Source of the DNA: Gammaproteobacteria bacterium
Lineage (GTDB): Bacteria; Pseudomonadota; Gammaproteobacteria; Steroidobacterales; Rariloculaceae
Assembly (NCBI GenBank): GCA_036381015.1
Contig: DASVDR010000029.1
Coordinates: 96,676 to 160,675 of the forward strand
DNA: 64,000 nt
Direction: 5' to 3'
In this document: one piece after another, positions 1-64,000 of the stretch
Layout of the letters: every line of letters begins with the position of its first letter
Position numbering within the stretch: the first letter of the stretch is position 1
The notes under the pieces: generated by a model
What the model saw: the letters and a program-made list of their open reading frames with translations, nothing else
What the model was told of the DNA's origin: nothing
The model's database searches: none
Program-made: the position numbers and the translations under genes

Positions 1-234
1 GCCCGACGCTTCGCTTTCGCCGTCGAGCAGAGCGCCCAGCGCCTGAAAACCCTTGCGGAGCAAGTCTTCCTTGCCCGTGTAATGCGCGTAGAACGTCGAC
101 CGGCCGACATCGGCTTCGTCGATGATGTCCTGGACCGTGATCGCTTCGTAGCCCTTGCGAAGAATCAACGTAATCAGGGCTTGATGCAGCGCCTGCCGAG
201 TCCGCGCCGCGCGTCTGTCGATCGTTCGTGCCAT
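1..234 (-). CDS. TetR/AcrR-family transcriptional regulator, N-terminal part (3' end lies beyond window edge)
   Basis: Absent from ORF track because it runs off the edge. Reverse-strand translation from CAT at 232-234 gives MARTIDRRAARTRQALHQALITLILRKGYEAITVQDIIDEADVGRSTFYAHYTGKEDLL..., a canonical TetR N-terminal HTH. Confidence 0.8.
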   Translation of the reverse strand, partial: MARTIDRRAARTRQALHQALITLILRKGYEAITVQDIIDEADVGRSTFYAHYTGKEDLLRKGFQALGALLDGESEASG

Positions 235-432
235 CGGTCGCCCCTTCGTATTGCTTTTATCGAACGATCGCGGTCCCGGTGTTCGATAACGAACTTCTCG
301 GCGCGATCGTCCGTTGAGTATTCCGGACACGGTGTTCAATATCTTACACCGCGTCCGATTCCTTGAATGCCTCGGCGGCGAGCGCGCCGGGGAGGCGGGC
401 GGCGTTCTCGGATCGAATCAGGAGGCCAGTCG

Positions 433-915
433 ATGCAAGCGGCACGGATTTCGAGGTTTTCGCGCCGGCTCCTGCTCGCCGTTCATCTTGCGGCTACTGC
501 GGGCGTTTTCGGTCTCGATCTCGCGCTCGTCGCGCTCGGAATCGCCGGCCGCGCGGGCGCGACCGCGGCCGCGGTCTACCCGGCCGCGCACCTGATCGGC
601 GCATGGGTGCTTTCGCCGTTCGCGGTCGTCTCGCTCGGCTCGGGCGTGGCGCTCGGCGTGCTCACGGAATGGGGGCTGCTTCGATACTGGTGGGTCACGC
701 TCAAGCTCGCGATCACCGCGGCCCTGACGGCCGCGGTGCTTCTCGTGCTCGTGCCGCGCCTCGGCGTCCAAGCGTCCGCCGCGTTGGAGGCTTCGGCAGG
801 CGCCGTGCAGCCGCAGGAACCCCTTGCGCTCGTTCTCGCACCGATCGTCGCCGTCGCGCTGCTGACCGTCGCGATGCTGCTTGCGGTCTTCAAGCCGGCG
901 TGGCGCCTGCGCTGA
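433..915 (+). CDS. Integral membrane protein (about 4 TM helices), function unknown
   Basis: Inner ATG of ORF 367..915, with GGAGG 7 nt upstream. Hydrophobic helices (LLLAVHLAATAGVFGLDLALVALGI, WVTLKLAITAALTAAVLLVLV, etc.). Divergent from the TetR gene. Confidence 0.6.
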   Translation: MQAARISRFSRRLLLAVHLAATAGVFGLDLALVALGIAGRAGATAAAVYPAAHLIGAWVLSPFAVVSLGSGVALGVLTEWGLLRYWWVTLKLAITAALTAAVLLVLVPRLGVQASAALEASAGAVQPQEPLALVLAPIVAVALLTVAMLLAVFKPAWRLR

Positions 916-1638
916 TCAGCCGATGTGATTTCGCTTGAGAATCTCCGTCACGCCGTGGAGGTCGTCGACCTCGTAGTCGGCCGGCGTGTCGCCGGGCAAG
1001 AACGTGTCCCTCGCCATCCCGGACCGGCGAATCTGCGCCGTGACCATGTTGATGGCCATGGCGCCTTGGCAATCGAAGGTCGGCCCGGCGCAGTAGAGAC
1101 AATCCCGGACGTCGAGCCCGGTTTGTTGCAGGACCCAGTAGTACGTCTTCGGGTGCGGCTTGTGAAAGCCGGCCTGGTCCGTGGTGCCGACGAAGTCGGG
1201 CTTGAAGGTCTTGAACTTGCTCACGTACATGTCGAGGTATTTCCGCTCGACGTCCGAGTAGATCAGCACCTTGACGCCCATGTCCTGCTGCTCCTGCAGG
1301 GCGGCTTCCGTGTCGGGAAACAGCTGCACCTGGTCTTGCAGGTCCAGCATGAAGTGGACGTCATCCGCAGATCCGTCGATGTCGTGGATCTTGAAAGCCG
1401 TGACGAGCGCTTGCCCGACGAGATCCGAGACCGGCGTGTACCGATACGCCGCCGCCCGACGGTGGAAACCCTCGAAGAACCTCGCCCACGTCTCGGCGAA
1501 CGTCTCGGCGTCGACGCCGGCATCGTACTTCTGCACGATCTCTCGGGCCGCCTGCTTCCACGTCCACGGCCAGTCGAAGAGCGTTCCCTTGGAGTCGTAG
1601 AACACGGCGCGCGGCCACCGTCCCTTCTTTATTCCCAT
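916..1638 (-). CDS. HAD-superfamily hydrolase, haloacid dehalogenase type II-like
   Basis: ORF 916..1776 trimmed to MGIKKG (SD GGGGAGAA upstream). Motif I-like YDSKGTLFDW resembles FDxYGTLxD of L-2-haloacid dehalogenases. HAD-like core follows. Confidence 0.7.
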   Translation of the reverse strand: MGIKKGRWPRAVFYDSKGTLFDWPWTWKQAAREIVQKYDAGVDAETFAETWARFFEGFHRRAAAYRYTPVSDLVGQALVTAFKIHDIDGSADDVHFMLDLQDQVQLFPDTEAALQEQQDMGVKVLIYSDVERKYLDMYVSKFKTFKPDFVGTTDQAGFHKPHPKTYYWVLQQTGLDVRDCLYCAGPTFDCQGAMAINMVTAQIRRSGMARDTFLPGDTPADYEVDDLHGVTEILKRNHIG

Positions 1639-1818
1639 CTCCGATTCTCCCCGAGTCTCGAGCGACTGCTTCGCCGGTTTCGGCGTGCGCAGCGCCGTCC
1701 GGCCTCGTCTCGACTGCGCGGACGCTCGCCGCGCAGCGTTGCGGACGAGTTTGCAACGATTCCCGTACGAATCCAAATGGGGCGGAAGGCGCCCGTCGGG
1801 GGGCGCGTCGCCGGCGCG

Positions 1819-2253
1819 TTATCCGGTGGAGCGGGCCCGTTGCGGCGATGAGGGCGTGACGCGCCAGCGCTCGGGACCGTCGGGCTCGATTCGGAGCTCG
1901 CGCAAGTCGGTGAGGCGGTTGCTCGCGTCGAAGATCGCAACGCGCGGCGTCACGCTCGACAGCTCCGACGGATCGACGTCGGCTCGCGCGGCGATGATCA
2001 GCTCGTCGCCGACCTGACAGTAGCGCGCCGCTGCGCCGTTGAGCAGGCAGCAGCGGCTGCCGCGAGCACCGTAGATCACGTAGGTGCTGATCCGCGCGCC
2101 GGTCGCCTTGTTCCAGATCTCGACGAACTCGAACGGCAGCAGGCCCACCTGCTCACAGTGGTCCGGGTCTAGCGCAATCGATCCTTCGTAGTGCAGATCC
2201 GCGCCCGTGACGCGCAGGCCGTGCAGCTTCGCGATCATGATCGAGCGTCTCAA
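1819..2253 (-). CDS. panD: Aspartate 1-decarboxylase proenzyme
   Basis: KLHGLRVTGADLHYEGSIALD, NGARISTY and GSRCCLLNGAAA match PanD. A TTG start at 2253 (GGAGG 8 nt upstream) places the self-cleavage Gly24-Ser25 exactly as in E. coli PanD. About 18 aa C-terminal extension. Confidence 0.9.
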   Translation of the reverse strand: MRRSIMIAKLHGLRVTGADLHYEGSIALDPDHCEQVGLLPFEFVEIWNKATGARISTYVIYGARGSRCCLLNGAAARYCQVGDELIIAARADVDPSELSSVTPRVAIFDASNRLTDLRELRIEPDGPERWRVTPSSPQRARSTG

Positions 2254-2375
2254 GCGATGAACCTCCGTGTGTCACGCCGCTCCGATACCGTCGAAGCCCG
2301 AAGCGCCCTCGGGCCCGGCTCGTCGGGACACGCCACTCTAGCGGCGGATCGGTAGGGGGGCAAGCGAGCGGTACG

Positions 2376-2406
2376 CGCGGCGGCCGGCGCAAGGCCGGCC
2401 GCCGCG
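2376..2406 (-). terminator. GC-rich hairpin just downstream of the TonB-dependent receptor stop (putative intrinsic terminator, no U-tract)
   Basis: CGCGGCGGCCGGC-gcaag-GCCGGCCGCCGCG: perfect 13-bp stem with a 5-nt loop, 9 nt beyond the stop at 2415-2417. Confidence 0.45.
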
Positions 2407-2414
2407 GCCGAGCC

Positions 2415-5414
2415 TCAGTAGCGCAGCTGGAACCCGACGGTGTAGCGCCGGCCGAGAACGTCGTAGAGACTCTCGTTCGTGCCGATGCCCGTGCCGCCGA
2501 ACGCCGACCAGCCGGCAATGAGAGGCGGGTCCTCGTCGAACACGTTCGCGATGTGCGCGAACGCCTCCCACTCCCCGCCGCTTCCGAGCCGGCCTCGATA
2601 GCTTGCCCGCAGGTTCGTGTAGAACATGGATTCGACGGAGTTGTCATCGATGTCGACGCCCTCGACGAAATCGATGTCCGCCACGCCGCTGTCGATCCAG
2701 CGTCCCTGAAGGAACAGCGTGAACGGCCCGTTGTCGTAGGCGAGGTTGCTCGTCCATTGCAGCTCGGGCACGCCCGCGCCGCCCAGCTCCCCGACGACAT
2801 CGCGCTTCGCGGCACCTGCTTCCGTCGTTGAGTTCTCGTCGAGCCAGCTCGCGATGAACCGCCACCGCAGGCTTTCGGCGCCCTGCCGGAAGAGATTGAT
2901 GTCGCGCGAGTAGGCCACCTCGAGATCGAGCCCGCTGACGTTCCGCTTGTCGACGTTCGCGAACGTGTTCTCCACCAGGGTGATGATGTTCGTATTCGGA
3001 TCGCGCGTGATGCGGCCGCAGAACTCCGCGGCGCCCGTCTCGAAGCATTGGTCGACGATTTCCTGGACGCCGAGAAAGTCGATTGCGCCGTCCACCTCGA
3101 TGTCGTACCAGTCGAGCGACATCGAGAGGCCGTCGACGCGCGCCGGCTGGTACACCGCGCCGACCGTGAACGTGTCGGCCTCCTCCGGCGAGACGTTCGG
3201 ATTGCCGCCGCGGAGCTGGAAGGTCGTGTATCGCTCGTTGTCGAGCTCCGGGTCCTCGAGCGACGTGCCCTGGCCCTGACGGTCGAAGCGCTCCTCGAGG
3301 CTCGCGGCCCGGACGTCGCGGGAAAGCGTGCCGCGCACGCGCAGCACGTCGTTGACGCTCCAGTCGAGGCCGATCTTCGACGCCCAGATGTCGCCGCTGC
3401 CCGAGTAGTCGGCCCAGCGCGCGGCCAGGCTCGCGTTCAACTGCCGAACCAGAGGGCGGTTCGCGATCAGCGGCAGCAGCGTCTCGGCAAAGAGCTCCTT
3501 GACGTCGAAGCGCCCCTCGAAGTTGTCGAGATCCACGAACTCGAGGCGGTCGTCGGTTCCGAGAGAGGCGATCGTGATGCCGCGAATGCCGCGCGCGGGG
3601 TCGTTCGCGAGCGGCGGCTGGTTCACGAGATGCGGCGGGCCGATCCGGTGCTCGATCTGCTGCTCGCGCCAAGATGCGCCGACGGCGAGCGAAACCGGGC
3701 CTGCGCCCCAGCCCTCGGAGATCTCGCTGCTCGCCGACAGCTCGGCATTGTTCTGCTCGAGGTCGGCGCGGACGAACATGTCGTCCGCGACCCACGCGAT
3801 CGCCTCCGGCGAGGCGCGCCCGCGGCCGAAGAGATTGACCGGCACGCAGTCATCGAACTCGTCGCTCAAGAGCGTGACGTTGCAAACGATCTCTCCCGTC
3901 GCCGGATCCCGAACCGCGTCCACGGCCATCGGCAGCCGGTCGCGGCGCAGGAAGTCGGAGAAAATCAGCTCGTTGTCATTGCGTCCGCTCTGCACGTAGC
4001 CCTGGAGCTCCCAGCCGCCGGAGAGCTCCGTCTCGAAGCCGACCGTGAACGAGAGCGTGTCGTTCGACATGATGAACCGGTCCTGCGCGATATCGGCCTC
4101 CGTGTGATAGCGCTGCAGGCGGAAGGACGGGATGTTCTCGTCGATCATCGCCTGATTGATCTCGTCGGGCAGGAATGCGTTGCCCGGGAATATCGTCAGT
4201 GCCCAGATCGAGTGCCCGAGCGGCAGCGTGCCGGCGCTGTCCGTCTCGGTCGAGCCCCACATGCCCTCGAAATAGAGGCGCAATTCCTCGCTCGGGTCGT
4301 AGGTGAGCCGCGCGAAGCCGGTGCTGCGCTCGCTGTCCGGCACGAACGAGCCCGAGCGCGAGCCGTCGGGGTAGGCCGGCGTGTGGATCGAGGTATCGAA
4401 GTCCGTGGGGTTATAGCCGCTGCCGCCGACCATGTTGTTCGTCCCCGTCCCGACGGTCGCGTGCTCGCCGAACTCGAACGGTGCGAGAGAGCCGTCGGGC
4501 AGGAAGTACAGCCGGTCGATCGACGTGCCCGGCGCGTCGATCATCCCGCCGTTCGTGTACTCCGTGGAGACCACGTTCTCGCGCGTCAGAAGGCGCGGAC
4601 CTTGCCCTGTCGCGAGGAAGTCGGAGCTCGTGACGAGGCCGATGCCGCGATACCACTCGCGTCCGTCGAGGTTATCGATGCGCTCGGAGTCGAAGCGGTC
4701 GAGCGCGCCGATGAAGTGGAGGTGCTCGCCGATCGGCGTGCCGCCCGCGATCGAGACCTCGTAACTGTCGTGGTCGTTGCGGCTCGTGACGCCGCCCTGA
4801 AGATGCGTCTCGAGGCCCGTGAAGTCGGTATCGAGAATGAAGTTCACGACTCCGGCGACCGCGTCGGTGCCGTAGGCCGCAGACGCCCCGCCGGTCACGG
4901 TTTCCACGCGCTGGAGCAGGGCTTCCGGGAACAGGTTGATGTCGACGATGCCGAGGCGGTTCGACGGCACGATGCGGCGGCCGTCGAGCAGCACGAGGGT
5001 CCGCTTCGAGCCGATGCTGCGCATGTTGAGGTTGGAGGCGCCGGCCGAGTCCGCCTTGCTCGCGGCCGTGTTCGGCCGCGCGTTGTTCACAAACTGCGGC
5101 AGCTGGTCGAGAGCGTCGATCAGCTGACCGGGCGCCATGTTGCTGAGCTCGTCCACCTGCACGACGGTGACGGGCGTCGGCGTCGTCATCCCCGTCGCAG
5201 TGATTCGCGAGCCGGTGACCGTCACCTCCTCGATCGCTTGCCCCTGAGCGCCTTCGCGCGGCGCTTGCGCCGACGCGACGCCGGCGAGACCGGCGGAAAG
5301 GGCGAGGCCGACGGCCAGGGCGACTGGCGACGGCGGCTCGGGCATCCGCCCGGGGTTTGCAGTCTCGCGCTCTCGTTGCCCTCGGCTGGTTGCACGCTTC
5401 GATCCCCTGCTCAT
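2415..5414 (-). CDS. TonB-dependent receptor (paralog 1)
   Basis: C-terminal ~1000 codons of the 1477-aa ORF. Start MSRGSKR has SD GAAGGAG 7 nt upstream (alternative MPEPP at 5345). Signal ...AGLAGVASAQA. Plug motifs EEVTVTGSRI, RTLVLLDGRR, VTGGASAAYGTDAVAGVVNFILD. Terminal ...GFQLRY. Confidence 0.9.
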   Translation of the reverse strand: MSRGSKRATSRGQRERETANPGRMPEPPSPVALAVGLALSAGLAGVASAQAPREGAQGQAIEEVTVTGSRITATGMTTPTPVTVVQVDELSNMAPGQLIDALDQLPQFVNNARPNTAASKADSAGASNLNMRSIGSKRTLVLLDGRRIVPSNRLGIVDINLFPEALLQRVETVTGGASAAYGTDAVAGVVNFILDTDFTGLETHLQGGVTSRNDHDSYEVSIAGGTPIGEHLHFIGALDRFDSERIDNLDGREWYRGIGLVTSSDFLATGQGPRLLTRENVVSTEYTNGGMIDAPGTSIDRLYFLPDGSLAPFEFGEHATVGTGTNNMVGGSGYNPTDFDTSIHTPAYPDGSRSGSFVPDSERSTGFARLTYDPSEELRLYFEGMWGSTETDSAGTLPLGHSIWALTIFPGNAFLPDEINQAMIDENIPSFRLQRYHTEADIAQDRFIMSNDTLSFTVGFETELSGGWELQGYVQSGRNDNELIFSDFLRRDRLPMAVDAVRDPATGEIVCNVTLLSDEFDDCVPVNLFGRGRASPEAIAWVADDMFVRADLEQNNAELSASSEISEGWGAGPVSLAVGASWREQQIEHRIGPPHLVNQPPLANDPARGIRGITIASLGTDDRLEFVDLDNFEGRFDVKELFAETLLPLIANRPLVRQLNASLAARWADYSGSGDIWASKIGLDWSVNDVLRVRGTLSRDVRAASLEERFDRQGQGTSLEDPELDNERYTTFQLRGGNPNVSPEEADTFTVGAVYQPARVDGLSMSLDWYDIEVDGAIDFLGVQEIVDQCFETGAAEFCGRITRDPNTNIITLVENTFANVDKRNVSGLDLEVAYSRDINLFRQGAESLRWRFIASWLDENSTTEAGAAKRDVVGELGGAGVPELQWTSNLAYDNGPFTLFLQGRWIDSGVADIDFVEGVDIDDNSVESMFYTNLRASYRGRLGSGGEWEAFAHIANVFDEDPPLIAGWSAFGGTGIGTNESLYDVLGRRYTVGFQLRY

Positions 5415-5647
5415 CGCGGTGCTCCTTCTTTTTTGCGTGCCCCCGACCGGCGCTTGCGCAGTTTCCCGCCGAGTCCACCGGGATCCCGCCGTCGCGTGAC
5501 GGAGGCGCGCCTCTCGATACGGCGCGCTGCGATCACGACGCACGCACCTCCCCCGCCCGGCTTCGTGCTGCGGCAGGGCTTCTGCATGCCGCACGAGACC
5601 GGCGCGCCCCGGGCCGGCACGCCGATCTTTCCGAAAGCGGGGCGAGA

Positions 5648-6754
5648 TCACTCCTCTGGCGGTGTCTCCTCCTCGCTTTCCTGGAAGCGATCGACCGAGA
5701 GCCGGAGCCATTCCTGCACGTCGAAATTGACCCCCGCGTTCTCCTCCCCGACGAAGCGCGGGTTCGTGGTTTCGATGTAGTTTCGAACGACCGTGTTGCC
5801 CTCGTGGCAGGCGTACTCGAAGAACTTGTAGTCCTCGTTTCGGGTCCACGGGTAGGAGATCTTGAACGGGGCCGTGAGGACCTCCGGATCTTCGACCCAG
5901 GCTTCGTATTGAAGGGTATTCGGACCGGTCGGCGTGAGCCGCTCCGTGACGCGCAGCGATGGGCTCGTCGGGACGGGCTCGTTGCTCGGGCCGACGATCA
6001 CCATCGGGGAAAGGCCGTTGAAGTTCGTCGTCTCGATCACGAGCGAGTCGCCGTCCCAACGACCCCGCGAGATGCCGAGCCACTGCCGTATCTCCGCCGG
6101 CGGCGCGCGGTCGTCGAGCGGAACGATGCGCGTCTCGTGGATGAGCTCGAGCCGGATCACGACGTAGCCGGGCGTCTGGATGATCTCCACCCCGTTGTTG
6201 TACGGGAACGGAATCATCGAAGCGGGCATTCCGCGGGTGATGCAGCGGTCGAGGGCGTTGAAATCGGAGATCTCGTCGAACACATCCTCGGACCAGCTGC
6301 TCTTCATGTTCGCCGCCTCCGCACGACCGGCTTCGGTCATCGGCGGAATGCGGCCGTTCGCCGGCTCCATGATCAACGACGTCTGGCGCAGCGGCTTGCC
6401 CCACTCGAACCAATGGCCGGAACCGATCCGGTTGGCCTCGAGCTCCTCCTGGTAGTTGTCGGCCAGCTGGGCCGCCTGCTCGAGGGCCGCGGCATACTCC
6501 TCGTCGGTGAGCCAGGCGCGCTCCCCGAGCTCGGGCGGGCGTTGAAACGGCGTTTGGCCCGCGGAGTCGAGAGGCCACTTGCCCTGCAAATCGGGATCGC
6601 CCCAAGGCGTGCGCGGGGCGGTCCACGAGCTCGAATCCGTCTCGGCCGTTTGCACGTTCGACGTCTCTTGCGCAGCCGCGGAAACGGCGCCGAGGCAGAC
6701 GGCGAAGCCCAAGGACGCCGACAAAGCCTTCGTTGACGGGTGTCGCTTGTCCAC
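5648..6754 (-). CDS. Secreted protein of unknown function (recurring 'GxWxGdsLVIeTTNF...TER' domain)
   Basis: ORF 5648..6820 trimmed to a GTG with GGAGGA 7 nt upstream. Signal peptide ALSASLGFAVCLGAVSAAAQE. Lies directly upstream of TBDR paralog 1 on the same strand. Confidence 0.7.
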   Translation of the reverse strand: MDKRHPSTKALSASLGFAVCLGAVSAAAQETSNVQTAETDSSSWTAPRTPWGDPDLQGKWPLDSAGQTPFQRPPELGERAWLTDEEYAAALEQAAQLADNYQEELEANRIGSGHWFEWGKPLRQTSLIMEPANGRIPPMTEAGRAEAANMKSSWSEDVFDEISDFNALDRCITRGMPASMIPFPYNNGVEIIQTPGYVVIRLELIHETRIVPLDDRAPPAEIRQWLGISRGRWDGDSLVIETTNFNGLSPMVIVGPSNEPVPTSPSLRVTERLTPTGPNTLQYEAWVEDPEVLTAPFKISYPWTRNEDYKFFEYACHEGNTVVRNYIETTNPRFVGEENAGVNFDVQEWLRLSVDRFQESEEETPPEE

Positions 6755-6929
6755 GTGATTCGTCCTCCGTTTCGCTTGCGTCGAAGCCCCGATCTCCCCC
6801 GGGGCGCGCGATGAGATCAAGCGTAGGCAAGCGCCGCGGCGGCGTCAAAAGACGCGCCGCGGCCGGTGCGCGGCCGCGGCGGCGGGATCGGGCGGTGGAT
6901 GCCGAGCGGGCTGCGCAATCGCGGTCGGC

Positions 6930-8483
6930 TCAGCCGTGTATCCCGAGCTTCTTCAGCAATCGATGGAAATTGGCGCGATCGAGGCCGAGCGAGCGGGCCG
7001 CCGCCGCGCGGTTGCCTCCATGGGCTCGAATGCGTTGCAGGATCAGGTCGCGGCGAAAGTCGTCGACGGCGTCCCGCAAAGTCACGTCGATCTCGGGGAG
7101 CTCGATCTCGGGCACGGATGCGCCGTTCGACACTGCCGCTCGGGCGTCGCCGTCGGCGGCACCGAGGTGCCTCGGCGTCAGCTCGAGCAGCTGGTCGCGC
7201 GGCTGCCCCTCGGCCAACGCGCGGATGATCGCCCGCGACAGCGCGTGCTCCAGCTCCCGGACGTTGCCGGGCCACGAGTAGCTCTGCAGCCAGCGCCGGG
7301 CCGCCGCGCCGAGACGCACGCCGCGTAATCCGAGCCGCCGCTGGTTGCGCTCGAGGAAGTAGCCCGCGAGCAGCAGCACGTCATCGCCGCGCTCGCGGAG
7401 CGGCGGTACGCGGAGCGGGTAAACGCTGAGCCGGTGATAGAGGTCGGTCCGGAACCGGCCGGCGAGCACTTCCTCCTCGAGGTTGCGGTTCGTTGCGGCA
7501 ATCAGGCGCACGTCCACGCGCCGGGCGCGGTCGCAGCCCAGCCGCTGTATCTCGCCGCTCTGCAGCGCGCGGAGCAGCTTCGCCTGCACCGGGAGCGGCA
7601 GCTCGCCGACCTCGTCGAGAAACAGCGTGCCGTCATGGGCGAGCTCGAACTTGCCGATCCGATCCTCCGTCGCGCCGGAGAACGCGCCGCGCGCGTGTCC
7701 GAAGAGCTCGCTTTCCGCGAGCGACTCGGGCAGGGCCGCGCAGTTGATATGGACGATCGGCTCCTGCGCGCGGGCGGAGTGATGGTGAATCATTCGGGCC
7801 ACGAGCTCCTTCCCGACGCCCGTCTCGCCGAGGATCAGCACCGGCAGATCGGATGGTGCGACCGTGCGCGCCTCGCGCCGCACGCGCTGGATCGGCTCGC
7901 TCTCGCCGATCAGCTCGTCCGCCGCGCGCTCGCCGACGCCCGAGAGGTTGATCCGGTGGTGCCGCTCGAGCTGCATCTCGAGGCGCTCGATCCAGTCCGC
8001 CGCCCGCACCGTCGCCGCGGCGACCGCGGCGAACGCGCCGAACACGTCGTCGTCGATCGTCTCGAATTGCCCCGGCCGCAGCGCGTCGAGCGTCAGCACG
8101 CCCCACGGCTCGCCCTCGATGCGCAGCGCGACGCCCATGCAGTCGTGCACGTATAGGTGGCCGTTCGCGTTGTCGACGAGCCCGTCGTAAGGATCCGGGA
8201 GCGCGGAGTCTGCCGGAAAGCGTACAGCGGCACGGCTGTCGAGCAGCCGGGCGAGCCGCGGGTGCTCCGTGACGACGAAGCGGCGGCCGAGCGTATCCGG
8301 GCTGAATCCCTGCACCGCTCTCGGCACGAGCACGCTTCCGTCGAGCTCGAGCAGCGCGATCGCGTCGCAAGGGAAGCTCGCGCGAAACGTATCCAGCAAC
8401 CGCTGATAGCGGGCCTCGCACGGCATCGACTCGGTCAGGTCCGTGACGATGCCGGCGAGGCGGCTGAAGTTACGCGTCGTCAT
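6930..8483 (-). CDS. norR: NorR, NO-responsive sigma-54-dependent transcriptional activator (GAF-AAA+-HTH)
   Basis: N-terminal GAF region aligns by eye closely with E. coli NorR (RFPADSxLPDPYDGL, HPRLxxxxxxxxxVRF). AAA+ motifs GETGVGKE, GAFSGA (GAFTGA), ESELFGH. C-terminal Fis-type HTH. Confidence 0.9.
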   Translation of the reverse strand: MTTRNFSRLAGIVTDLTESMPCEARYQRLLDTFRASFPCDAIALLELDGSVLVPRAVQGFSPDTLGRRFVVTEHPRLARLLDSRAAVRFPADSALPDPYDGLVDNANGHLYVHDCMGVALRIEGEPWGVLTLDALRPGQFETIDDDVFGAFAAVAAATVRAADWIERLEMQLERHHRINLSGVGERAADELIGESEPIQRVRREARTVAPSDLPVLILGETGVGKELVARMIHHHSARAQEPIVHINCAALPESLAESELFGHARGAFSGATEDRIGKFELAHDGTLFLDEVGELPLPVQAKLLRALQSGEIQRLGCDRARRVDVRLIAATNRNLEEEVLAGRFRTDLYHRLSVYPLRVPPLRERGDDVLLLAGYFLERNQRRLGLRGVRLGAAARRWLQSYSWPGNVRELEHALSRAIIRALAEGQPRDQLLELTPRHLGAADGDARAAVSNGASVPEIELPEIDVTLRDAVDDFRRDLILQRIRAHGGNRAAAARSLGLDRANFHRLLKKLGIHG

Positions 8484-8534
8484 CGGGACACGCGGTTGTC
8501 CGAATGACTACGCCCCGGGCGTTGTCGCGAGCAC
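8479..8534. promoter_or_regulatory. Three candidate NorR boxes (GT-N7-AC) forming a putative UAS
   Basis: GTCATCGGGAC (8479-8489), GTCCGAATGAC (8498-8508), and GTCGCGAGCAC (8524-8534, inside the extended palindrome GTTGT-N7-ACAAC at 8521-8537). Located about 45-100 bp upstream of the -24 element. Confidence 0.4.
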
Positions 8535-8576
8535 AACACGCGCAGCAAATTCCCACCCAATCAACGAGATAGGAAT

Positions 8577-8592
8577 TGGCACGGAATTTGAC
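8577..8592 (+). promoter_or_regulatory. Sigma-54 (-24/-12) promoter of the nirK-like operon
   Basis: TGGCAC-GGAAT-TTGAC against consensus TGGCAC-N5-TTGCW. About 38 nt upstream of the ATG at 8629. A cognate bEBP (NorR) is encoded divergently. Confidence 0.6.
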
Positions 8593-8628
8593 TAGGGAGA
8601 AACGCTCCATCAGCGGAAGGACCTATTC

Positions 8629-9570
8629 ATGCAAAAGCTAACTTCTTCCTTGGCCGTCGCCGCCGCCGCCGCGCTCTCGCTGGGAGCCGCCGCGGCCGAA
8701 ACGGTGAAGGTCGAGATTCGCGTACGCGAAGTCGATCTCGTCGTCGACAACTCCGGCACCACGCATCCGATGTGGACGTACGGCGGCACGATCCCCGGCC
8801 CGCTCGTGCGGGTGACCGAGGGCGACATCGTCGAGTTCACGCTGATCAACGACGAGCACAACAAGCAAAGTCACTCGATGGATTTTCATGCCGCGCGCGC
8901 CGACGTGCTCGGTGAATTCGAGGCCATCAAGCCCGGCGACACGAAGCAGTTCTCGTTCGAGGCCGAGTATCCCGGCGTCTTCATTTATCACTGCGGCGCC
9001 GACTCGATGGCCGAGCACATCTCGCGCGGCATGTACGGTGTGATCATCGTCGATCCGAAGGAGGGGTACAGCTCGGAATATCCGAAGCCCGACCGCGAGT
9101 ACGTGCTCGTGCACGGCGATCTGTTCGAGGTCGGGACGTCGGCCGAGGACATCACGATGGGCCGCGGTTGGAAGGGCGTGCTGGTGAACGGCAAAGTCTT
9201 TCACTACGACCCGGTCCACGATCCGAACGCAAGCCTCGCGCTCGAGTCCGAGCCCGGCGAGCGCGTCCGCATCTACTTCGTGAACGCCATGATCAACGAA
9301 TCCGCCGCGTTCCATCCGATCGCCGGCATCTGGGATCGCGTCTGGGAAAACGGCAATCCGAAGAACGTGTCGTACGGCATGCAGACCGTCGAGGTGCCGC
9401 CGGCCCACGGCGTCGTCCTAGACCTGATCAGCCCCGAGGGCCGCGCGACGAACAATGCGCTCGTCGATCACCGCATGAGGCACGCGATGAACGGCGGCAT
9501 CACCGTGCTGATGAACTACGAGGGCGCGGACCCCGAGAAAGGCCGAGGCGACGCGCTGATCTTGCGCTGA
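8629..9570 (+). CDS. nirK: Copper-containing nitrite reductase family protein (NirK-like, compact 313 aa)
   Basis: Signal peptide. SHSMDFHAA matches HNIDFHAA (T1 His, catalytic Asp, T2 His). YHCGADSMAEHISRGMYG matches HC-x8-H-x4-M. C-terminal LVDHRMRHA matches the region of the third T2 His. Confidence 0.85.
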   Translation: MQKLTSSLAVAAAAALSLGAAAAETVKVEIRVREVDLVVDNSGTTHPMWTYGGTIPGPLVRVTEGDIVEFTLINDEHNKQSHSMDFHAARADVLGEFEAIKPGDTKQFSFEAEYPGVFIYHCGADSMAEHISRGMYGVIIVDPKEGYSSEYPKPDREYVLVHGDLFEVGTSAEDITMGRGWKGVLVNGKVFHYDPVHDPNASLALESEPGERVRIYFVNAMINESAAFHPIAGIWDRVWENGNPKNVSYGMQTVEVPPAHGVVLDLISPEGRATNNALVDHRMRHAMNGGITVLMNYEGADPEKGRGDALILR

Positions 9571-9593
9571 ATCACGCACCGGAGGAGCCGTCC

Positions 9594-10286
9594 ATGAAAG
9601 TGATACCGCTCGTCGGCATCGTGGCGGGGCTCGCCCTGTCGCTGCCGATCGCGAACGCGGCCGGCGAGGCCGAGTTCGTCCAACAGAACTGCGCAAGCTG
9701 CCACGCGTTGACGCAGCCCGACTACGAGGCACTCGGCGTCGCCGAGCGCGCGGAGCGGAAGGGACCGCCACTCTACTATGCGGGGAACAAGTTCCGCGAG
9801 GAGTGGCTGGTCGAGTGGCTGCAGGCGCCGGAGCGCATCCGCCCCGGCGGCGTCTTCGCGCCGGCCCATGCGGTCAGCACGCCGGAAGGCGACGTGATCG
9901 ATCCGGAGACGCTGATCGAGCATCCGGTTCTCTCGGCCGCGGAGGCCGAAAGCGCCGCGAAGTATCTGATGACGTTGCGTCCGTACGACGACCTCGTCGC
10001 CGCGCAGTCGTACGAGCCCGGCCCGATCAACCTGCGAATCGGGCAGATGAACTTCAGCAAGTTCAAGGGTTGCGACAGCTGTCATCGAGATGCGCCCGAC
10101 TTCGGCGGCGTGTCCGGGCCCGAGCTCTACACCGCGTGGGAGCGCCTGCAGCCGGCTTTCATCGCGTCGTATATCGCCGATCCGACGGCATGGGATCCGC
10201 ACACGATGATGCCGCGCGGATCGCTCCCGCCCGAGGAAGTGAAGAAGCTGGCCGACTACCTGAAGGCGCTATCGGAGGTCGAGTAA
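9594..10286 (+). CDS. Dihaem c-type cytochrome, secreted
   Basis: Inner ATG of ORF 9168..10286 with GGAGGAG upstream. Signal peptide MKVIPLVGIVAGLALSLPIANA. Two haem motifs, CASCH and CDSCH. Confidence 0.85.
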   Translation: MKVIPLVGIVAGLALSLPIANAAGEAEFVQQNCASCHALTQPDYEALGVAERAERKGPPLYYAGNKFREEWLVEWLQAPERIRPGGVFAPAHAVSTPEGDVIDPETLIEHPVLSAAEAESAAKYLMTLRPYDDLVAAQSYEPGPINLRIGQMNFSKFKGCDSCHRDAPDFGGVSGPELYTAWERLQPAFIASYIADPTAWDPHTMMPRGSLPPEEVKKLADYLKALSEVE

Positions 10287-10717
10287 TGAGCGAAGAAGTC
10301 ATGCACCGCTTGCATGGAAAGCGAGGCGCCGAGCGCCGCATGGGAAGCGAGATGAGGCGGCTGCTTCTGGCGCTCGGCGCCGCCGCTCTATCGAGTCTGC
10401 CGGGAGTCTCGCTCGCGGACGGCGACGCGGAGCGCGGTCAGGCGCTTTACCGGATCTACTGCACCCAGTGTCACGGACTGCAGGGTAACGGCCGCGGGGT
10501 CAACGTCCCGGACATGGCCGTAATGCCGAGAGACCACACCGATCGCGTCGAGATGTCCGCGCGCACGGATGAGGACCTGTTCAAGGCCATCCAGGGCGGC
10601 GGCAAGGCCGTCGACAAGTCGGTGCTGATGCCGGCCTGGGGCGGCAATTTCAGCGACGAGAATATCCGCGACCTCGTCGCCTATCTCCGCAAGCTCTGCT
10701 GCTCGGAAGCGCAATGA
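10286..10717 (+). CDS. Monohaem class-I c-type cytochrome, secreted
   Basis: CTQCH haem motif with distal Met region (LMPAWG). ATG overlaps the upstream TAA (TAATG) with GGAGG 7 nt upstream. Alternative starts at 10301, 10340 and 10352 lie before the signal MRRLLLALGAAALS. Confidence 0.8.
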   Translation: MSEEVMHRLHGKRGAERRMGSEMRRLLLALGAAALSSLPGVSLADGDAERGQALYRIYCTQCHGLQGNGRGVNVPDMAVMPRDHTDRVEMSARTDEDLFKAIQGGGKAVDKSVLMPAWGGNFSDENIRDLVAYLRKLCCSEAQ

Positions 10718-10734
10718 ACGCGAAGGAGGCGCTC

Positions 10735-11784
10735 ATGCTGTTACGCCACGTTTTGATCGGCCTGACCCTGCTGGGTTTCTGCGCCGCGGCCCAAGCCGAG
10801 CTTCGCAAGTTCGAGATGACGATCGAGGAGGTCGATCTCGAGGTGGCACCGGGCTTTACCGTCAAAGTCTGGGCCTTCAACGGTCAGGTTCCGGGGCCGC
10901 TGATCCACGTCAGGCAAGGCGACGAGGTCGAGGTCGTCGTCCACAACCTCACGACGCTCAACCACACCATCCATTGGCACGGCCAGTATCAGACCAATAC
11001 CTGGCAATCGGACGGCGTGCCGGGTGTCACGCAGAAGGCCATCGAGCCCGGCGAAAGCTACACGTATCATTTCGTTGCCGAGAAGCCGGGCAGCCTCTGG
11101 TACCACTGCCACGTCAACGTCGCGGAGCACGTGGGCCTGCGCGGCATGTGGGGGCCGTTCATCGTGGATCCGAAGAACCCGACGAAGCTCGAGCAGGAAG
11201 TCACGAAGGACGCGATCGCGATGTTCTCGAGCTGGAGCTCCGCGTCGGCGGATACGTACGGCACCGGCGGTCATCCGGCCGAGGTCATCGACTACTTCTC
11301 GATCAACGGCAAGTCACATCCGCTCAATCAGCCGCTGCGCGTCAAGAAGGGCGACGTGCTGCGCTTGCGGCTCTACGCCGTCACGATCCCCGTGTCGTTC
11401 CATCCTCACGGGCACGATGCCCTCGTGACGCACAAGGACGGGCTGCCCCTCGAGAACCCTTATCCCGTCGACGTGCTCGCGCTCCAGCCGGGCGAGCGAT
11501 ACGACGTGATCATGCGGATGGAGAACCCGGGCATCTGGATGACGCACGACCACGTCGAGCATCACGTGACGAACAACGGCGCCCATATGGGCGGCTCGAT
11601 GCTGGTCATCGAGTACGAGGAGATCGAGAAGCCGGATTGGTACATCTGGAAGAACATCGAGTACGAGCCGGACTTCTACATGAGCGAGTCGTTGAAGAAG
11701 CCGTACGGCATCCACGACATCGAGGCGTTCAAAGGCATCGATCCGTTCCTCCAGCGTCGTCAGCGCAGCGCAGCCTCTCACTGA
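10735..11784 (+). CDS. Two-domain multicopper oxidase (T1 site in the N-terminal cupredoxin domain)
   Basis: AAGGAGG 5 nt upstream of the ATG at 10735 (track start 10714 also possible). Signal LLGFCAAAQA. Motifs HWHG and WYHCHVNVAEHVGLRGM in domain 1. FHPHGH and THDHVEHH (no Cys) in domain 2. Confidence 0.85.
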   Translation: MLLRHVLIGLTLLGFCAAAQAELRKFEMTIEEVDLEVAPGFTVKVWAFNGQVPGPLIHVRQGDEVEVVVHNLTTLNHTIHWHGQYQTNTWQSDGVPGVTQKAIEPGESYTYHFVAEKPGSLWYHCHVNVAEHVGLRGMWGPFIVDPKNPTKLEQEVTKDAIAMFSSWSSASADTYGTGGHPAEVIDYFSINGKSHPLNQPLRVKKGDVLRLRLYAVTIPVSFHPHGHDALVTHKDGLPLENPYPVDVLALQPGERYDVIMRMENPGIWMTHDHVEHHVTNNGAHMGGSMLVIEYEEIEKPDWYIWKNIEYEPDFYMSESLKKPYGIHDIEAFKGIDPFLQRRQRSAASH

Positions 11785-11852
11785 TCGCTGCGCCGCAGCC
11801 CGGCACTGATCGGCGGCCGGATGCGTCGGGGCCGGCAGCCGAGGGTGCGGGG

Positions 11853-11894
11853 GCGGCCTTCTCGTGGTCGCTGTCGGCGACCCGAGAAGGCCGC
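11853..11894 (+). terminator. Long GC-rich hairpin downstream of the MCO gene (putative terminator)
   Basis: GCGGCCTTCTCG-t-GGTCGC-tgtcg-GCGACC-CGAGAAGGCCGC: 18 paired bases with one bulge. Lies 69 nt after the stop codon. Confidence 0.5.
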
Positions 11895-12101
11895 GGCCGT
11901 GGGTGAAGGTTCGCATCGAAGGCCGCCGTGCATTGCGCTAACGTCTGACGGGGCGGGCGCCGGTCGCGTGGGCGACCGAGCGTCGCCCGCTCGCGGAGGA
12001 GGTGAGGCCGCGCTTCGAGAGGGTCCGCGCGACGCTCGGGTACCGGGCGCCTCCTCGAGGATCGTGCGATCGCGCTCGGCATTCCCCGAAGCGAGGCGAA
12101 C

Positions 12102-12515
12102 GTGGCCAAGCAATCCAAGGTCGTTCTGACGTCCCGCGATTTCGACCGGCTCGAGAAGCTGCTCGGATCGTTGCCGGCGAATGCGTCGCCGACCAAGGCG
12201 GCATTGCTGGCGGAGCTCGAGCGGGCGGAGATCGTCGAGCCGGAAAAGGTGCCGCCCGACGTCGTGACGATGAATTCGACGGTCCGCTTCCAGATCCTCG
12301 AGTCGGGCGAGGAGTTTCTGCTGACGCTCGTCTATCCGAAGGACGTCCAGGGGCAGTCGGACCGAATCTCGGTTCTCGCGCCGGTCGGCAGCGCGTTGTT
12401 GGGCCTTTCCGTCGGCGACGAGCTCACATGGCCGCGGCCGGGCGGCGGCGTCGCGACCGTGAAGGTCGTCGAGGTGGTCTATCAACCGGAGCGTGCGGGC
12501 GACCTCCATCGCTAG
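12102..12515 (+). CDS. rnk: Regulator of nucleoside diphosphate kinase (GreA/GreB-family C-terminal domain)
   Basis: GTG start. PPDVVTMNSTVRF...LVYP...ISVLAPVGSALLGLSVGD...GGGVATVKVVEVVYQPE aligns along its full length with E. coli Rnk. Confidence 0.85.
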   Translation: MAKQSKVVLTSRDFDRLEKLLGSLPANASPTKAALLAELERAEIVEPEKVPPDVVTMNSTVRFQILESGEEFLLTLVYPKDVQGQSDRISVLAPVGSALLGLSVGDELTWPRPGGGVATVKVVEVVYQPERAGDLHR

Positions 12516-12526
12516 GCAGCGACGCT

Positions 12527-12601
12527 CGCGCCGAGCACAGCGGCCCGCGCCGAGCACGCGGCCCGCGCCGAGCACCGAGGTCCGCGCTCAGCACCGAGGC
12601 C
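12527..12601. repeat. Four tandem 18-19 bp repeats (CGCGCCGAGCAC + 6-7 nt) between convergent genes
   Basis: The 12-mer occurs at 12527, 12546 and 12564 (identical) and at 12583 (CGCGCTCAGCAC). Linkers are AGCGGCC / GCGGCC / CGAGGTC / CGAGGCC. Confidence 0.85.
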
Positions 12602-12619
12602 GCCGGGGCGCCCGCCCGC

Positions 12620-14524
12620 CTACTCGGCCAGCAACAGGTGAACGGCGACGTAGCGCGCGTCCACGGTGTTCGCCGCTTCGTCGTAGGTTCCATGGGCCGT
12701 GAGCGCCCGAGCCGCGTCGCCCGCGGCGAGCCGCCGCGCAAGCTCATCGATGAAGGTGCCGAAATCGCTGAAGAGCTCGACACGACCGGGCTCCGCGAGA
12801 CCGAAGAGCGCGCGGCCGCCGTGCGGAGCGACCGTCGGCGGAGCGGGCAAGTCGAGCAGGTCGACCACGCGGCGGCCGACGCGCAGGTGATGCCGCGCAC
12901 CGATGCTCGGGTTCGCGAGGTCGAGCACCAGCCCGGTCGGCTCGAGCGCGAGGAACGGCGCCACGGTGCCGGCGTCGCCCCAACCGATGCCGAGCGACGC
13001 CGGCAGGTTGCGATGATCGACGACCGTGCGCCCTTCGAAGTCGGGCGGCGCCGCGCCGAACGGCGTGACGAAGCCGAGCACGCTCGCCGCTTCGCCCGGC
13101 GCGAGCGCGCCGAGCGAGAGCGCGCCGGTCGCCACCTCGTAGTCGCTCGGATCCGCATCCACGGCCGGCGCCGCGCCCGTGCCGGTGAAATCGAAGAGCT
13201 CGGCCGGCAGCCGGTCGATCGCCCGAAGCTCGAGATCGAGCTGGCCGTTCGTCACCGCGGCGACGGTGCCGTGAAGCCGCGTGACGAGCATGCGGATCCG
13301 GCCTTGCGTCGCGTCGAGCGCCGGCGCGGCATCGGGCGCTTCGGGATCAGCAGGCGGCGCGAGCTCGCCGAAGGCGACGATCCGCTGTCCGACCGAAAGG
13401 GCATCGTCGCCGAGAGCCTGTGCCGGATCGCCGATCTTGAACACGCGCGTGTCCGGCCCGACGTCGACCAGCACGGTGCGGCGGAAGCGTGCGCCGCCGT
13501 CGCGATCGACGACGAACGCGCCCTTGACCGTGAGCAGATCGCCGCGGCGCGCGGCCACATGGCCGTAGACGGCATCGACGCCGGCTCCTCCCACGCTCTC
13601 TCGTGCATGAACGATCTCGGCCGTGAATTCGCGATCCTGCACGTCCAGCGTGCCGAACGCGACCGTGAGCGTGCCCGGATCGAGCTCCGCGAGCGCTTCC
13701 AAGCCTTCCTCGCCGACGTACGCGGCGTCGCCGATCTCGAACGTCGTCGCCGCGGTGGTGTGCACGGTCACTCGGCCTTGGTCGCCGTCGCGCCGGTGCC
13801 ACGGACGGATCGCAATGGTGTACTCGCCGGCATCCTCGTCGACGTCGACGAGCGCGCCGCGAACGCGCAGCTCCTTCTCGACGACCGGTGAGACCTCCGC
13901 GACGATGTAGGGCTCCGCGGTCACGACCGGCGGGCTCTGCATCGTGTCGACCTCGTGGGAGGCCGCGAGATCGAAATCGAGCGTGAGGAACGCGGCGCGA
14001 CCGCGGGTGACGACGAGCCGGTCTCGATCGGGGAGGCGGATCTCGAGCTCCGTCACGCCGAGCGGTTCGCCGTTCGTATCGACCACCGTCGCCTGCACGG
14101 TCTCGCCTCCGGCCTCGACGAAGACTTCGGCGTTCGCATAGTCGAGGCGAATCGTGCCGCCGACGAGCTCCCCCGGCGCCAGCGTGACGGCGGACAGCAG
14201 GTCGGACAGGTCGACCAGCTGCGCGAAATCGATTCTCGTCGTGCTCGGGAGCACCTCGACCGTTGCGCCGTCGCTGCGATGCAGCGTGATCGAGAGCACG
14301 TCGACCGAGTAGCTCGCGAAGTCGCCGTCCGCATCGGTCAAGGCGACGAGCAGCGTGCCGCATTCCGCGGCCGTCGCCGCGTCGGCCGGATCGCACGGTG
14401 CCGGCGGGTCGGCGGTCGCGGACGAGCCTCCCGAGCCGCTGCACCCGCCGAGCGCGAGCGCCAAAGATATCGTGCCGATTTTCGCGGCGGCGCGTAAGAC
14501 GCGCGTGAACGTCGACGACTGCAT
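12620..14524 (-). CDS. Lipoprotein, DUF4382-like N-terminal domain, function unknown
   Basis: Lipobox LALALGGC. LLVALTDADGDFASYSVDVLSITL resembles the start of DUF4382. 634 aa with protein-like composition. Confidence 0.7.
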   Translation of the reverse strand: MQSSTFTRVLRAAAKIGTISLALALGGCSGSGGSSATADPPAPCDPADAATAAECGTLLVALTDADGDFASYSVDVLSITLHRSDGATVEVLPSTTRIDFAQLVDLSDLLSAVTLAPGELVGGTIRLDYANAEVFVEAGGETVQATVVDTNGEPLGVTELEIRLPDRDRLVVTRGRAAFLTLDFDLAASHEVDTMQSPPVVTAEPYIVAEVSPVVEKELRVRGALVDVDEDAGEYTIAIRPWHRRDGDQGRVTVHTTAATTFEIGDAAYVGEEGLEALAELDPGTLTVAFGTLDVQDREFTAEIVHARESVGGAGVDAVYGHVAARRGDLLTVKGAFVVDRDGGARFRRTVLVDVGPDTRVFKIGDPAQALGDDALSVGQRIVAFGELAPPADPEAPDAAPALDATQGRIRMLVTRLHGTVAAVTNGQLDLELRAIDRLPAELFDFTGTGAAPAVDADPSDYEVATGALSLGALAPGEAASVLGFVTPFGAAPPDFEGRTVVDHRNLPASLGIGWGDAGTVAPFLALEPTGLVLDLANPSIGARHHLRVGRRVVDLLDLPAPPTVAPHGGRALFGLAEPGRVELFSDFGTFIDELARRLAAGDAARALTAHGTYDEAANTVDARYVAVHLLLAE

Positions 14525-14794
14525 GGTTTCCCTCGCAAATGGTGACTGGGGAATCAGAACGCGCGACGGGGCGATAGGTTGACGCAGGGCGATCGGCGCC
14601 GCGATGTCCGAGCGCGAGCCGAAACGCGAGCCGCTCGGACCGATCCCGGCCGTTTCCGGCGCTCTTCACGGTTGCCGCCGAGGGTAGGGCGGCGAGCAGC
14701 CCGAGCGAGTTGCTAGCGGCATGCCGCCGCTATAGGCTCTAACTTCTCTAACAATGAGACGATCGCCGGTACCGTAGGGTACGGAGGGGGAACC

Positions 14795-17752
14795 ATGAAA
14801 GTCTTCGATCGACGCGCTTGTGCCGCCGCTGTTTCGCTGGCACTCACCGGTATCGTCAGCGCGCAAGAGCCCACTGTCGACGAGGTGACCGTCACGGGCT
14901 CGCGTATCCGTGCCACCGGCTTCTCCACGCCGACACCGGTCACGGCAGTGACCTCGGCCGAGCTCGACTTCATGGCCCCGGGAAACCTCATCGAGTCGGT
15001 CACGCAGTTGCCGATCTTCTTCAACAACACGACTCAGGACAATCCGGGCAACTTTTTCAGCAGCCCGGGCTCCGGCAGCCTCAACATCCGCGGGCTCAAT
15101 ACCAACCGCACGTTGACTCTGCTGAACGGCCGGCGCATGACGCCGTCGAATCGCATCGGCGCCGTCGACATCAATTCGTTCCCGGAAGTGCTGGTCGAGC
15201 GCGTCGAGGTCATCACGGGCGGCGCGTCCGCCGCTTACGGCACCGACGCGGTCGCCGGCGTCGCGAACTTCATTCTCGACACGGATTTCGACGGCGTGAC
15301 GACGCACGCACAGGCGGGCAACAGCTCCGCGAACAGCCGCGGCACGTGGGAAGTGGGCGTCGCCGTCGGCACGCCGATCGGCGAGCACGGCCACATCATC
15401 GCGTCAGCCGAGGCGTATGCGCAGGACGGCGTACACGGCTACGACCGCCAGAGCTGGTACGAAGCTTGGGGCCAGGTGCGCGACACGTCGACGCCCGACT
15501 CGCGGTTGGATCTCGTCGTCCCGAACGTCGTCTCGACGCAAGGCTCGCAGAACGGCATCATCAGCGCGCCGGGATCGGCGCTCGACAACTGGGAGTTTCG
15601 CCCGGACGGGACGGCCGGGCCGTTCGTCTTCGGCAGCCCGGCCGGCGGGGGCGCACATTCGATCACGAACGGCGGCAGCGGAACGCCGAACGGCACCGAA
15701 TACGCGACGCTTTCCCCGAAAGCCGATCGAAACAACCTTTTCCTCTACTACGACCACGACATCGGCGAGCGCACGAACGTCTACGTGCAGCTGACCCACG
15801 GCCAGAACACGAGCGAGAGCCACAACCTCGGCGGCGTATTCACCGGCGCCTCGAACGGCTTGACGATCTACAGCGGCAACGCGTTCCTGCCCGAGAACGT
15901 GCAGGCGATCATGGATGCCGAGGACCTCGAGTCGTTTTCCTTTCAGCGATTCGGAAGCCTGGAAGATGTCGCGGCAGGCGCGGCGCAAGAAACCCGAAAC
16001 ACGAACAATGCGCTCACGCTGGGCTTCTCGAAGGACCTCACGGCCGACGGCATGCTGGACGGCTGGCAACTGCGCGGCTACGTGCAGGTCGGCAGAGCCG
16101 AGCACCGCGGCTTTCACAAGCACGGCATCCGGATCGACCGCCTCCCGGCGGCGATCGACGCGGTCGTGGATCCGGACACGGGCGAGATCGTCTGCTACGC
16201 GGCCCTGCAGGACCCGGAGAACTGGAGCGACTGCGTGCCCCTGAATCTGTTCGGCGCCGGCAACGCGTCGCAGGAAGCCATCGACTACGTGACCGGCTTG
16301 GACGCGGGAACGGTGGTCACGAACGCGCCGGTGTATTTCTCGGACTCCGGCTATGCGAAGGGCAGAACGATCAGCTACGTCTCGGGCGAGGACAAGATCA
16401 CGCAGACCGATTACGACCAGGACATCATCGAATTCTCGCTCGACGGTCAGCTCGCCGAAGGGTGGGCCGGGCCGATCTCGGCCGGCTTCGGCGTGCATTA
16501 CCGTGAAGAGAGCATTTTGCAGCTGGCGATAGATCACACGAATCCGAGCGGCGATTTCGCATCGCGGCCGGCGAAGTTCGACCCGGCCATCGTGCGCGGC
16601 GTGGGTACGGGCATGAGCGAGCGCACGACGGCCATCCAGTTCGCGTCCGTGCCGAATCTCGACGGCGGCTACGACGTGCGAGAGGCGTTTGCCGAGTTCC
16701 TGATCCCGCTCGTCGCCGAGCGCACGGCCTTCGAGAGCCTCGCTGCATCGCTCGCCTGGCGCTGGGCCGACTACAAGGGCAGCGGCTCGATCGTCGCTTG
16801 GAAGGGCGGCCTCGATTGGCAAGTCAACGACGTCTTGCGCGTGCGCACGACCGTCTCGCGCGACGTGCGGGCGGCGACGCTCGCGGAGCGGTTGGACCGC
16901 ACGGGCGGCATCGCCAACATCGAGGACAGGGCCTTCGGCCCCGGCGCACGCTTCGACACGAGCCTCGCCTCGGGCGGCAATCCGAACTTGAAGCCCGAGG
17001 AGGCGGACACGCGCACCGTGGGGCTCGTGATCGAGCCGACCGCCTTGCCCGGATTTCAGGCGTCCGTCGACTGGTACGAGATCGACATCAGCGGCGCGGT
17101 CGGTCAGCTCGGCATTCAGGCGCTCGTGGACGAGTGCTTCGATTTTCCGGGCAGCGACACGTGCAATTTGGTGCATCGCGACCCGAACACGAACGTGATC
17201 GTCCTCGTCGAGAACGTGTTCGTGAACATCAACGCGGCCCGGGCGAGCGGCATCGATCTCGAGCTCGCCTATCGAGCCAACATCGGTCCGGGGACGCTGG
17301 GATGGCGTTTCCTCGGCTCGCGGCTCAACGAGAACTCGATCACCAACTTCGGCGCGGCAAAGGTCGACTTCGCGGGGGACGTCGGCACGCAGGAGTTCCC
17401 GGAGCTCAAGTACACGACGAACTTCACGTGGAACCAGGGGCCGTTCTCGGCCTTCATACAGGCGCGCTACATCGGCTCCGGCGTCTTCGATGCGCGCGAC
17501 ATCGAGGGCGTGACCATCAGCGACAACAGCGTAGAGTCCGTCCTTTACACGGACGCCCGCGTGTCGTTCGGCAGGGAGCGGCCCAACGGCAGCCGCTGGG
17601 AGATCTTCGGCAGCGTCACGAACCTGTTCGACGAGGATCCGCCGATCGTGCCCAATTTCAGCAGCTTCACGGGCCAAGCGAGCCAGGTGAACCCGAGCAT
17701 CCACGACATCCTCGGCAGGCGGTACACGATCGGGTTCCGGTACGATTTGTAA
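14795..17752 (+). CDS. TonB-dependent receptor (paralog 2)
   Basis: GGAGGGGG SD. Signal ...LTGIVSAQE. DEVTVTGSRI, RTLTLLNGRR, ITGGASAAYGTDAVAGVANFILD. Ends ...GFRYDL. Confidence 0.9.
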   Translation: MKVFDRRACAAAVSLALTGIVSAQEPTVDEVTVTGSRIRATGFSTPTPVTAVTSAELDFMAPGNLIESVTQLPIFFNNTTQDNPGNFFSSPGSGSLNIRGLNTNRTLTLLNGRRMTPSNRIGAVDINSFPEVLVERVEVITGGASAAYGTDAVAGVANFILDTDFDGVTTHAQAGNSSANSRGTWEVGVAVGTPIGEHGHIIASAEAYAQDGVHGYDRQSWYEAWGQVRDTSTPDSRLDLVVPNVVSTQGSQNGIISAPGSALDNWEFRPDGTAGPFVFGSPAGGGAHSITNGGSGTPNGTEYATLSPKADRNNLFLYYDHDIGERTNVYVQLTHGQNTSESHNLGGVFTGASNGLTIYSGNAFLPENVQAIMDAEDLESFSFQRFGSLEDVAAGAAQETRNTNNALTLGFSKDLTADGMLDGWQLRGYVQVGRAEHRGFHKHGIRIDRLPAAIDAVVDPDTGEIVCYAALQDPENWSDCVPLNLFGAGNASQEAIDYVTGLDAGTVVTNAPVYFSDSGYAKGRTISYVSGEDKITQTDYDQDIIEFSLDGQLAEGWAGPISAGFGVHYREESILQLAIDHTNPSGDFASRPAKFDPAIVRGVGTGMSERTTAIQFASVPNLDGGYDVREAFAEFLIPLVAERTAFESLAASLAWRWADYKGSGSIVAWKGGLDWQVNDVLRVRTTVSRDVRAATLAERLDRTGGIANIEDRAFGPGARFDTSLASGGNPNLKPEEADTRTVGLVIEPTALPGFQASVDWYEIDISGAVGQLGIQALVDECFDFPGSDTCNLVHRDPNTNVIVLVENVFVNINAARASGIDLELAYRANIGPGTLGWRFLGSRLNENSITNFGAAKVDFAGDVGTQEFPELKYTTNFTWNQGPFSAFIQARYIGSGVFDARDIEGVTISDNSVESVLYTDARVSFGRERPNGSRWEIFGSVTNLFDEDPPIVPNFSSFTGQASQVNPSIHDILGRRYTIGFRYDL

Positions 17753-17796
17753 ACGCCACAATAGGCTTACGGACTGTCCGTCCGGGGAGAGCCGCC

Positions 17797-17988
17797 ATGT
17801 TCCGTACGGCATCGCTCCTCGCCCTCGTGCCGGTCATCCTCACCGGCGCCGCCCGCGCGCATCACAGCCAGGTCAGCTTGTTCGACTCGTCCCGCACGAT
17901 CGAGATCACCGGCGCGTCCTCTGGGCGGAGCTCGTCGTCGTGCCGGACCGACGGATGGGCTGCCCCAGCGGCGGAAGGCGCCTGTTAG
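17797..17988 (+). pseudogene. Possible truncated relic of a small secreted 'His-His' protein (DUF6152-like)
   Basis: MFRTASLLALVPVILTGAARA-HHSQVSLFDSSRTIEITGA parallels the N-terminus of the 45789..46190 protein (..ANA-HHSYAATYDVSRTVRLEGR). It then degenerates into Ser/Arg-rich sequence and stops at 63 aa. Confidence 0.3.
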
Positions 17989-18044
17989 CATGGAGCGTGT
18001 GAGCGCGTCGGCGCCGCGCACCCCGCCGAAAAGGAGGTCGGAAT

Positions 18045-18491
18045 ATGTACCACTCGATACTCGTGCCGATCGACGGCTCCGCACAGTCCCGCAAAGCGCT
18101 CGAGGTGGCCGTCGATCTGATCGACTCCGATCGCGGCTTGCTTTATGCGCTCAACGTCCAGGAGCCGCCGCTCGCCGAAGACACCCTCGGACGGGCGACC
18201 GGGGCGCCGGCCCGCAATGCCGATCGAGTCGTGCAATCGTCGGGGCAGGTGGTGCTCGATTCCGTCCGCGCCGAGGCAGGGCTCGACGCTGAACGCGTGC
18301 AAACGCTCGTGCGCGCGGGGCGGCCCGCCTCGGTCATCGTCTCGGAAGCAGAGCGTTTGGGCGTCGACGCGATCGTCATCGGCAGCCGTGGCACGAGCGA
18401 CATCGGCAGTCTGATCATGGGCAGCGTGTCCCATCGCGTGCTGCACTCGGCGCCGTGCAGCGTGATCGTCGTAGCGGACAGGACGCCGTAG
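18045..18491 (+). CDS. Universal stress protein (UspA family)
   Basis: MYHSILVPIDGS...VDAIVIGSRGTSDIGSLIMGSVSHRVLHSAPCSVIVV. AGGAGG SD. Confidence 0.9.
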   Translation: MYHSILVPIDGSAQSRKALEVAVDLIDSDRGLLYALNVQEPPLAEDTLGRATGAPARNADRVVQSSGQVVLDSVRAEAGLDAERVQTLVRAGRPASVIVSEAERLGVDAIVIGSRGTSDIGSLIMGSVSHRVLHSAPCSVIVVADRTP

Positions 18492-18646
18492 CTTCGGTGT
18501 TGGGCCGGCTTCCCTGTCCCGTTCTTCTCCCAAACGATCTCGGACTTCGAAACCAAGCTCGGCCCACGATGCCGAGCTCTCAAACGCTTCCAACCGCGTC
18601 TACGACGTTTTTCGCCGGCCCTATCTCGACCGCCGGTCCAAGAAGC

Positions 18647-18690
18647 TTGACTCGACACTGCGCTATGCATATATATGCGCTAGGCATATA
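18647..18690 (+). promoter_or_regulatory. Sigma-70-like promoter with overlapping palindromic operator upstream of padR
   Basis: TTGACT (18647-52), 17 nt spacer, TATATA (18670-75). The perfect 12-bp palindrome GCATATATATGC (18667-78) overlaps the -10, and an extra half-site GCATATA sits at 18684-90. Confidence 0.45.
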
Positions 18691-18707
18691 GTATCGGCCG
18701 GATTTGC

Positions 18708-19070
18708 ATGGACCGTGACCGCAGAAGGGACAGCCGGACGTCGCTACGCCCCGTGGAGTTTCACATCCTCCTGAGCCTGGCCGGCGGAGAGCGCCACGGC
18801 TACGGCATCCTGCAGGACGCGCGGGAACGTGGCGAGGAGGCGGCGATGCCCGATGTGGGAACCCTCTATCGCGCGCTGGCGCGGATGGTCGAACTGGGAT
18901 GGATCGAAGCGGCGGGCCGGCGGTCGGCGCCCGACGCGGGTGAGGAGCGCCGCAACTACTATCGCATCACGAAGGCGGGGCTCCAAGTTGCCAAAGCGGA
19001 AGCGCGGCGGCTGGAGGCCCTGACGCGGGCGGCACGGCTCGGCGGCCTGCTCGAGGGGGTGGCGAAGTGA
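18708..19070 (+). CDS. PadR-family transcriptional regulator
   Basis: EFHILLSLAGGERHGYGILQD...GTLYRALARMVELGWIE...RRNYYRITKAG. Stop overlaps the downstream GTG (GTGA). Confidence 0.9.
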   Translation: MDRDRRRDSRTSLRPVEFHILLSLAGGERHGYGILQDARERGEEAAMPDVGTLYRALARMVELGWIEAAGRRSAPDAGEERRNYYRITKAGLQVAKAEARRLEALTRAARLGGLLEGVAK

Positions 19071-21766
19071 GACGCGATCGTTTGCTGCATGTCTCCGACG
19101 CCTGGTTCCGCCTGCTGCTCCGGCTCTACCCGCCCGACTTCCGCGACGAGATGGGTGAGGCGCTGGTGGAGACCTACCGGGACCGGGCAAGCGAAGCGTT
19201 GGATCACGGCAGTGCTGCCGCCAGTCGGCTCCGGCTGGCCGGTGTGTGGCTCGCGGCGCTCTGGGATTCGCTGCGGAACGGCCCGGGCGAACGATTGCAT
19301 CCGGCCGTGTCCTGGAGACGCGGCGGCGACTGGGGCCGGGACCTGGAGCGCGTGGGCCGCCGATTCCGTCGTTCGCCGGTCTTCGTCGCGGCGACGCTGG
19401 GAACTCTGACGGTCGGGCTGGGAGCGTTCGCGGTGGTGTACACCGCCGTCGATAAGGTTCTGATCGAGCCCTTGCCCTACAGCAATCCGGATGACCTGTA
19501 CTTCGTCTGGCGCGATGACACGGCGTATTCCGACGGGGACCGGAACGGGCTCAGTGGACCCGACATCGTCGAACTGCAGCAGGCCGGTGGCGTCATTGAA
19601 GACGCGGCCGCCCTGCGGGTCGAGCTGCGAACGCTTTCCGCCAGTGGCGAGACGAACCCGCCCGACCTGACGACGATGCTCGTTTCGCCGAACCTGTTCG
19701 ACCTGCTGGGCGTAGCCCCGGCTCTCGGTCGTGGTTTTGCGCCCGAGGAAGCCGGCCCCGACCGTCCACCGGTGATCGTGTTGAATGATGCCCTGTGGAG
19801 ACGACTGGGCGGCGACCCCGCGATCATCGGCGCGGAAGTCGAATTGAGTGAAGAGCGCTATACCGTCGTCGGCGTCATGCCGCCCGACTTCCGGTTGGCC
19901 GGGCAGGCGTGGTGGGCCGCGTCGCCCCGTAGAGCGGACCTGTATGTTCCGTTCGACTTCGATCTCGCGGACGAGGATCCGGGCGACGGAGACTTCACTG
20001 GATTGATACGCGCCCGCCGGGGCAGCTCGCCCGAGGCGGTGGCCGCGGCCGTGGACGGCGTCGGCCGTCTCCTCGACGAACGCCACAATCAAAGCCGCGG
20101 TCGCCGCTATTATCCGACCGGACTCCAGGCGGACCTGGTCGCCCCCATCCGGCCAGCCCTGATCGCCTTGGGCTTCGCCGGCGTGTTCCTGCTGCTCGTG
20201 CTGGCGGTGAATCTCGCGTCGCTACTGCTGGCGCGTGCGGCCGATCGCGAGCGGGAATTTGCCGTGTCCCGCGCGCTCGGTGCGAACGGCCTCGCCGTCG
20301 TGCGTGCGATCGTGCTCGAGGGCGGCCTGCTGGGTCTCTTTGGCGGCCTGCTGGGCGCGGCGGCGGGAATCTGGGGCACACGCCTGATCGTCGCCGTGGC
20401 GCCGCTCGACCTGCCGCGCCGCGAGGAGATCGTCCTGGACTGGGGCACCGGCGCCGTTGTCGTTGCCGTGGGCGTGCTCCTGGGCCTCTCGGCGGCCGCT
20501 GCGCCTGCGGCGTGGGCATCGCGGGCGTCTCTGACGTCGTTGCTGGGGAGAAGCGCGGTGCGTGGGGGCGGCCGTTCGTCCCGCTTGCGCGGCGGCCTGA
20601 TCGTGGCGCAGGTCGCATTGTCTCTGGTGCTGCTCAGTGCCGGGGGCCTCGTGGTGCGCAACTTCGAACGGCTGCTCGCCGTGGACCCCGGCTTTCGATC
20701 CGAAGGCGTCCTCACTTTCCACCTGACCATGGCGCCCCGGCTCTTTACTGAACCTGCCGATGCGTTCGCCTTCCAGGATCGGGTCGAGGCCTCGCTTCGT
20801 GCTCTGCCGGGCGTCACGGGCGTCAGCGCTACGTCCGCGCTACCGCTCGGAAGCTCGGCATCGTTGGCCGAAATCTCGATTCCCGGCGCGCCGGGAAATA
20901 CCGGCGATGCCGAACGGGATTCAACGCTGGTCAATACGATACTCATACGCGCGGGGTACGTCGAAGCCATGGGGATGCGGCTTCTGGACGGCCGAACGTT
21001 CGGCGAGACGCGTCGAGACGATGTGCGCGAAGCACTCATCGATCGCCGTCTGGCCGAACGGTTTTTTCCGACGGGCAGCCCGCTCGGTGCGACGATCCCG
21101 TTCGGACGAGCCGGTGGATCACTGACGGTCGTCGGCGTCGTGGAGCAGGCCCGGCTGGACGATATCCATCAGGACGGCCGACCGCAGCTCTTCATCCGGT
21201 CCGAAGACTGGGGGCCATTTGGTCAACCGTATTTCGTCGTGGTCCGTACAGAGAGAGAACCGCAGTCACTGATCCCGGAAGTGAGAGCTGCGATCGGACG
21301 GATCGACTCGCGAGTCCCGTTGTCACAGATGCGGACGATGGACGAGATCGTCGCCGACGCGCGCAGCCGGGAGCGCCTCAGCGCCGTCTTGATCGCCGGG
21401 TTTGCACTCGGCGCCCTGCTTCTGGTCGCGATGGGTCTGTTCGGCGTGGTGTCGCGGTCCGTGACCCGGCGCCGCGGCGAGCTCGCCGTCCGATGCGCGC
21501 TCGGCGCCACCCCCGGCCGTGTCTTGCGGCTCGTGTTGGGCGAAGGTGCGCGGCTGATCGTCCTCGGTCTCGTGATCGGCATTCCCGGAATCTACCTGTC
21601 CGGCCGGGCGATCCGGGGCATTCTCGTCGAGGTGTCGCCGTACGACGGGCCCACGCTCGTTGCCGTCGGGATCGGTCTGGTTGCCGTAGCGCTTCTCGTC
21701 TGCTACCTGGCGGCGCGACGTGTGACGGCGATCGAGCCCTCGGCGCTGCTTAGGGAGGAAGGCTGA
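19067..21766 (+). CDS. ADOP-type duplicated FtsX/MacB-like permease with N-terminal 'permease prefix' (intact copy)
   Basis: FRLLLRLYPPDFRDEMG prefix. Two MacB-type periplasmic domains and two FtsX TM bundles. C-terminal ...YLAARRVTAIEPSALLREEG. Translationally coupled to padR. Confidence 0.85.
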   Translation: MRRDRLLHVSDAWFRLLLRLYPPDFRDEMGEALVETYRDRASEALDHGSAAASRLRLAGVWLAALWDSLRNGPGERLHPAVSWRRGGDWGRDLERVGRRFRRSPVFVAATLGTLTVGLGAFAVVYTAVDKVLIEPLPYSNPDDLYFVWRDDTAYSDGDRNGLSGPDIVELQQAGGVIEDAAALRVELRTLSASGETNPPDLTTMLVSPNLFDLLGVAPALGRGFAPEEAGPDRPPVIVLNDALWRRLGGDPAIIGAEVELSEERYTVVGVMPPDFRLAGQAWWAASPRRADLYVPFDFDLADEDPGDGDFTGLIRARRGSSPEAVAAAVDGVGRLLDERHNQSRGRRYYPTGLQADLVAPIRPALIALGFAGVFLLLVLAVNLASLLLARAADREREFAVSRALGANGLAVVRAIVLEGGLLGLFGGLLGAAAGIWGTRLIVAVAPLDLPRREEIVLDWGTGAVVVAVGVLLGLSAAAAPAAWASRASLTSLLGRSAVRGGGRSSRLRGGLIVAQVALSLVLLSAGGLVVRNFERLLAVDPGFRSEGVLTFHLTMAPRLFTEPADAFAFQDRVEASLRALPGVTGVSATSALPLGSSASLAEISIPGAPGNTGDAERDSTLVNTILIRAGYVEAMGMRLLDGRTFGETRRDDVREALIDRRLAERFFPTGSPLGATIPFGRAGGSLTVVGVVEQARLDDIHQDGRPQLFIRSEDWGPFGQPYFVVVRTEREPQSLIPEVRAAIGRIDSRVPLSQMRTMDEIVADARSRERLSAVLIAGFALGALLLVAMGLFGVVSRSVTRRRGELAVRCALGATPGRVLRLVLGEGARLIVLGLVIGIPGIYLSGRAIRGILVEVSPYDGPTLVAVGIGLVAVALLVCYLAARRVTAIEPSALLREEG

Positions 21767-21839
21767 CGGGCGCAAGGGCCCCTCTCCCAACCCACACCGA
21801 TCGGGGACGTTTCTCGGCCGGCGCTTGACGGAATGTCGG

Positions 21840-23060
21840 CTACTTCGGCGTAACGCGATACATCCCGCCCGGATTGGCGTCCTCGAGCAGCCATACCGCC
21901 CCGTCCGGCGCGACGGCGACGTCGCGAATCCGATGACCCACGTCCCAGCGCTCCGCGGGCGCGGCGCCGCCCTTTCCGTCGAACGTCACGCGGTTGAGCG
22001 TTTGACTGCCCAGTCCGCCGATGAGCGCCGAGCCGCGCCACTCGGGAAACAAGTTGCCCGTGTAGAAAGCGAGGTTGCCCGGCGCGATGACGGGCGCCCA
22101 ATAGATGACCGGCTTCGCAAGATCCGGCCGCGAATCCGGGCTCGGGATCGGCACGCCGTTGTAGTTGCGGCCGTATGAGACGAGCGGCCAGCCGTAGTTC
22201 TTGCCGGGCTTGATGAGGTTCAGCTCGTCGCCGCCGCGCGGGCCGTGCTCGACTTCCCAAAGCCGGCCGTCGGGCGCGAACGCAAGACCGTAGGGCGTGC
22301 GGTGCCCGCTGGTCCAGATTTCCGCCGGGGCGAGGTTCGGCGACGGAAACGTGTAGGTGCTGACCACGGGGGCGGTCTTTGCCGCTTCCGTATCCCTCGG
22401 GGGCTCGATCAGCGTGACGCTCGCGGCGCCCGTCTTGCCTTCGCCCGGATTGCCCGGCGCGGGCTTGCCGTCGAGCGTGAGGTGCAGGATCTTGCCGAGC
22501 GCTTGATCGGGATCCTGAGCGGGCGTCATGCGCTGGCGCTCGCCGACCGTCAAAAACAGACTTTCGCCGTCGGGCGAAAACGCGATCTGACCGCCGAATT
22601 GACCGCCCCTGCCTTTCGGCATTTGGCGCCAAAGCACCTGCAACCCTTCGAGGCTCGCGGCGTCATCGGTCAGCGAGAGCCGGGCGCGCGCGAGCGCGAG
22701 GCTCGAGCCGCCGTCTCCGGGCTCCGCGTAGGTCAAGTAGATGGAGTGATCGGTCGCATAGTGCGGCGATGTGAAGACGCCGAGCATGCCGCCCTGTCCC
22801 TGATAGAGGACGGCCGGCACGTTCGTCACCGGCGTCTTCTCGCCCTCCTGGGTGACGAGCCAGAGCGGGCCCACCTTCTCGGTAACGAGCATCCGTCCAT
22901 CGGGCAGGAACGCGATGCGCCACGGCAGATTGAACGTCGCGACCTGTGTCATCGTAAACGGCAGGCTCGGCTCGGGCTTCTGCTCGCCGGCATTGATCTG
23001 CGCGTGCGCCGAAGACCAGGCGAGCATCGAAAGAAAGGCCGCGCACGAAAGAGTCTTCAT
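21840..23060 (-). CDS. PQQ-dependent soluble sugar (aldose/sorbosone) dehydrogenase family, secreted
   Basis: Signal peptide. PWRIAFLPDGRMLVTEK, GGMLGV, GGQIAFSPDG, LGKILHLTLDG, SGHRTPYGLAF, EHGPRGGDELN, GKNYGWP. Confidence 0.85.
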   Translation of the reverse strand: MKTLSCAAFLSMLAWSSAHAQINAGEQKPEPSLPFTMTQVATFNLPWRIAFLPDGRMLVTEKVGPLWLVTQEGEKTPVTNVPAVLYQGQGGMLGVFTSPHYATDHSIYLTYAEPGDGGSSLALARARLSLTDDAASLEGLQVLWRQMPKGRGGQFGGQIAFSPDGESLFLTVGERQRMTPAQDPDQALGKILHLTLDGKPAPGNPGEGKTGAASVTLIEPPRDTEAAKTAPVVSTYTFPSPNLAPAEIWTSGHRTPYGLAFAPDGRLWEVEHGPRGGDELNLIKPGKNYGWPLVSYGRNYNGVPIPSPDSRPDLAKPVIYWAPVIAPGNLAFYTGNLFPEWRGSALIGGLGSQTLNRVTFDGKGGAAPAERWDVGHRIRDVAVAPDGAVWLLEDANPGGMYRVTPK

Positions 23061-23139
23061 TCTTGGTGTTCCTCTGCTCTTGTGCTCGAATCCGGAGTAG
23101 ACAAAGGTATTCGATCGCGGGGCGGCGCGCCACTCCGAG

Positions 23140-26127
23140 TCAAAATGAAAGGTTCACTCCGACATCGAAGAACCGGCCCAGCGTGTCGTACAGACTTTGA
23201 TTGAATTCGTTCGTCCCCGTACGCCCGACGCCGCCAGGCGTCGGCACGGGCTCCCTGTTGAACAGGTTGCTTATTTGCGCAAACGCTTGCCAATTTCCGC
23301 CGCCCGCAAAGGATCCCGAATAAGAAAAATGAAGATCGGTGTAGAAAATGGAAGGAACGCTGTTGTCGTCGATGTCGACACCTTCCACGTAGAAGCGATT
23401 CAACACGCCTCCATCGATCCAGCGCCCCTGCAAGAATACGTCGACCGGGCCGACACCATAGCCGAGATGTGCCGTGAACTTCCTTTTCGGCAAGGCCATG
23501 CCGCCGACTTCTCCCGCTCGATCGTCTCGCGGCGCGCCGGGGCTCTTGATGGAATTCTCGTCGAGCCAGCTGCCCAGGAAGCGTGTCGACAAGGTTCCGG
23601 CCGCTCCGAACCAATCGACATCCCTCCGATACGTCATCTCGACGTCGACGCCTTTGACTCGGTTGTCATCCAGATTGGTGTAGAGCTGCGCAATGCTGAC
23701 GATGCGCTGAGTGTCCGGGTCTCGCGTGATGAGCTCGCAGAGATCCCTCGCCCCTTGGAAGCACAAGTCGACGAGATCCTGAGCCGACGGCTCGGCAATG
23801 GCGCCGTGCACGTCGATGTCGTACCAGTCGACGGAGATCCCGAGCCCCGGCACGGAGGGCGGTTGAAACACCGCACCCAGCGTAAACGTATCGGCCTCTT
23901 CCGGTCTCAAGCTCGGATTACCGCCGACACGCACCTGCGTGGAGTAGCGGATGCCGCCGAGCTCGGGATCTTCCACCGAAGCTCCCCCTCCCGTTTGCTC
24001 GAAAAGCTCGTGAAGAGTCGGCGCCCGAACGTCGCGCGATCGCGTACCTCGAATCCGCAACGCGTCGGTCACTTGCCAGTTGAGCCCATACTTCCAGGCC
24101 CAGATACCGCCGCTCGCACTGTAATCCGCCCAGCGCGCGGCGACGTTCAAGCCGAGCTGTTGCGCCAGCGGCCGGCCCGACAAGAGCGGAATGTCGAGCT
24201 CACTGAACAGCTCCGAGACGTGTGAGGTGCCTTCCGCCGAGGCAGTTTCGTTTTGTATCGACGCGGTAAACAGATTCACGCTCAGGCTGTTGTTGCCCAA
24301 ATACCCGGGCGGCACGCTTCCCGGCCGCACGCCCGGCATGCCGTTGGGCTGATCTTCGGGGACGAGGCCGCGCAAGTGCGTGTTTTCACCATTGAGGTAT
24401 ACGAACTCGTCTCTGAGGTCCGGCACCCAGGACCTCATGCTGTCTTCGCGGTATGACGCGCCGGCGGCCATCGATATCGGGCCCGCTCCCCAGCCTTGCG
24501 CGATAGTCCCATCCAGAACGAGCTCCGCAACCGTCTGATCGATGAAGTTGAGGATCGACATCGGCCTCGGATTCAGAATGTACTCGGCGGCTTCCGGCGA
24601 GAGGTTTTGCACGCCGCCGAAAAGATTGATCGGCACGCAATCCCCGAACGTCTCGGGATTCACCTGTGCCGCGCGGCACTCGATGGCTCCCGTGGCGGGA
24701 TTCCTGACGGCGTCCAAGCCCAAGAACAGCGTGTCCACGCGGGTGGGGTTATGGAGGATGTTTTCCTCGTCGTTCTTCCCGTACTGGACGTACCCCCGCG
24801 CTCCCCAGTTGTCTCCAAGCTCCGCATCGAACCCGAAGGTTCCCGATCGGGATGCCTGGGTCGTCTTCACGGTGTAGGTACCGAGCGGTGTGTTCGAGTT
24901 GTTCCGGCCGAACAACCCGAAGCCGAAGGACTCCAGCCCTTCCTGGTCCATGATGGCCTGGACCTCGCTCGGCAAGAATGGATTGCCGGAGAAGATCGTG
25001 GCCTGCCACGGCCCGGAGAGCGTGATGCCGACCCACGGGGCCCGTGTGTAGCTGTCCGACGCCATCGCCTGGAAATAGACGCTGATCTTGTCGGACAAGT
25101 CGTAATCGAGATAGGTAAACAGGTTCTCTCGTTGGTTCTCGTCGAGAAGCCAATCGTCCTGGTCGACGCCATAGGTCTGACTCGGCTCCGCCTGACAATT
25201 GCAGCCTCCGTCGAGATCACCGACGCCGCTGAACTCGAGCGGCCGGACGGAAACGCCTTGATCCGTGTTGACGAACTCCATCTTGTTCAACGCCGAGCCC
25301 GGAGCGTTGATGATGCCCGTGTAGGAGAAATTCGTGGGGCGCACGAACGGCCTGATGATCAGCGAGGGTCCGTTAGGGTCCGGGTTCGTGACGCGCGCCC
25401 ATTGCTTGAAGAAGCCGCGTCGCTTCAGAGCCTCCAGGCCGCCTATGCCGTCTTGGTGGTAATAATCGCCGGCGACCTGGAAGTGCAGGCGCTCTCCGAT
25501 ATCGGTGCCGAACGCGAGCGTCGCCCCGCGGCTCTCTCCGTCCGAAAACGTCGTGCGGCCCGTTTTCACGCGGGCCTCGAGCCCGTCGAAATTCGTGTCG
25601 AGCAGGAAGTTGACCACGCCGGCCACGGCGTCCGTTCCATACGCCGCCGACGCACCTCCGGTCACCGTCTCCACGCGCTGGATGAACGGCTCCGGGAGGT
25701 CGCTCGTATTGGCGACGCCCTGACGATTCGTCGGCGCCACGCGGCGGCCGTCGAGAAGCACGAGGGTACGATTGAGACCGGCGCCTCTGAGATTGAGCGC
25801 GCCGCCGACCCCTTCTATCCACCATCTTGTCGTCTGCGGCGTCAGGTTACCGGAGAATTGCGGCAACTGGCTCAGGGCATTGATCATTTGCCCCGGCGCC
25901 ATGTTTTGCAGCTCCGTGCTCGTGACCGCCGTCACGGGCGTCGGCGTGACCATACCCGTGCGCTGGATTCGCGAACCCGTAACGAGCACTTCTTCGACCG
26001 CTTGCCCGACTGCGTCTTGTGCGTGCGCGCAGGTGAGCGCCCCGGTACCGCACGCCAACAAGGCAACGGCGGCGATTGGGCGGCGATTGCCGTGGCTCTT
26101 TCCGACATTGCTATTGCTCTGCAACAT
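23140..26127 (-). CDS. TonB-dependent receptor (paralog 3)
   Basis: Signal ...LTCAHAQDA. EEVLVTGSRI, RTLVLLDGRR, VTGGASAAYGTDAVAGVVNFLLD. Ends ...GVNLSF. Confidence 0.9.
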   Translation of the reverse strand: MLQSNSNVGKSHGNRRPIAAVALLACGTGALTCAHAQDAVGQAVEEVLVTGSRIQRTGMVTPTPVTAVTSTELQNMAPGQMINALSQLPQFSGNLTPQTTRWWIEGVGGALNLRGAGLNRTLVLLDGRRVAPTNRQGVANTSDLPEPFIQRVETVTGGASAAYGTDAVAGVVNFLLDTNFDGLEARVKTGRTTFSDGESRGATLAFGTDIGERLHFQVAGDYYHQDGIGGLEALKRRGFFKQWARVTNPDPNGPSLIIRPFVRPTNFSYTGIINAPGSALNKMEFVNTDQGVSVRPLEFSGVGDLDGGCNCQAEPSQTYGVDQDDWLLDENQRENLFTYLDYDLSDKISVYFQAMASDSYTRAPWVGITLSGPWQATIFSGNPFLPSEVQAIMDQEGLESFGFGLFGRNNSNTPLGTYTVKTTQASRSGTFGFDAELGDNWGARGYVQYGKNDEENILHNPTRVDTLFLGLDAVRNPATGAIECRAAQVNPETFGDCVPINLFGGVQNLSPEAAEYILNPRPMSILNFIDQTVAELVLDGTIAQGWGAGPISMAAGASYREDSMRSWVPDLRDEFVYLNGENTHLRGLVPEDQPNGMPGVRPGSVPPGYLGNNSLSVNLFTASIQNETASAEGTSHVSELFSELDIPLLSGRPLAQQLGLNVAARWADYSASGGIWAWKYGLNWQVTDALRIRGTRSRDVRAPTLHELFEQTGGGASVEDPELGGIRYSTQVRVGGNPSLRPEEADTFTLGAVFQPPSVPGLGISVDWYDIDVHGAIAEPSAQDLVDLCFQGARDLCELITRDPDTQRIVSIAQLYTNLDDNRVKGVDVEMTYRRDVDWFGAAGTLSTRFLGSWLDENSIKSPGAPRDDRAGEVGGMALPKRKFTAHLGYGVGPVDVFLQGRWIDGGVLNRFYVEGVDIDDNSVPSIFYTDLHFSYSGSFAGGGNWQAFAQISNLFNREPVPTPGGVGRTGTNEFNQSLYDTLGRFFDVGVNLSF

Positions 26128-26391
26128 CTTTTTTCCCCCGCTATCGACTACCCCCCCTGTCGACCCAACATACGGTCGCTTCCGTCATGAGTCCAGCCAT
26201 TCGCGGCGCGCTGAGCGACTCGCACGCGGCGCGCTCGATGGATCATGCGGCGAGCGGGCGAAGCAGAGGCGAAAGCCTCTGTCGAGCAAAGCGCGAGGAT
26301 ACGAAACCGTGCAGTTCGGAGAACGGCCCGGCGGCGGATAGCGCCGTCTCGAGCCTCGCGTAGCGTGGCGCCCTGCGCACGCTCGTGACTG

Positions 26392-26645
26392 ATGACGACC
26401 ATGACCGTCGGTGAGCTGGCGGCACTCAGCGAGCTGACGCGGACGCCGATGTTCTGGTCCTGGCCAAGGAGTGGATGGCGCTGGTCCGTCAGTTCACCGG
26501 CGGGGATCCGGAAATGGCCAGGTCGGTGGCGAGGATGTACGGCAACGAGCCATCGATGCGCGAGCGGTACGGGCTGGATCTCGACCTCATGCGCTTCGTC
26601 GGCGCCGCCATCGAGATCCTGCGTCAACAGGAAAAAGCAGGCTGA
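26392..26645 (+). pseudogene. Relic of a MerR/TipAS-type regulator (N-terminal stub joined out of frame to the C-terminal tail)
   Basis: Frame A gives MTTMTVGELAALSELTRT (MerR-like start). A different frame (26415-26645) gives ..[57 protein letters not shown], typical of a TipAS C-terminus. The middle of the gene is missing. Confidence 0.5.
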
Positions 26646-26693
26646 ATCCAAACAACCGTTGCCGTTCGGATCAAGGGGCCGCCGGGTCCGCCT

Positions 26694-28203
26694 TCACTCG
26701 TGGCGCAGCGCGTCCATCGGCGCGATCCTCGACGCCCGTCGCGCGGGAAGATATTCCGCCGTGGCCACGACCGCGGCGAGCAACGCGGCCGCGCCGGCGA
26801 GGACGAACGGATCGCGAGCCGAGAGGCCGAACAGCAGCGCCTCGGCGGCGCGCCCGGCGCCGAACGCTCCGCCGAGGCCGACGAGATGCCGACGATCGCC
26901 ATCCCTCCCACTTGCCTCAGCACCATCCCCCGAAGGTTCCTCGGCTCGGCGCCGAGCGCGAGCCGCAAGCCGAGCTCGCGCGTGCGCTGCACGACGCCGT
27001 AGGCGAGGACGCCGTAGATTCCGATCGCCGCGAGCAAGGTCGCGAGGGCAGCGAAGCCCGCGGCGAGCATCGTCACGAGGCGGTCGATGTAGACGTTGTC
27101 CCGGACCTGATGCCGCATCGTCGCGAGGCCGTCGACGGGAAGATTCGGATCGACGCCCGACACGATCCGCGGGATCGCGCGCAGCAGCCCGTCGGCGTCG
27201 CGCCCGGCGCGGACGTAGAACCGAAGCGACGTGAGCGAGAGCTGCTGGCGGAGCGGCGTGAAGAACTGCGCCGGCGCCGCCTCCTTGACGTTCCCGTACT
27301 TCGCGTCGGCGACGACGCCGACGATCTCGATGTCGGGCTCCGCTCCGGTGCCGATGCCGATCCGCGTGCCGAGCGCGTCGTTCCCGAGCCGGAACCGGCG
27401 CACGAAGGCCTCGTTGACGATCGCGACGCGAGGAGCGCCTTCATCGTCGTCGTCCGTGTAATCGCGGCCCGCGAGCAGCGGCATCGACAGCGTCTCGAAG
27501 AACCCGGGGCTTACGGCGTTCGTTGCGGCCCCGGGAGCCGGGCCGGGGAAAGCTTCGAACCCCTCCACGGTGATCGTCATCCCCAGGCGCTCGCCACTCA
27601 TCAGCGGTGCCGTCGACAGCGCGACGCTCGCGACGCCCGGCTGCGCGTCGAGCTCCTCCGCAATTCGATCGCCGAGCGCGAGGACGCGCGCCGGGTCGTA
27701 CTGGGCCGGCGGCGGCGAGACGCCGAACGCGATCAACGAATCCGCGTCGAATCCGAGATCCTCACGCGCGATGTTCGCGAGGCTCTGGGCAAAGAGCCCG
27801 GCCAGTGCCAGCAGCACCATCGAGATCGCGATCTGCGCCGTGGCGAGCACGCCGCGCGAGCGCGCGCGCGGTCGCCGAAGGCGAAGTTCGCCTCGAACGG
27901 CCCGTGGTGCGCGGCGAGGCCCGTGAACACGTCTTGCCGCGCTTCGAGCTCGCGGAACATCGGATAGCTCAATGCGTACTCGCGGTTGCACCCGAGCTCG
28001 CCGCACCACAACGTTCCGGGCTCCTGCCCTGACTCGACGACATTGACGAGCCGGTCGGGCTCGGGGACGGGCAGGGGCCGCACGAGGATCTGATGGAACA
28101 GCGAGAAGATCGCCGTCGTCCCGCCGATGCCGAGCGCGAGCATGAGGATCAGGGCGGCGGAGAGCCCCGGGCGCAGGGCGAGCTGCCGCAGCGCGTGCTT
28201 CAC
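26694..28203 (-). pseudogene. ADOP/FtsX-type permease with large internal deletion and frameshifts
   Basis: N-terminus [28 protein letters not shown].. (27733..28203) jumps frame to ..[22 protein letters not shown].. (second-half TM). Near 26880 the frame shifts again. The true tail ..[21 protein letters not shown] ends at 26694. About 300 aa of the first half are absent. Confidence 0.65.
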
Positions 28204-28219
28204 GGACGTGCCGAAGACC

Positions 28220-28948
28220 TCAAGCCGTTCGAGCGTCTCGATTGTCGACGGCGACGCCGATCACGATGAGCACGGCGTAATCCTGCTTGTCGCAGCCCTC
28301 GACAGGAGGCATCGGCGCGCCCGGGCTTACCGGGAACGCGCTCTTCACTGCATGCGCCGGCGAGCAGGACGACGCCGCGCTCGCCGGCGTGTAGCGCGCC
28401 GAGCGGCAGCGCAGATGCGTGACGTCGTAGAGCGTGGCGCCGCCGCCGAGCTCCCAGCGCTGAGCGCCGCTTGCGTCCGGCGCGTGCACGGTCAGGATGC
28501 TCTTCGCCTCGCGGTTGCCGGTGACCATGTATTGGCCCGGCGGGAGCGGGAATTCGGGCGACTCCATGATCAAGCCGTGCTCCTCGAGCCACCAGCTGGA
28601 GTCGTCGAATCTCCATCCCGCCGGGGCGACGCCCGCGACCTTGAGCCGCTCGTAGTGATCGAGTATCACTCCCCGCGGACCGGGGTCGCGACGCCACAGC
28701 CCCCATAGTTGCGCGTTGTTGCCGGACGTGGCTTCACGGTCGCCCAGCGCCGCGATGAACTGCGTCGGCACGCGCTCGAACTTCGGCCCGATGTCGCGCC
28801 CGCGGACGGATTGCGCGAGCGCAGCCGGGGAGACCGCCGCCGCGGCCGCCGTGGCGGCACCGGCCGCGAGGAACGAGCGGCGACTGAAGGCAGCGCGGCC
28901 CGAGGGGAGGGGCGGAAACGACAGGTCGCGATCGCGCTCTCGGTGCAT
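28220..28948 (-). CDS. Tat-signal secreted protein, function unknown
   Basis: ORF 28220..29272 trimmed to MHRERD (GGAGGAG SD). Twin-arginine motif [19 protein letters not shown]. Confidence 0.6.
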   Translation of the reverse strand: MHRERDRDLSFPPLPSGRAAFSRRSFLAAGAATAAAAAVSPAALAQSVRGRDIGPKFERVPTQFIAALGDREATSGNNAQLWGLWRRDPGPRGVILDHYERLKVAGVAPAGWRFDDSSWWLEEHGLIMESPEFPLPPGQYMVTGNREAKSILTVHAPDASGAQRWELGGGATLYDVTHLRCRSARYTPASAASSCSPAHAVKSAFPVSPGAPMPPVEGCDKQDYAVLIVIGVAVDNRDARTA

Positions 28949-29256
28949 CGTGCTCTCCTCCTGGGTTTCGGCGGACGAGGATTCAGAGAAATCTAGCATC
29001 TTTGAGCCTGGAAATCGTCGTACCGGGACCTTTCGATGCCGGCGGGAGGGCGTCCGCGAGTGCGCCCGTCGACTTCGGCGCCGCCCTTCCCCGCGTGGAC
29101 CGCGCTTCCGTTGCGCCGCGCCCGATGCCGCACTTCCGCCGCATCGGCCGCTGCCGTATGCTCGGCACTCGTGCCCGCCGGCCGCCGGCGGTCGGAGGTG
29201 CTCCGGGCACGGAACCCGGCGCGCATGGAGCAGCGGCGACACCGGAACCGATCGAC

Positions 29257-30480
29257 GTGAGAACGTCTCCACTCGGCCCGTCCGACGTCATCGTCGTGGG
29301 CAACTCTTCCGACGATCCCTTCGCGATCGACGTGGCTTATACCGTCGGCCAGGCGGAGGACATCGCCGACCTGATCAGCATGAAGACCTTCGCGAACTCG
29401 GAGTTCTGCCCGAGGTTCATTTCCGACGAGCACGACTTCTCGCGCATCGGCCGGAAGCTCGAAGGCAAGATCGTCGTGATCGTCAGCACGTCGAGCCGGC
29501 AACCGAGCCGGCAGACGCTCGCGATGCGCACGATGCTGATCGCCCGCGCCGCAAAGGAGAACGGTGCGCGAGAGGTCGTGCTCGTGGAGCCCGATCTTTT
29601 CTACAGCGCGCAGGATCGCGGGCCGCGGCCCGAGCTCGGCGACACCGCGTTCGAGCGGGACGCGGCCGATCTGAAGAAGTTCGACGGGCAGCCGTTCACC
29701 GCCAAGCTGTATGCGCAAATGCTGAGACTGGCCGGCGTGGACCGCGTGCTGACGGTTCACAACCATTCCGTGTCCGTCCAGCGGACGTTCACGGAGATCT
29801 TCGAGGGCGCGTTCCACAACCTGATGCCGTACGACATCTATGTCGACTATCTGAAGAACTCGGACATCGTGCGGTACGGCCCGGAAGGCGAAGGCCTCGT
29901 ATTGTGCGCGCCGGACCGCGGCGCGCGGAGCTTCGTCAAGGAGATGCACGCGCGCCTTGCGCTGCCGAAAGCGAAGCTCATCCTGCTCGACAAGGAACGT
30001 GCGGGCGAGCGGAAGGTGCAGATCAGCCTGCATCCCGAAAGCCAGTCCACGTTCGACGAGATCCGCGGTCACGACGTCGTGCTCTTCGACGACATGGTTC
30101 GCACCGGCTCCACGGTCGTCGAGACGTGCCAGTTCCTGCGCCAGGTCGCGCCGGGCAGAACGGTCTTCGCCGTCACGCACTTCTATGCGAGCGAGGAAGG
30201 GCGGCAGAAGATGGCGAGCACGGCCATCGACGAGATTCTGACGCTGAACACGCTGCCGACGATTCTCAATCGCGACCAGCAGGGCCGGCTGCGCCGAAAA
30301 ATGGTCGTGCTGAAGATCGAAGGCTGGCTGGCGCGTCAGCTCTGCCGCATCCTCGGCGTGCGGTGCAGCGAGTCCACGAGCCTTTATCAGATCGACATGT
30401 CGTCGAAGAACCCCAGGTTCATCCGCAAGATTTGGACGAACGACCAGCTTCGGGAGCTGCACGCGCAGAGGCGCGGATGA
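29257..30480 (+). CDS. Atypical ribose-phosphate pyrophosphokinase (PRPP synthetase)-like protein
   Basis: PRS-like blocks NSEFCPRF, GKIVVIVST, YSAQDR, TVHNHS, APDRGARSF, LFDDMVRTGSTV. Insertions and a ~60 aa C-terminal extension make it ~407 aa. The GTG start at 29257 is uncertain (ORF opens at 29002). Confidence 0.7.
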   Translation: MRTSPLGPSDVIVVGNSSDDPFAIDVAYTVGQAEDIADLISMKTFANSEFCPRFISDEHDFSRIGRKLEGKIVVIVSTSSRQPSRQTLAMRTMLIARAAKENGAREVVLVEPDLFYSAQDRGPRPELGDTAFERDAADLKKFDGQPFTAKLYAQMLRLAGVDRVLTVHNHSVSVQRTFTEIFEGAFHNLMPYDIYVDYLKNSDIVRYGPEGEGLVLCAPDRGARSFVKEMHARLALPKAKLILLDKERAGERKVQISLHPESQSTFDEIRGHDVVLFDDMVRTGSTVVETCQFLRQVAPGRTVFAVTHFYASEEGRQKMASTAIDEILTLNTLPTILNRDQQGRLRRKMVVLKIEGWLARQLCRILGVRCSESTSLYQIDMSSKNPRFIRKIWTNDQLRELHAQRRG

Positions 30481-30568
30481 TTCCGAGTCATACGCCCGCG
30501 CTCACTACCGCGCCGGGCTCTTCGGCAGCCGCGCCGGCCGCGAGGCGGCGGCGAAAGCGCAGGTGTCC

Positions 30569-30958
30569 TCATTCCCCCCGCGCCGCCTGGATCAGCGCTT
30601 CCATGTGCTCGAGCCGCCTCGCGAACACGCGCTTGCCCTCGGCTGTCATGCTGTACTCGGTCCGCGGCACGCGGCCGGCGAAGCGCTTCTTGCAGACGAT
30701 GTAACCCGCATCCTCGAGCTTGCGCGCATGCGCGCTCAAATTTCCGTCCGTCGTGCTCAAGAGCTCCTTGAGCTCCGCGAAGCTCATGCTGGGCATGACG
30801 CTGAGCGCGCTCATGATGCCGAGACGAACCCGCTCGTGGAGGATACGGTCCGCCTGGTCGTTCTCCGCCGTCGCGAAGTAGCCGGCGAGCGCCCGCAGCC
30901 GGCGGGCGTCCGGCGCGGCGGCCGCTGCCGCTTTCCGTTTCACCGCCTTCTCAGCCAC
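30569..30958 (-). CDS. Winged-helix transcriptional regulator (HTH_34/ArsR-like)
   Basis: HERVRLGIMSAL...MSFAELKELLSTTDGNLSAHARKLEDAGYIVCKKRF.GRVPRTEYSMTAEG. Confidence 0.75.
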   Translation of the reverse strand: MAEKAVKRKAAAAAAPDARRLRALAGYFATAENDQADRILHERVRLGIMSALSVMPSMSFAELKELLSTTDGNLSAHARKLEDAGYIVCKKRFAGRVPRTEYSMTAEGKRVFARRLEHMEALIQAARGE

Positions 30959-31568
30959 CGTGATTCCTGACGATGAAGGCGCCGAGCGCGAGGTGGATCC
31001 CGCCGAAGCCGAGCGCGAGCATCGCCGCGGCGGAGGCGGGCGGGGCCGCGAACATCACGCTTCCGAGCGCCATGAAGGCGAAGCCTGCGGCGAGCACCGC
31101 CGGAATCGAGAAGACGCCGCACGAGGCCATGCCGGCGCCGTAAAGGAGCAGCCAGATCGCCGCGATGGCGCCGCGCCCGACCGTATCGTGCAGCGCAGCG
31201 GTCAGCACGGCGCCGGCCGTGAAAGCCGGCACGAGCGTCAGAAAGAACCGAAGCGCGATCGCGCGGCGCAGGCTCGAGCCTTGGGCCTGCGCCTTGATTT
31301 CCATCGCGACGAGCGCCGACGCGCAAGCAACGACGGCGGCGGTGAGCCAGATCGCGAGCCAATGCGACGCAAGGGCGGGCACCGACTCGAGGGCGGCCGC
31401 CGCAAGGCCGACGACGCCCATCGCGATGCAGCCTTTGCCGGGCACCGCAGTGAAGGTGCGGGCGGCCTCGATCGTGCTGCGAATGTACTCGAGATTCTCC
31501 GTGGCGAGCGCGGCGAGCGATTTGGCCTGGCGGCGGGGCGCGGGTGCGCTCGAGCGAACGGAGTACAT
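30951..31568 (-). CDS. Integral membrane protein (5-6 TM), co-operonic with the winged-helix regulator
   Basis: Hydrophobic helices throughout. 8-nt overlap with the downstream regulator start. Confidence 0.6.
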   Translation of the reverse strand: MYSVRSSAPAPRRQAKSLAALATENLEYIRSTIEAARTFTAVPGKGCIAMGVVGLAAAALESVPALASHWLAIWLTAAVVACASALVAMEIKAQAQGSSLRRAIALRFFLTLVPAFTAGAVLTAALHDTVGRGAIAAIWLLLYGAGMASCGVFSIPAVLAAGFAFMALGSVMFAAPPASAAAMLALGFGGIHLALGAFIVRNHGG

Positions 31569-31683
31569 CAGCGTAAGTTGCAGGCCCCGCGCGTCACTGT
31601 CAAGTACTTTGTGATGCAGAGAGAAGCCCTGAAGAAGCGGTCCTGCAGCTCGCCGACCGGGGACACGGGAGGTTGCGCTTTCG

Positions 31684-33402
31684 TCAGAACGTGCCGCACT
31701 CCGCCTGGCGACTGCAGAGCTCCTCGAGCAGCTTCATCGTCTCCGGGAACGGATCGGCCGGCGGCACGAGGATCTCCGGCTCGTAGCGCCCGGCCGCAAG
31801 ATCCATCGGCGTTAGACCGTCGCGGCCGGCGACCTTGAGCTTCGCGCCGTGGTCGAACAGGAACTGCACGACCTTGTTCCAGCCGTTGCGGGCGGCGCCA
31901 TGGATCGCTGCGCGGCCGTCGGGCGGCACGTAACTGTAGATGTACCGCTGGTTCCCGTGGGTGATGCGGACGTGCATCAGGAAGTTGTCCTTGCCGGGCG
32001 GCGGAATGCGGCCGAACGAGACGGTGCGGCGATTCACGTCCGCGCCGGCCTCGAGCAGGACCTTCAACGTCTCGATGCGGTCCTCCTCGGTCGCGTCCTG
32101 GCCGCGGGTGGCGCGAATGCCGAACCCGACGCCCGCGGCGGCCATGAACGGCGTGACGCCGTACTGGTTCGGCAGCTCGGCGATCGCGCCGTGCTCGAGC
32201 AGCAGACGCACGACCTCGGTGTCGCCCGCCCGCGCGGCGCGGAGCAGCGGCGTGGCGCCCGTGGAGAGCATGACGTCCGTGCCGCGCTCGAAGACCGCGT
32301 CCCGAAACTGCGGCCGGTGCTTCAGCTGGATATTCGGATCCGCGCCGCGGTCGAGCAACAGACGAATCAGGTCCATTGCGTCCGTCTCGTCGCCGTGCAG
32401 CAGCGCGTTGCGCGCGTTGCTCGGCGGCGTGTGCAGATCCACGGCGTGGTAGAGCGGCGTGCGGCCGGCGAAGTCCCACTTGTTAACGTCCGCGCCGGCC
32501 TCGATCAGCGCCTTCGCGAAGTCGAAGTGGCCGTTGTAGATTGCGAGATTCAACGGCGTGGTGCGGTCCGGGTCCGTGATGTCGATGTCCGCGCCCGCGT
32601 CGAGCAGCGGTGCGATGCAAGCGACGCAGCCCTCGCGCGCGGCGTAGTGCAACGCCGCGAAGCCGCCGTCGTGCATGTCCTTCTTGCGCGGCTCGGCCGT
32701 CACGCGCCGCTGCCAGTTGCGCTCCTTGCCGCGCATGTTCGGATCGGCACCGTTCTCGAGGAGCATCGCGACCATCTCGGGGTGGCGTTGCGCGGCTGCC
32801 CACATCAGCGCGGTTTGCCCGCCCCAGCTTTCCACCGCGTTCGGGCGTGCGCCGTGCTCGAGCAGTAACGCCGCGGCATCGAGGTTCCCGGCGCGCGCGA
32901 CGACCATCAGCGGCGTTTGCCCCTCGGCGTTCGCCGCGTTCGCGTCGACGCCCGCCGCGAGCAGGATCTCGAGGATCGGCACGGAGCCGACCAGCGCCGC
33001 TTCCGCGATCGGCGTGGCGCCGAAATCGTTCACGACGTCGGCCTGCGCGCCGGCTTCGAGCAGCGCGCGCGCGAGCTCCACCTCCCCGTAGTGTGCGGCC
33101 CAATGCAGCGCCGTGGTGCCGTTCGCCGCGGCGGCGTTCACGTCCGCGCCCGACTCGATCAGCGCGAGCGCATCGGCGATCCGTTGCTCGCGCGCGGCTT
33201 CGACGAGTGGCGGCGCGGTGCCGGGGGCCGGGAGCGTGTCCGCGAACGCGCCGCCCGACGGGAGTGACGCGAGCACGAGCAGCGCGCAGAAGATCTCGCG
33301 GCGCACACGCGCTGCCGTGGCGCGTATCCGCGCGGCCCCTTGGGATGCCGCGGCGCTTCGCGTCGCGCGGAGACCGGCGGCGGCTGCGCCCCGTCGCGGC
33401 AC
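31684..33402 (-). CDS. Secreted ankyrin-repeat protein
   Basis: More than 8 ANK repeats (G.TALHWAA..G....LLL..GADVN). Hydrophobic signal ..IFCALLVLASLPSGGAFA. GTG start with GGAGA upstream. Lies 10 nt after the DUF1552 gene. Confidence 0.85.
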   Translation of the reverse strand: MPRRGAAAAGLRATRSAAASQGAARIRATAARVRREIFCALLVLASLPSGGAFADTLPAPGTAPPLVEAAREQRIADALALIESGADVNAAAANGTTALHWAAHYGEVELARALLEAGAQADVVNDFGATPIAEAALVGSVPILEILLAAGVDANAANAEGQTPLMVVARAGNLDAAALLLEHGARPNAVESWGGQTALMWAAAQRHPEMVAMLLENGADPNMRGKERNWQRRVTAEPRKKDMHDGGFAALHYAAREGCVACIAPLLDAGADIDITDPDRTTPLNLAIYNGHFDFAKALIEAGADVNKWDFAGRTPLYHAVDLHTPPSNARNALLHGDETDAMDLIRLLLDRGADPNIQLKHRPQFRDAVFERGTDVMLSTGATPLLRAARAGDTEVVRLLLEHGAIAELPNQYGVTPFMAAAGVGFGIRATRGQDATEEDRIETLKVLLEAGADVNRRTVSFGRIPPPGKDNFLMHVRITHGNQRYIYSYVPPDGRAAIHGAARNGWNKVVQFLFDHGAKLKVAGRDGLTPMDLAAGRYEPEILVPPADPFPETMKLLEELCSRQAECGTF

Positions 33403-33412
33403 GCCCGGTCTC

Positions 33413-34726
33413 CTAGACTTCCGCGAGCTCGCCCGTGCTGTCCCCGAACGACTCGATCGGCACGCCGGCGCGGAGCAGCAGCGTCAGGAGCAGGTTCGCG
33501 AGCGGTGTGTTCCGGGGATAGACGAGGTGCTGGCCCCCGCGAATCGTGCCGCCGCCGAGCCCGAGCACCGCCGACGGCAGCGGATCGTTGTTGTGCAGGT
33601 CGCTGTTCGACATGTTGCTGCCGTAGAGCAGGATGGCGTTGTCGAGCACCGAGCCTTCGGCCTCCGGCATCGCGTCGAGCTTCGCGAGGAACTCCGCGAA
33701 GATCTCGCTGTGGTAGGTCTGGATGCTCTGCAGCTTGTCGAGCTTGCCGGGATCCTCGCCGTGATGCGAGAGCGGGTGGAAGGCTTCCGAGATGCCGAGG
33801 TGCGTGTAAGCCTTCATGCTCGCTTCGGCCGCCATCATGTAGTTCCCGATGCGCGTGATGTCGCCCTGGTATGCCAGCGCGAGCAGATCGAACAGCAGCG
33901 TCTGCTGCTCACGGAAATCGGGCGGCACTCCGAGCGGCACCGGCGGCAGCTCGAGATCGGAAAGATCCTGCTCCTTGATCTTCTGCACGCGGCGCTCGAC
34001 CTCGCGCACCGAGTCGAGGTAGGTGTCGAGCCGCGCGACGTCGCTGCGTCCGAGCCGGCCGCGGAGGTCGGCGGCGCTTTCGAGCGCGAAGTCGAGGACG
34101 GAGCCCGTCTCGTCGATGATCGCCGCCCGCTCCTCGGGGCTCGCGCCTTCGCCGAACAGCTTGAAGAAGAGCTTGCGCGGGTTGAATTCCATCGGCAGCC
34201 CTTGCGTGGGCGTGCGGAAGGAGATCGTGTTGCCGAACATGTTCCCGGACGCGCCGGCCGGCCCGGCCTTGCCTTCGGCCGCGATCTCGATGGACGGGAA
34301 CGGCGTGCTCTGCCCGATATGCCGTGCGGCGATCTGGTCGCAGGTCGTGCCGCCTTCCGCGGCGCCCGGCGGTGCACAGCGCAGCCACGTGCCCGGAATG
34401 ATGCCGTGAGGGTCCGGGCTTTCGGCCGGCTTGTTGCGCAGATACGAGACGACCGTGAGACGGTCCTTGAACGGCTCGAGCGGCTTCAGAATCGGCGACA
34501 GCTCGAAGCTCTTGCCTTCGCCCTTCGGCGTCCAGCGGTCGTCGCCTTCTAGCAGGATCGCGCCATGCGGGAAGTAGAAAAAGCCCATGCGGAGCGCCGA
34601 CGCCTCGGCCGCCTCGGCGCGCGTCGCCATTGCGGGCAGCATGGCTTCGAGGAAGGGCAGTGCGATGCCGACGCCGGCGCCTCGCAGGACGGTTCGTCGA
34701 GAGAGACGCTTCTTGCTGATGAACAT
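33413..34726 (-). CDS. DUF1552-family protein (Tat-like signal)
   Basis: MFISKKRLSRRTVLRGAGVGIALPFLEAM.., FYFPHG, ..LLYGSNMSNSDLHNNDPLP..LGGG are characteristic of DUF1552. Start moved to the ATG with AAGGAG upstream (track start 34747). Confidence 0.85.
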   Translation of the reverse strand: MFISKKRLSRRTVLRGAGVGIALPFLEAMLPAMATRAEAAEASALRMGFFYFPHGAILLEGDDRWTPKGEGKSFELSPILKPLEPFKDRLTVVSYLRNKPAESPDPHGIIPGTWLRCAPPGAAEGGTTCDQIAARHIGQSTPFPSIEIAAEGKAGPAGASGNMFGNTISFRTPTQGLPMEFNPRKLFFKLFGEGASPEERAAIIDETGSVLDFALESAADLRGRLGRSDVARLDTYLDSVREVERRVQKIKEQDLSDLELPPVPLGVPPDFREQQTLLFDLLALAYQGDITRIGNYMMAAEASMKAYTHLGISEAFHPLSHHGEDPGKLDKLQSIQTYHSEIFAEFLAKLDAMPEAEGSVLDNAILLYGSNMSNSDLHNNDPLPSAVLGLGGGTIRGGQHLVYPRNTPLANLLLTLLLRAGVPIESFGDSTGELAEV

Positions 34727-34774
34727 GGCCCCCGGCTCCTTATCCATCGGCGGTCTTTCGAGCGCCCTGCGGGC

Positions 34775-35647
34775 TCAGGCCGCGGTCGCGGTCGCGTCCT
34801 CGAACGCGCGAATGATCGGGTCGCCTTCCGGGAAGATGCCGCGCTCGATGACCCACCGCTGCGTCTCCTCGTACATCTCACGGGTGTACGGCTGGAAGAC
34901 GATGCGCTCGCCGGGACCGAAGACCCGCGTGTCCATCATGTCGTGAAAGCGCTGCGGAAACTCCTTTAGATAGTGGTGCGTGTAGCGGTGCGTGTGCAGG
35001 TCGATGTCGATTTGTGCTCGGCGCAGCGCCGCGAAGTAGCGCCGCAGCGCGTCCTTGTCCGCGCGCTCGCTGACCATTGCAGCCATCATGAAGCTCGTGT
35101 CGAGAATCTTGCGGAACCCGAGCTGCTCGAGGAAGTAGTAGGGGCCCGAGAAGACGCTGACGGCCGGCACCTCGCCGTCGATGAGCTTTTCCATCCGGCG
35201 GAACAGCAAGCCGTCGGCGAAGGACAGATTGATGTCGCTCGGCGCGAGGAAGCGGTCGAGCGCCTCGAGGGTCGAGTAATGGCTCCCGGATTGATAGCCG
35301 ACCGAAATCGGCACGCCGGCGAGATCTTCCGGGCGCTCGATGCCGGAATTCGGCGCAACGAAAATGCCGCACGGCGCGACCGAGTAGGCGTCGACGTAGA
35401 TCCGGCCGTGGCCCGCGGCCGCGGCGATGTTCACGGTCCAGTGGCAGGCGCAGCTCACGTCGCTCTCGCGCCCGCGCTCGAAGGTTTGATAGGCGCCGAC
35501 TCTATCGCCGAGATCGTGCTGCTTGGCGTCGGCCGACCCCAGCGCGGCGCGAAACTCGTAATCGAGCCCTTCGGCCGCGAAATAGCCCTTCTCCTCGGCA
35601 ACCCACTCGTGCAGCCGCATGTGCGGCGAGATGATGAACTTCGGCAT
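34775..35647 (-). CDS. Cytoplasmic periplasmic-binding-protein-fold (NMT1/SsuA-like) protein
   Basis: 290-aa ORF with good coding character and no signal peptide. The family call rests on weak by-eye resemblance only. Confidence 0.45.
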   Translation of the reverse strand: MPKFIISPHMRLHEWVAEEKGYFAAEGLDYEFRAALGSADAKQHDLGDRVGAYQTFERGRESDVSCACHWTVNIAAAAGHGRIYVDAYSVAPCGIFVAPNSGIERPEDLAGVPISVGYQSGSHYSTLEALDRFLAPSDINLSFADGLLFRRMEKLIDGEVPAVSVFSGPYYFLEQLGFRKILDTSFMMAAMVSERADKDALRRYFAALRRAQIDIDLHTHRYTHHYLKEFPQRFHDMMDTRVFGPGERIVFQPYTREMYEETQRWVIERGIFPEGDPIIRAFEDATATAA

Positions 35648-35971
35648 CGCAATCCTCCGTTACCGGCTGCCACGACGTCGCTGCCGCCGCAGCGTAATCC
35701 GCGGTTCGCCCGCGGCCGACTTGCCTCGGCCCATACTACAAAAGTCCGCGCCGCATCCGAATAGCATCGGCCGACAATGATTCGGCCGTGTCCTCCCCGA
35801 AGGGCTCGTCCCGGAAAAGGGACGCAGCTGTCCGCTTTCGCGACAGAGCCACGCGAGGCCGATCGCGTTCGCACGACGGATTGAAACTATTCAATATCTT
35901 ATGCGCGCGCTCGGCGTGGCACGCTTGTTGCGATCGCACGGGCACATCGTGTACTGCGGGCGAGGGCTGCG

Positions 35972-38400
35972 ATGACTCACGGGAAGCTGCGGATGCCGTT
36001 ATCGCTCTCCGATGTCAAATACGCGGCGCGGCTCTTGTGCAAGAGCCCGTGGTTCACGATGTTGACGGTGGCGGTGCTCTCCGGCGGCCTCGGCATCGGC
36101 ATCTACACGTTCGCGGCGCTCGATATGATGATGTACCGCGACCTGCCGCTGCCGGAGGGCGACTCGATCGTGCGGGTCGGCGCGGGCGAGTGGCCGAGCT
36201 TCGAGCCGCTCGACGCCTACGAGCTCTCCCGGATTCGGGAAGAGGCCGCAAGCCTGTCGGAGCTCGGCGCCTTCCGCACGTCCCGCTCGCTCGTCGGCGA
36301 GCCGGGCTCGAGCCATACGGTCCGGTCCACGGAGGCCGATTGGGCCGTCTTCGAGTTCACTCGCACGCCGCCCTTGCTCGGGCGCGGATTCGTCGCCGAG
36401 GACAGCTCTGCCGCAGCAGAGCCCGTTGCCGTGCTGAGCTACGGCACCTGGCAATCCGTGTTCGCAGGCGATTCGGGCATCGTGGGGCAGCTCGTCAGGG
36501 TCGACGGACGGCCGACGCGTGTCGTCGGCGTGATGCCGGAAGGCTATGCCTTTCCCATCAATACGGGAATGTGGCTCCCGCTCGGTCCGCAAGACCTCGA
36601 TCCGGCCGATTACACCGGAAACGCGCTCGCCGCCTATGCGCGGCTTCGTCCCGGCGTCTCGGCGGAGTCCGCGGAGGCCGAGCTTCGATCGCTGCTCCAG
36701 CGGGTCCGGCAGCAGCGCCCGGAGGCCGACGACCGGGATCTCGGCGCCGTTTCGGTCCTGACGTTCCAGGAGGAGCAATGGGGCATCCTCGGCACGGTGA
36801 TCTTCGGCGTCCTCAATCTGCTCGCGCTGTCGATTCTGTTGCTCGCCGCGGTCAACGTCGGCAATCTGCTGCTCGCGCGCACCAATGCGCGGCTCAACGA
36901 GATCGGGCTCCGTGTCGCGCTCGGTGCGCCGCGCTTGCGGCTGATCGTTCAGACGACGCTCGAGAACGTCGTTCTCTGCGCCCTCGGCGGATTGCTCGCG
37001 GTCTCGTTCGCCGCGCGCGCTCTCGAGGCGTCGGACGGTTTCATGAAAGCGCTGCTCGGCGACGATCTGCCGTTCTGGTGGACGTGGGGCCTCGATCGCG
37101 AAGCCGTCGCGGCCGCCGTGCTGCTCCTCCTCGGGACCGTCCTCGTGGTCTCGGTGTTGCCGGCCTACAGCGTCAGCCGTGCCGATGCGAACGCGCTTCT
37201 GAAGGACGGTAGCCGCGGAGGCGGCGGGCTCGGAACCGGGCGCATCTCCCGCGCGCTCGTCACGGTCCAGATCGCGCTGATTTCCGCGGTGATGCTCGTC
37301 GGCAGCGCGGCCACCGTCATCGCTCACCGCGCCGCGCGGTTCGACATCGGCATGGACATCGCCGATCTCTACATGATGGACGTCGAGCTGCCCGCCGACC
37401 GCTACGGCACGGCCGCGGAGCGGTTGGCGTTCCAGCAGCGCCTGCTCGCGGAGCTGCGCGCGACTCCGGGGATCGGGGCGGCCGCAGTAATGCAGCAAGC
37501 GGGCATCGCGCGGTTCGCCCTCGCCGGCGCCGAGTACGCGACGCTCGAGGATCGACCGGCGGCCTGGCTCGTCGTCCTGTCCGACTCACCGGCGCCGATC
37601 GGACCGGCGCTGATCGAGGGCCGCGCGTTCGACAGCCGCGACAGCGCAACCGGCGTGAAGACCGCGATCGTCAGCGAGACGCTCGCCGAAACTCATGGCC
37701 GAATGCCTCTGCGCTCGGACGAAGCATCGAGGTCTCGTTCGGCGACGGCCCGCCCGAGCAGCGTGTCATCGTCGGCGTCGTCGGTGACGTGCGCTATGAC
37801 CCGCTCGGCATGGTGCCGGTCGGCAGCTCGGCGGTCTACGTTCCGCTGCCGCAGCTCGTTCTGCCCGTCGCCGGCATGATCGTCCGGCATGCCGGAGACG
37901 AGGCCGCGGCGCGGAGCGCGATGTACGAGGCGCTCGCGCGAGTCGATCCGGCGATTCCGCCGAGCATCACGAGCTATGCGTTCGCTCTGGACCGGATGAC
38001 GCTGTTCGCGAGAACGATCACGAAGCTCTTCGCCGCCTGCGGCGCTTTCGCGATCCTGCTCGCGATCACCGGCATCTACGGGATGAGCAGCAACGCCGTC
38101 GTGCTGCGCACCCGCGAGGTCGGGTTGCGGCGCGCGCTCGGCGCGAGCAACGGCAATGTCGTCGCGATCTTCATGCGGCAAGGCAGCAGGCAGCTCGCGG
38201 TCGGCCTCGGGGCGAGCGCACTGCTGTCGGCCGCCGTGCTGACCGTCGTCCTGCAAGGCTTCTCCATCTGCGGGGCCACGCTCGCCGCGATGGCGGCGGG
38301 CGTCGTTGTCGTCGTCTCGGCGACGGTGCTGCTTTCGATCTACGTCTCCGTGCGCGGCGTCGTTCGACGCGAGCCGAGCGCCGCGTTGCGCTACGGGTAG
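35972..38400 (+). pseudogene. ADOP/FtsX-type permease interrupted by a single 1-nt frameshift (or sequencing error)
   Basis: ORF 35972..37879 and ORF 37789..38400 are one gene. ..IVSETLAETH|WPNASALGRSIEVSFGDGPPEQRVIVGVVGDVRYDPLG.. requires a -1 shift at about 37696 (CAT-TGG collapsed to CATGG). Ends ..VRREPSAALRYG*. Confidence 0.65.
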
Positions 38401-38505
38401 GTCGATTTGCGGATCGCGTGGTGCCGCCGACCGCAATCCGACGAGCGAAACGGCCGTGACCGGCGGTCGCCGGTGGGCGAGCGAAGCCCTGTAAACTCGA
38501 GCCGA

Positions 38506-39243
38506 ATGTCCCGCTCGACGCGATCACGCACACGCGAGCAGTCGGTGGACGAGGAATACGCCCGGCTCGCGGCGACATACGACGAGCGCTGGGCGTCGTA
38601 CATCGCCGCCTCGATCGGCTTGACGCTGAGCCGGCTGCCGCCCGAGCACCGCTTCGAGCGGATCCTCGACGTCGGCTGCGGCACCGGAGCGCTGCTCGCG
38701 CGGCTCTCGGCCCGCTTCCCGTCCGCGACGCTGCTCGGGGCGGACCCGAGCCTCGCGATGCTCACGGCAGCGCGGTCCCGTGCGATCGGGCGCGCGGCGC
38801 TCGTCGCCGCGCGAGCCGAGGCGCTACCGTTCCCGGACGCTTGCTTCGATCTGCTCGTCTCGACGAGCGCGATGCATTACTTCGCCGATCTCGACGCCGC
38901 GGCCGCCGAGCTGTATCGCGTGATCGCACCGGGGGGCGCTTTGTCGATCACCGACTGGTGCCGCGACTTCCTCACGATGCGGGCGCTCGATCGCGTGATG
39001 CGAATGCGCGGAAAGGCGAATTTCACGATGCTCCGCAGCGGCGATTGCGAGCGTCTGCTGCGGAGCGTGGGCTTCGAGGAGATCGTGATCGAGCGGCGGC
39101 GGATCGGCGTGCTGTGGGGATTGATGGTCGTGAGCGCGCGCAAGCCGGCGGCCCTCGACGAGCGCGCGCGCCGGCGAGGAGCCCTTCGGGGCGCTCGACG
39201 CTCGCAGGCGCTGCCGTATCCGAATCGCTGCCCCGGGCCGTAA
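38506..39243 (+). CDS. Class I SAM-dependent methyltransferase
   Basis: ILDVGCGTGALL motif I. FDLLVSTSAMHYF. APGGALSITDW. Confidence 0.85.
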   Translation: MSRSTRSRTREQSVDEEYARLAATYDERWASYIAASIGLTLSRLPPEHRFERILDVGCGTGALLARLSARFPSATLLGADPSLAMLTAARSRAIGRAALVAARAEALPFPDACFDLLVSTSAMHYFADLDAAAAELYRVIAPGGALSITDWCRDFLTMRALDRVMRMRGKANFTMLRSGDCERLLRSVGFEEIVIERRRIGVLWGLMVVSARKPAALDERARRRGALRGARRSQALPYPNRCPGP

Positions 39244-39485
39244 GCAGGGATCGAGGTCGACGACCGGAAGCGGTCCATCCTGCGTCTCCGCGGAGAGACA
39301 CGTTGCAGGCGTCGAAGCACGCGCGTAGCTTCGGCTCGAAACTCGCGCGCCGCGCACGGGTACGAGGGTCGGCATGAAGCCCTGCGCGCGCACGAACATC
39401 GAGGCGGAATCCGATACCCCCCACTGCGCCGGCACATTGCCGTGCCGCGCGTTTGCCCCAGTCCGCTTGAAACAGGGGGTTCCTG

Positions 39486-41114
39486 ATGATCACGCGATTC
39501 GCTCGCCCAAGCATATATGCTCTTGTAGGCACGACTATCTTTCTATTGGTATTGGCCCCGCGGACAGGCAGCGCGCAGCTCGCGGAGTGCCAGCAAATCG
39601 ACCAGGGACTGCTGATCGACGCGCCCGGCGGCTGCATTTCGAGGCCGCTGCGGGACCAAATCGGCCCCGGTCAAGGCGGCGTCGTGACCCCGGGCTCGTC
39701 GATCTACCTGATCAAGCGCGATCCCGCGCGCGCTATTCGCAGAGGACGGCAAGTTTTTCAGCGCAAGTTCACTGCAAGCGAGGGCCTGGGCCCGCGCGTC
39801 AGCTTTACTTCCGAAGGCGACGTGACGGCGACGCGCGCGCTCGGCGCGGGACTGGCGGACAGTTGCGCGGCATGCCACGGACGGCCGAGGGGTGCCGCCG
39901 GAAACGGCGGCGACGTCGCCACGTTTCCGGACAGCCGTGACGCGCCGCACCTTTTCGGACTCGGGCTCATCGAGATGCTGGCCGACGAGATGACCGCGGA
40001 TTTACGCGCGATTCGCGACGACGCCCTGGCCGCGGCCGCAGGCAAACGACGTGCCCCCGTCAGGCGGGAGCTCGTCAGCAAGGGCGTCGACTTCGGTGCG
40101 ATCACCGCGTTCCCGAACGGCCGCGTCGACACATCCAAGGTGGAAGGCGTCAGCGCCGATCTGCGAGTCCGCCCCTTCTTTGCCGAAGGCCGCTCGGCGT
40201 CGATTCGGGAGTTCGTGATCGGCGCGTTCAACGACGAGATGGGGCTTCAAGTGTGGGACCCGATCCTGTGTGACGCGACCGATCCGGACGAGCCCCAAGC
40301 GCGCGAAAGCCCGGCCGGATTCGTCTTCGATCCGGCAACGGACACCTTCAACCGGCCGCCGAGCTGCGATCGTATCGAAGACCCCGATGCGGACGGCGTT
40401 TCCGGGGAAGTGGATCCCGCTCTGGTGGACTATCTCGAGTTCTACTTCTTGAACTACTTCAAACCGGCGCGCTACCGGAGCACGGCGCGAGCCGAACAAG
40501 GGCTCGAGCTCATGAAGAGCATCGGATGTACGTCCTGCCACGTCCAGAATCTGACGATCGAGCGCGACCGGCGTATCGCCGACGTGGTGACGACCTATGA
40601 TCCTTCCCGCGGCTTCTTCAACGAGCTGTTTGCGGAGGTCTATCCGCTGATGGTGGAGGAGGACGACGGGGAGCCTTACCCGCAAATGGTGCCTGCTCTG
40701 CAAGAGTTCGTCGTCGAGAACGTGTTCACCGACTTGAAGCGTCACGATCTCGGCCCGTACTTCGTCGAGAGAGACTACGACGGTTCACGCATCGAGGCCC
40801 ACGTTACCGAGCCCTTGTGGGGCGTGGGCAACACGGCTCCATACGGTCACGACGGACGCAGCGTGACTCTCGATGCCGTCATCCGCAGGCATCGGGGCGA
40901 GGCCGCGGCCGTCACCGATGCCTATCTCGCGCTCAGCGACGACGATCAGGCGAAGATCGTGGATTTCCTCGAAACCTTGATCATCTTCCCGCCCGAGGAC
41001 ACGGCTTCGAATCTGAATCCCGGAACAGGGGAAGGGGACGTGCAGCAGCCGGAGAGCCACGGCAGCCTCGATCTCGGAGTGCTGTTCCAGAACGATTCCG
41101 ATGGGCCGGAATAG
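39486..41114 (+). CDS. Dihaem oxidoreductase/peroxidase-like protein (DUF1111 family), secreted
   Basis: Signal peptide. CAACH and CTSCH haem motifs. ..PLWGVGNTAPYGHDGRS.TLD..I..H.GEA typical of DUF1111. Confidence 0.85.
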   Translation: MITRFARPSIYALVGTTIFLLVLAPRTGSAQLAECQQIDQGLLIDAPGGCISRPLRDQIGPGQGGVVTPGSSIYLIKRDPARAIRRGRQVFQRKFTASEGLGPRVSFTSEGDVTATRALGAGLADSCAACHGRPRGAAGNGGDVATFPDSRDAPHLFGLGLIEMLADEMTADLRAIRDDALAAAAGKRRAPVRRELVSKGVDFGAITAFPNGRVDTSKVEGVSADLRVRPFFAEGRSASIREFVIGAFNDEMGLQVWDPILCDATDPDEPQARESPAGFVFDPATDTFNRPPSCDRIEDPDADGVSGEVDPALVDYLEFYFLNYFKPARYRSTARAEQGLELMKSIGCTSCHVQNLTIERDRRIADVVTTYDPSRGFFNELFAEVYPLMVEEDDGEPYPQMVPALQEFVVENVFTDLKRHDLGPYFVERDYDGSRIEAHVTEPLWGVGNTAPYGHDGRSVTLDAVIRRHRGEAAAVTDAYLALSDDDQAKIVDFLETLIIFPPEDTASNLNPGTGEGDVQQPESHGSLDLGVLFQNDSDGPE

Positions 41115-41206
41115 CGACGCGGCAGGGGTATGCGTCACGTCCGTATGCTCTCGTTCGCGACGCGCCGTCGCTCGTTCGCTGGCCGATGCAGGGGCGGGCG
41201 GCCTTG

Positions 41207-41794
41207 TCAGATCTTCGTTTCTGCTCGCGGCGCGATGACCCAAGAGCAGAGCGTCGTCGGCTCGCCGGGATAGGCGGTGAGGGCGGCCTGCGACGAACGG
41301 AAGTCGTGCCCCCGCGTGCGCGGGCCGGCGACGACCGCTTCGGCGAGCACGGCCGTCCAGCCCCGCCCCGCGGCCGCGAGCTCGTGCGCGAGGTCGGGAG
41401 CCGCGGTGCGGAGGACCCGGTGCGCCGCGGCTCCGCTGCCGTTCGGCTCGTGCTCGGCTTCGAAGACCACGCGAAGACCGTGCTCCCAGGCGAGGCGCTC
41501 GAGCACGAACAGCGCGGGCCGCTCGGTGAGGCCCGCGACGGCGCGGGGACCGGCCTTCCAGCGCGCGAGCAGCTCGTGCTGCCAGAGATCCGTGACGTCG
41601 CCTTCGATCGCGCGGAGCGGCGCACCGAGGAGCGCGGCGCGCGCGCCGAACTCGCGGGCTTCCGGGTGGCGCGAGTCGTAGACGACGGCCTCGAGCGCCG
41701 CCAGCTCGCGTCCCTCGGCGAACGCCGCTCGGCCCGCAAGAGGCGTGGCGGACAATGCCGCCGCGGTGCATAGGAATTCCCGCCTGTTCGTCAC
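41207..41794 (-). CDS. Tat-signal protein, function unknown
   Basis: MTNRREFLCTAAALSATPLAGRAAFA. 195 aa. Divergent from the AraC gene. Confidence 0.55.
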   Translation of the reverse strand: MTNRREFLCTAAALSATPLAGRAAFAEGRELAALEAVVYDSRHPEAREFGARAALLGAPLRAIEGDVTDLWQHELLARWKAGPRAVAGLTERPALFVLERLAWEHGLRVVFEAEHEPNGSGAAAHRVLRTAAPDLAHELAAAGRGWTAVLAEAVVAGPRTRGHDFRSSQAALTAYPGEPTTLCSWVIAPRAETKI

Positions 41795-42138
41795 GACGCG
41801 CTCCCCTCGGCCGTGGGCCTGGCGCGCTCAGGCTCTCACGGCCGCGCCTCGAAGATCAAGTCGAACGGCGTTTCGAGCACACGCCGAAACCGCGTGAAGC
41901 CTGCGCGGATCAGACCGAGCGCAGGCACGCGTCGCCCGCCTGCGCGCCGAGCGCGAGAGCGACTTTCTGCGCGAGGGAGCGCGGGTTCCGATGGCTTGCA
42001 GCCGCACGGAGTGTCCGTGCACTATCAGCGCGTGAGCTTTGCCGTGCGGCGCGGCGTTTGCTCGGTCGGCCGCGCGGCGCGTGCCGATCGATCGGCCGCG
42101 AGACTTGGCGCATCCACCGACAGAGACGGACGCGAGCC

Positions 42139-43122
42139 ATGGACGCCCTCTCCGAGCTGCTCCGCGCCGTGAAGCTTTCCGGCGCCATGTTCTACGTCGC
42201 CGAGTGCTCGAAGCCCTGGCGGGTGCTCGCGCCGCCGGGCCACAAGCTCGGGCGATACGTGGCCCCGAACGCGAGCCATGTGATCGAGTTCCATCTCGCG
42301 ACGCTCGGCTCGGGCTACGTCCGAGTCGACGACGAGACCACGCCGTTTTCCGCGGGCGATCTGTTCATGATTCCGCACGGGGACGAGCACGAGATGGGCA
42401 ACGGCTCGGACGCCGAGCTCGTCGATGCCTCCGTCACTCTGCCGGCGCTGCTCACCGGCGACACGATCCGGTCGCGTTTCGGCGGCGGGGGAGAGGAGAC
42501 GCACCTCGTTTGCGGCTACCTCGCGTGCGAAGCCGCGCTCATTCGGCCCGTGCTCGCCGGATTGCCGCGCGTCGTGCGCGTGCATCTTCGCAACGACCGC
42601 GCGGGCGAATGGCTCGAGAACTCGATCGTGCATGCCGTCGAGCGGGCGGCGGCCGCGGCGCCGGGCAGTGACGTGATCCTCGCGCGGCTCGCGGAGGTGC
42701 TGTTCGCCGAGGCGCTTCAGCGGTACGTCGTGCAGGTTTCGCCGGGCCGCAGCGGCTGGCTCGCGGGCGCGCTCGACCCGGCCGTTGGACGGAGCCTCGC
42801 GGCGCTCCATCGCCGGCCCTCGCACGCATGGACGCTCGACGAGCTGGCCCAGGAAGCCGCCATCTCTCGGTCCGCGTTGACGGAACGGTTCGCGCGCTAT
42901 CTCGGCCAGTCGCCGATGGCGTATCTCGCGGATTGGCGGCTCGAGCTGGGCGCGGAAGCGTTGCGCACGACGAGCCGCAGCGTGCTGCAGATCGCGACCG
43001 AGGTCGGCTACGAGTCCGAGGCCGCCTTCAACCGGGCGTTCAAGCGCCGCTTCGGCAAGCCGCCTGCGCAATATCGTCGCGCCGCGAGGGAGCAGCGCAA
43101 GGCGTTGGCGCGGTCCGCGTAG
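42139..43122 (+). CDS. AraC-family transcriptional regulator with N-terminal cupin domain
   Basis: MDALSELLRAVKLSGAMFY.. (Cupin_6-type). C-terminal HTH ..WTLDELAQEAAISRSALTERF..GQSPMAYL..WRL..A...L......V..IA.EVGYESEAAFNRAFKR.FG.PP..YR. Confidence 0.9.
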   Translation: MDALSELLRAVKLSGAMFYVAECSKPWRVLAPPGHKLGRYVAPNASHVIEFHLATLGSGYVRVDDETTPFSAGDLFMIPHGDEHEMGNGSDAELVDASVTLPALLTGDTIRSRFGGGGEETHLVCGYLACEAALIRPVLAGLPRVVRVHLRNDRAGEWLENSIVHAVERAAAAAPGSDVILARLAEVLFAEALQRYVVQVSPGRSGWLAGALDPAVGRSLAALHRRPSHAWTLDELAQEAAISRSALTERFARYLGQSPMAYLADWRLELGAEALRTTSRSVLQIATEVGYESEAAFNRAFKRRFGKPPAQYRRAAREQRKALARSA

Positions 43123-43138
43123 TCGCGTGACACTGTCC

Positions 43139-43168
43139 GAGAACAACGGAGAACAACGGAGAACAACC
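43139..43168 (+). repeat. Three perfect tandem 10-bp repeats (GAGAACAACG/G/C) abutting the start codon of the VOC gene
   Basis: GAGAACAACG GAGAACAACG GAGAACAACC, then ATG at 43169. The repeat junctions form SD-like GGAG at two points within the array. Confidence 0.9.
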
Positions 43169-43651
43169 ATGCAACGAACGATGACGGCGGTCCTGGGGCT
43201 CACTGCGGCGATTTGGCTCGGTGCGGCTCACGCGGACACCACGGTGCTCGCGGTGCGGCTCGGCGCCGACGATGTCCCCGCGCTCGCGAAGTTCTACGAA
43301 ACCGCCTTCGGGTTGAAGGAGATCGACCACGTCGGGGACCCGCCGACCGAGATCATCATGCGCTACGGCGACACCGTCGCCGCGGCGAAGGCCGGCTCGT
43401 CGCCGGAATTTCTCGTCGCTCGACGCGAAGCCGGCGCGAAGCCAGGCGAGATCGCGCACGCGATCTTTCGCGTTTCGGACATCGCCGCCGCAGTGGCGGC
43501 CGCGAAGGCCGCCGGCGCCACGGTGAATGGCGACGTGGTTTCGGTCCCGATCGGCGGCACGCCGATCAAGATCGCGACGATGGTCGACCCGCAGGGCAAC
43601 GTGCTCGAGATCATGGAGCTGCCGGACGGACTCGACCACCTCCCGCACTGA
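43169..43651 (+). CDS. Secreted VOC (glyoxalase/bleomycin-resistance fold) family protein
   Basis: Inner ATG MQRTMTAVLGLTAAIWLGAAHA (signal). FYETAFGLKE ... ATMVDPQGNVLEIME. Confidence 0.7.
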   Translation: MQRTMTAVLGLTAAIWLGAAHADTTVLAVRLGADDVPALAKFYETAFGLKEIDHVGDPPTEIIMRYGDTVAAAKAGSSPEFLVARREAGAKPGEIAHAIFRVSDIAAAVAAAKAAGATVNGDVVSVPIGGTPIKIATMVDPQGNVLEIMELPDGLDHLPH

Positions 43652-43787
43652 AGGCGCGCCGCGCCGAGCGGCGGCTCGCCGCGATCGGGATCCTCCTCGC
43701 TCGCTGACGAGGCCGAAAAGCTCGTCTAAGATAGGCCGATAAGCGCCTCGGGCAACGAAACGGCGCATTTGCACGAGGGGGGATTCG

Positions 43788-45716
43788 ATGATCCATGGCG
43801 CGCGCAGCGGCGTGTGGGCCCATACGCTGCTGCTGCTTGCAGGCTCCGCAACGTCCGCGGCGCAGGCCCAGCCCCTGGTCGGCCGCACGGCAACGCCGCC
43901 CGATATCGTCGGGGAATGGCAGCTCGAGGGCAGCGAGGATCGGGGCGCGGTGGGCAGCCTCCAGCCGAACCCTCAGGATTACCTCGGGATTCCGTTCAAC
44001 GATGCAGGCCGCATGCGCTCCGACACGACGGCCGAATCGATCTGGGGCACGCCGGAATATCAGTGCCGCCCGCATTCCGCTCCGCATCAGTGGCGAGGGC
44101 TCGGCGGCGCGCGCATCTTGAGCGAGCTCGACCCGTTGACGCGCGAGGTCCGGGCCTATCACTTCCAGTTCTGGCGTTCGCTGGACCGACCGGTGTTCAT
44201 GGACGGCCGCCCCCATCCGCCGCCTTGGGCGCCGCACAGCTGGAGCGGCTTTTCGACCGGAGAGTGGGTCGGTAACACGCTCGTGATCAGGACGACGCAC
44301 CTGAAGGACGGGTTTCTGAGGCGCGGCGGCCCGCAGACCAGCGACATGCTGACGATGACCGAATACCTCACGCGGCATGACGACATGCTCACCATCGTCC
44401 AAGTAACGGACGACCCCGTCTACCTGGAAGAGCCGATGGTGCTGTCGACGATCTATCTCTACGCTCCGGACAGCCGGGTCAATCTGGAGCTCTGCAATGC
44501 CGGCACGTTCGCCGAGTCCGGCGGGACGAATCCTCATTTCGTCCCGCATCTGCTGCCGGGCCAGGACTTGCTGGTCCACGACTGGCTGCCGAACGAGCCG
44601 TGGGTGCCGTTCGATGCGGTGCGCGGCGGCGCGAAGACGATTTATCCGGAATACCGGCGCGTGCTCGACGGATCGACGACGGTCGACGCGCTCGAAGTGC
44701 CGGTGTCCGCCCCCGAGATCACGGCTCGGGCGAAGATCGATGCCCAGAGCCCTCGGGACGGTCAGGTTCACGTGATGCCCGTGCAGGGCAATATCTACAT
44801 GGTCATCGCCGACGGCAGGAATCTCGCCGTATCCGTGGGTCCGGACGGCATGATGCTTGTGAACACGGGACCGGCCGAGATGGGCGAGAAGCTCAAGAAA
44901 ACGCTGTCGGAGCTCGCGGCGCGAACCGCCGCGCCGGCGCCGAATCGGTGTTTCGGCCTGGAATGCCCGAACGTCCCGAGCGGCTTCACGAGCCCGTACA
45001 TGAATACCGTGATCAGCTCGCCGGCCCCGCCCAGACCGTTGCGGTACATCATCAACACAAACGCCGCGCCGCACAACGTCGGCGGCAACGCCTTGCTGGC
45101 GCCGGAAGGGATGGGGCGCGACGGCGGCGCAAGGATCATCGCTCACGAGAACACGCTGATCACGATGTCCGGGCCGGCAGACGATCCGTGGTCGACGAAT
45201 TTCGAGGCCTGGCCGACCGAGTCCTTTTACAGCGACATCTACAAGATGACGTCCTATTTCAACGGCGAACCCGTGATCGCCTACTCGACGCCCGCGACGA
45301 CCGACGGCGACATCATCGTCTTCTTCCGCCATTCCGAGGTCATCGCCGCCGGCGACATCTTTTCCACTGTCGAATACCCTCGCTTCGATCTGTCCCGAGG
45401 CGGCAGCATCCAGGGCGTCATCGACGGTCTCAACGCCATCCTCGACCTGGCCGTGGCGGAGTACCGCTCTCAAGGCGGCACCTGGATCATTCCCGGCAGA
45501 GGCAGGCTCTCCGACACGGCGGACGTGGCGTCGTATCGCAACATGGTGCAGATCATCCACGACCGCATAAAGGCGCTGATCGACGAGGGGATGACGCTGG
45601 AGGAAGTGCTCGCCGCGCGGCCGACGTACGACTTCGACGCACGTTACGGCACCGACAGCGGCGACTGGACCACGGCCATGTTCGTGGAAGCGGTTTACCG
45701 CAGTCTCAGCAACTGA
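43788..45716 (+). CDS. Secreted fusion protein: N-terminal recurring unknown domain plus C-terminal MBL-fold domain lacking the canonical metal ligands
   Basis: Signal ..LLLLAGSATSAAQA. N-domain ..STGEWVGNTLVIRTTHLKDG...MTEYLTRHDDMLTIVQVTDDPVYLEEP. C-domain is homologous to the 56334..57260 MBL, but HxHxDH reads NTNAAPHNVGGN and AHTDGD reads ATTDGD. Confidence 0.75.
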   Translation: MIHGARSGVWAHTLLLLAGSATSAAQAQPLVGRTATPPDIVGEWQLEGSEDRGAVGSLQPNPQDYLGIPFNDAGRMRSDTTAESIWGTPEYQCRPHSAPHQWRGLGGARILSELDPLTREVRAYHFQFWRSLDRPVFMDGRPHPPPWAPHSWSGFSTGEWVGNTLVIRTTHLKDGFLRRGGPQTSDMLTMTEYLTRHDDMLTIVQVTDDPVYLEEPMVLSTIYLYAPDSRVNLELCNAGTFAESGGTNPHFVPHLLPGQDLLVHDWLPNEPWVPFDAVRGGAKTIYPEYRRVLDGSTTVDALEVPVSAPEITARAKIDAQSPRDGQVHVMPVQGNIYMVIADGRNLAVSVGPDGMMLVNTGPAEMGEKLKKTLSELAARTAAPAPNRCFGLECPNVPSGFTSPYMNTVISSPAPPRPLRYIINTNAAPHNVGGNALLAPEGMGRDGGARIIAHENTLITMSGPADDPWSTNFEAWPTESFYSDIYKMTSYFNGEPVIAYSTPATTDGDIIVFFRHSEVIAAGDIFSTVEYPRFDLSRGGSIQGVIDGLNAILDLAVAEYRSQGGTWIIPGRGRLSDTADVASYRNMVQIIHDRIKALIDEGMTLEEVLAARPTYDFDARYGTDSGDWTTAMFVEAVYRSLSN

Positions 45717-45788
45717 CGTGAAATCAGGGACGCTTCGATCGAGGGGCCCGCGCCAGGGAGACCACATTCGATTCGTGAGGACGATGTC

Positions 45789-46190
45789 ATGCGACCGAGC
45801 ATTGCCTTGCTGACCCTGGCCGCCTCGAGCCTGCTTTCGAGCGGGCAGGCGAACGCCCACCATTCCTATGCCGCCACGTACGACGTATCCCGAACCGTGC
45901 GGCTCGAGGGCCGGCTCGTGCGCTTCGAATACCGCAGCCCGCACTCCTATCTGCACTTGGTCGTGAAGGGTGAGGACGGTGAAACGCAGCGCTGGGCCGT
46001 CGAATGGGCCGCGCCGAGCTCGCTGGTCCGACAAGGCGTCTCGCGCGATACGCTGCGCACCGGGGACGAGCTCATCGTGGTCGCCCGGCCGTCGCGCGCG
46101 CAGGGCGAGTTTCGCAGCCTGATGCTGACGCTGGAGCGCCCCGCCGACGGGCTCAAATGGGGCACGAATCCCGACGAAGTGGTGGACTGA
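45789..46190 (+). CDS. Small secreted protein, DUF6152-like (mature N-terminus His-His)
   Basis: Signal ..SSGQANA followed by HHSYAATYD. 133 aa. Family name is from memory of similar 'AHHS' proteins and is not verified. Confidence 0.6.
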   Translation: MRPSIALLTLAASSLLSSGQANAHHSYAATYDVSRTVRLEGRLVRFEYRSPHSYLHLVVKGEDGETQRWAVEWAAPSSLVRQGVSRDTLRTGDELIVVARPSRAQGEFRSLMLTLERPADGLKWGTNPDEVVD

Positions 46191-46192
46191 TC

Positions 46193-46921
46193 GTGTCGGC
46201 AGTCGTGAAGCTCGGCTTCGGCTTCGTCGCAGCGATCGGCGCGAGCACGAATCTCGCGCTGGCGCAGCCCGGCGAGACCGCGGGAACGGCCCGCGAATCG
46301 GCCCCGATCGATCTCACCGGATACTGGGTCTCGGTGGTCTTCGAAGACTGGAAATACCGCATGGTCACACCGAGTCCCGGTATCTTCGACGGCATACCGC
46401 TCAACGCCGACGGCCGAAATGTCGGCGAAGCCTGGGATCCGGAAGCCGACGAGGCGGCAGGCGATGCGTGCAAGGCGTACGGCGCGCCGGCCATCATGCG
46501 TCTGCCCGGTCGCTTCCGCATCAGCTGGGAAGACGACCAGACGCTGCGGATCGACACCGACAACGGCGAGCAGACTCGCCTGTTGCACTTCACGGAAACT
46601 TCCGCGGGCGCACCGACGCGTCAGGGCCGTTCGTTCGCGGAGTGGCAACCGGCGCCCGGCGGCACGGGCGGCAGCTTGAAAGTGACGACCGACAATCTGC
46701 TACCGGGCTACATACGCAAGAACGGCGCTCCGTACAGCGAGCTCACGACGATGACGGAGTACTACGACCTGCATACGCTCCCGAACGGCGACATTTACCT
46801 CACGATCACGACGCGGGTCACGGACCCGCGGTATTTCCGCGGCCCGGCAATGACCAGCACCGACCTGCGCAAGCTGCCGGACGACCGGGGCTGGAACCCG
46901 ACGCCCTGCACCGGGCGCTAG
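46193..46921 (+). CDS. Secreted protein of unknown function (third copy of the recurring domain)
   Basis: GTG start 2 nt after the upstream stop. Signal VKLGFGFVAAIGASTNLALAQP. ..GGSLKVTTDNLLPGYIRKNGAPYSELTTMTEYYDL....ITTRVTDPRYF. Confidence 0.6.
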   Translation: MSAVVKLGFGFVAAIGASTNLALAQPGETAGTARESAPIDLTGYWVSVVFEDWKYRMVTPSPGIFDGIPLNADGRNVGEAWDPEADEAAGDACKAYGAPAIMRLPGRFRISWEDDQTLRIDTDNGEQTRLLHFTETSAGAPTRQGRSFAEWQPAPGGTGGSLKVTTDNLLPGYIRKNGAPYSELTTMTEYYDLHTLPNGDIYLTITTRVTDPRYFRGPAMTSTDLRKLPDDRGWNPTPCTGR

Positions 46922-46943
46922 GCGCCGACGAGGTCCGCGCGCG

Positions 46944-47420
46944 CTAGCGTCGATCGAGCTTCTTCGTCTCGGCGCGGAGCCGCCGCGCGTTGCGCGTCAG
47001 GAAATCGGCGATGACGGCGAGCTCGCGGTCCGAGTAGTGCTCGAGGAGCCGGCGCAAGGAGCGCTGGGTGGAGGCGAACATGTCGCGGGCGCCGTGGAGG
47101 TGCTCCAAGACGGGCTCGACCAGCACGCGCCGGCGGTCCCGGTCGTCCTGCATTCGCCGCGCAAACCCCTTGCGCTCGAGCCGATCGATGAGGTTGGTGA
47201 CCGAAGCCGTAGCGAGACCGGACTGCCGCGCGATCTCGCCCGCGCTCATCGCGCCGAACCTCTCGAGCAGGCCGAGGACCTTGTAGTCGGTGGGGTGAAG
47301 CTCCATGAGGCTCGCGACGATCGCGTGAAACAGCACCGTCGCATCGCTGTGCTCGCGCCCGGCCTTCGCCAGCTCCGCGAGAAGATCCTCGCGTGGGCGA
47401 GGCCGTGACCTCGAAGTCAT
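46944..47420 (-). CDS. MarR-family transcriptional regulator
   Basis: ..LHPTDYKVLGLLERFGAMSAGEIARQSGLATASVTNLIDRLERKGFARRMQDDRDRRRVLVE. Confidence 0.9.
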   Translation of the reverse strand: MTSRSRPRPREDLLAELAKAGREHSDATVLFHAIVASLMELHPTDYKVLGLLERFGAMSAGEIARQSGLATASVTNLIDRLERKGFARRMQDDRDRRRVLVEPVLEHLHGARDMFASTQRSLRRLLEHYSDRELAVIADFLTRNARRLRAETKKLDRR

Positions 47421-47433
47421 CGTTTCTCCCGAG

Positions 47434-47892
47434 CTAGCCGAGCCGCGCGGCGGATACGAGCGCGGTGAGCAATGCCCCGCAGGTCAAGAGGTCCAGCGGC
47501 AGCCGGCCGATGCTCCGCCGGCTCCACCTGCGCGCCGCCGCGGGGTCGACGCTCGCCGGATCCGCGCGCTCGAAGGCGAGGGCTTTCGGGATGAAGTCGA
47601 ACGCGGACCAGATTCGCATGACCGCATGGCTCGCGAGGGCCACGAGCAGCGGCGCGCGCACATCGGGCTCACGCCACGTGACCACGAGCGAGACGATCAG
47701 CGCGAGTTCGAACACCGTGTGAGCGGGGATCCAGAAGCGCTTGCGCGAGATACCGCCGCGCTGCGGCTGAATGAGCTCCGGGCGGCGCGGCCAGAACGGA
47801 TCGACGACCAGAAACTCGTAGAGCCCGCCGCCGAGCGACGCCAGACCCAAGGCCGTCGTCAGCGCGACGACGACCAGGGAAGAGGTAGACAT
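47434..47892 (-). CDS. Small 4-TM membrane protein (DUF1772/anthrone-oxygenase-like), upstream of marR
   Basis: 152 aa with four hydrophobic helices. The family call is tentative. Confidence 0.55.
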   Translation of the reverse strand: MSTSSLVVVALTTALGLASLGGGLYEFLVVDPFWPRRPELIQPQRGGISRKRFWIPAHTVFELALIVSLVVTWREPDVRAPLLVALASHAVMRIWSAFDFIPKALAFERADPASVDPAAARRWSRRSIGRLPLDLLTCGALLTALVSAARLG

Positions 47893-48069
47893 TCCGTGCC
47901 TCCTTGTTCATCTCGAGTTCCTCTCTTGTGGAAGATATTACGGTACACCGAGAGATCGTGTAAAGAGCTGCACGAACGCCGGGCGGCGCGGATCGCGTCC
48001 GTCCTTCCTCGCTTCCGCAGCCCATCCTTCCATTTGAAACTAAAATGGAACGTGCTATTCTCTATTGGT

Positions 48070-48417
48070 ATGTCTAATAAAGAACCGGCCAGGGCACAGT
48101 TCCTCCGCGGCACGCTCGATCTCATGATCCTGCAATCGTTGGCGGCGATGGGGCCGATGCACGGCTATGCGATCGCCGCGCGGCTCGAGCAGGCATCGGG
48201 CGGCGCGCTCCTGCCCAACATGGGCACACTCTATCCCGGGCTGATGCGCCTCGAGCAGCGCGGCCTCATTCGCGCGAATTGGGGTACCACGGAGAACAAC
48301 CGGCAGGCGCGCTTTTACTCGATCACGGCGGCAGGGCGCCGGCATCTCGCAGCCGAGAAGAAGTCCTGGGAGCAAATGGTGGCGATCATGCAGACGCTGT
48401 TCGGTGAGCCGACGTGA
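48070..48417 (+). CDS. PadR-family transcriptional regulator (second copy)
   Basis: FLRGTLDLMILQSLAAMGPMHGYAIAARLEQ...GTLYPGLMRLEQRGLIRANWGTTENNRQARFYSITAAGR. Inner ATG of ORF 47626..48417. Confidence 0.9.
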   Translation: MSNKEPARAQFLRGTLDLMILQSLAAMGPMHGYAIAARLEQASGGALLPNMGTLYPGLMRLEQRGLIRANWGTTENNRQARFYSITAAGRRHLAAEKKSWEQMVAIMQTLFGEPT

Positions 48418-48475
48418 GAGGGGCCGGTGCCGGAGCGGGCGCCGGCGAACGCGCCGGCCGAGCGCGGGGCAGCCC

Positions 48476-48745
48476 ATGAAGTCTCTCGAGACGCTGCGCG
48501 AGTGGGCTCGCCGCGCGTCGGGGACCTTCCGGGCCGAATGCTCCTCTTCACGCTGCTGCTCGTTCCGCCATGGCTCACCTGCTCGGCGTCGTGATACCGA
48601 TCGAGGAGCTCGGGGGGCGAGAGGTACCCGGCGTCCTGCCGCTCGCGGCGCTCGTCATGCTGGGCGTCTGCGGATTGGCAGCTGCGGGACCGGCCGGCGG
48701 GCGCTCCGAGTGGCGCCGACGGACGCGCTGCGGGAAGGCGGCTAA
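48476..48745 (+). pseudogene. Near-complete deletion relic of the ADOP permease expected downstream of padR
   Basis: About 270 nt only. Permease-prefix-like start MKSLETLREWARR.. A last-TM-like segment ..VLPLAALVMLGVCGLAAAGPA lies in one frame and the signature tail ..RRALRVAPTDALREGG* in another (compare ..ARRVTAIEPSALLREEG* and ..[16 protein letters not shown] of the other copies). Confidence 0.4.
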
Positions 48746-48795
48746 AAAATGGTGTCAGACACCTTTTTCGGAAATGGTGTCAGACACCTTTTTCG
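48744..48795. repeat. Palindromic repeat pair, locus A (2 x AAATGGTGTCAGACACCTTTTTCGG)
   Basis: Cores GGTGTC-A-GACACC are centred at 48757 and 48782 (25 bp apart), each flanked by an A-run and a T-run. Lies between convergent genes. Confidence 0.9.
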
Positions 48796-49025
48796 GCGCG
48801 CTCCGCTGCCGGCTGTTTCGCATCCGGCTCGTACACGAGAAGATCTCCCGGCTGGCAGTCCAGAATCGCGCAAAGCCTTTCCAACGTGCTGAAGCGGATG
48901 GCTTTGGCCTTGCCGGTCTTCAGGATCGAAAGATTCTGGGGCGTGATGCCCACTTGCTCCGCGACGGTGCTGGAGCGCAATTTGCGCTTCGCGAGCATGA
49001 CGTCGAGATTGACGATGATGGCCAC
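48780..49025 (-). CDS. Small Cro/CI-type HTH regulator (YozG-like)
   Basis: GTG start giving (M)AIIVNLDVMLAKRKLRSSTVAEQVGITPQNLSILKTGKAKAIRFSTLERLCAILDCQPGDLLVYE. The last codons (EKGV*) and the stop lie inside palindromic repeat A2. Confidence 0.85.
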   Translation of the reverse strand: MAIIVNLDVMLAKRKLRSSTVAEQVGITPQNLSILKTGKAKAIRFSTLERLCAILDCQPGDLLVYEPDAKQPAAERAEKGV

Positions 49026-49038
49026 TTCGACGGCCCCG

Positions 49039-49584
49039 CTAGACGACGAGGTCCTGCTCCTCGCGGAGCTCTCGGCCGACGTCCATGATCCAGGAGACGA
49101 CGATGATGATGATTCCGACGACGAGCTCCGTGAACGGCGCCTCGTCGATCCGGATCCGGCTCGCGATGCCATGGCCGGGGACCAGCAAAACCGCGATCAG
49201 GCCCAGCGTCCAGAGGGTGGGGATGAGCATGACGGCGATGCCGATCTGACGGATCTGGTAAACGTTGTCCGCGCTGAAGATCTTGCCTTGTGCATAGAGC
49301 CCGAACAGCTTGACGAGGTGGAAAAGCACCTTCAGCAGTATCCCGGTGCTCAGGATGAAACCCACGACGGCCATCGACCGGAGCACGGCGGGAATGACGT
49401 CTCCGACGTAGATCGCGCCGCCCACGGTGACGCTCGTGTCGTACGGGTCCGTGCCCGTGGCGATCAGCAGCGTGCCCACGAGCAGCGCAATGGCCGTCGC
49501 GCCCAGCAGAAGCTGAAAGAGCTGCCGGAGCGAGCGGCTGTAGCGGGCGACCCTCTCCAGCTTGTCGGTGCGTTGCGTCGTCAC
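49039..49584 (-). CDS. DUF2975-family membrane protein
   Basis: 181 aa with 4-5 TM. Immediately upstream of the YozG-like HTH (13-nt gap), which is the usual pairing for this family. Confidence 0.75.
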   Translation of the reverse strand: MTTQRTDKLERVARYSRSLRQLFQLLLGATAIALLVGTLLIATGTDPYDTSVTVGGAIYVGDVIPAVLRSMAVVGFILSTGILLKVLFHLVKLFGLYAQGKIFSADNVYQIRQIGIAVMLIPTLWTLGLIAVLLVPGHGIASRIRIDEAPFTELVVGIIIIVVSWIMDVGRELREEQDLVV

Positions 49585-49939
49585 CGGATTGGCTCCCTGT
49601 GGCGTGGAACGACTAGCGATGGTCTATTAAACAGCCATTTTTTATCGTGCGTCAATAATTAATTTATGTTTAATATTCAGAAGGTGGTTCCTGGGAAGCG
49701 TGCGGGGCGGCGGGACGGAGGACCCTCGTGCGCGCGTCGTCGATCCGGTCGCGGATCGGCACGCGGACTCGATCTCATGCCTCCATGGCACGCAACTTGC
49801 TCCCGCTCCGTTGGACGTCAGTGTCGGCGGCGAGATTGCTCGCCCTTCGTTCGAGCGCGCTCGTCGCCGATACGACCATGATGATCGAAAGGGCGCCCCG
49901 AGTATCGGGTGACCCGAGTCAGGACGGGAGGGGACGAAG

Positions 49940-50104
49940 ATGCCCGATTACGTCTATCGCTGTGCGAAGTGCGGCGAAGCGTTCGAGCGGACGGAACGCA
50001 TGTCGGAGCACGGACAGTCGAAGCCCGAGTGCCCGAAGTGCAAGAGCCGCGACGTCCACAGCGTGCCGGCGTCGTTCTTCGCGAAGACGTCGCGGAAGAG
50101 CTGA
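49940..50104 (+). CDS. FmdB/CxxC_CxxC_SSSS-family zinc-ribbon protein (54 aa; below the ORF-track size cutoff)
   Basis: MPDYVYRCAKCGEAFERTERMSEHGQSKPECPKCKSRDVHSVPASFFAKTSRKS*. MP-Y-Y-C--CG-FE ... CP-C signature. GGGAGGGG SD upstream. Confidence 0.75.
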   Translation: MPDYVYRCAKCGEAFERTERMSEHGQSKPECPKCKSRDVHSVPASFFAKTSRKS

Positions 50105-50256
50105 GGCCTTCGAACGGCCGCCCGCGCGCACCTTACCCGCGCTCACGATCACCGTCATGCGCTCCTGACGGTCGCTTCCCGGTGCCGTCAAATGCAGCGC
50201 ACGCACGCGGCGCCGTCCCGTGATCGAGCCGGCTCGGCCGACTGCGCAGACCCTCG

Positions 50257-50541
50257 CTAGCTTTCGCCCTTCGGGCGCTCCAGAGACTTTCGCAGCGTGT
50301 CGAGCAAGTCCGGCTCCTCGGCGCCGGCAGCCGGTCCGTCGACTCGCTCGCAGCGATATTTATCCTTGATCAGCCGGTTGATGAAGCGGCCCTTCGACTT
50401 CGCGCGCGACAGCCATTCGTAGGCCGCCGGCGGAACATCCAAGTAACGGTACAGCTTCGACGAGGAAAACTCGACGTCGAGCGTACGTTCTTCCGCGTTG
50501 TACGCGATCCGGCGGATACCGCGGGACTTGACCGTATGCAT
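50257..50541 (-). CDS. KTSC-domain protein
   Basis: Inner ATG of ORF 50257..50805: MHTVKSRGIRRIAYNAEERTLDVEFSSSKLYRYLDVPPAAYEWLSRAKSKGRFINRLIKDKY. Confidence 0.8.
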   Translation of the reverse strand: MHTVKSRGIRRIAYNAEERTLDVEFSSSKLYRYLDVPPAAYEWLSRAKSKGRFINRLIKDKYRCERVDGPAAGAEEPDLLDTLRKSLERPKGES

Positions 50542-50955
50542 GCCGACAGAGCCTACCTCAGGGTGTAGGTCCGCGTCTCGTGTTCCCGCGCCTCGGCGCC
50601 GCGTGAATCGCCGTTGTGCGAACGCGCTCATGGATCCCTTCTCCCAGTCGCCTACAATGCGCAGCGAGCCGCCGCGCAATCTCGACGGCGCGAGCATGCC
50701 GCTCAGCGACGACGGCGGCGCTCGCCGCGACTTGCCGAATCGTGAGATCGCGCGCGGCGGACGAGCAAACGCTCGTTCGAGCGCGTCGTACACCATGGGG
50801 GGCAAATCGACAGATGGAACTTATTGCTTATGTGCTTGCGTTCGCGCTCGGGTGGCTGAGCGTGAAGATTGCACGCCAGCTTTATGAGCGATACAAGACG
50901 CCGGGCTGACGGGGGGCGAGGGCGCTGACGGCGGCGCGCGCCCGGCGCGCCGGCC

Positions 50956-51327
50956 TCAACCGGCGCCGCGCTCCCGCGGCCGCCCCATCCAGCGCCACGA
51001 CGAAACGTGCAGCACGATGACGACGATCGAGCCGAGCGCGACGAGCAGGAAGAGATACGCGGGCCAGTAAATGCCGTCGCGGCCCTCGAAATGACCGGCC
51101 AGGTAATCGAAGCCGTTGTCCAGATAGCGGTAAACGCCCCAGGTCGAAAACGCGAAGGTCAGCACGGTCAGCACGAATGCGATCCAGACCGCCACCGCCT
51201 TGTCCCATATCGCGGCGATCGAAGCGATCAGGTAGCACAGGCCGACGGCGCCGGTGATCAGCAGCAGGGTGCCCGGATAGATCAGCCAAAAAAGAACGAG
51301 CACGCCGACGGCAACGGCGAGCTGCAC
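50956..51327 (-). CDS. Small membrane protein (about 4 TM), start uncertain
   Basis: Hydrophobic tail of ORF 50956..52161 (..AVAVGVLVLFWLIYPGTLLLITGAVGLCYLIASIAAIW...). Candidate GTG start at 51327, just downstream of msrA. Confidence 0.45.
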   Translation of the reverse strand: MQLAVAVGVLVLFWLIYPGTLLLITGAVGLCYLIASIAAIWDKAVAVWIAFVLTVLTFAFSTWGVYRYLDNGFDYLAGHFEGRDGIYWPAYLFLLVALGSIVVIVLHVSSWRWMGRPRERGAG

Positions 51328-51359
51328 CGTCTTGAGAACGCTGATCCGCGCCGAGCCGT

Positions 51360-51971
51360 CTACTTCCCGCCCCACAGCTCTTCGAGCCGATCCGGGCGGC
51401 CGCACGTGTACTTGTAGAACCTGTATCTCAGCGCGTTGTGCTTGTAGTAATCCTGGTGATAGCCCTCGGCCGGGTAGAACTCCGTCGCGGGAACGATCTC
51501 CGTGACGATCTTGCCCGGCAGCACGCCGCTTTCCTCGAGCTCGCGCTTCGAGCGCTCGGCGAGCTCGCGCTGGCGCTCGTTGTGATAGAAGATCGCGCTG
51601 CGGTACTGGTCGCCCCGGTCGCAGAACTGCCCGCCCGCGTCGAGCGGATCGATGTTGTGCCAGAAGGCATCGAGCAGCTCCTCGTAGGTCACGACATCGG
51701 GATCGTACTCGACCCGCACCGATTCGGCGTGCCCCGTGTTGCCTGCCGAGACCTGCTCGTAGCTTGGATGCGGCACGTGGCCGCCGGTGTAGCCCGACGT
51801 GGTCGAGAGGACGCCCTCGACCTTGTCGAACGCCTCTTCCACGCACCAGAAGCAGCCGCCGGCGAACGTGGCGACCGCGGTGTCCTCCGAGCCTTCCTCG
51901 GCGGGCTGGGCCGCAAGCGGTGCAGCGACCGCCGCTGCGGCGGCGAGCAATACGCACAGTAGCTGATTCAT
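51360..51971 (-). CDS. msrA: Peptide-methionine (S)-S-oxide reductase, exported form
   Basis: GGAGGAG SD. Signal [21 protein letters not shown]. Active-site GGCFWC. GYTGG, HAE.V.V.YDP, GYHQDY. Confidence 0.9.
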
Positions 51972-52197
51972 CGCATCTCCTCCTCGTGGGGCCGAGGGCT
52001 TCCGCACGGCTGCCCGCCGGCTTCGCACGATGCGCGCTGCTGGCCGGAGGCGGCGAGCTGCCGAGAGCGCTTCGCCCGATTGTACCAAGCCTGGGCGCCT
52101 CGGCCGCCTCGTTTCCGCGCCCGGCAGCATCTCTTCGCATGGAGGGGGCAGCGTCTTGCATAATGACGGCTTCATCTCGCTTTCAAACGGACTCGTC

Positions 52198-53865
52198 ATG
52201 GCAGGCAGTTGGATTGCGGCCGCCTTGGTTCTCGGCCTCCTGGCCTGGCGCACGGGGCTGCCGCCGCTGGTCGGCTTTCTGGTGTGCGGCTTCGTGCTGG
52301 GAGCGCTCGGCATGGAGACGACGCCCGCGCTCGAGCAAGTGGCGCACGCCGGCGTGCTGCTGCTCCTTTTCGCCGTCGGCCTGAAGCTGCGTCTCAAGAC
52401 GCTGATGCGCTACGAGGTGTGGGGCACCGCGGTTGCGCATCTGGTGATCGTCTCGGCCGTCGTCGCGGTCCCGGTGGCCATCGCCGGCGGCTTGCCGGTG
52501 ATGCTCACGATCGCGCTCGCCGTAGCGCTCAACTTCTCGAGCACGGTATTCGCGGCCAAAGTGCTCGAGGACCGGGAGGAGCTGCGCGCCGTGCACGGGC
52601 GCGTGGCGATCGGCATTCTGATCGTGCAGGACATTGCGGCCGTCGCCCTGCTCGCGCTGCTGAACGGGGAGAGGCCGTCGCCTTACGCGCTGCTGTTGCT
52701 GGCTCTGCCGTTCGCGCGGCCGCTGATCGCCCGCCTGCTCACGGTCGTCGGTCACGGCGAGCTGTTCGTGCTGCTCGGCGCGGCGCTCGCGCTGGCCGTC
52801 GGCGGAGAGGGCTTCGAGCGGCTCGGGCTGAGCCCGGAGCTCGGCGCGCTCGTGCTCGGGATGATGCTCGCAAACCATCCGCGTGCGCACGAGCTGAGTG
52901 GAGCGCTGTGGAGCCTGAAGGAGCTGTTGCTGATCGGCTTCTTCCTGTCCATCGGGATGAGCGGGACGCCGACGTGGGTGGTCGCCGAGTCGGCGGCCCT
53001 GCTGCTCGTGCTGATGCCGTTGAAAGCCGGCGTGTTCTTCTTCCTGCTGCTGCTCCTCGGCCTGCGTGCGCGCACCAGCTTGTTGACCGCATTGAGTCTT
53101 TCGACGTTCAGCGAGTTCGGGCTGATCGTCACTCAGCTCGCCGTGGACAACGGCATGCTCGATCAGCGCTGGCTCACCGCCGCGGGTATCGCCGTGGCGC
53201 TCTCGTTCGCGGTCGCCGCGCCGCTGAACGCGCGCGCTCATGCGCTCTACGCCCTGACCCGCCGGTGGCTGGACTGCCTCGAGCGCGACAAGCGGCACCC
53301 GGACGACGAGCCGATCACGTTCGGCAGCGCCGAGATCCTCGTCGTCGGGATGGGCCGCGTCGGCACCGGTGCGTTCGACTATCTGCGGGCGCAGGGGAAG
53401 CACGTCGTCGGCGTCGACAGCGATACCGGCAAGCTCGAGCGTCATCGGCGCGAGGGGCGGCGGGTCGCCTACGCCGACGCCGAGGATCCGAACTTCTGGC
53501 TGCGGCTGAAAGTGGACCGCCTGCAGCTCATCATGCTCGCGATGCCCGATCTCGAAGCGAAGCTGCGCTCGATCCGGGAGCTTCGGCGGCGCGGGTTCGA
53601 AGGAATGATCAGCGCGACGCATGTGTATCCGGACGAGCTCGCGCCGCTGCTCGAGGCGGGCTGCGATGCGAGCTACAACTACTTCAGCGAGGCGGGGTAC
53701 GGCTTCGCGCGGCATACGCTCGAAGCGCTGTCGTCGCCGGACGGCACGGCCGGGACCGTGCTCTCGGAAGCGACGCCGGCCGAGGAGGGCTCGCTCGACG
53801 CGGAATCCGCCCCCGCAAGCGTGGCCCTCCCGATGGCGTTCATGCAGCAGACCGAGGAGAAGTAG
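52198..53865 (+). CDS. Kef/YbaL-type monovalent cation:proton antiporter with C-terminal TrkA-N (RCK) domain
   Basis: Na_H_exchanger-type TM core (..[15 protein letters not shown]..). [17 protein letters not shown] Rossmann motif. Inner ATG of ORF 52030..53865. Confidence 0.85.
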
Positions 53866-53923
53866 CGCGGGCCGAGGGGCGATCGCGACGCGGCCTCGGT
53901 CCTGGCCGGGAAAATCGGGCGCG

Positions 53924-56350
53924 TCAGATCGCCGAGCGTTCGGGCTCGCCGGCCTCGTCGGCGACGGTTTCGGCCGCGGGCGGCACCTCCAGCATCCTGA
54001 ACGCATCGCTCTTCACGATGCCGCGGACCAATGCCGAAAAGCGGTAGCGGTCGCGCGCCGCGTCGTCGACGATCCGGCGCACCGTCGGCATGTCGTAGTA
54101 CTCGAGCGAGCGGCCGAGCGCGTAGGTCATCAGCTCCTCGGTGATGGTCCAAACGATTCGCTCCGGATCTTCGAGGAGCGCCCGGCGCAGCTCGTCCGGC
54201 CCCACGATCTCCTTGCCGCCGATCAGCTTCCCGCTCGCGTCGATCGGCTCGCGGGCGCGCTTGTCGTAGTCCTGCCATTCGCCGATCGCGTCGAAGTTCT
54301 CGAGCGTCAAGCCGAGCGGGTCCATGACCGCATGGCAGGAAGCGCAGACCGCGTCCGCACGATGCTGCTCGAGCCGCTCGCGGACCGTGCGCGGCTCGGG
54401 GCCTGTGTCCTCGACGAGATCCGTGTCGACGCCGGGCGGCGGCGGGGACGGCGGCGAGCCGATCAGGTTCTCGAGGATCCACTTGCCCCGAATCACGGGG
54501 GCCGTGCGATTCGGATACGACGTCGCCATCAGGATCGCGCCCTTGCCGAGCAGGCCGAAACGCGCCGAGCTCTCGAGCTCGACGCGGCGGAACTGATCGC
54601 CGCGCACCGCGGGCAGCCCGTAGAGATGCGCGATCGTCTCGTTGACGAAGGTGTGATCCGCCGTCATCAGGTCGAGGACGCTCCGGTCCTCGAGCAGGAT
54701 GCTCGCGAGGAAGAGCTCGAGCTCGTGCTTGTAGGCTTCGCGGGGATCGGGCGTGGCCTGCGGGAAGATGCCGCGGTCCGGCACGACGTCGTCGAGCTTG
54801 TCCACGTCGAGCCACTGGAACGCGAAGCTCGTGACGAGCGAACGGGCGCGCTCGTCGGCGAGCATGCGCTCGATCTGCGCGTCGAGGACCTCGGGCTCGC
54901 CGAGCCGCCCTTGCTCGGCGACGCGGAGAAGCTCGTCGTCGGGGATGCTGCTCCAGAGGAAGAACGAGAGACGCGACGCGAGCTCGAGATCCGACAGCTC
55001 GTAGATCGAGCCCGGAGGCAGATCCTCGGACGGAGACGCGAAGCGGAACAGGAAATCCGGGCTCGCGAGAATCGCGGTAACGGCTTTGCGGATGCCCGTC
55101 TCGAAGCCGCCCGACGCGGCGCCGCCGCGATAGAACGCGAGCAGCTTGTCGAGGTCGTGCTTGCCGACCGGGCGGCGGTACGCGAGCCGGGCGAGCCGCC
55201 CGAGAATCTCGCGCGCACAGCTCTCCGCCGTCTCGGCGCCCGCATCGGGACCGACATGGCAGCTGAAGATCTTGCGGCGGGACGGCGTCTCGCTCACGCC
55301 GCTCGGATGGAACGGGCCCTGGAGCTCGAACGAGCTCACGCGCAGGATGCGGTCCTGGCCGCCGCCGGGCGCCGCGAGCTGAAGCCGATCGTCGGATTCC
55401 GCGAAGGTGCGCGCGAGGAACGTGACGCCGACCTGATGCGGACCCGCCGTGGCCTCGAAGCGGATGTTCTTCAGGCGTTGATTGATGCGGTCGACGGCCG
55501 ATTGGCCGTGCTGGTCGATCGCCTTCTGGTCCTCCTCGCCGCCGATCGTCGTGCGGTAGACCTCTCGCCCGTCGAGCGTGACGAGCACCGTGTTCTCGAA
55601 CTCCATGTTGTAGACCCAGAGCGCCTGGGCCATGTCCGCGACGTTGATGACGTACTCGCCGTCGGCGGGGAAGTCGTGCATTACCGCCAGCCCGCCGCGC
55701 GTGCCGAGCGGCAGCCCTTCGATGTGACGCTTGTAGGATCCCGCGTCGCCGTCGTTGACGTAAGTCGTGCTGCCGGGCGGCGCATCCGGATTGCCGACGG
55801 CTTCGATCGCGACCGTGCGAGCGGCTGCGACGTACTGCTCCATGAACGTCGGCGAGATCGTCAGGACCGAAGCGTTGTTGTCGAAGCCGCTCTTCTTGTT
55901 GTCGGGCGGAAGGAGCTCCGTGGCATCGACGTCGACGCCGAGGAGATCCCGCACGGCATTCTCGTATTCGGTGCGGTTCAAACGACGCAGGCCGACGAAG
56001 CCCGGGTGGGGCCCGGAGGCTTCGGCCTCCTCGGCGAGCCGATGCTCGAGCGCGGCGACGAAGGCGGCCTTTTGCTCGGGAGACGGCTGCGGGCGGTCCG
56101 GCGGCGGCATCAAGTTGCCGCGGAACTTGCGCAGGACTTTCTCCCAGACGGCGGCATCGGCGCCGACGTTCTCGGGGCTCATCTCCTCGAGGACGAGGCC
56201 GCCGGTGCGGTCGATCGAATTGTGGCAGTCGACGCAGTAGGTTTCGACGAGGCCCCACTGCTCGGCCACCGATCCCGGGCCCCGGGAGCAGGCGGCAAGG
56301 GCGAGAGAGCCGATGAGGACGGCGACTCCTTGTCTATACGTCCGGTGCAT
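53924..56350 (-). CDS. Haem-binding DUF1592/DUF1595/DUF1587/DUF1588/DUF1585-type lipoprotein
   Basis: Lipobox LALAAC. CVDCHN haem motif. LRRLNRTEYENAVRDLLG. C-terminal CASCHAVMDPLG, typical of this 'planctomycete cytochrome' family. Confidence 0.85.
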   Translation of the reverse strand: MHRTYRQGVAVLIGSLALAACSRGPGSVAEQWGLVETYCVDCHNSIDRTGGLVLEEMSPENVGADAAVWEKVLRKFRGNLMPPPDRPQPSPEQKAAFVAALEHRLAEEAEASGPHPGFVGLRRLNRTEYENAVRDLLGVDVDATELLPPDNKKSGFDNNASVLTISPTFMEQYVAAARTVAIEAVGNPDAPPGSTTYVNDGDAGSYKRHIEGLPLGTRGGLAVMHDFPADGEYVINVADMAQALWVYNMEFENTVLVTLDGREVYRTTIGGEEDQKAIDQHGQSAVDRINQRLKNIRFEATAGPHQVGVTFLARTFAESDDRLQLAAPGGGQDRILRVSSFELQGPFHPSGVSETPSRRKIFSCHVGPDAGAETAESCAREILGRLARLAYRRPVGKHDLDKLLAFYRGGAASGGFETGIRKAVTAILASPDFLFRFASPSEDLPPGSIYELSDLELASRLSFFLWSSIPDDELLRVAEQGRLGEPEVLDAQIERMLADERARSLVTSFAFQWLDVDKLDDVVPDRGIFPQATPDPREAYKHELELFLASILLEDRSVLDLMTADHTFVNETIAHLYGLPAVRGDQFRRVELESSARFGLLGKGAILMATSYPNRTAPVIRGKWILENLIGSPPSPPPPGVDTDLVEDTGPEPRTVRERLEQHRADAVCASCHAVMDPLGLTLENFDAIGEWQDYDKRAREPIDASGKLIGGKEIVGPDELRRALLEDPERIVWTITEELMTYALGRSLEYYDMPTVRRIVDDAARDRYRFSALVRGIVKSDAFRMLEVPPAAETVADEAGEPERSAI

Positions 56351-57260
56351 AGAAGCCCCACAGGCTCTGAAACGCGAGAGTCACGAACTCGTCCCGCTGC
56401 GGCCACTCGGGATGATAGTCACGTGTCGGCTGCGCCGCGACCGCTTCGGCCGGGCTCAGCCCCTTGAAAAGCAGCTCGTCGCGGAAGCGCACGAAGAGCT
56501 GGGCGTACATGTCGCGCTGCGCTACGAGGTCCGTGCGGCGCAACACCGGCCCTTCGGACGGCACGATGATCGTGTCGTCTTTCGCGATCTGGAGCAGCGT
56601 CTCGATGCCCTCGACGAGGCCGCCGAACCAGCCGCCGGTCCACCAGTCGATCAGGGGCCAGCGGTCGCCGGCGATCACGCCGCCGCACGCGAGAACGTTC
56701 GCGTCCGGGAAGAAGACGTAGCAGTCCCCGTCGGTATGGGCCTGAAGCATGTACCCGCATTCGAACGGCACGTCGCCGAGGTCGAGCTCGCGGCTCGATT
56801 CGTAGAAGGAGAGCTTGGGGCGTGCGTCGGGCGGAAGCGGCTCGTGCACGAAGTCTTCCCAAGGCCGCTTGATGTCGGTGCCGAGCCAGAGACGCGTGTT
56901 GGCCTGAGCGACGATCCGCGCGCCGGTGCGGGCGACGGAAGCGTTCGCGCCGGTTTGCTCCGGGTGCCAATGCGTGTTGACGAGAGTGCGGACCGGACGG
57001 CCGTCGAAGCGGGCCGCGACGGTCGCGAGCAGGGCTTCGGCATGCTCGGCGAGACCGCCGTCGACCATGACGATGCCGTCTCCGTCGGCCGCGGCGACGA
57101 TGTTCGCGCCGGCCCCGGCGATCAGCACGGTTCCTGCGCGGAGCGCCGTCACGTCGAGCTTCGCGGCGCCGGCCTGCCCGCGCGCGAGCGGAGGCAGCGC
57201 GGACGCGAGCGCGCCGTAGACTGCGCCCCGAATCAATGTTCTTCGGCTGAGGCTTTGCAT
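56334..57260 (-). CDS. Tat-exported MBL-fold protein with variant metal motif (HWHPEQ)
   Basis: MQSLSRRTLIRGAVYGALA. ..LVNTHWHPEQTGAN.. (HxHxEQ in place of HxHxDH). ..AHTDGD... 17-nt overlap with the DUF1592-type gene start. Confidence 0.8.
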   Translation of the reverse strand: MQSLSRRTLIRGAVYGALASALPPLARGQAGAAKLDVTALRAGTVLIAGAGANIVAAADGDGIVMVDGGLAEHAEALLATVAARFDGRPVRTLVNTHWHPEQTGANASVARTGARIVAQANTRLWLGTDIKRPWEDFVHEPLPPDARPKLSFYESSRELDLGDVPFECGYMLQAHTDGDCYVFFPDANVLACGGVIAGDRWPLIDWWTGGWFGGLVEGIETLLQIAKDDTIIVPSEGPVLRRTDLVAQRDMYAQLFVRFRDELLFKGLSPAEAVAAQPTRDYHPEWPQRDEFVTLAFQSLWGFYAPDV

Positions 57261-57455
57261 TTCTCGAGGCGAAACGCCGCGGCTCCCGCGCGGCGCGCTC
57301 CTTACCATCATAGGGATTCGCTCGGGCCAGGCAAACCCGCGAGAACGCAGGACTCGGGATCGCGCGCGAGCGCGCGATCCTGCGCGAAATGCTTCCAGGC
57401 CTCGACGATGCGTCATGTAACATGCTCGACGCGTTTCCGCCTGGGCTTCTTACGA

Positions 57456-58289
57456 ATGATCGTCCACCTGATCGACGGCACCTACGAGCTGTTCCGGCAC
57501 TTCTACGGTCTGCGCCGCTTCACGAAGGGCAAGGACAGACCCTACGGCGCAGTCGTCGGTGTCCTCAACATGGTGCTGAAGATGATCGAAGGCGACGCGA
57601 CGCATTTGGGCGTCGCGACCGACCACGTCATCGAGTCGTTCCGCAACGAGCTCTGGCCCGGCTACAAGACCGGCGAAGGGATCGAGCGTGCGCTTCTCGC
57701 GCAATTCCATCCGCTCGAGGAAGCCCTCGCGGCGATGGGTGTTGCGGTCTGGCCGATGGAGGAGCTCGAGGCGGACGACGCGCTCGCGAGCGCGGCGCGC
57801 ATCGCCGCAGCCGACGAGCGCGTGCGGAAGGTCTGCATTTGGACGCCCGACAAGGATCTCGCGCAATGTGTGCAGGGCGATCGCGTCGTGCAAATCGTTC
57901 GCCGCGGCAAGGAGATTCGCGATGCGACCGGCGTGCGCCGCAAGTTCGGCGTGGATCCCGAGCGGATTCCGGATTTTCTCGCGCTGGTCGGCGATCCGGC
58001 CGACGGCTATCCGGGTCTGTCCGGCATCGGGCCGGTCACGGCCGCGCAGCTCGTGCGCCGATACGGCGCCATCGAGGACTTTCCTTCGGCGGTTCTCGGG
58101 AAGCGGCGCGAGACGGCTCTGCTGTTCAAGAAGCTCGCGACCCTGCGCACGGACGCGCCGCTATTCTCGAACGTCGAGGAGCTGCGATGGCGCGGGCCGA
58201 CGGCGGGCTTCGCCGAATACGCCGAGCGTCTCGGAAGCAGCCGTCTGACCGTGCGCTGCGAGAAGGCGAGCCGCCGCGCCGCAGGCTGA
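57456..58289 (+). CDS. 5'-3' exonuclease / flap endonuclease (PIN-like 53EXO + H3TH)
   Basis: MIVHLIDGTYELFR.., ..EADDALAS.., ..TPDKDLAQC.., ..DFLALVGDPADGYPGLSGIGPVTAAQLV... Alternative upstream ATG at about 57407. Confidence 0.85.
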   Translation: MIVHLIDGTYELFRHFYGLRRFTKGKDRPYGAVVGVLNMVLKMIEGDATHLGVATDHVIESFRNELWPGYKTGEGIERALLAQFHPLEEALAAMGVAVWPMEELEADDALASAARIAAADERVRKVCIWTPDKDLAQCVQGDRVVQIVRRGKEIRDATGVRRKFGVDPERIPDFLALVGDPADGYPGLSGIGPVTAAQLVRRYGAIEDFPSAVLGKRRETALLFKKLATLRTDAPLFSNVEELRWRGPTAGFAEYAERLGSSRLTVRCEKASRRAAG

Positions 58290-58296
58290 TCGAATC

Positions 58297-58353
58297 GAAA
58301 AAAAGGTGTCAGACACCTTTTTGGGAGAAAAGAGGTGTCTGACACCATTTTCT
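58297..58353. repeat. Palindromic repeat pair, locus B
   Basis: GAAAAAAAGGTGTCAGACACCTTTTTGGG followed by GAGAAAAGAGGTGTCTGACACCATTTTC. Cores centred at 58311 and 58340. Confidence 0.9.
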
Positions 58354-58441
58354 TGCGCGCCAACATAGCCGCTTCGTTCAAGCGCCGGGCGCGGCGCCAT
58401 GGGACACTGCATGCAGGCCACCCACCCAGCCGGACGCGCAG

Positions 58442-59140
58442 ATGAACACCTGTATCCGCCCGCGACCTCCCGCCGCCCCGGACCCCCGCACGACCTACAT
58501 GCGCCCGTTGCCCGCCGATCTCGTCGCGCTCGACTCCCGAGACGGGCGAGCGCTGTTCACGCAGGCGTTGACGGCGGGAACCATGGAAGGCTACTTCAAG
58601 CTGGCCCAGCAATTTCACACTCAATCGGATCCGGCCTATTGCGGTCTCGGGTCGCTCGTCTGCGCGCTGAACGCGCTGAACATCGATCCTGCTCGCGTCT
58701 GGAAGGGGCCGTGGAGATGGTTCAGCGAGGAGCTGCTCGACTGTTGCAAGTCGCTCGACGACGTCCGGCAATTCGGGCTCACGCTGGACGAAGCGGGCTG
58801 CCTCGCCGAGTGCAGCGGCGCGGCGGTCGCCATGCACCGGCCGCCGACCGCGAACGTCGACGCGTTCCGCGCGCACGCTCAGCGGGCCGCGACGGGAGCG
58901 GAGGGGCCGGTGCTCGTCGTGAATTACTCGCGACGAGCCTTGGGCCAGACCGGGGGCGGCCACTTCTCGCCGATCGGCGGCTACCACGTGCCGACGGACA
59001 AGGTGCTCGTGCTCGACACGGCCCGTTTCAAGTATCCGCCCCACTGGGTGCCCGTCGACCTCCTCTTCGACGCGATGGAGGACGAGGATCGGGACACGGG
59101 CCGCCCGCGCGGCTGGCTCCTGATCGACAAAGGCGCTTGA
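58442..59140 (+). CDS. Bacterial phytochelatin synthase-like papain-fold enzyme (PCS domain only)
   Basis: Catalytic triad contexts all present: QSDPAYCGLGSL (Cys), GGGHFSPIGGYH (His), VLVLDTARFKYPPHWV (Asp). Alternative start MRPLP at 58499. Confidence 0.85.
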   Translation: MNTCIRPRPPAAPDPRTTYMRPLPADLVALDSRDGRALFTQALTAGTMEGYFKLAQQFHTQSDPAYCGLGSLVCALNALNIDPARVWKGPWRWFSEELLDCCKSLDDVRQFGLTLDEAGCLAECSGAAVAMHRPPTANVDAFRAHAQRAATGAEGPVLVVNYSRRALGQTGGGHFSPIGGYHVPTDKVLVLDTARFKYPPHWVPVDLLFDAMEDEDRDTGRPRGWLLIDKGA

Positions 59141-59198
59141 CCGAAAAAAGGTGTCTGACACCTTTTTCGGGAAAAAAGGTGTCTGACACCTTTTTTTC
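59141..59198. repeat. Palindromic repeat pair, locus C
   Basis: CCGAAAAAAGGTGTCTGACACCTTTTTCGG (near-perfect 30-nt palindrome) followed by GAAAAAAGGTGTCTGACACCTTTTTTTC. Cores centred at 59156 and 59184. Starts 1 nt after the PCS stop. Confidence 0.9.
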
Positions 59199-59222
59199 TG
59201 TCGAGAGTCATAATTTGCGCTC

Positions 59223-60017
59223 ATGGACGCGGCGCAATTCTTCCGTGGCGGCTGGGTTCGCTTCCCGCACGCCCCCGAGGTTGCGGACTGGGCGGCACGA
59301 GCCCGCCCGGTGGCGGAGGCTTGCGTCGCGGACCCGGAACAACGCGCGCGCTGGCTGCGATGCGGCGGCACTTGGTTCGTCGGCGTCAACGTCTTCCCGA
59401 ACGATGCCGCCGGCGCCGTGCCGGAGGCGGGCGTGCCTCCGCTCGCGGGCCCGCCGGTCGAATTCATCGCGGAGGCGTTGAAGCTTGCGGTCGGATGGGA
59501 CAGGGGGCAGATCTCGGCCTGTTTTCCCGGCTATCCCCGGCCCTCGGCCGGCGAATCCGCGGCCGCGTTCCGCTTTCGCCGCGACCGTGACGCGGCGCAT
59601 GTCGACGGTCTACAGCGCTTCGAGAGTCGGCGTCGCCGGCTCGGCGAGCTGCAAGGCTTCATCCTCGGCGTGCCGCTGACGGACGCTCCCGCCGGGGCCG
59701 CGCCGCTCGTGGTGTGGGAAGGCTCGCATGAGGTGATGCGCCGCGCGCTGCGCGCACGGCTCGCCGACGTGCCGACGGAGCGCTGGAGGGACGAGGACCT
59801 TACCGACGCTTACGTCGCGGCCCGGCGCGAGTGCTTCGAGACGTGCCGCCGCGTGCCGCTTCACGCGCGCCCCGGCGAGTCGTATCTGATTCACCGGCTC
59901 GCACTGCACGGCGTCGCGCCCTGGAGCGCCGCGCCGGCCGGCGAGCGCCTGATCGCGTATTTCCGCCCGAATCCGTTTCCGGACGCCGCTCCCGATTGGT
60001 GGCTGGACCGGCCCTAG
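59223..60017 (+). CDS. Hypothetical protein, possibly PhyH-like Fe(II)/2-oxoglutarate oxygenase superfamily
   Basis: AAHVDG (HxD), VVWEGSHE, and LIHRLALHG (distal His) resemble PhyH-type spacing. By-eye call only. Confidence 0.45.
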   Translation: MDAAQFFRGGWVRFPHAPEVADWAARARPVAEACVADPEQRARWLRCGGTWFVGVNVFPNDAAGAVPEAGVPPLAGPPVEFIAEALKLAVGWDRGQISACFPGYPRPSAGESAAAFRFRRDRDAAHVDGLQRFESRRRRLGELQGFILGVPLTDAPAGAAPLVVWEGSHEVMRRALRARLADVPTERWRDEDLTDAYVAARRECFETCRRVPLHARPGESYLIHRLALHGVAPWSAAPAGERLIAYFRPNPFPDAAPDWWLDRP

Positions 60018-60079
60018 CACGTGCCGCCGAGCCGGCATCCGCCTAGAATCGACGGCGGCCGAGCCAGAGAGATTCGCCC

Positions 60080-60346
60080 GTGCCCCACGCAGCATCCGGT
60101 CTCGACGCCGACCGCCTCGCCCACCTCGAGGCGACGATCCACGCCGACATCGAAGCGGACCGCTACTTCGGCGCGGTCGTTGCCGTCGCGCGCCGTGGCG
60201 AGCTCGGCCTTTGCGAGGCGATCGGCTTCGGCGACGAGGCGCTCGAGATGACGTTCGTCTGCCTGTCGGCCGGCGTGATGCAGCCCGCGCCGAACATCGA
60301 GCGGTTTCAGCGGCTGTCCGACATCGCCGCGTCGGCGGCGTTGTGA
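60080..60346 (+). pseudogene. N-terminal stub of a serine hydrolase (beta-lactamase/transpeptidase-like family)
   Basis: (GTG)PHAASGLDADRLAHLEATIHADIEADRYFGAVVAVARRGELGLCEAIGFGD.. matches the usual N-terminus. It then diverges before any SxxK motif and stops at 88 aa. Confidence 0.5.
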
Positions 60347-60516
60347 GGCGGCCCCCCGGTTGATCCGGCCTCCCGCGGATGGTCTACTCGCCCCCTGCGG
60401 CGGGAACCGCTCGCACCGCAAGCGGTGGCCCGGTCGCATTCGCCCGGATAGAGTGTTCCCCGGGGGGGCAGGGGGCCGGCGGCGGACCGGCCTGGTGCGG
60501 GGAAGGAGGAGCTTTG

Positions 60517-62103
60517 ATGGTAAAGCGTGGGGTCGATCGGCTGTTCGCACGGAAATCGGTCGAGCAAATGCACGCCGAGCACGAGCATGGGGAGCTCAAG
60601 AAGACGCTCGGCGCACTGAATCTCGTTCTGCTCGGGGTCGGCTGCATCATCGGCACGGGTATTTTCGTGCTGACGGGCAGGGCGGCTGCCGAGTTCGCCG
60701 GGCCCGGCATCATGATCTCGTTCATCATCACGGGAACGCTGTGCGCGCTCGTGGCGCTCTCTTACGCGGAGCTTGCGGCGGCAATACCGGTCTCGGGCTC
60801 GGCGTATTCGTACTCGTACGCCTCGATGGGCGAGATGGTCGCCTGGATCATGGGCCTGCTGCTGGTGCTCGAGTACGGCCTCGCGGCGTCGACCGTGGCG
60901 GTAGGCTGGTCGGGATACGTCGCGAGCTTCTTGCACGACATCGGCATCGATCTGCCCCCGGCGCTGCGCGCCGCGCCGGGGGTCGAGGTCACGGATTTCA
61001 CCAGCGGAGCGGTGGTTGGCACCGGCGCCGTCAACTTGCCCGCCTTGATCGCGATCATCGCCGTGAGCGGCCTCCTCGTGCTCGGTGTCTCGGAATCGGC
61101 GCTCGTCAACAACATCATCGTGTTCATCAAGACGTCGGTCATCGTCGCGTTCATCGTGATCGGCGCATTCTTCGTGAACCCCGATCTCTGGACGCCGCTG
61201 ATTCCGCCCCAGCAGCCGCCGCCGCCGGCCGGCGCGGATGCGGGCATCTGGAGCCAGATCGGCAGCGCGCTCTGGGCCGTCCTCACCGCGCAAAGCACGG
61301 GCCAGTACGGCGTGCCGGGGCTCATCACCGGCGCCGCCACGATTTTCTTCGCGTACATCGGTTTCGAGGCGGTGTCGACCGCGGGCGCGGAATCGAAGAA
61401 CCCGGCGAGGGACATGCCGATCGGCATCCTCGGCTCCCTGATCATCTGCACGATTCTTTACATCCTCACGTCGGGGGTGCTCGTCGGAATCGTCCCGTAC
61501 ACGGACCTCGACGATCCCGCGCCGATTGCGAAGGCGGTCAACCAAATCGGGCTGCCATGGTTCGCCGCGCTCGTGAAGATCGGCGCCATCGCCGGTCTCT
61601 CGTCGGTGATGCTCGTGCTGCTCTACGCGCAGACGCGCATCTTCTACACGATCGCGCGTGACGGTCTGATCCCGCCCGTCTTCGCGGTCGTGCACCCGAA
61701 GTTCAAGACGCCGTGGATCAACACGATCATCGTCGGCGTCGTCGCGTGCGGTTTCGCGGGATTCATGGGGCTCGACGCGCTCGCGAATCTGACGAACGTC
61801 GGCACGCTTGCCGCGTTCACGATCGTCTGCTTTACGGTGCTCTATCTTCGATATGCCAGGCCCGACATGCGCCGGCCGTTCAAGACGCCGCTGTTCCCGG
61901 TGACCCCGCTCCTCGGCGCCGTCATGTGCTTGTTCTTGTTGATGTCGCTGATGGCGCACGAGGCGACGCGTAACTTCTTTCTCATCTATCTCGGGTTCGG
62001 CTTCCTTCTCTACTTCGTGTACGGCGTGTGGAACTCGAAGCTCGGGAAGGGCATCGTCGTCGGGGGCCATGAGGAGGTCATGCCTCCCGGAATCGCCGAC
62101 TGA
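60517..62103 (+). CDS. APC-superfamily amino acid permease (cationic amino acid transporter-like)
   Basis: GGAAGGAGG SD. ..LKKTLGALNLVLLGVGCIIGTGIFVLTG..AGPGIMISF.. 12-14 TM. Inner ATG of ORF 60379..62103. Confidence 0.9.
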   Translation: MVKRGVDRLFARKSVEQMHAEHEHGELKKTLGALNLVLLGVGCIIGTGIFVLTGRAAAEFAGPGIMISFIITGTLCALVALSYAELAAAIPVSGSAYSYSYASMGEMVAWIMGLLLVLEYGLAASTVAVGWSGYVASFLHDIGIDLPPALRAAPGVEVTDFTSGAVVGTGAVNLPALIAIIAVSGLLVLGVSESALVNNIIVFIKTSVIVAFIVIGAFFVNPDLWTPLIPPQQPPPPAGADAGIWSQIGSALWAVLTAQSTGQYGVPGLITGAATIFFAYIGFEAVSTAGAESKNPARDMPIGILGSLIICTILYILTSGVLVGIVPYTDLDDPAPIAKAVNQIGLPWFAALVKIGAIAGLSSVMLVLLYAQTRIFYTIARDGLIPPVFAVVHPKFKTPWINTIIVGVVACGFAGFMGLDALANLTNVGTLAAFTIVCFTVLYLRYARPDMRRPFKTPLFPVTPLLGAVMCLFLLMSLMAHEATRNFFLIYLGFGFLLYFVYGVWNSKLGKGIVVGGHEEVMPPGIAD

Positions 62104-62118
62104 CGATTCGCGTCGGCG

Positions 62119-62207
62119 GTGCGCCGGGATCGCGTTGGCTTGAGCACGCACCCCGAGCCCGGTCGGGACTTCGATTACATCATCGTCGGCGCGGGCACGA
62201 GTGCGAC
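62119..62207 (+). pseudogene. N-terminal stub of a GMC-type FAD oxidoreductase
   Basis: ..GRDFDYIIVGAGTSA.. (FAD-binding GxGxxG start of GMC enzymes). The reading frame then becomes Arg/Ser-rich nonsense, and a different gene fragment starts in another frame at 62208. Confidence 0.4.
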
Positions 62208-62597
62208 GTGGGGTCGCGAGCGGCGTTCCTGCGAGTGGCGGACGATTTCGGGGACCGGACCGGTCGGATCGACGCGATCGTCAACAACGCGATGCTTCTC
62301 CACTATTGCCCCGTCGATCAGGTCGAGCCCGAACGGCTCGACGCGATGCTCGACGTCGGCATCAAAGCGCTCTTCTGGTCCGCGCAGGCGCTCGTCGCGC
62401 ATTACGACCCGGAGCGTGGGGCGAGCTTGATCAACATGGCTTCGCCGGTCGCCTTCCGCGGCTATCCGGGCACGTCCGCGCACAGCGCCGTGAAAGGCGC
62501 GGTGGTCGCCTTCACGCGAGTGATGGCCGCGGAGCTCGGACCGACATCGTCGCAAACCCAGGAGCACCTGATGATTCCGCCGAATCAGGTGGCTTAG
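62208..62597 (+). pseudogene. Internal fragment of a short-chain dehydrogenase/reductase (no N-terminal Rossmann motif, truncated C-terminus)
   Basis: ..FGDRTGRIDAIVNNA..(NNAG region)..SLINMAS..GTSAHSAVKGAVVAFTRVMAAELGP. The catalytic YxxxK reads HSAVK (Tyr to His). No TGxxxGIG segment. Confidence 0.55.
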
Positions 62598-62765
62598 GGG
62601 CCGGCTTCTCCGAAGCTCCCCGCGGGAGCTCGGTTTGCCGTTCTCTTCGGCGACCCGGCGAAGCCCGGCGAGCCGTACGCATTCCGGGCGAAATTGCCGG
62701 ACGGATATAATGTTCCGCCCCACTGGCATGAGCATGTCACCGTGATGAGCGTTGCTCGACGCTAG
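62598..62765 (+). pseudogene. Fragment of a cupin-domain protein (no start codon, truncated)
   Basis: The frame opening at 62598 gives ..PKLPAGARFAVLFGDPAKPGEPYAFRAKLPDGYNVPPHWHEHVTVMS.. then a stop. It lacks both the N-terminus and the second cupin motif. Confidence 0.45.
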
Positions 62766-62812
62766 CGTCAGGCGAGACGCGCTCTATCGAGCAGAATGCC
62801 TTCGACACACGC

Positions 62813-63777
62813 ATGAGCACACGGCACTTCGACGCGGTCATCATCGGTGCAGGCGCCGCCGGCCTGTGCGCGCTACATCGACTCCGCGAGCTCGGGCTCA
62901 CCGTGCAGGCGTACGAGCGCGCGAGCGGAGTCGGCGGCGTTTGGTACTGGAACCGCTACCCGGGCGCCCGATTCGACTCGGAAAGCTACACGTACTGCTA
63001 TTCGTTCTCGCCTCAGCTCCTCGAGGAATGGAGCTGGAGCGAGCGATTCGCCGCGCAACCCGAGGTGCTCGCGTACCTGAACTACGCGGCCGAGAAGCTC
63101 GATCTTTTGCGCGACATTCGCTTCGAGACGGAGGTCGTCTCCGCGCGGTACGACGCGCGGGACCACTCGTGGCTCATCGAGACCGACCGCGGCGAGCGCA
63201 CGCGGGCGCGTTACCTGATCGCCGCGGTCGGCCCGCTGTCCGCCTACCAGCTGCCCGACATCGACGGCGTCGACACGTTCGAGGGAGAGCACTACCACAC
63301 GGCCCGCTGGCCTCATGACGACGTCGATCTTGCCGGCAAGCGGGTCGGCGTGATCGGCACCGGCGCGACGGGTGTTCAGGTCATCCAGACGATCGCACCC
63401 GACGAAGACTGGCGCGAGATTCGCCGCAACTATCCCGCGATATTCGCGCGATGCCGCGAGACCTTCGGCGGCTTCGTGCACGGGTTCGATCTTCGCTCGG
63501 GACGCGAGGTGACGCCCGAGGAACGCGAGGCGATATTCGAGTCCCTTTGGGCCCGGCGATCGCGCCGAGCGTCGACGCCGAGCATGCGTGGACGGCGCAC
63601 GTCCGCGAGGCGGCCGACGCGACGCTCCTCGCCCGTGACACGAGCTCGTGGTTCTTCGGCGCGAACACGCCCGGTAAGGCGAGAAGCGTCTCGATCTACG
63701 CGCCCGGCGCCGCTGTGTACCGCGAACGATGCGACGACGTCGCAAGGCGCGGCTACGAAGGGTTCGAGTTCCGCTGA
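62813..63777 (+). pseudogene. Baeyer-Villiger (flavin-containing) monooxygenase with internal deletions and a frameshift
   Basis: MSTRHFDAVIIGAGAAGL..GGVWYWNRYPGARFDSESY..FEGEHYHTARWP (BVMO fingerprint)..GKRVGVIGTGATGVQVIQTIAP. The TVFQR-type segment is then missing, and the frame is lost after ..AIFESLW. The C-terminus ..SSWFFGANTPGKARSVSIYAPGAAVYRERCDDVARRGYEGFEF* is in another frame. About 320 codons against ~540 expected. Confidence 0.7.
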
Positions 63778-63794
63778 CGAACCGAGCGCCGGGG

Positions 63795-64000
63795 CTACCG
63801 GACGGTCGGCAAGATCGGCGTACACGCCCAAACCGCGTCCGGCTGCGCGTCGGTTCGGGCAAGCGCCGCCCGCACCGCGCCGTCGCTCGGCGCGCGGACG
63901 ATGCAAACGGCTCTCGGCTCGCGGATCGACACGAAGCCGCGCACGAGCGCCGCGTCTTCCTGCTCCAGCGCGGTTGCGACGCCGTCGAGGCTTCGAGCCT
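63795..64000 (-). CDS. Possible C-terminal end of an unidentified CDS entering from the right edge
   Basis: The reverse frame reads ..LDGVATALEQEDAALVRGFVSIREPRAVCIVRAPSDGAVRAALARTDAQPDAVWACTPILPTVR*. Plausible composition, but no family recognised. Confidence 0.25.
   Translation of the reverse strand, partial: ARSLDGVATALEQEDAALVRGFVSIREPRAVCIVRAPSDGAVRAALARTDAQPDAVWACTPILPTVR

Follow-up and report, generated by a model that had tools for sequence, protein, structure and literature searches.

Terminator-like palindrome doublets beside a bacterial phytochelatin-synthase-like gene and the occurrence of their 13-bp core in other phyla

The window, by which the whole 64-kb stretch of DNA analysed here is meant, contains a phytochelatin-synthase-like (PCS-like) gene on the + strand at 58442-59140, situated between a 5'-3' exonuclease gene upstream (57456-58289, +, stop codon 58287-58289) and a PhyH-like gene downstream (59223-60017, +). 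The PCS-like gene encodes a protein of 232 aa of the Alr0975/NsPCS type, belonging to peptidase family C83. A sequence-only reading of this DNA had described the open reading frame as having an intact Cys/His/Asp triad, and this description holds: the protein is full-length, matching PF05023 over profile positions 2-210 of 210 (E 5.5e-83), and the catalytic residues Cys67, His174 and Asp192 are invariant in 12 homologues. The start annotated by NCBI is M20 at 58499, 147 nt past the end of the first palindrome doublet described below, but the start at 58442 is favoured because the N-terminal MNTC is conserved. The structures of Alr0975 from Nostoc (PDB 2BTW, 6THO) are matched with E 1e-33. This bacterial half-size homologue aligns over the full catalytic domain and has the triad in common with the PCS-like protein; both measure about 230 aa and are devoid of the eukaryotic C-terminal domain, although the sequence similarity between them is only moderate. 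NsPCS reportedly mainly hydrolyses glutathione and, as far as the sequence goes, the PCS-like protein may act mainly in either glutathione hydrolysis or phytochelatin synthesis. The exonuclease is 100% identical to P0121, which is annotated as a 5'-3' exonuclease H3TH protein (PF02739 and PF01367). The PhyH-like gene encodes a conserved hypothetical protein, 100% identical to P0241 ("hypothetical protein") and with homologues of up to 80% identity; its match to PF05721 (PhyH, 2OG-Fe dioxygenase) is weak and under the cut-off (E 0.0017).

Palindrome pairs are indeed present on both sides of the PCS-like gene, as had been proposed, with four perfect copies at the places given in that reading. 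The palindromic unit has 23 nt and consists of A(5)-GGTGTCWGACACC-T(5), in which GGTGTCWGACACC is the 13-nt core; two units form a doublet of about 50-55 nt, with an A-run and a T-run on either side of each core. Doublet 1 (58298-58351) is made up of palindromes 58300-58322 and 58329-58351; its cores occupy 58305-58317 (with A in the centre) and 58334-58346 (with T), and its spacer is GGGAG. It starts 8 nt past the exonuclease stop codon and its end lies 90 nt ahead of the PCS ATG at 58442, instead of the 89 nt given before. Doublet 2 (59144-59197) contains palindromes 59145-59167 and 59173-59196, with cores at 59150-59162 and 59178-59190 (both with centre T) and the spacer CGGG. Its A-run begins at 59144, about 3-4 nt past the PCS stop codon (59138-59140), that is, 4 nt and not 1 nt beyond the last stop base at 59140, and it ends 25 nt ahead of the PhyH-like ATG. 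The earlier description of these pairs was sound, but it had left a third doublet unlinked to them. Doublet 3 (48744-48793; cores 48751-48763 and 48776-48788, both with centre A) is the same repeat, 10 kb away from PCS, and is located between two convergent units, PadR plus an orf on the + strand and DUF2975/HTH_26 on the - strand. The HTH_26 (Cro/C1-type) regulator ORF (48780-49172, -; PF13443, E 2.4e-22) even reads into the repeat: its stop codon TGA (48780-48782) forms the centre of core 48776-48788 and its C-terminal end, ...EKGV*, is repeat-encoded.

All three doublets begin 0-8 nt past a stop codon, two between genes on the same strand and one between convergent genes. Except where the HTH_26 ORF ends (last four codons and stop codon), the six units in 64 kb are outside Pfam-supported coding sequence. 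They are the strongest short-range inverted repeats of the window. The exact core GGTGTCWGACACC occurs six times, against 0.89 expected, and none of 100 shuffles reaches six, which rules out a chance origin of the palindromes. With up to 3 mismatches allowed, the 19-mer AAAGGTGTCWGACACCTTT also gives 6 matches in the window, against 0.00 expected, and decayed copies are absent. All six copies have the same core, but their flanks vary. Between doublets 1 and 2 the identity is 86%, and between either of them and doublet 3 it is 80-82%.

Each doublet folds into one hairpin, on both strands. For doublet 1 the folding energy amounts to -34.0 kcal/mol on the + strand (z -5.8) and -32.4 on the - strand (z -5.7), for doublet 2 to -39.8 (z -6.3) and -35.4 (z -7.1), and for doublet 3 to -31.1 (z -6.0) and -30.1 (z -5.5); single 23-nt units reach merely -10 to -12 kcal/mol. 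On each strand, 4-7 U follow the stem in all three doublets, with U-runs on both strands of doublet 1 and 7 U on the + and 6 U on the - strand of doublet 2. A simple terminator scan also caught one of the doublets. In these features the doublets resemble known bidirectional intrinsic terminators, with a stable stem-loop, an A-tract before it, a U-tract after it and a position behind stop codons, including those of convergent genes. Ordinary terminators have idiosyncratic stems, however, whereas in the doublets the stem is a recurring module of conserved sequence that consists of two halves, each complementary to itself, and their terminator activity is a predicted one.

On balance, it is probable that the window doublets are REP/REPIN-like dispersed repeats serving as bidirectional intrinsic terminators, and that the bracketing of PCS is incidental. 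The two units of a doublet would pair in RNA or in extruded DNA to give a hairpin of about 20-24 bp; flanked by an A-tract and, at its opposite end, by a U-tract, such a hairpin is built like a bidirectional intrinsic terminator and like a 3'-end stabiliser. Since the doublets lie directly behind stop codons, transcription of the exonuclease gene would stop at doublet 1, that of PCS at doublet 2 and that of two convergent operons at doublet 3. PCS would then be an ordinary resident accessory gene, with elements that happen to be situated at its own 3' end and at that of the preceding gene. The idea that PCS is insulated by terminators on both sides therefore survives as far as anatomy is concerned (strong hairpins, U-runs on both strands and a position behind stops), while termination itself is predicted. 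A plain terminator does not need a core that is fixed in 6/6 copies while the flanks vary, and this points to sequence-specific recognition; the repeat may have been spread by some recognition or transposition partner.

The closest known systems are the REP, BIME and REPIN elements with their RAYT (TnpA_REP) transposases, described in E. coli, Pseudomonas and Stenotrophomonas (PMC3116915, PMC3733652, PMC6006769). As in these systems, the elements are short extragenic palindromes in many copies, mostly arranged as inverted dimers that give one long hairpin, as 3/3 window doublets do. Tandem clusters occur occasionally, for example in Achromobacter, as do in-frame insertions. The 3' intergenic location, with its tie to termination and mRNA stability, is also shared, and so is a patchy, lineage-specific presence: the core is found 0 times in about 100 kb of DNA of relatives. 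In other respects the elements differ. The REP tag (GTAG/GTGG or CGTC) is at neither end of the window units; a REP unit has a stem and a 2-20-nt loop, whereas the unit described here is palindromic throughout, around a centre of 1 nt. Furthermore, REP stems are species-specific and have only a tetranucleotide in common, whereas here the whole 13-nt core is common to different phyla. The core is not among the GTAG/CGTC REPs, nor in the REP table of Quentin et al. (PMC6006769), including class 3 "CnGA-foot". A cognate RAYT (PF01797-type, Y1 HUH) is absent among the approximately 50 ORFs of the 64-kb window.

Inverted pairs of short repeats in terminators are also known for the DNA uptake sequences (DUS) of Neisseria, beside which the Correia/NEMIS elements can be mentioned. 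DUS are short, over-represented throughout the genome and often arranged as inverted pairs that form terminator hairpins downstream of genes, and the DUS GCCGTCTGAA has GTCTGA in common with the core described here. They are, however, not palindromic, occur only in Neisseriaceae and are linked with the ComP receptor, whereas the present core spans many phyla and is seen without a tie to transformation.

A motif scan of GTDB genomes reveals that, among the matches listed, at least nine phyla have GGTGTCWGACACC cores in pairs or arrays, most of them outside coding sequence. Pairs, BIME-like arrays and in-frame insertions are found in Pseudomonadota (gamma and beta), Actinomycetota (Thermoleophilia, Coriobacteriia), Planctomycetota, Myxococcota, Acidobacteriota, Spirochaetota and Omnitrophota; in Bacteroidota and Bacillota, an exact core is accompanied by a nearby degenerate copy with 1-2 mismatches. 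The genomes that carry the core range from 39 to 73% GC. By our own calculation, about 2,200 isolated 15-mer hits would arise by chance in 596 Gb, so only pairs and non-coding enrichment were used as evidence. Among the matches listed, 20% of 41 clusters lie in coding-like ORFs, as compared to 78% of random positions (p 3e-15). This test was calibrated on controls and replaced a crude gene-context classifier, which misplaced window doublet 1; by such crude gene calls, core clusters are located in convergent or tandem gaps in 21 cases and in divergent gaps in 4. In 51/74 pairs, adjacent cores have a complementary central W (p 0.0015), as expected for inverted REP-type dimers, although this is so in only one of the three window doublets. 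The clusters can take different shapes, such as a BIME-like tandem array of 93 nt in Achromobacter (L035) or, in a gene of Vicinamibacterales, an in-frame insertion of 6 units within the MOFRL domain. Achromobacter and Bordetella petrii are carriers that can be cultivated. In-frame insertions into genes are known for mobile palindromic repeats. Lone genes between two elements also exist elsewhere (L041, L110, L039), and these genes are unrelated to one another.

Searches for a described counterpart or a source of the repeat were negative within their scope. Rfam gives nothing at gathering thresholds for the window and 19 other loci, the sub-threshold matches being generic hairpin and miRNA models. 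The literature search found neither the 11-mer nor the 13-mer of the core in a bacterial paper. For the cross-phylum 13-mer, no matching Rfam family, REP class or paper was found. A phage origin was rejected, as only 3 paired loci are present in IMG/VR viral contigs. A plasmid origin was rejected as well, on a PLSDB blastn search in which the 67-nt doublet gave two weak arsA matches only and for which a bare 13-mer core is below what the search could detect. All-vs-all BLAST of ORFs within 600 nt, at loci with at least two cores, revealed only within-lineage synteny and no recurrent neighbour family of the REPtron type.

It is possible, albeit tentatively so, that GGTGTCWGACACC is the signature of an undescribed, cross-phylum family of dispersed palindromic elements, of which the PCS doublets would be the local footprint left by its partner. 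Since the 13-bp core does not vary while flanks and spacings differ between lineages, a conserved partner that recognises it is implied, which may be a transposase or a protein that binds DNA or RNA. As regards PCS, the outcome is deflationary: the gene is probably a normal resident accessory gene that owes its cassette look to a dispersed terminator-like repeat. The interest lies in the repeat, since REP-type elements are regarded as lineage-specific save for a 4-nt tag, whereas here intergenic repeats in at least nine phyla have a complete, perfect 13-bp palindrome in common. If such a family exists, it would represent either a mobile terminator module or a widely conserved system of protein-nucleic-acid recognition that has so far been overlooked, and the core would provide a simple sequence handle to search for the partner by phylogenetic profiling.

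It could also be imagined that the 13-bp palindrome serves, in the manner of an operator, as the binding site of a dimeric protein (HTH, ribbon-helix-helix, nucleoid or insulator), with the doublets marking or insulating the PCS transcription unit by means of the bound protein instead of RNA hairpins. We regard this as rather unlikely, even if several features would suit it. A perfect palindrome with a 1-nt centre is typical of a dimer site and makes a poor lone hairpin; the core is fixed in 6/6 copies with varying flanks, and the same core recurs with differing flanks and spacings in many phyla. In a viral contig (L136), three cores fill a 105-nt gap between divergent CopG/RHH genes, at another locus (L134) two cores are present in a divergent promoter region, and in Acidobacteriota (L054, L077) direct arrays have a periodicity of 20-21 nt. 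Furthermore, the operators of FadR/GntR-type regulators, tGGTCWGACCa (PMC2532739), are palindromes with a single W centre and contain the identical inner heptamer GTCWGAC. Their outer half-site, however, is tGGTC as opposed to GGTGTC here, and FadR sites are few and located in promoters, whereas the doublets are multi-copy and lie at 3' ends. Against a protein site it also counts that the cores are directly behind stop codons and not in promoters, that many local copies lack a common neighbour gene and that no candidate binder was found. The complementary centres of adjacent cores, together with the A/U tracts, point to a hairpin function, and an in-frame array inside a conserved enzyme gene suits a mobile repeat better than an operator.

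The proposal that doublet, PCS and second doublet form a repeat-bounded cassette, which was acquired as a whole or can be relocated, deleted or inverted as a whole, fares worse and appears improbable. The flanking doublets of about 54 nt would have to act as substrates for a dedicated enzyme or for plain homologous recombination and, being 86% identical in either orientation, they could serve RecA-mediated deletion or inversion. Their mutual similarity, however, hardly exceeds that of either to the third doublet (86% versus 80-82%), so that they look unlike products of one event. The repeats are generic, with a third copy elsewhere and a widespread family, and two of three elements come to be adjacent by chance in 10-13% of placements (about 11%). 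As had been stated before, there is no recombinase nearby; this now extends to the whole 64-kb window, with no transposase, integrase or RAYT in approximately 50 Pfam-scanned ORFs. Neither attC core sites (RYYYAAC/GTTRRRY) nor direct repeats were found around the PCS unit or the doublets, a target-site duplication is not visible in the flanks, and the doublets have no extended common boundary beyond the A/T tracts. The composition of PCS, for which a deviation had been suggested as a check, is that of its surroundings, with GC 0.685 and GC3 0.86 as compared to 0.65-0.73 and 0.82-0.89 in the neighbours; a compositional anomaly is thereby rejected. Integron cassettes with their attC sites and IS-bounded composite transposons also have a single promoter-poor accessory gene between imperfect palindromic repeats, but the present locus is without attC sites, integrase, IS, target duplications and compositional shift, and its repeats also occur away from any cassette.

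For PCS, the exonuclease and the PhyH-like protein, protein identity to the nearest relatives is 77-82%, and in 11 contexts of such homologues there is no shared synteny with the window locus on either side. The location of PCS, an accessory gene, differs from one relative to another, so the gene moved at some point in the lineage. In 3/4 of the PCS contexts a convergent AraC gene is present downstream, which is missing here, and in one a T4SS coupling protein is encoded beside PCS. In keeping with a cassette, a plausible junction of 33 nt between the exonuclease and PhyH-like genes would result if 58298-59197 were excised, but these two genes are apart in 6/6 contexts of relatives. Moreover, removal of doublet 2 alone gives a PCS-PhyH gap of 28 nt, typical of a pre-existing operon junction.

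Very improbable, finally, is the suggestion that the element donates a promoter, with CTGACA/TGACAC of the core acting as a -35 hexamer for PCS (58334-58346) or for the PhyH-like gene (59178-59190): although CATAAT lies downstream of TGACAC (59184-59189), at 59209-59214 and 8 nt ahead of the ATG at 59223, the spacer measures 19 nt as against an optimum of 16-18 nt, the best -10 candidate past doublet 1 is CATAGC, without the key final T, and a scan of 57500-60000 gave 0 sites, so that a sigma-70 promoter made by the repeat was rejected. Neither is the hexamer found on both strands, as had been claimed, but on one strand per copy, + for T-centred and - for A-centred cores; in doublet 3, where both cores are A-centred, the hexamers are on the - strand and face the 3' end of the convergent + unit.

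One point weighs against the terminator reading. If transcription were stopped efficiently at doublet 2, almost no promoter room would be left for the PhyH-like gene, which starts 25 nt downstream, and this suggests either partial termination or an unusual promoter at that position.

Four perfect 23-nt palindromes of the form A5-GGTGTC-W-GACACC-T5 are present between 58290 and 59200, confirming the palindrome pairs that the sequence-only reading placed on both sides of the phytochelatin-synthase-like gene (PCS). They are paired as two doublets: doublet 1 (58298-58351), with 13-nt cores at 58305-58317 and 58334-58346 and the spacer GGGAG, and doublet 2 (59144-59197), with cores at 59150-59162 and 59178-59190 and the spacer CGGG. 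The remaining two core copies form doublet 3 (48744-48793). A core search of the 64-kb window thus yields six exact copies where chance would give 0.89, a number reached by none of 100 shuffles, and a 19-mer search allowing up to three mismatches still returns six matches against 0.00 expected. As this tolerance adds no copies, the repeat family is without decayed members in the window. The core is identical in all six copies, substitutions being confined to the A/T flanks, and no other short-range inverted repeat of the window is as strong as the doublets.

A lone unit folds at only -10 to -12 kcal/mol, A:U extension included, and is poor as a hairpin because its centre is a single nucleotide. 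In all three doublets, and on both strands, the two units are predicted to pair with each other into one hairpin of about 20-24 bp, with energies of -34.0 (+ strand) and -32.4 kcal/mol (- strand) for doublet 1, -39.8 and -35.4 for doublet 2 and -31.1 and -30.1 for doublet 3. The z-scores lie between -5.5 and -7.1, and none of the shuffles equals these folds. Every stem has an A-run before it and a U-run after it, whichever strand is read, and in this respect the doublets are built like a classical bidirectional intrinsic terminator. Their position behind stop codons agrees with such a role: doublet 1 starts 8 nt behind the stop codon of the exonuclease gene and doublet 2 starts 3 nt behind that of PCS, whereas the start of doublet 3 coincides with the stop codon of a + strand ORF that follows a PadR gene. 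Insulation of PCS by terminators on both sides, one of the functions proposed beforehand, is plausible and structurally well supported by hairpin, A/U runs and stop-codon placement. What fits the terminator model least well is the expression of the PhyH-like gene downstream of PCS; were doublet 2 efficient, this gene would need either read-through or a near-leaderless promoter partly built from the repeat. At doublet 3, the TGA stop (48780-48782) of a convergent HTH_26 gene of the Cro/C1 type is the centre of the core at 48776-48788. The last residues of its product, EKGV, are encoded by repeat sequence, and the repeat may have supplied or replaced the native 3' end of the gene.

The family extends far beyond this genome. 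A scan for GGTGTCWGACACCTT in one genome per GTDB species gave at least 120 loci, a count that is itself uninformative since about 2,200 single hits are calculated to occur by chance in 596 Gb. At least 45 loci, three viral contigs and the window included, have at least two exact cores within 60 nt, for which the chance expectation is effectively zero. Genomes from at least nine phyla carry pairs or arrays of the exact core GGTGTCWGACACC, with lineage-specific flanks and spacings (for example L001:224-264, L034:7819-7999, L043:4658-4702, L046:1547-1599 and L108:141-198). According to the labels of the sequence records, carriers among the matches listed are Thermoleophilia, Gaiellales, other Actinomycetota and Collinsella; Planctomycetales, Pirellulaceae and Myxococcaceae; Achromobacter and Bordetella isolates; other Gammaproteobacteria, including Alteromonadaceae; Acidobacteriota (Vicinamibacterales, Aminicenantes), termite-gut Treponema and Omnitrophota; and, with a degenerate second copy, Bacteroidota and Oscillospiraceae. 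Their GC content ranges from 0.39 to 0.73. A Woeseiaceae MAG has one full 23-nt palindrome, as a single unit (L017). Core start-to-start distances are 15-18 nt in Thermoleophilia, 28 in a Planctomycetales MAG, 25-29 in the window and 41-52 in Achromobacter, and the A5/T5-flanked form of the window is also found in Pirellulaceae, Omnitrophota, Treponema, Collinsella and other Gammaproteobacteria.

The elements lie largely outside coding sequence. Coding-like ORFs contain 20% of multi-core clusters (p 3e-15) and 42% of single cores (p 7e-12), against 78% of random positions from the same loci. By crude gene calls, clusters occur mainly in convergent or tandem gaps (21, versus 4 divergent). Of 74 adjacent core pairs among the matches listed, 51 have complementary centres, A..T or T..A (p 0.0015; 31 versus 12 counted by locus, p 0.005), with p-values that are indicative only because the lineages are not independent. 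REPs, the dispersed extragenic palindromes, are known for a preference for inverted dimers, and the complementary centres correspond to it. Two arrays are likewise REP-like. In the cultured isolate Achromobacter veterisilvae LMG 30378 (NZ_UFQC01000002.1, L035:2075-2324), A- and T-centred cores alternate in a BIME-like tandem array (93-nt period, 2.2 copies) downstream of a 951-aa gene; the isolate would be a tractable experimental organism. In a Vicinamibacterales MAG (DASRGT010000002.1, L077:1487-1604), six tandem 21-nt units, each with a core, are inserted in frame into a DUF4147/MOFRL glycerate-kinase-like gene (621-1832), where they add about 42 aa, (VSDTxxx)n, to the interior of the MOFRL domain; 138 residues of this domain are aligned to a 106-position profile.

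The family is rare on mobile elements. Three paired-core loci were found in IMG/VR, and PLSDB gave no convincing blastn match to the 67-nt doublet query of the window, a query blind to the bare 13-mer core. In one viral contig (IMGVR_UViG_3300015371_000008, L135:7818-7867), three cores directly follow a 921-aa FtsK/TraB-like ORF, itself without a Pfam match, on a high-GC element. Actinomycete conjugative elements have their clt repeats in this position.

The main rival reading takes the palindrome as an operator, the site of a dimeric DNA-binding protein. That a perfect 13-bp palindrome is so strictly conserved exceeds what a terminator needs and would be imposed by such a protein or by a sequence-specific transposase, and FadR/GntR operators have the same inner heptamer, GTCWGAC. 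In a second viral contig (IMGVR_UViG_3300046004_001366, L136:4041-4123), three cores, two exact and one with two mismatches, occupy the 105-nt gap between divergent CopG/RHH genes (3851-4021, - strand; 4126-4332, + strand), an operator-like layout that hints at a protein reading this palindrome; two cores of L134 also lie within a divergent promoter region. We nevertheless consider an operator unlikely as the primary explanation, as the elements stand behind stop codons, are flanked by A/U tracts, show complementary centres in adjacent cores, share no common neighbouring gene and in one case form an array in frame within coding sequence. Both readings are compatible, since a protein could bind the element and the transcript still fold.

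In function, the doublets would resemble REP dimers or REPINs as well as bidirectional terminators. A defining REP feature is the GTAG/GTGG or CGTC tag (PMC3733652), which the units of the window lack. Among the manually curated REPs tabulated by Quentin et al., the core does not appear, nor is it found in their class 3 structures, which come from Planctomycetes, Acidobacteria and Proteobacteria (PMC6006769). Rfam contains no family matching the element at threshold, and a literature search found no paper with the core in a bacterial context. Therefore, the element is filed not as a member of REP/REPIN but as REP-like, of the terminator-hairpin kind. The PCS locus itself is ordinary and the repeat family unusual: an identical 13-bp core that is dispersed over nine or more phyla and has no known partner is of interest beyond the bracketing of PCS.

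Promoter donation by the element finds no support in a sigma-70 scan of 57500-60000, and the -35-like CTGACA/TGACAC, thought to be on both strands, is on a single strand of each core. The only suggestive arrangement, missed by the scan, is TGACAC (59184-59189), a 19-nt spacer outside the usual optimum, CATAAT (59209-59214) and, 8 nt further, the PhyH-like ATG at 59223, possibly a near-leaderless, partly repeat-built promoter.

Mobilisation of PCS as a repeat-bounded cassette is unsupported, with composition, mobility genes, copy relationship, chance, other genomes and the junction all speaking against it. PCS (GC 0.685) shows no GC deviation, its GC3 of 0.86 falling within the 0.82-0.89 of its neighbours. 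As anticipated, no recombinase is nearby: a Pfam scan of the roughly 50 ORFs covering the window detects no transposase, integrase or Y1/RAYT protein. The identity between doublets 1 and 2 is 86%, best when inverted, and that of either with doublet 3 is 80-82%, so that no feature sets the flanking pair apart as having arisen in a single event. In alignments with copies from other genomes, the element boundary is the A/T tracts and no target duplication is seen at its ends. With three elements in 45-60 intergenic gaps, two are adjacent in 10-13% of random placements, and elsewhere too lone, unrelated genes are bracketed by two elements (L041, L110, L039). Taking out doublet 2 alone would leave a PCS-PhyH junction of 28 nt, as if the repeat had been inserted into an old operon junction. 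Deletion or inversion of PCS by RecA, without a dedicated enzyme, would be possible because two repeats of about 54 nt, homologous in both orientations, flank the gene.

PCS (58442-59140, + strand) encodes a full-length phytochelatin-synthase-family protein (PF05023, E 5.5e-83, profile positions 2-210 of 210; E 1e-33 to the solved Nostoc Alr0975 (NsPCS) structures). Its triad is intact as reported, Cys67, His174 and Asp192 being invariant in an alignment with 11 homologues. The NCBI start is Met20 (P0001, 213 aa), a difference spanning 58442-58499; since many homologues conserve the N-terminal MNT-C motif, 58442 is the likelier start and the public one is probably too short. Upstream lies the 5'-3' exonuclease gene (57456-58289, + strand) and downstream a conserved hypothetical gene with a sub-threshold PhyH match (59223-60017, + strand).

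The best non-self identities are 77% for PCS, 82% for the exonuclease and 80% for the PhyH-like protein. None of nine homologue contexts shares synteny with the window on either side, and the core, even with two mismatches, is absent from about 100 kb of distinct relatives' DNA. The PCS homologues P0065, P0018 and P0006 (L121-L129, L142) are followed by a convergent AraC/HTH_18 gene overlapping by 11-18 nt, in P0065 within an island of cation-efflux, multicopper-oxidase and CopB genes; this suggests a conserved regulator-PCS pair in relatives, and the partner is absent at the window locus. In a fourth relative (JAWMQY010333371.1, L143:2190-6708), a 70%-identical homologue lies 1.4 kb downstream of a TraG/TrwB-type T4SS coupling protein, probably on a conjugative element. 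These contexts show PCS to be an accessory gene of variable location, which has therefore moved during the history of the group; nothing ties this movement to the palindromes. The window comes from a 229-kb contig of a soil MAG labelled 'Gammaproteobacteria bacterium', and the nearest named relatives of the PCS protein belong to Steroidobacteraceae. Planctomycete-type families also occur in this gammaproteobacterial MAG, at 33413-34747 and 53924-56350: a DUF1552 (HXXSHH) protein and a multi-domain PSD/PSCyt cytochrome protein with DUF1592, DUF1588, DUF1587, DUF1585 and DUF1595. Near these genes, a 572-aa ankyrin-repeat protein is encoded at 31684-33402.

Follow-up and report, generated by a model that had tools for sequence, protein, structure and literature searches.

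Bacterial pseudogenes typically show deletion bias, a bias towards deletions in multiples of three (3n) and microhomology (Danneels et al. 2018, PMC6054270), and those that are young are quickly removed (Kuo & Ochman 2010, PMC2916853). Here we describe a stretch of ~3.8 kb (60018-63777) near the right-hand end of the window, the whole DNA of 64,000 nucleotides that was analysed, in which five enzyme genes have been shortened by at least seven deletions, with an intact amino-acid transporter lying among the remnants. Frame translations located five enzyme-gene remnants and one full-length permease in this stretch, and these together with homology bore out the first-pass annotation, which had listed five fragments around an intact permease. 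All remnants are collinear and in a single orientation, and four of the five (Baeyer-Villiger monooxygenase (BVMO), SDR, cupin and family VIII esterase) showed strong homology to intact genes elsewhere. The features are listed in Table 1.

Table 1. Features of the decayed stretch and its right-hand limit (positions in the window)
Feature	Position	Strand	Basis
Family VIII esterase / class-C beta-lactamase-like remnant	60080..60346	+	L163 nt matches, homologue search
Esterase N-terminus, codons 1-53	60080-60238	+	L163 6355-6515 vs window 60079-60238, 74% nt
Esterase C-terminus and original stop, codons 54-88	60239-60346	+	L163 7408-7518 vs window 60238-60348, 85% nt
APC-family amino-acid permease, BcaP-like, 528 aa, intact	60517..62103	+	Pfam, NCBIfam, relatives
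Putative GMC-type FAD oxidoreductase N-terminal stub, MRRDRVGLSTHPEPGRDFDYIIVGAGTSA	62119..62203	+	frame translation, motif census
Classical SDR core, ~residues 62-176 of ~255	62204..62544	+	Pfam, homologue alignment, blastn to L164
Secreted DUF4437/Cupin_2-type cupin fragment, ~residues 22-93 of ~130-160	62559..62750	+	database search, alignment, Pfam of homologue P0075
Type I BVMO pseudogene	62813..63777	+	intact orthologue L083, blastn segments, junction alignments, PDB mapping
BVMO N-part	62813-63402	+	collinear with L083
BVMO middle part	63403-63552	+	collinear with L083
BVMO C-part, reaches original stop	63556-63777	+	collinear with L083
Convergent downstream gene, 3' end, apparently intact, right-hand limit of decay	63795..64000	-	syntenic with L083 2673-3191

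The BVMO remnant was compared with an intact 532-aa orthologue (positions 1062-2660) in the closest relative, the JGI metagenome contig Ga0079224_100067007 (L083), which matched it in three collinear blastn segments at ~89% nucleotide identity. A first deletion of 72 nt, in frame at 63402, takes out HEVDRLVVFQRTPTYCMPQRNAPL including the VVFQRTP segment; a second one at ~63553 replaces 565 nt with 3 nt (net 562 nt) and shifts the frame. The junction alignments showed ambiguous microhomology of ~2-5 nt. In agreement with the gaps against L083, the match to the steroid monooxygenase (STMO) structure 4aos (E 1.2e-89) was limited to residues 19-214, 241-292 and 481-545, with the N-part alone giving E 2e-77 over residues 19-214, so that STMO residues 215-240 and 293-480 (~188 central residues) have no counterpart. 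A gene lacking its TVFQR-type segment and about 200 central residues, with a frame change, had already been proposed from the sequence, and the alignments support this description. Type I BVMOs are recognised by an N-terminal FAD motif GxGxxG, the fingerprint FxGxxxHxxxW[P/D] and a second (NADP) GxGxxG, and the frame-1 translation of the remnant retains all three, as GAGAAG, FEGEHYHTARWP and GTGATG. Because a continuous ORF of ~530-550 aa with complete NADP and helical domains is absent, the remnant is a pseudogene of this family. As compared with STMO 4aos and phenylacetone monooxygenase 1w4x, it keeps the FAD motif, the fingerprint and the C-terminus, but two deletions and a frameshift interrupt it. 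The long open frame across this gene is likely a trap for automatic annotation. The 108-aa ORF at its C-terminal end had no exact protein record.

The 88-aa ORF upstream of the permease had been taken for the N-terminal stub of a serine hydrolase. It is a real ORF of the beta-lactamase/family VIII esterase family, but comparison with the homologous locus L163, the translation of which gives a full-length esterase of ~390 aa carrying SLTK, revealed that 53 aa from the N-terminus and 35 aa from the C-terminus of a ~390-aa esterase are joined in frame. The deletion relative to L163 amounts to ~890 nt, or ~300 codons, and includes the SLTK segment, leaving the remnant with neither the SxxK nucleophile nor the catalytic domain of ~380-430 aa expected of PF00144. 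The C-terminal part matched homologues such as ...DMTFVCLSAGVMQAAPNIERFQRLSDIAASAAL (E 1e-11), and the N-terminal part gave a weak PDB match to an esterase. Recurrent 143-aa homologues of the C-terminus were considered as genuine small proteins and rejected, being pieces of the frame-disrupted full-length gene in L163; a homologue of this type in L168 was also set aside, as it starts 35 nt from a contig edge. In the public record, NCBI lists the 88-aa ORF as hypothetical protein VF329_11305, but it is what remains of a gene rather than a gene in its own right.

The SDR fragment aligned with positions 53-170 of the 195 of Pfam adh_short (E 1.7e-20), and its closest homologues were 79-84% identical; blastn to the homologous locus L164 covered 62204-62544. 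It lacks the Rossmann N-terminus with TGxxxGxG as well as the C-terminal third, and the catalytic Tyr of the Ser-Tyr-Lys set (YxxxK) has become His (SAHSAVK; HSAVK), although Tyr was found in 11/11 aligned homologues taken from the set P0012-P0058. The missing Rossmann N-terminus and the HxxxK change had both been noticed in the first-pass annotation. A search of 1.84 billion proteins with the cupin fragment gave 1028 matches at E<=1e-3, of which the best was 84% identical (E 1e-18). The fragment was rightly described earlier as start-less, but two further lesions had been overlooked: a TGG>TAG change at 62595-62597, where Trp (W18 of the alignment) is invariant in homologues, creates an in-frame stop, and 9 nt are deleted after 62729, so that the metal motif HWHPxDE loses P-x-D and reads HWH-EH. 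The start codon, the signal peptide and the C-terminal half including motif 2 are also missing, so that the fragment has neither an intact motif 1 (HxH(x)3-4E) nor motif 2 nor a complete beta-barrel.

The permease is the only intact gene among the pieces, as had been claimed: Pfam AA_permease_2 covered positions 1-420 of 427 (E 3.9e-50), NCBIfam BcaP matched at E 1.3e-165, below the equivalog cutoff, and relatives of up to 83% identity aligned over residues 1-528. It thus has an uninterrupted ORF with the full-length 12-TM AA_permease domain of the APC family; neither of its two start variants had an exact protein record. The putative GMC stub starts 16 nt past the permease stop and ends inside its GxGxxG motif. 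Its readable part is DFDYIIVGAGTSA only, as compared with the beta-alpha-beta FAD motif, GMC_oxred_N and GMC_oxred_C that mark GMC enzymes. Its best PDB match was a GMC enzyme at a non-significant E of 0.4; searches of Pfam and NCBIfam at permissive E found no match, and a 42-aa query found no candidates in a large protein database. A motif census covered 2.19 Mb with 86 dinucleotide-binding-motif ORFs: the classifiable matches to [FY]D[FY][IV]I[IV]G[AS]G were GMC proteins in 3/3 cases, and the fourth was a 49-aa truncated ORF. The GMC identity given earlier to this stub of ~13-28 aa is therefore plausible from a GMC-typical motif, but the ~13 residues concerned yield no significant homology match and are not statistically demonstrable as GMC.

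Alignment to homologues fixed the deletion endpoints in the BVMO, esterase and cupin genes. Four deletions are intragenic, and three of them (9, 72 and ~890 nt) are multiples of 3, the exception being the net 562 nt in the BVMO gene. At the three gene-to-gene junctions, the neighbours lie 0-33 nt apart with no foreign sequence between them, and these are most economically read as deletions, presumably a single one each. They stand without an ancestral reference, since no relative with the intact five-gene order was found. Scans of the locus detected no IS-like repeat, tRNA, Rfam element or long repeat at the junctions, and Rfam and promoter/terminator scans for regulatory RNAs, promoters and terminators were uninformative. 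The preference for deletions over IS insertions expressed in the first-pass annotation is thus supported, the four intragenic gaps having been mapped against intact homologues and no IS having been found. Collinear homology to intact genes with gaps, and no mobile DNA inserted at the junctions, marks the stretch as a pseudogene cluster formed by deletion. The "strong deletional erosion" proposed earlier holds for the locus but not beyond it. The decay is local within the window because the remaining 60 kb is densely and normally coding, with long ORFs in the usual tiling and neighbouring ORFs with full Pfam coverage; on the same grounds, genome-wide reduction was rejected for the window.

Inactivation is recent, because the dN/dS of the BVMO remnant against the intact orthologue was 0.12-0.19 (at dS 0.3-0.5) and secondary lesions are almost absent: no stops or small indels were seen in ~318 BVMO codons compared with L083. 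No remnant can encode an active enzyme, because each is devoid of a defining catalytic or cofactor motif. Taken together, the data make it probable that the genes clustered at 60.0-63.8 kb were inactivated recently and locally, and that illegitimate (microhomology-type) deletions are erasing them. The original genes would have encoded an esterase, a probable GMC-type oxidoreductase, an SDR, a cupin and a BVMO, together at least ~5.7 kb of coding DNA, which at least seven deletions of 9 nt to at least ~1.7 kb would have brought down to ~1.85 kb. Besides the four intragenic deletions, three would have run across gene boundaries, so that one gene, cut short at its end, now abuts the next, cut short at its start; a nonsense mutation and the substitution of the SDR catalytic Tyr are present in addition. 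The breaks may have been joined by alternative end-joining or replication slippage, and purifying selection presumably kept deletions out of the permease and the convergent downstream gene.

The same pieces could have been left by a single damage-repair episode in which several breaks, for example after attack by a self-targeting nuclease, were rejoined in order by end-joining. We consider this improbable. It would account for at least seven deletions in an ancestral region of at least 6-8 kb with very few point lesions, for the dN/dS of the remnants, for the preserved order and orientation of all pieces and for the lack of 1-2-nt indels in the BVMO and SDR remnants. However, the cupin (stop) and SDR (Tyr>His) genes carry extra point lesions and the BVMO and esterase genes none, which suggests different ages, and the deletion-to-substitution ratio of ~0.1, by our estimate, fits stepwise decay. 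More generally, it is unlikely that the collinear deletions stem from one burst of chromothripsis-like multi-break repair, from locally elevated end-joining or from active, selected erasure of a newly useless operon; if true, a burst or active erasure would capture the speed and route by which free-living bacteria purge dead genes. For gradual decay, many medium-to-large deletions without 1-2-nt indels make an unusual size spectrum, which is a point against the main reading.

That the real genes are intact and the stretch reflects chimeric metagenome joins or a collapsed strain mixture is very unlikely, even though the sequence comes from a third-party MAG contig. In a second assembly of run SRR25158368 by another assembler, contigs were 100% identical over 57641-61718 and 61696-63049 and spanned, with no contig break, the junction in the esterase, all three between genes and the 9-nt gap in the cupin. 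Both assemblies were built from the same reads, and the agreement ends at 63049, leaving the BVMO junctions at 63402 and 63553 beyond the retrieved part; the breaks of the second assembly here (57641, 61696/61718 and 63049) suggest low coverage or strain variation. On the other hand, a de Bruijn mis-join needs a shared k-mer of at least 31 nt, but the junction overlaps are only ~1-5 nt and the repeats of junction flanks elsewhere in the window only 14-16 nt, which is chance level. Random chimeras would, moreover, differ in order and orientation from these collinear fragments. It is extremely unlikely that any of the short ORFs is a genuine small gene or a minimised domain kept for a function, such as an 88-aa permease leader or promoter carrier. 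The esterase remnant does have its own start, stop and frame, lies 170 nt upstream of the permease and is annotated as a protein by NCBI. Yet genuine small proteins in relatives, which would have spoken for this reading, were not found with its N+C architecture: other matches were confined to the C-terminal two-thirds of the query and came from longer genes or contig-edge pieces. A catalytic motif is missing from every remnant, namely SxxK, TGxxxGxG and Tyr, the cupin motif spacing or the NADP-domain segment.

The first-pass annotation had also regarded the locus as a former catabolic island, and suggested that the closest genomes be searched for its intact ancestral arrangement. No relative examined contained the intact five-gene arrangement. 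L083 shares the same convergent downstream gene with the same short spacer between the stops (L083 2439-2876 matched 63556-63998 by blastn), but its synteny is limited to this gene and the BVMO, which there is full length. The upstream side of L083 is unrelated: instead of a cupin, SDR or GMC gene, the neighbour there encodes a small membrane protein on the opposite strand. Among 80 genome loci of the permease (up to 83% identity), there were no shared neighbours and no fragment families next to the permease, and the SDR and cupin relatives lie in gene contexts different from that of the window. The locus L165, with SDR, beta-lactamase and GMC genes together, was rejected as an ancestral match, its beta-lactamase belonging to an unrelated subfamily; its GMC protein agrees with the N-terminus of the stub only via the generic motif. 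At the family level, an SDR gene was found in 33/80 BVMO loci, a GMC gene in 3 and a family VIII esterase gene in 2 (one a weak match). The SDR, GMC and esterase families are also known from the cyclohexanol (chn), methyl-ketone (mekAB) and acetone (acmAB) clusters. A former catabolic island is plausible, and the genes may have formed one BVMO-type ketone/ester cluster, but the island is unproven because no relative has the intact arrangement. Known BVMO catabolic clusters contain esterases and alcohol dehydrogenases, and the SDR, GMC and esterase neighbours seen here occur beside some BVMOs. In contrast, the esterase of the window belongs to family VIII (beta-lactamase fold), which is rare beside BVMOs, and the exact cluster occurs in no relative.

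The host is an uncultured, soil-type proteobacterium and presumably free-living. With endpoints set by an intact orthologue, the locus shows an early stage of pseudogene erasure in such a bacterium at good resolution: several deletions keep the frame, and in mid-cluster a transporter that looks essential has been spared. It differs from described deletional decay (PMC2916853, PMC6054270) in that its deletions are mostly 72 nt to more than 1 kb, whereas published spectra are dominated by deletions of 15 nt or less, and in that the decay involves five neighbouring genes in a region that is otherwise normally coded, in a presumably free-living organism rather than in a host-restricted, reducing genome. 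In its young, deletion-shortened genes without a mobile element, the short microhomologies at its mapped junctions and the 3n length of three of its four intragenic deletions, it resembles that decay. The deletion of unused genes by bacteria is known biology (deletional bias), and the locus is a clear but ordinary case of it, not a new kind of system.

Translating 59.95-64.0 kb in three frames recovered every piece described in the first-pass annotation, five enzyme fragments within 3.8 kb. A scan of metagenome contigs identified an intact 532-aa orthologue of the Baeyer-Villiger monooxygenase (BVMO) at 1062-2660 of L083 (Ga0079224_100067007), which blastn aligned to the window as three collinear segments. 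Register-by-register alignment to this full-length homologue fixed the endpoints of both BVMO deletions, a 72-nt in-frame deletion removing HEVDRLVVFQRTPTYCMPQRNAPL and a frame-shifting replacement of 565 nt by 3 nt (net -562), with only a few ambiguous bases at the two junctions. The concatenated reading matched steroid monooxygenase 4aos in a PDB search (E 1.2e-89), covering only residues 19-214, 241-292 and 481-545 of 549. Retention of the FAD motif, the fingerprint FEGEHYHTARWP, the second GxGxxG and the C-terminus, together with the central loss and frame change, agrees with the earlier description, and this gene cannot yield a BVMO product. The three remnants gave dN/dS values of 0.12, 0.19 and 0.18 against L083 (Nei-Gojobori; dS 0.31-0.51), with no stops or small indels in ~318 codons. 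Inactivation is recent, because nearly all divergence built up under purifying selection. After the frameshift, the frame-1 reading (62813 to 64000, +) stays open beyond the window end.

Features of the decayed stretch and its surroundings, with the intact gene lengths used
Feature	Window position	Strand	Intact length (kb)	Basis
Esterase remnant, 88-aa ORF	60080-60346		~1.18	homology to L163
Permease, full length, 528 aa	60517-62103			Pfam AA_permease_2, 1-420 of 427
Putative GMC stub	62119-62203		~1.63	motif DFDYIIVGAGTSA
SDR core	62204-62544		~0.77	Pfam adh_short; DNA limits by blastn to L164
Cupin fragment	about 62559-62750		~0.49	database search, alignment
BVMO pseudogene	62813-63777	+	1.60	PDB, blastn, alignment to L083
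blastn segment 1	62784-63402			L083 1033-1651, 88.7%
blastn segment 2	63399-63552			L083 1720-1873, 89.6%
blastn segment 3	63556-63998			L083 2439-2876, 81.5%
Convergent downstream gene	63795 onward	-		syntenic with L083, looks intact

The 88-aa ORF had been taken for an N-terminal serine-hydrolase stub. A hydrolase remnant it is, but its closest database proteins align to the last ~two-thirds only and identify ...LEMTFVCLSAGVMQPAPNIERFQRLSDIAASAAL as the C-terminus of a beta-lactamase-fold protein. Metagenome locus L163 carries a full-length esterase homologue with SLTK (about 6335-7516), whose 5' end (6355-6515) matches window 60079-60238 and whose 3' end (7408-7518) matches 60238-60348. Since both ends match, the ORF joins 53 N-terminal codons in frame to 35 C-terminal ones, with ~300 codons lost, the nucleophile motif among them; this architecture occurs in no database protein. 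The public record lists the identical product, on a 229,014-bp contig, as a hypothetical protein (VF329_11305). The L163 homologue is itself frame-disrupted, read in three segments with two frame changes, and several neighbours on this ENA contig (TPP enzyme, MFS) are split too, for which either indel errors in long reads or a second decaying locus would account. Within the esterase family, four distinct clusters at 90% identity (P0002, P0005, P0007 and P0008, the last at L168 36-467) share a length of exactly 143 aa and the start MPWVGG.... These were rejected as standalone proteins, being C-terminal pieces of longer genes, as with the frame-disrupted gene of L163; in L168 only 35 nt separate the ORF start from the contig edge, and contig breaks recur at this one spot across different assemblies.

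The short-chain dehydrogenase (SDR) fragment covers adh_short positions 53-170 of 195, or approximately residues 62-176 of ~255-aa full-length members, and its homologues are 79-84% identical. Neither the TGxxxGxG N-terminus nor the C-terminal third is present, and His stands where 11/11 aligned homologues have Tyr, so that the reported loss of the Rossmann N-terminus and the YxxxK to HxxxK change are borne out. The fragment ORF is present only in Logan gene calls and not in NCBI proteins. Its nearest homologue (P0015, L167 239-895; 84%), from a different metagenome, lacks ~36 internal residues relative to relatives, an in-frame deletion in the same family. The cupin fragment was likewise confirmed: the 55 codons past the TAG gave 1028 matches (best 84% identical; E<=1e-3, 1.84 billion representatives), and homology extends upstream across the TAG at 62595-62597, which takes the place of an invariant Trp (TGG>TAG). 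Full-length relatives (about 130-160 aa, with signal peptide) match DUF4437, Cupin_2 and Cupin_7; the remnant has lost the signal peptide, the C-terminal half and three codons (P-x-D) of the HWHPxDE motif. The diagnostic part of the GMC stub is confined to its motif, and PDB, Pfam and a large protein database gave no significant match. Among dinucleotide-binding N-terminal motifs surveyed across 2.19 Mb of fetched loci, the form [FY]D[FY][IV]I[IV]G[AS]G belonged to GMC genes in 3/3 classifiable ORFs, and a fourth match was a 49-aa truncated ORF. GMC identity is plausible but unproven.

The permease resembles BcaP-type transporters and aligns with relatives (<=83% identical) over residues 1-528, which, with the Pfam coverage, upholds it as the only intact gene among the fragments. 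Its nearest relatives (77-83% aa) come mostly from alphaproteobacterial MAGs (Hyphomonadaceae, Terricaulis and Caulobacterales). This mismatch with the Gammaproteobacteria label of the source MAG may stem from horizontal transfer or from a loosely assigned MAG taxonomy. Stop-free shadow frames lie antisense to the permease (614 aa, 60307-62151, -) and the BVMO (329 aa, 62873-63862, -); these are typical of high G+C (~67% in the window), and gene callers could take them, like the open frame over the BVMO, for genes. Adjoining the decayed stretch on its upstream side, a 264-aa ORF (59223-60017) gives one weak match, to a PhyH-type dioxygenase (E 0.0017), and none in NCBIfam. A palindromic element of 17-23 nt (AAAAAGGTGTCWGACACCTTTTT; 6 matches vs 0 expected) occurs in intergenic pairs at 48749-48790, 58303-58348 and 59148-59192. 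Two pairs flank a phytochelatin-synthase-like gene (58442-59140, PF05023) and can form long hairpins; the pairs resemble REP-like elements or bidirectional terminators.

As a former catabolic island, the stretch would make biochemical sense: alcohol dehydrogenases, BVMO and esterase form a sensible sequence, as in the chn, mek and acm clusters. SDR genes flank 33 of 80 BVMO loci, GMC genes three (in L135 immediately upstream of the BVMO), and a family VIII esterase homologue lies near two, with a strong match only in L097. However, the intact ancestral arrangement was sought and not found in any BVMO, permease, SDR or cupin locus examined. In L083, which is nearest among the BVMO loci, another gene lies upstream, and the locus is unrelated to the window upstream of about 62784; permease relatives have none of the fragment families as neighbours, and SDR and cupin relatives occupy other contexts. 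The former island is thus unproven, and larger deletions may have brought the pieces together.

Five intact genes would need at least about 5.7 kb, of which ~1.85 kb is left, and at least seven deletions are needed: four intragenic (~890, 9, 72 and 562 nt) and three gene-to-gene (GMC to SDR, SDR to cupin, cupin to BVMO upstream). Stretches of only 0-33 nt between pieces have no assigned origin. The window comes from a metagenome-assembled genome. Logan contigs of run SRR25158368 from a second assembler match window 57641-61718 (L081) and 61696-63049 (L082) at 100% identity, and so reproduce the fusion point in the esterase, all three gene-to-gene joins and the 9-nt loss in the cupin. This agreement draws on the same reads and extends to 63049, short of both BVMO junctions. 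Junction overlaps are 1-5 nt, far under any assembler k-mer, and junction-flank repeats elsewhere in the window reach only chance-level 14-16 nt. Searches of the window for IS-like repeats, tRNA and Rfam elements found none, and the mapped gaps support deletion over IS insertion, as first proposed. The proposed strong erosion holds as deletion, but it is local, because elsewhere the window carries long ORFs of the usual kind with full-length Pfam coverage; the intact permease and downstream gene are the limits where selection presumably halts erosion.

The many medium-to-large deletions in ~1.85 kb of remnant, with essentially no 1-2-nt indels and one stop, are unusual and might suggest that a single multi-break repair event made them all. 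We consider this improbable. The pseudogene age, roughly estimated from the dN/dS data at no more than a few percent of dS, implies about 0.1 deletions per substitution, a value compatible with stepwise loss. The stretch is an ordinary phenomenon, nicely resolved. It resembles the deletional bias and rapid purging of young pseudogenes described for bacterial genomes (PMC2916853). Similarly, three of the four intragenic deletions have lengths divisible by three, like the reported excess of 3n deletions with flanking microhomology, ascribed to alternative end-joining (PMC6054270).
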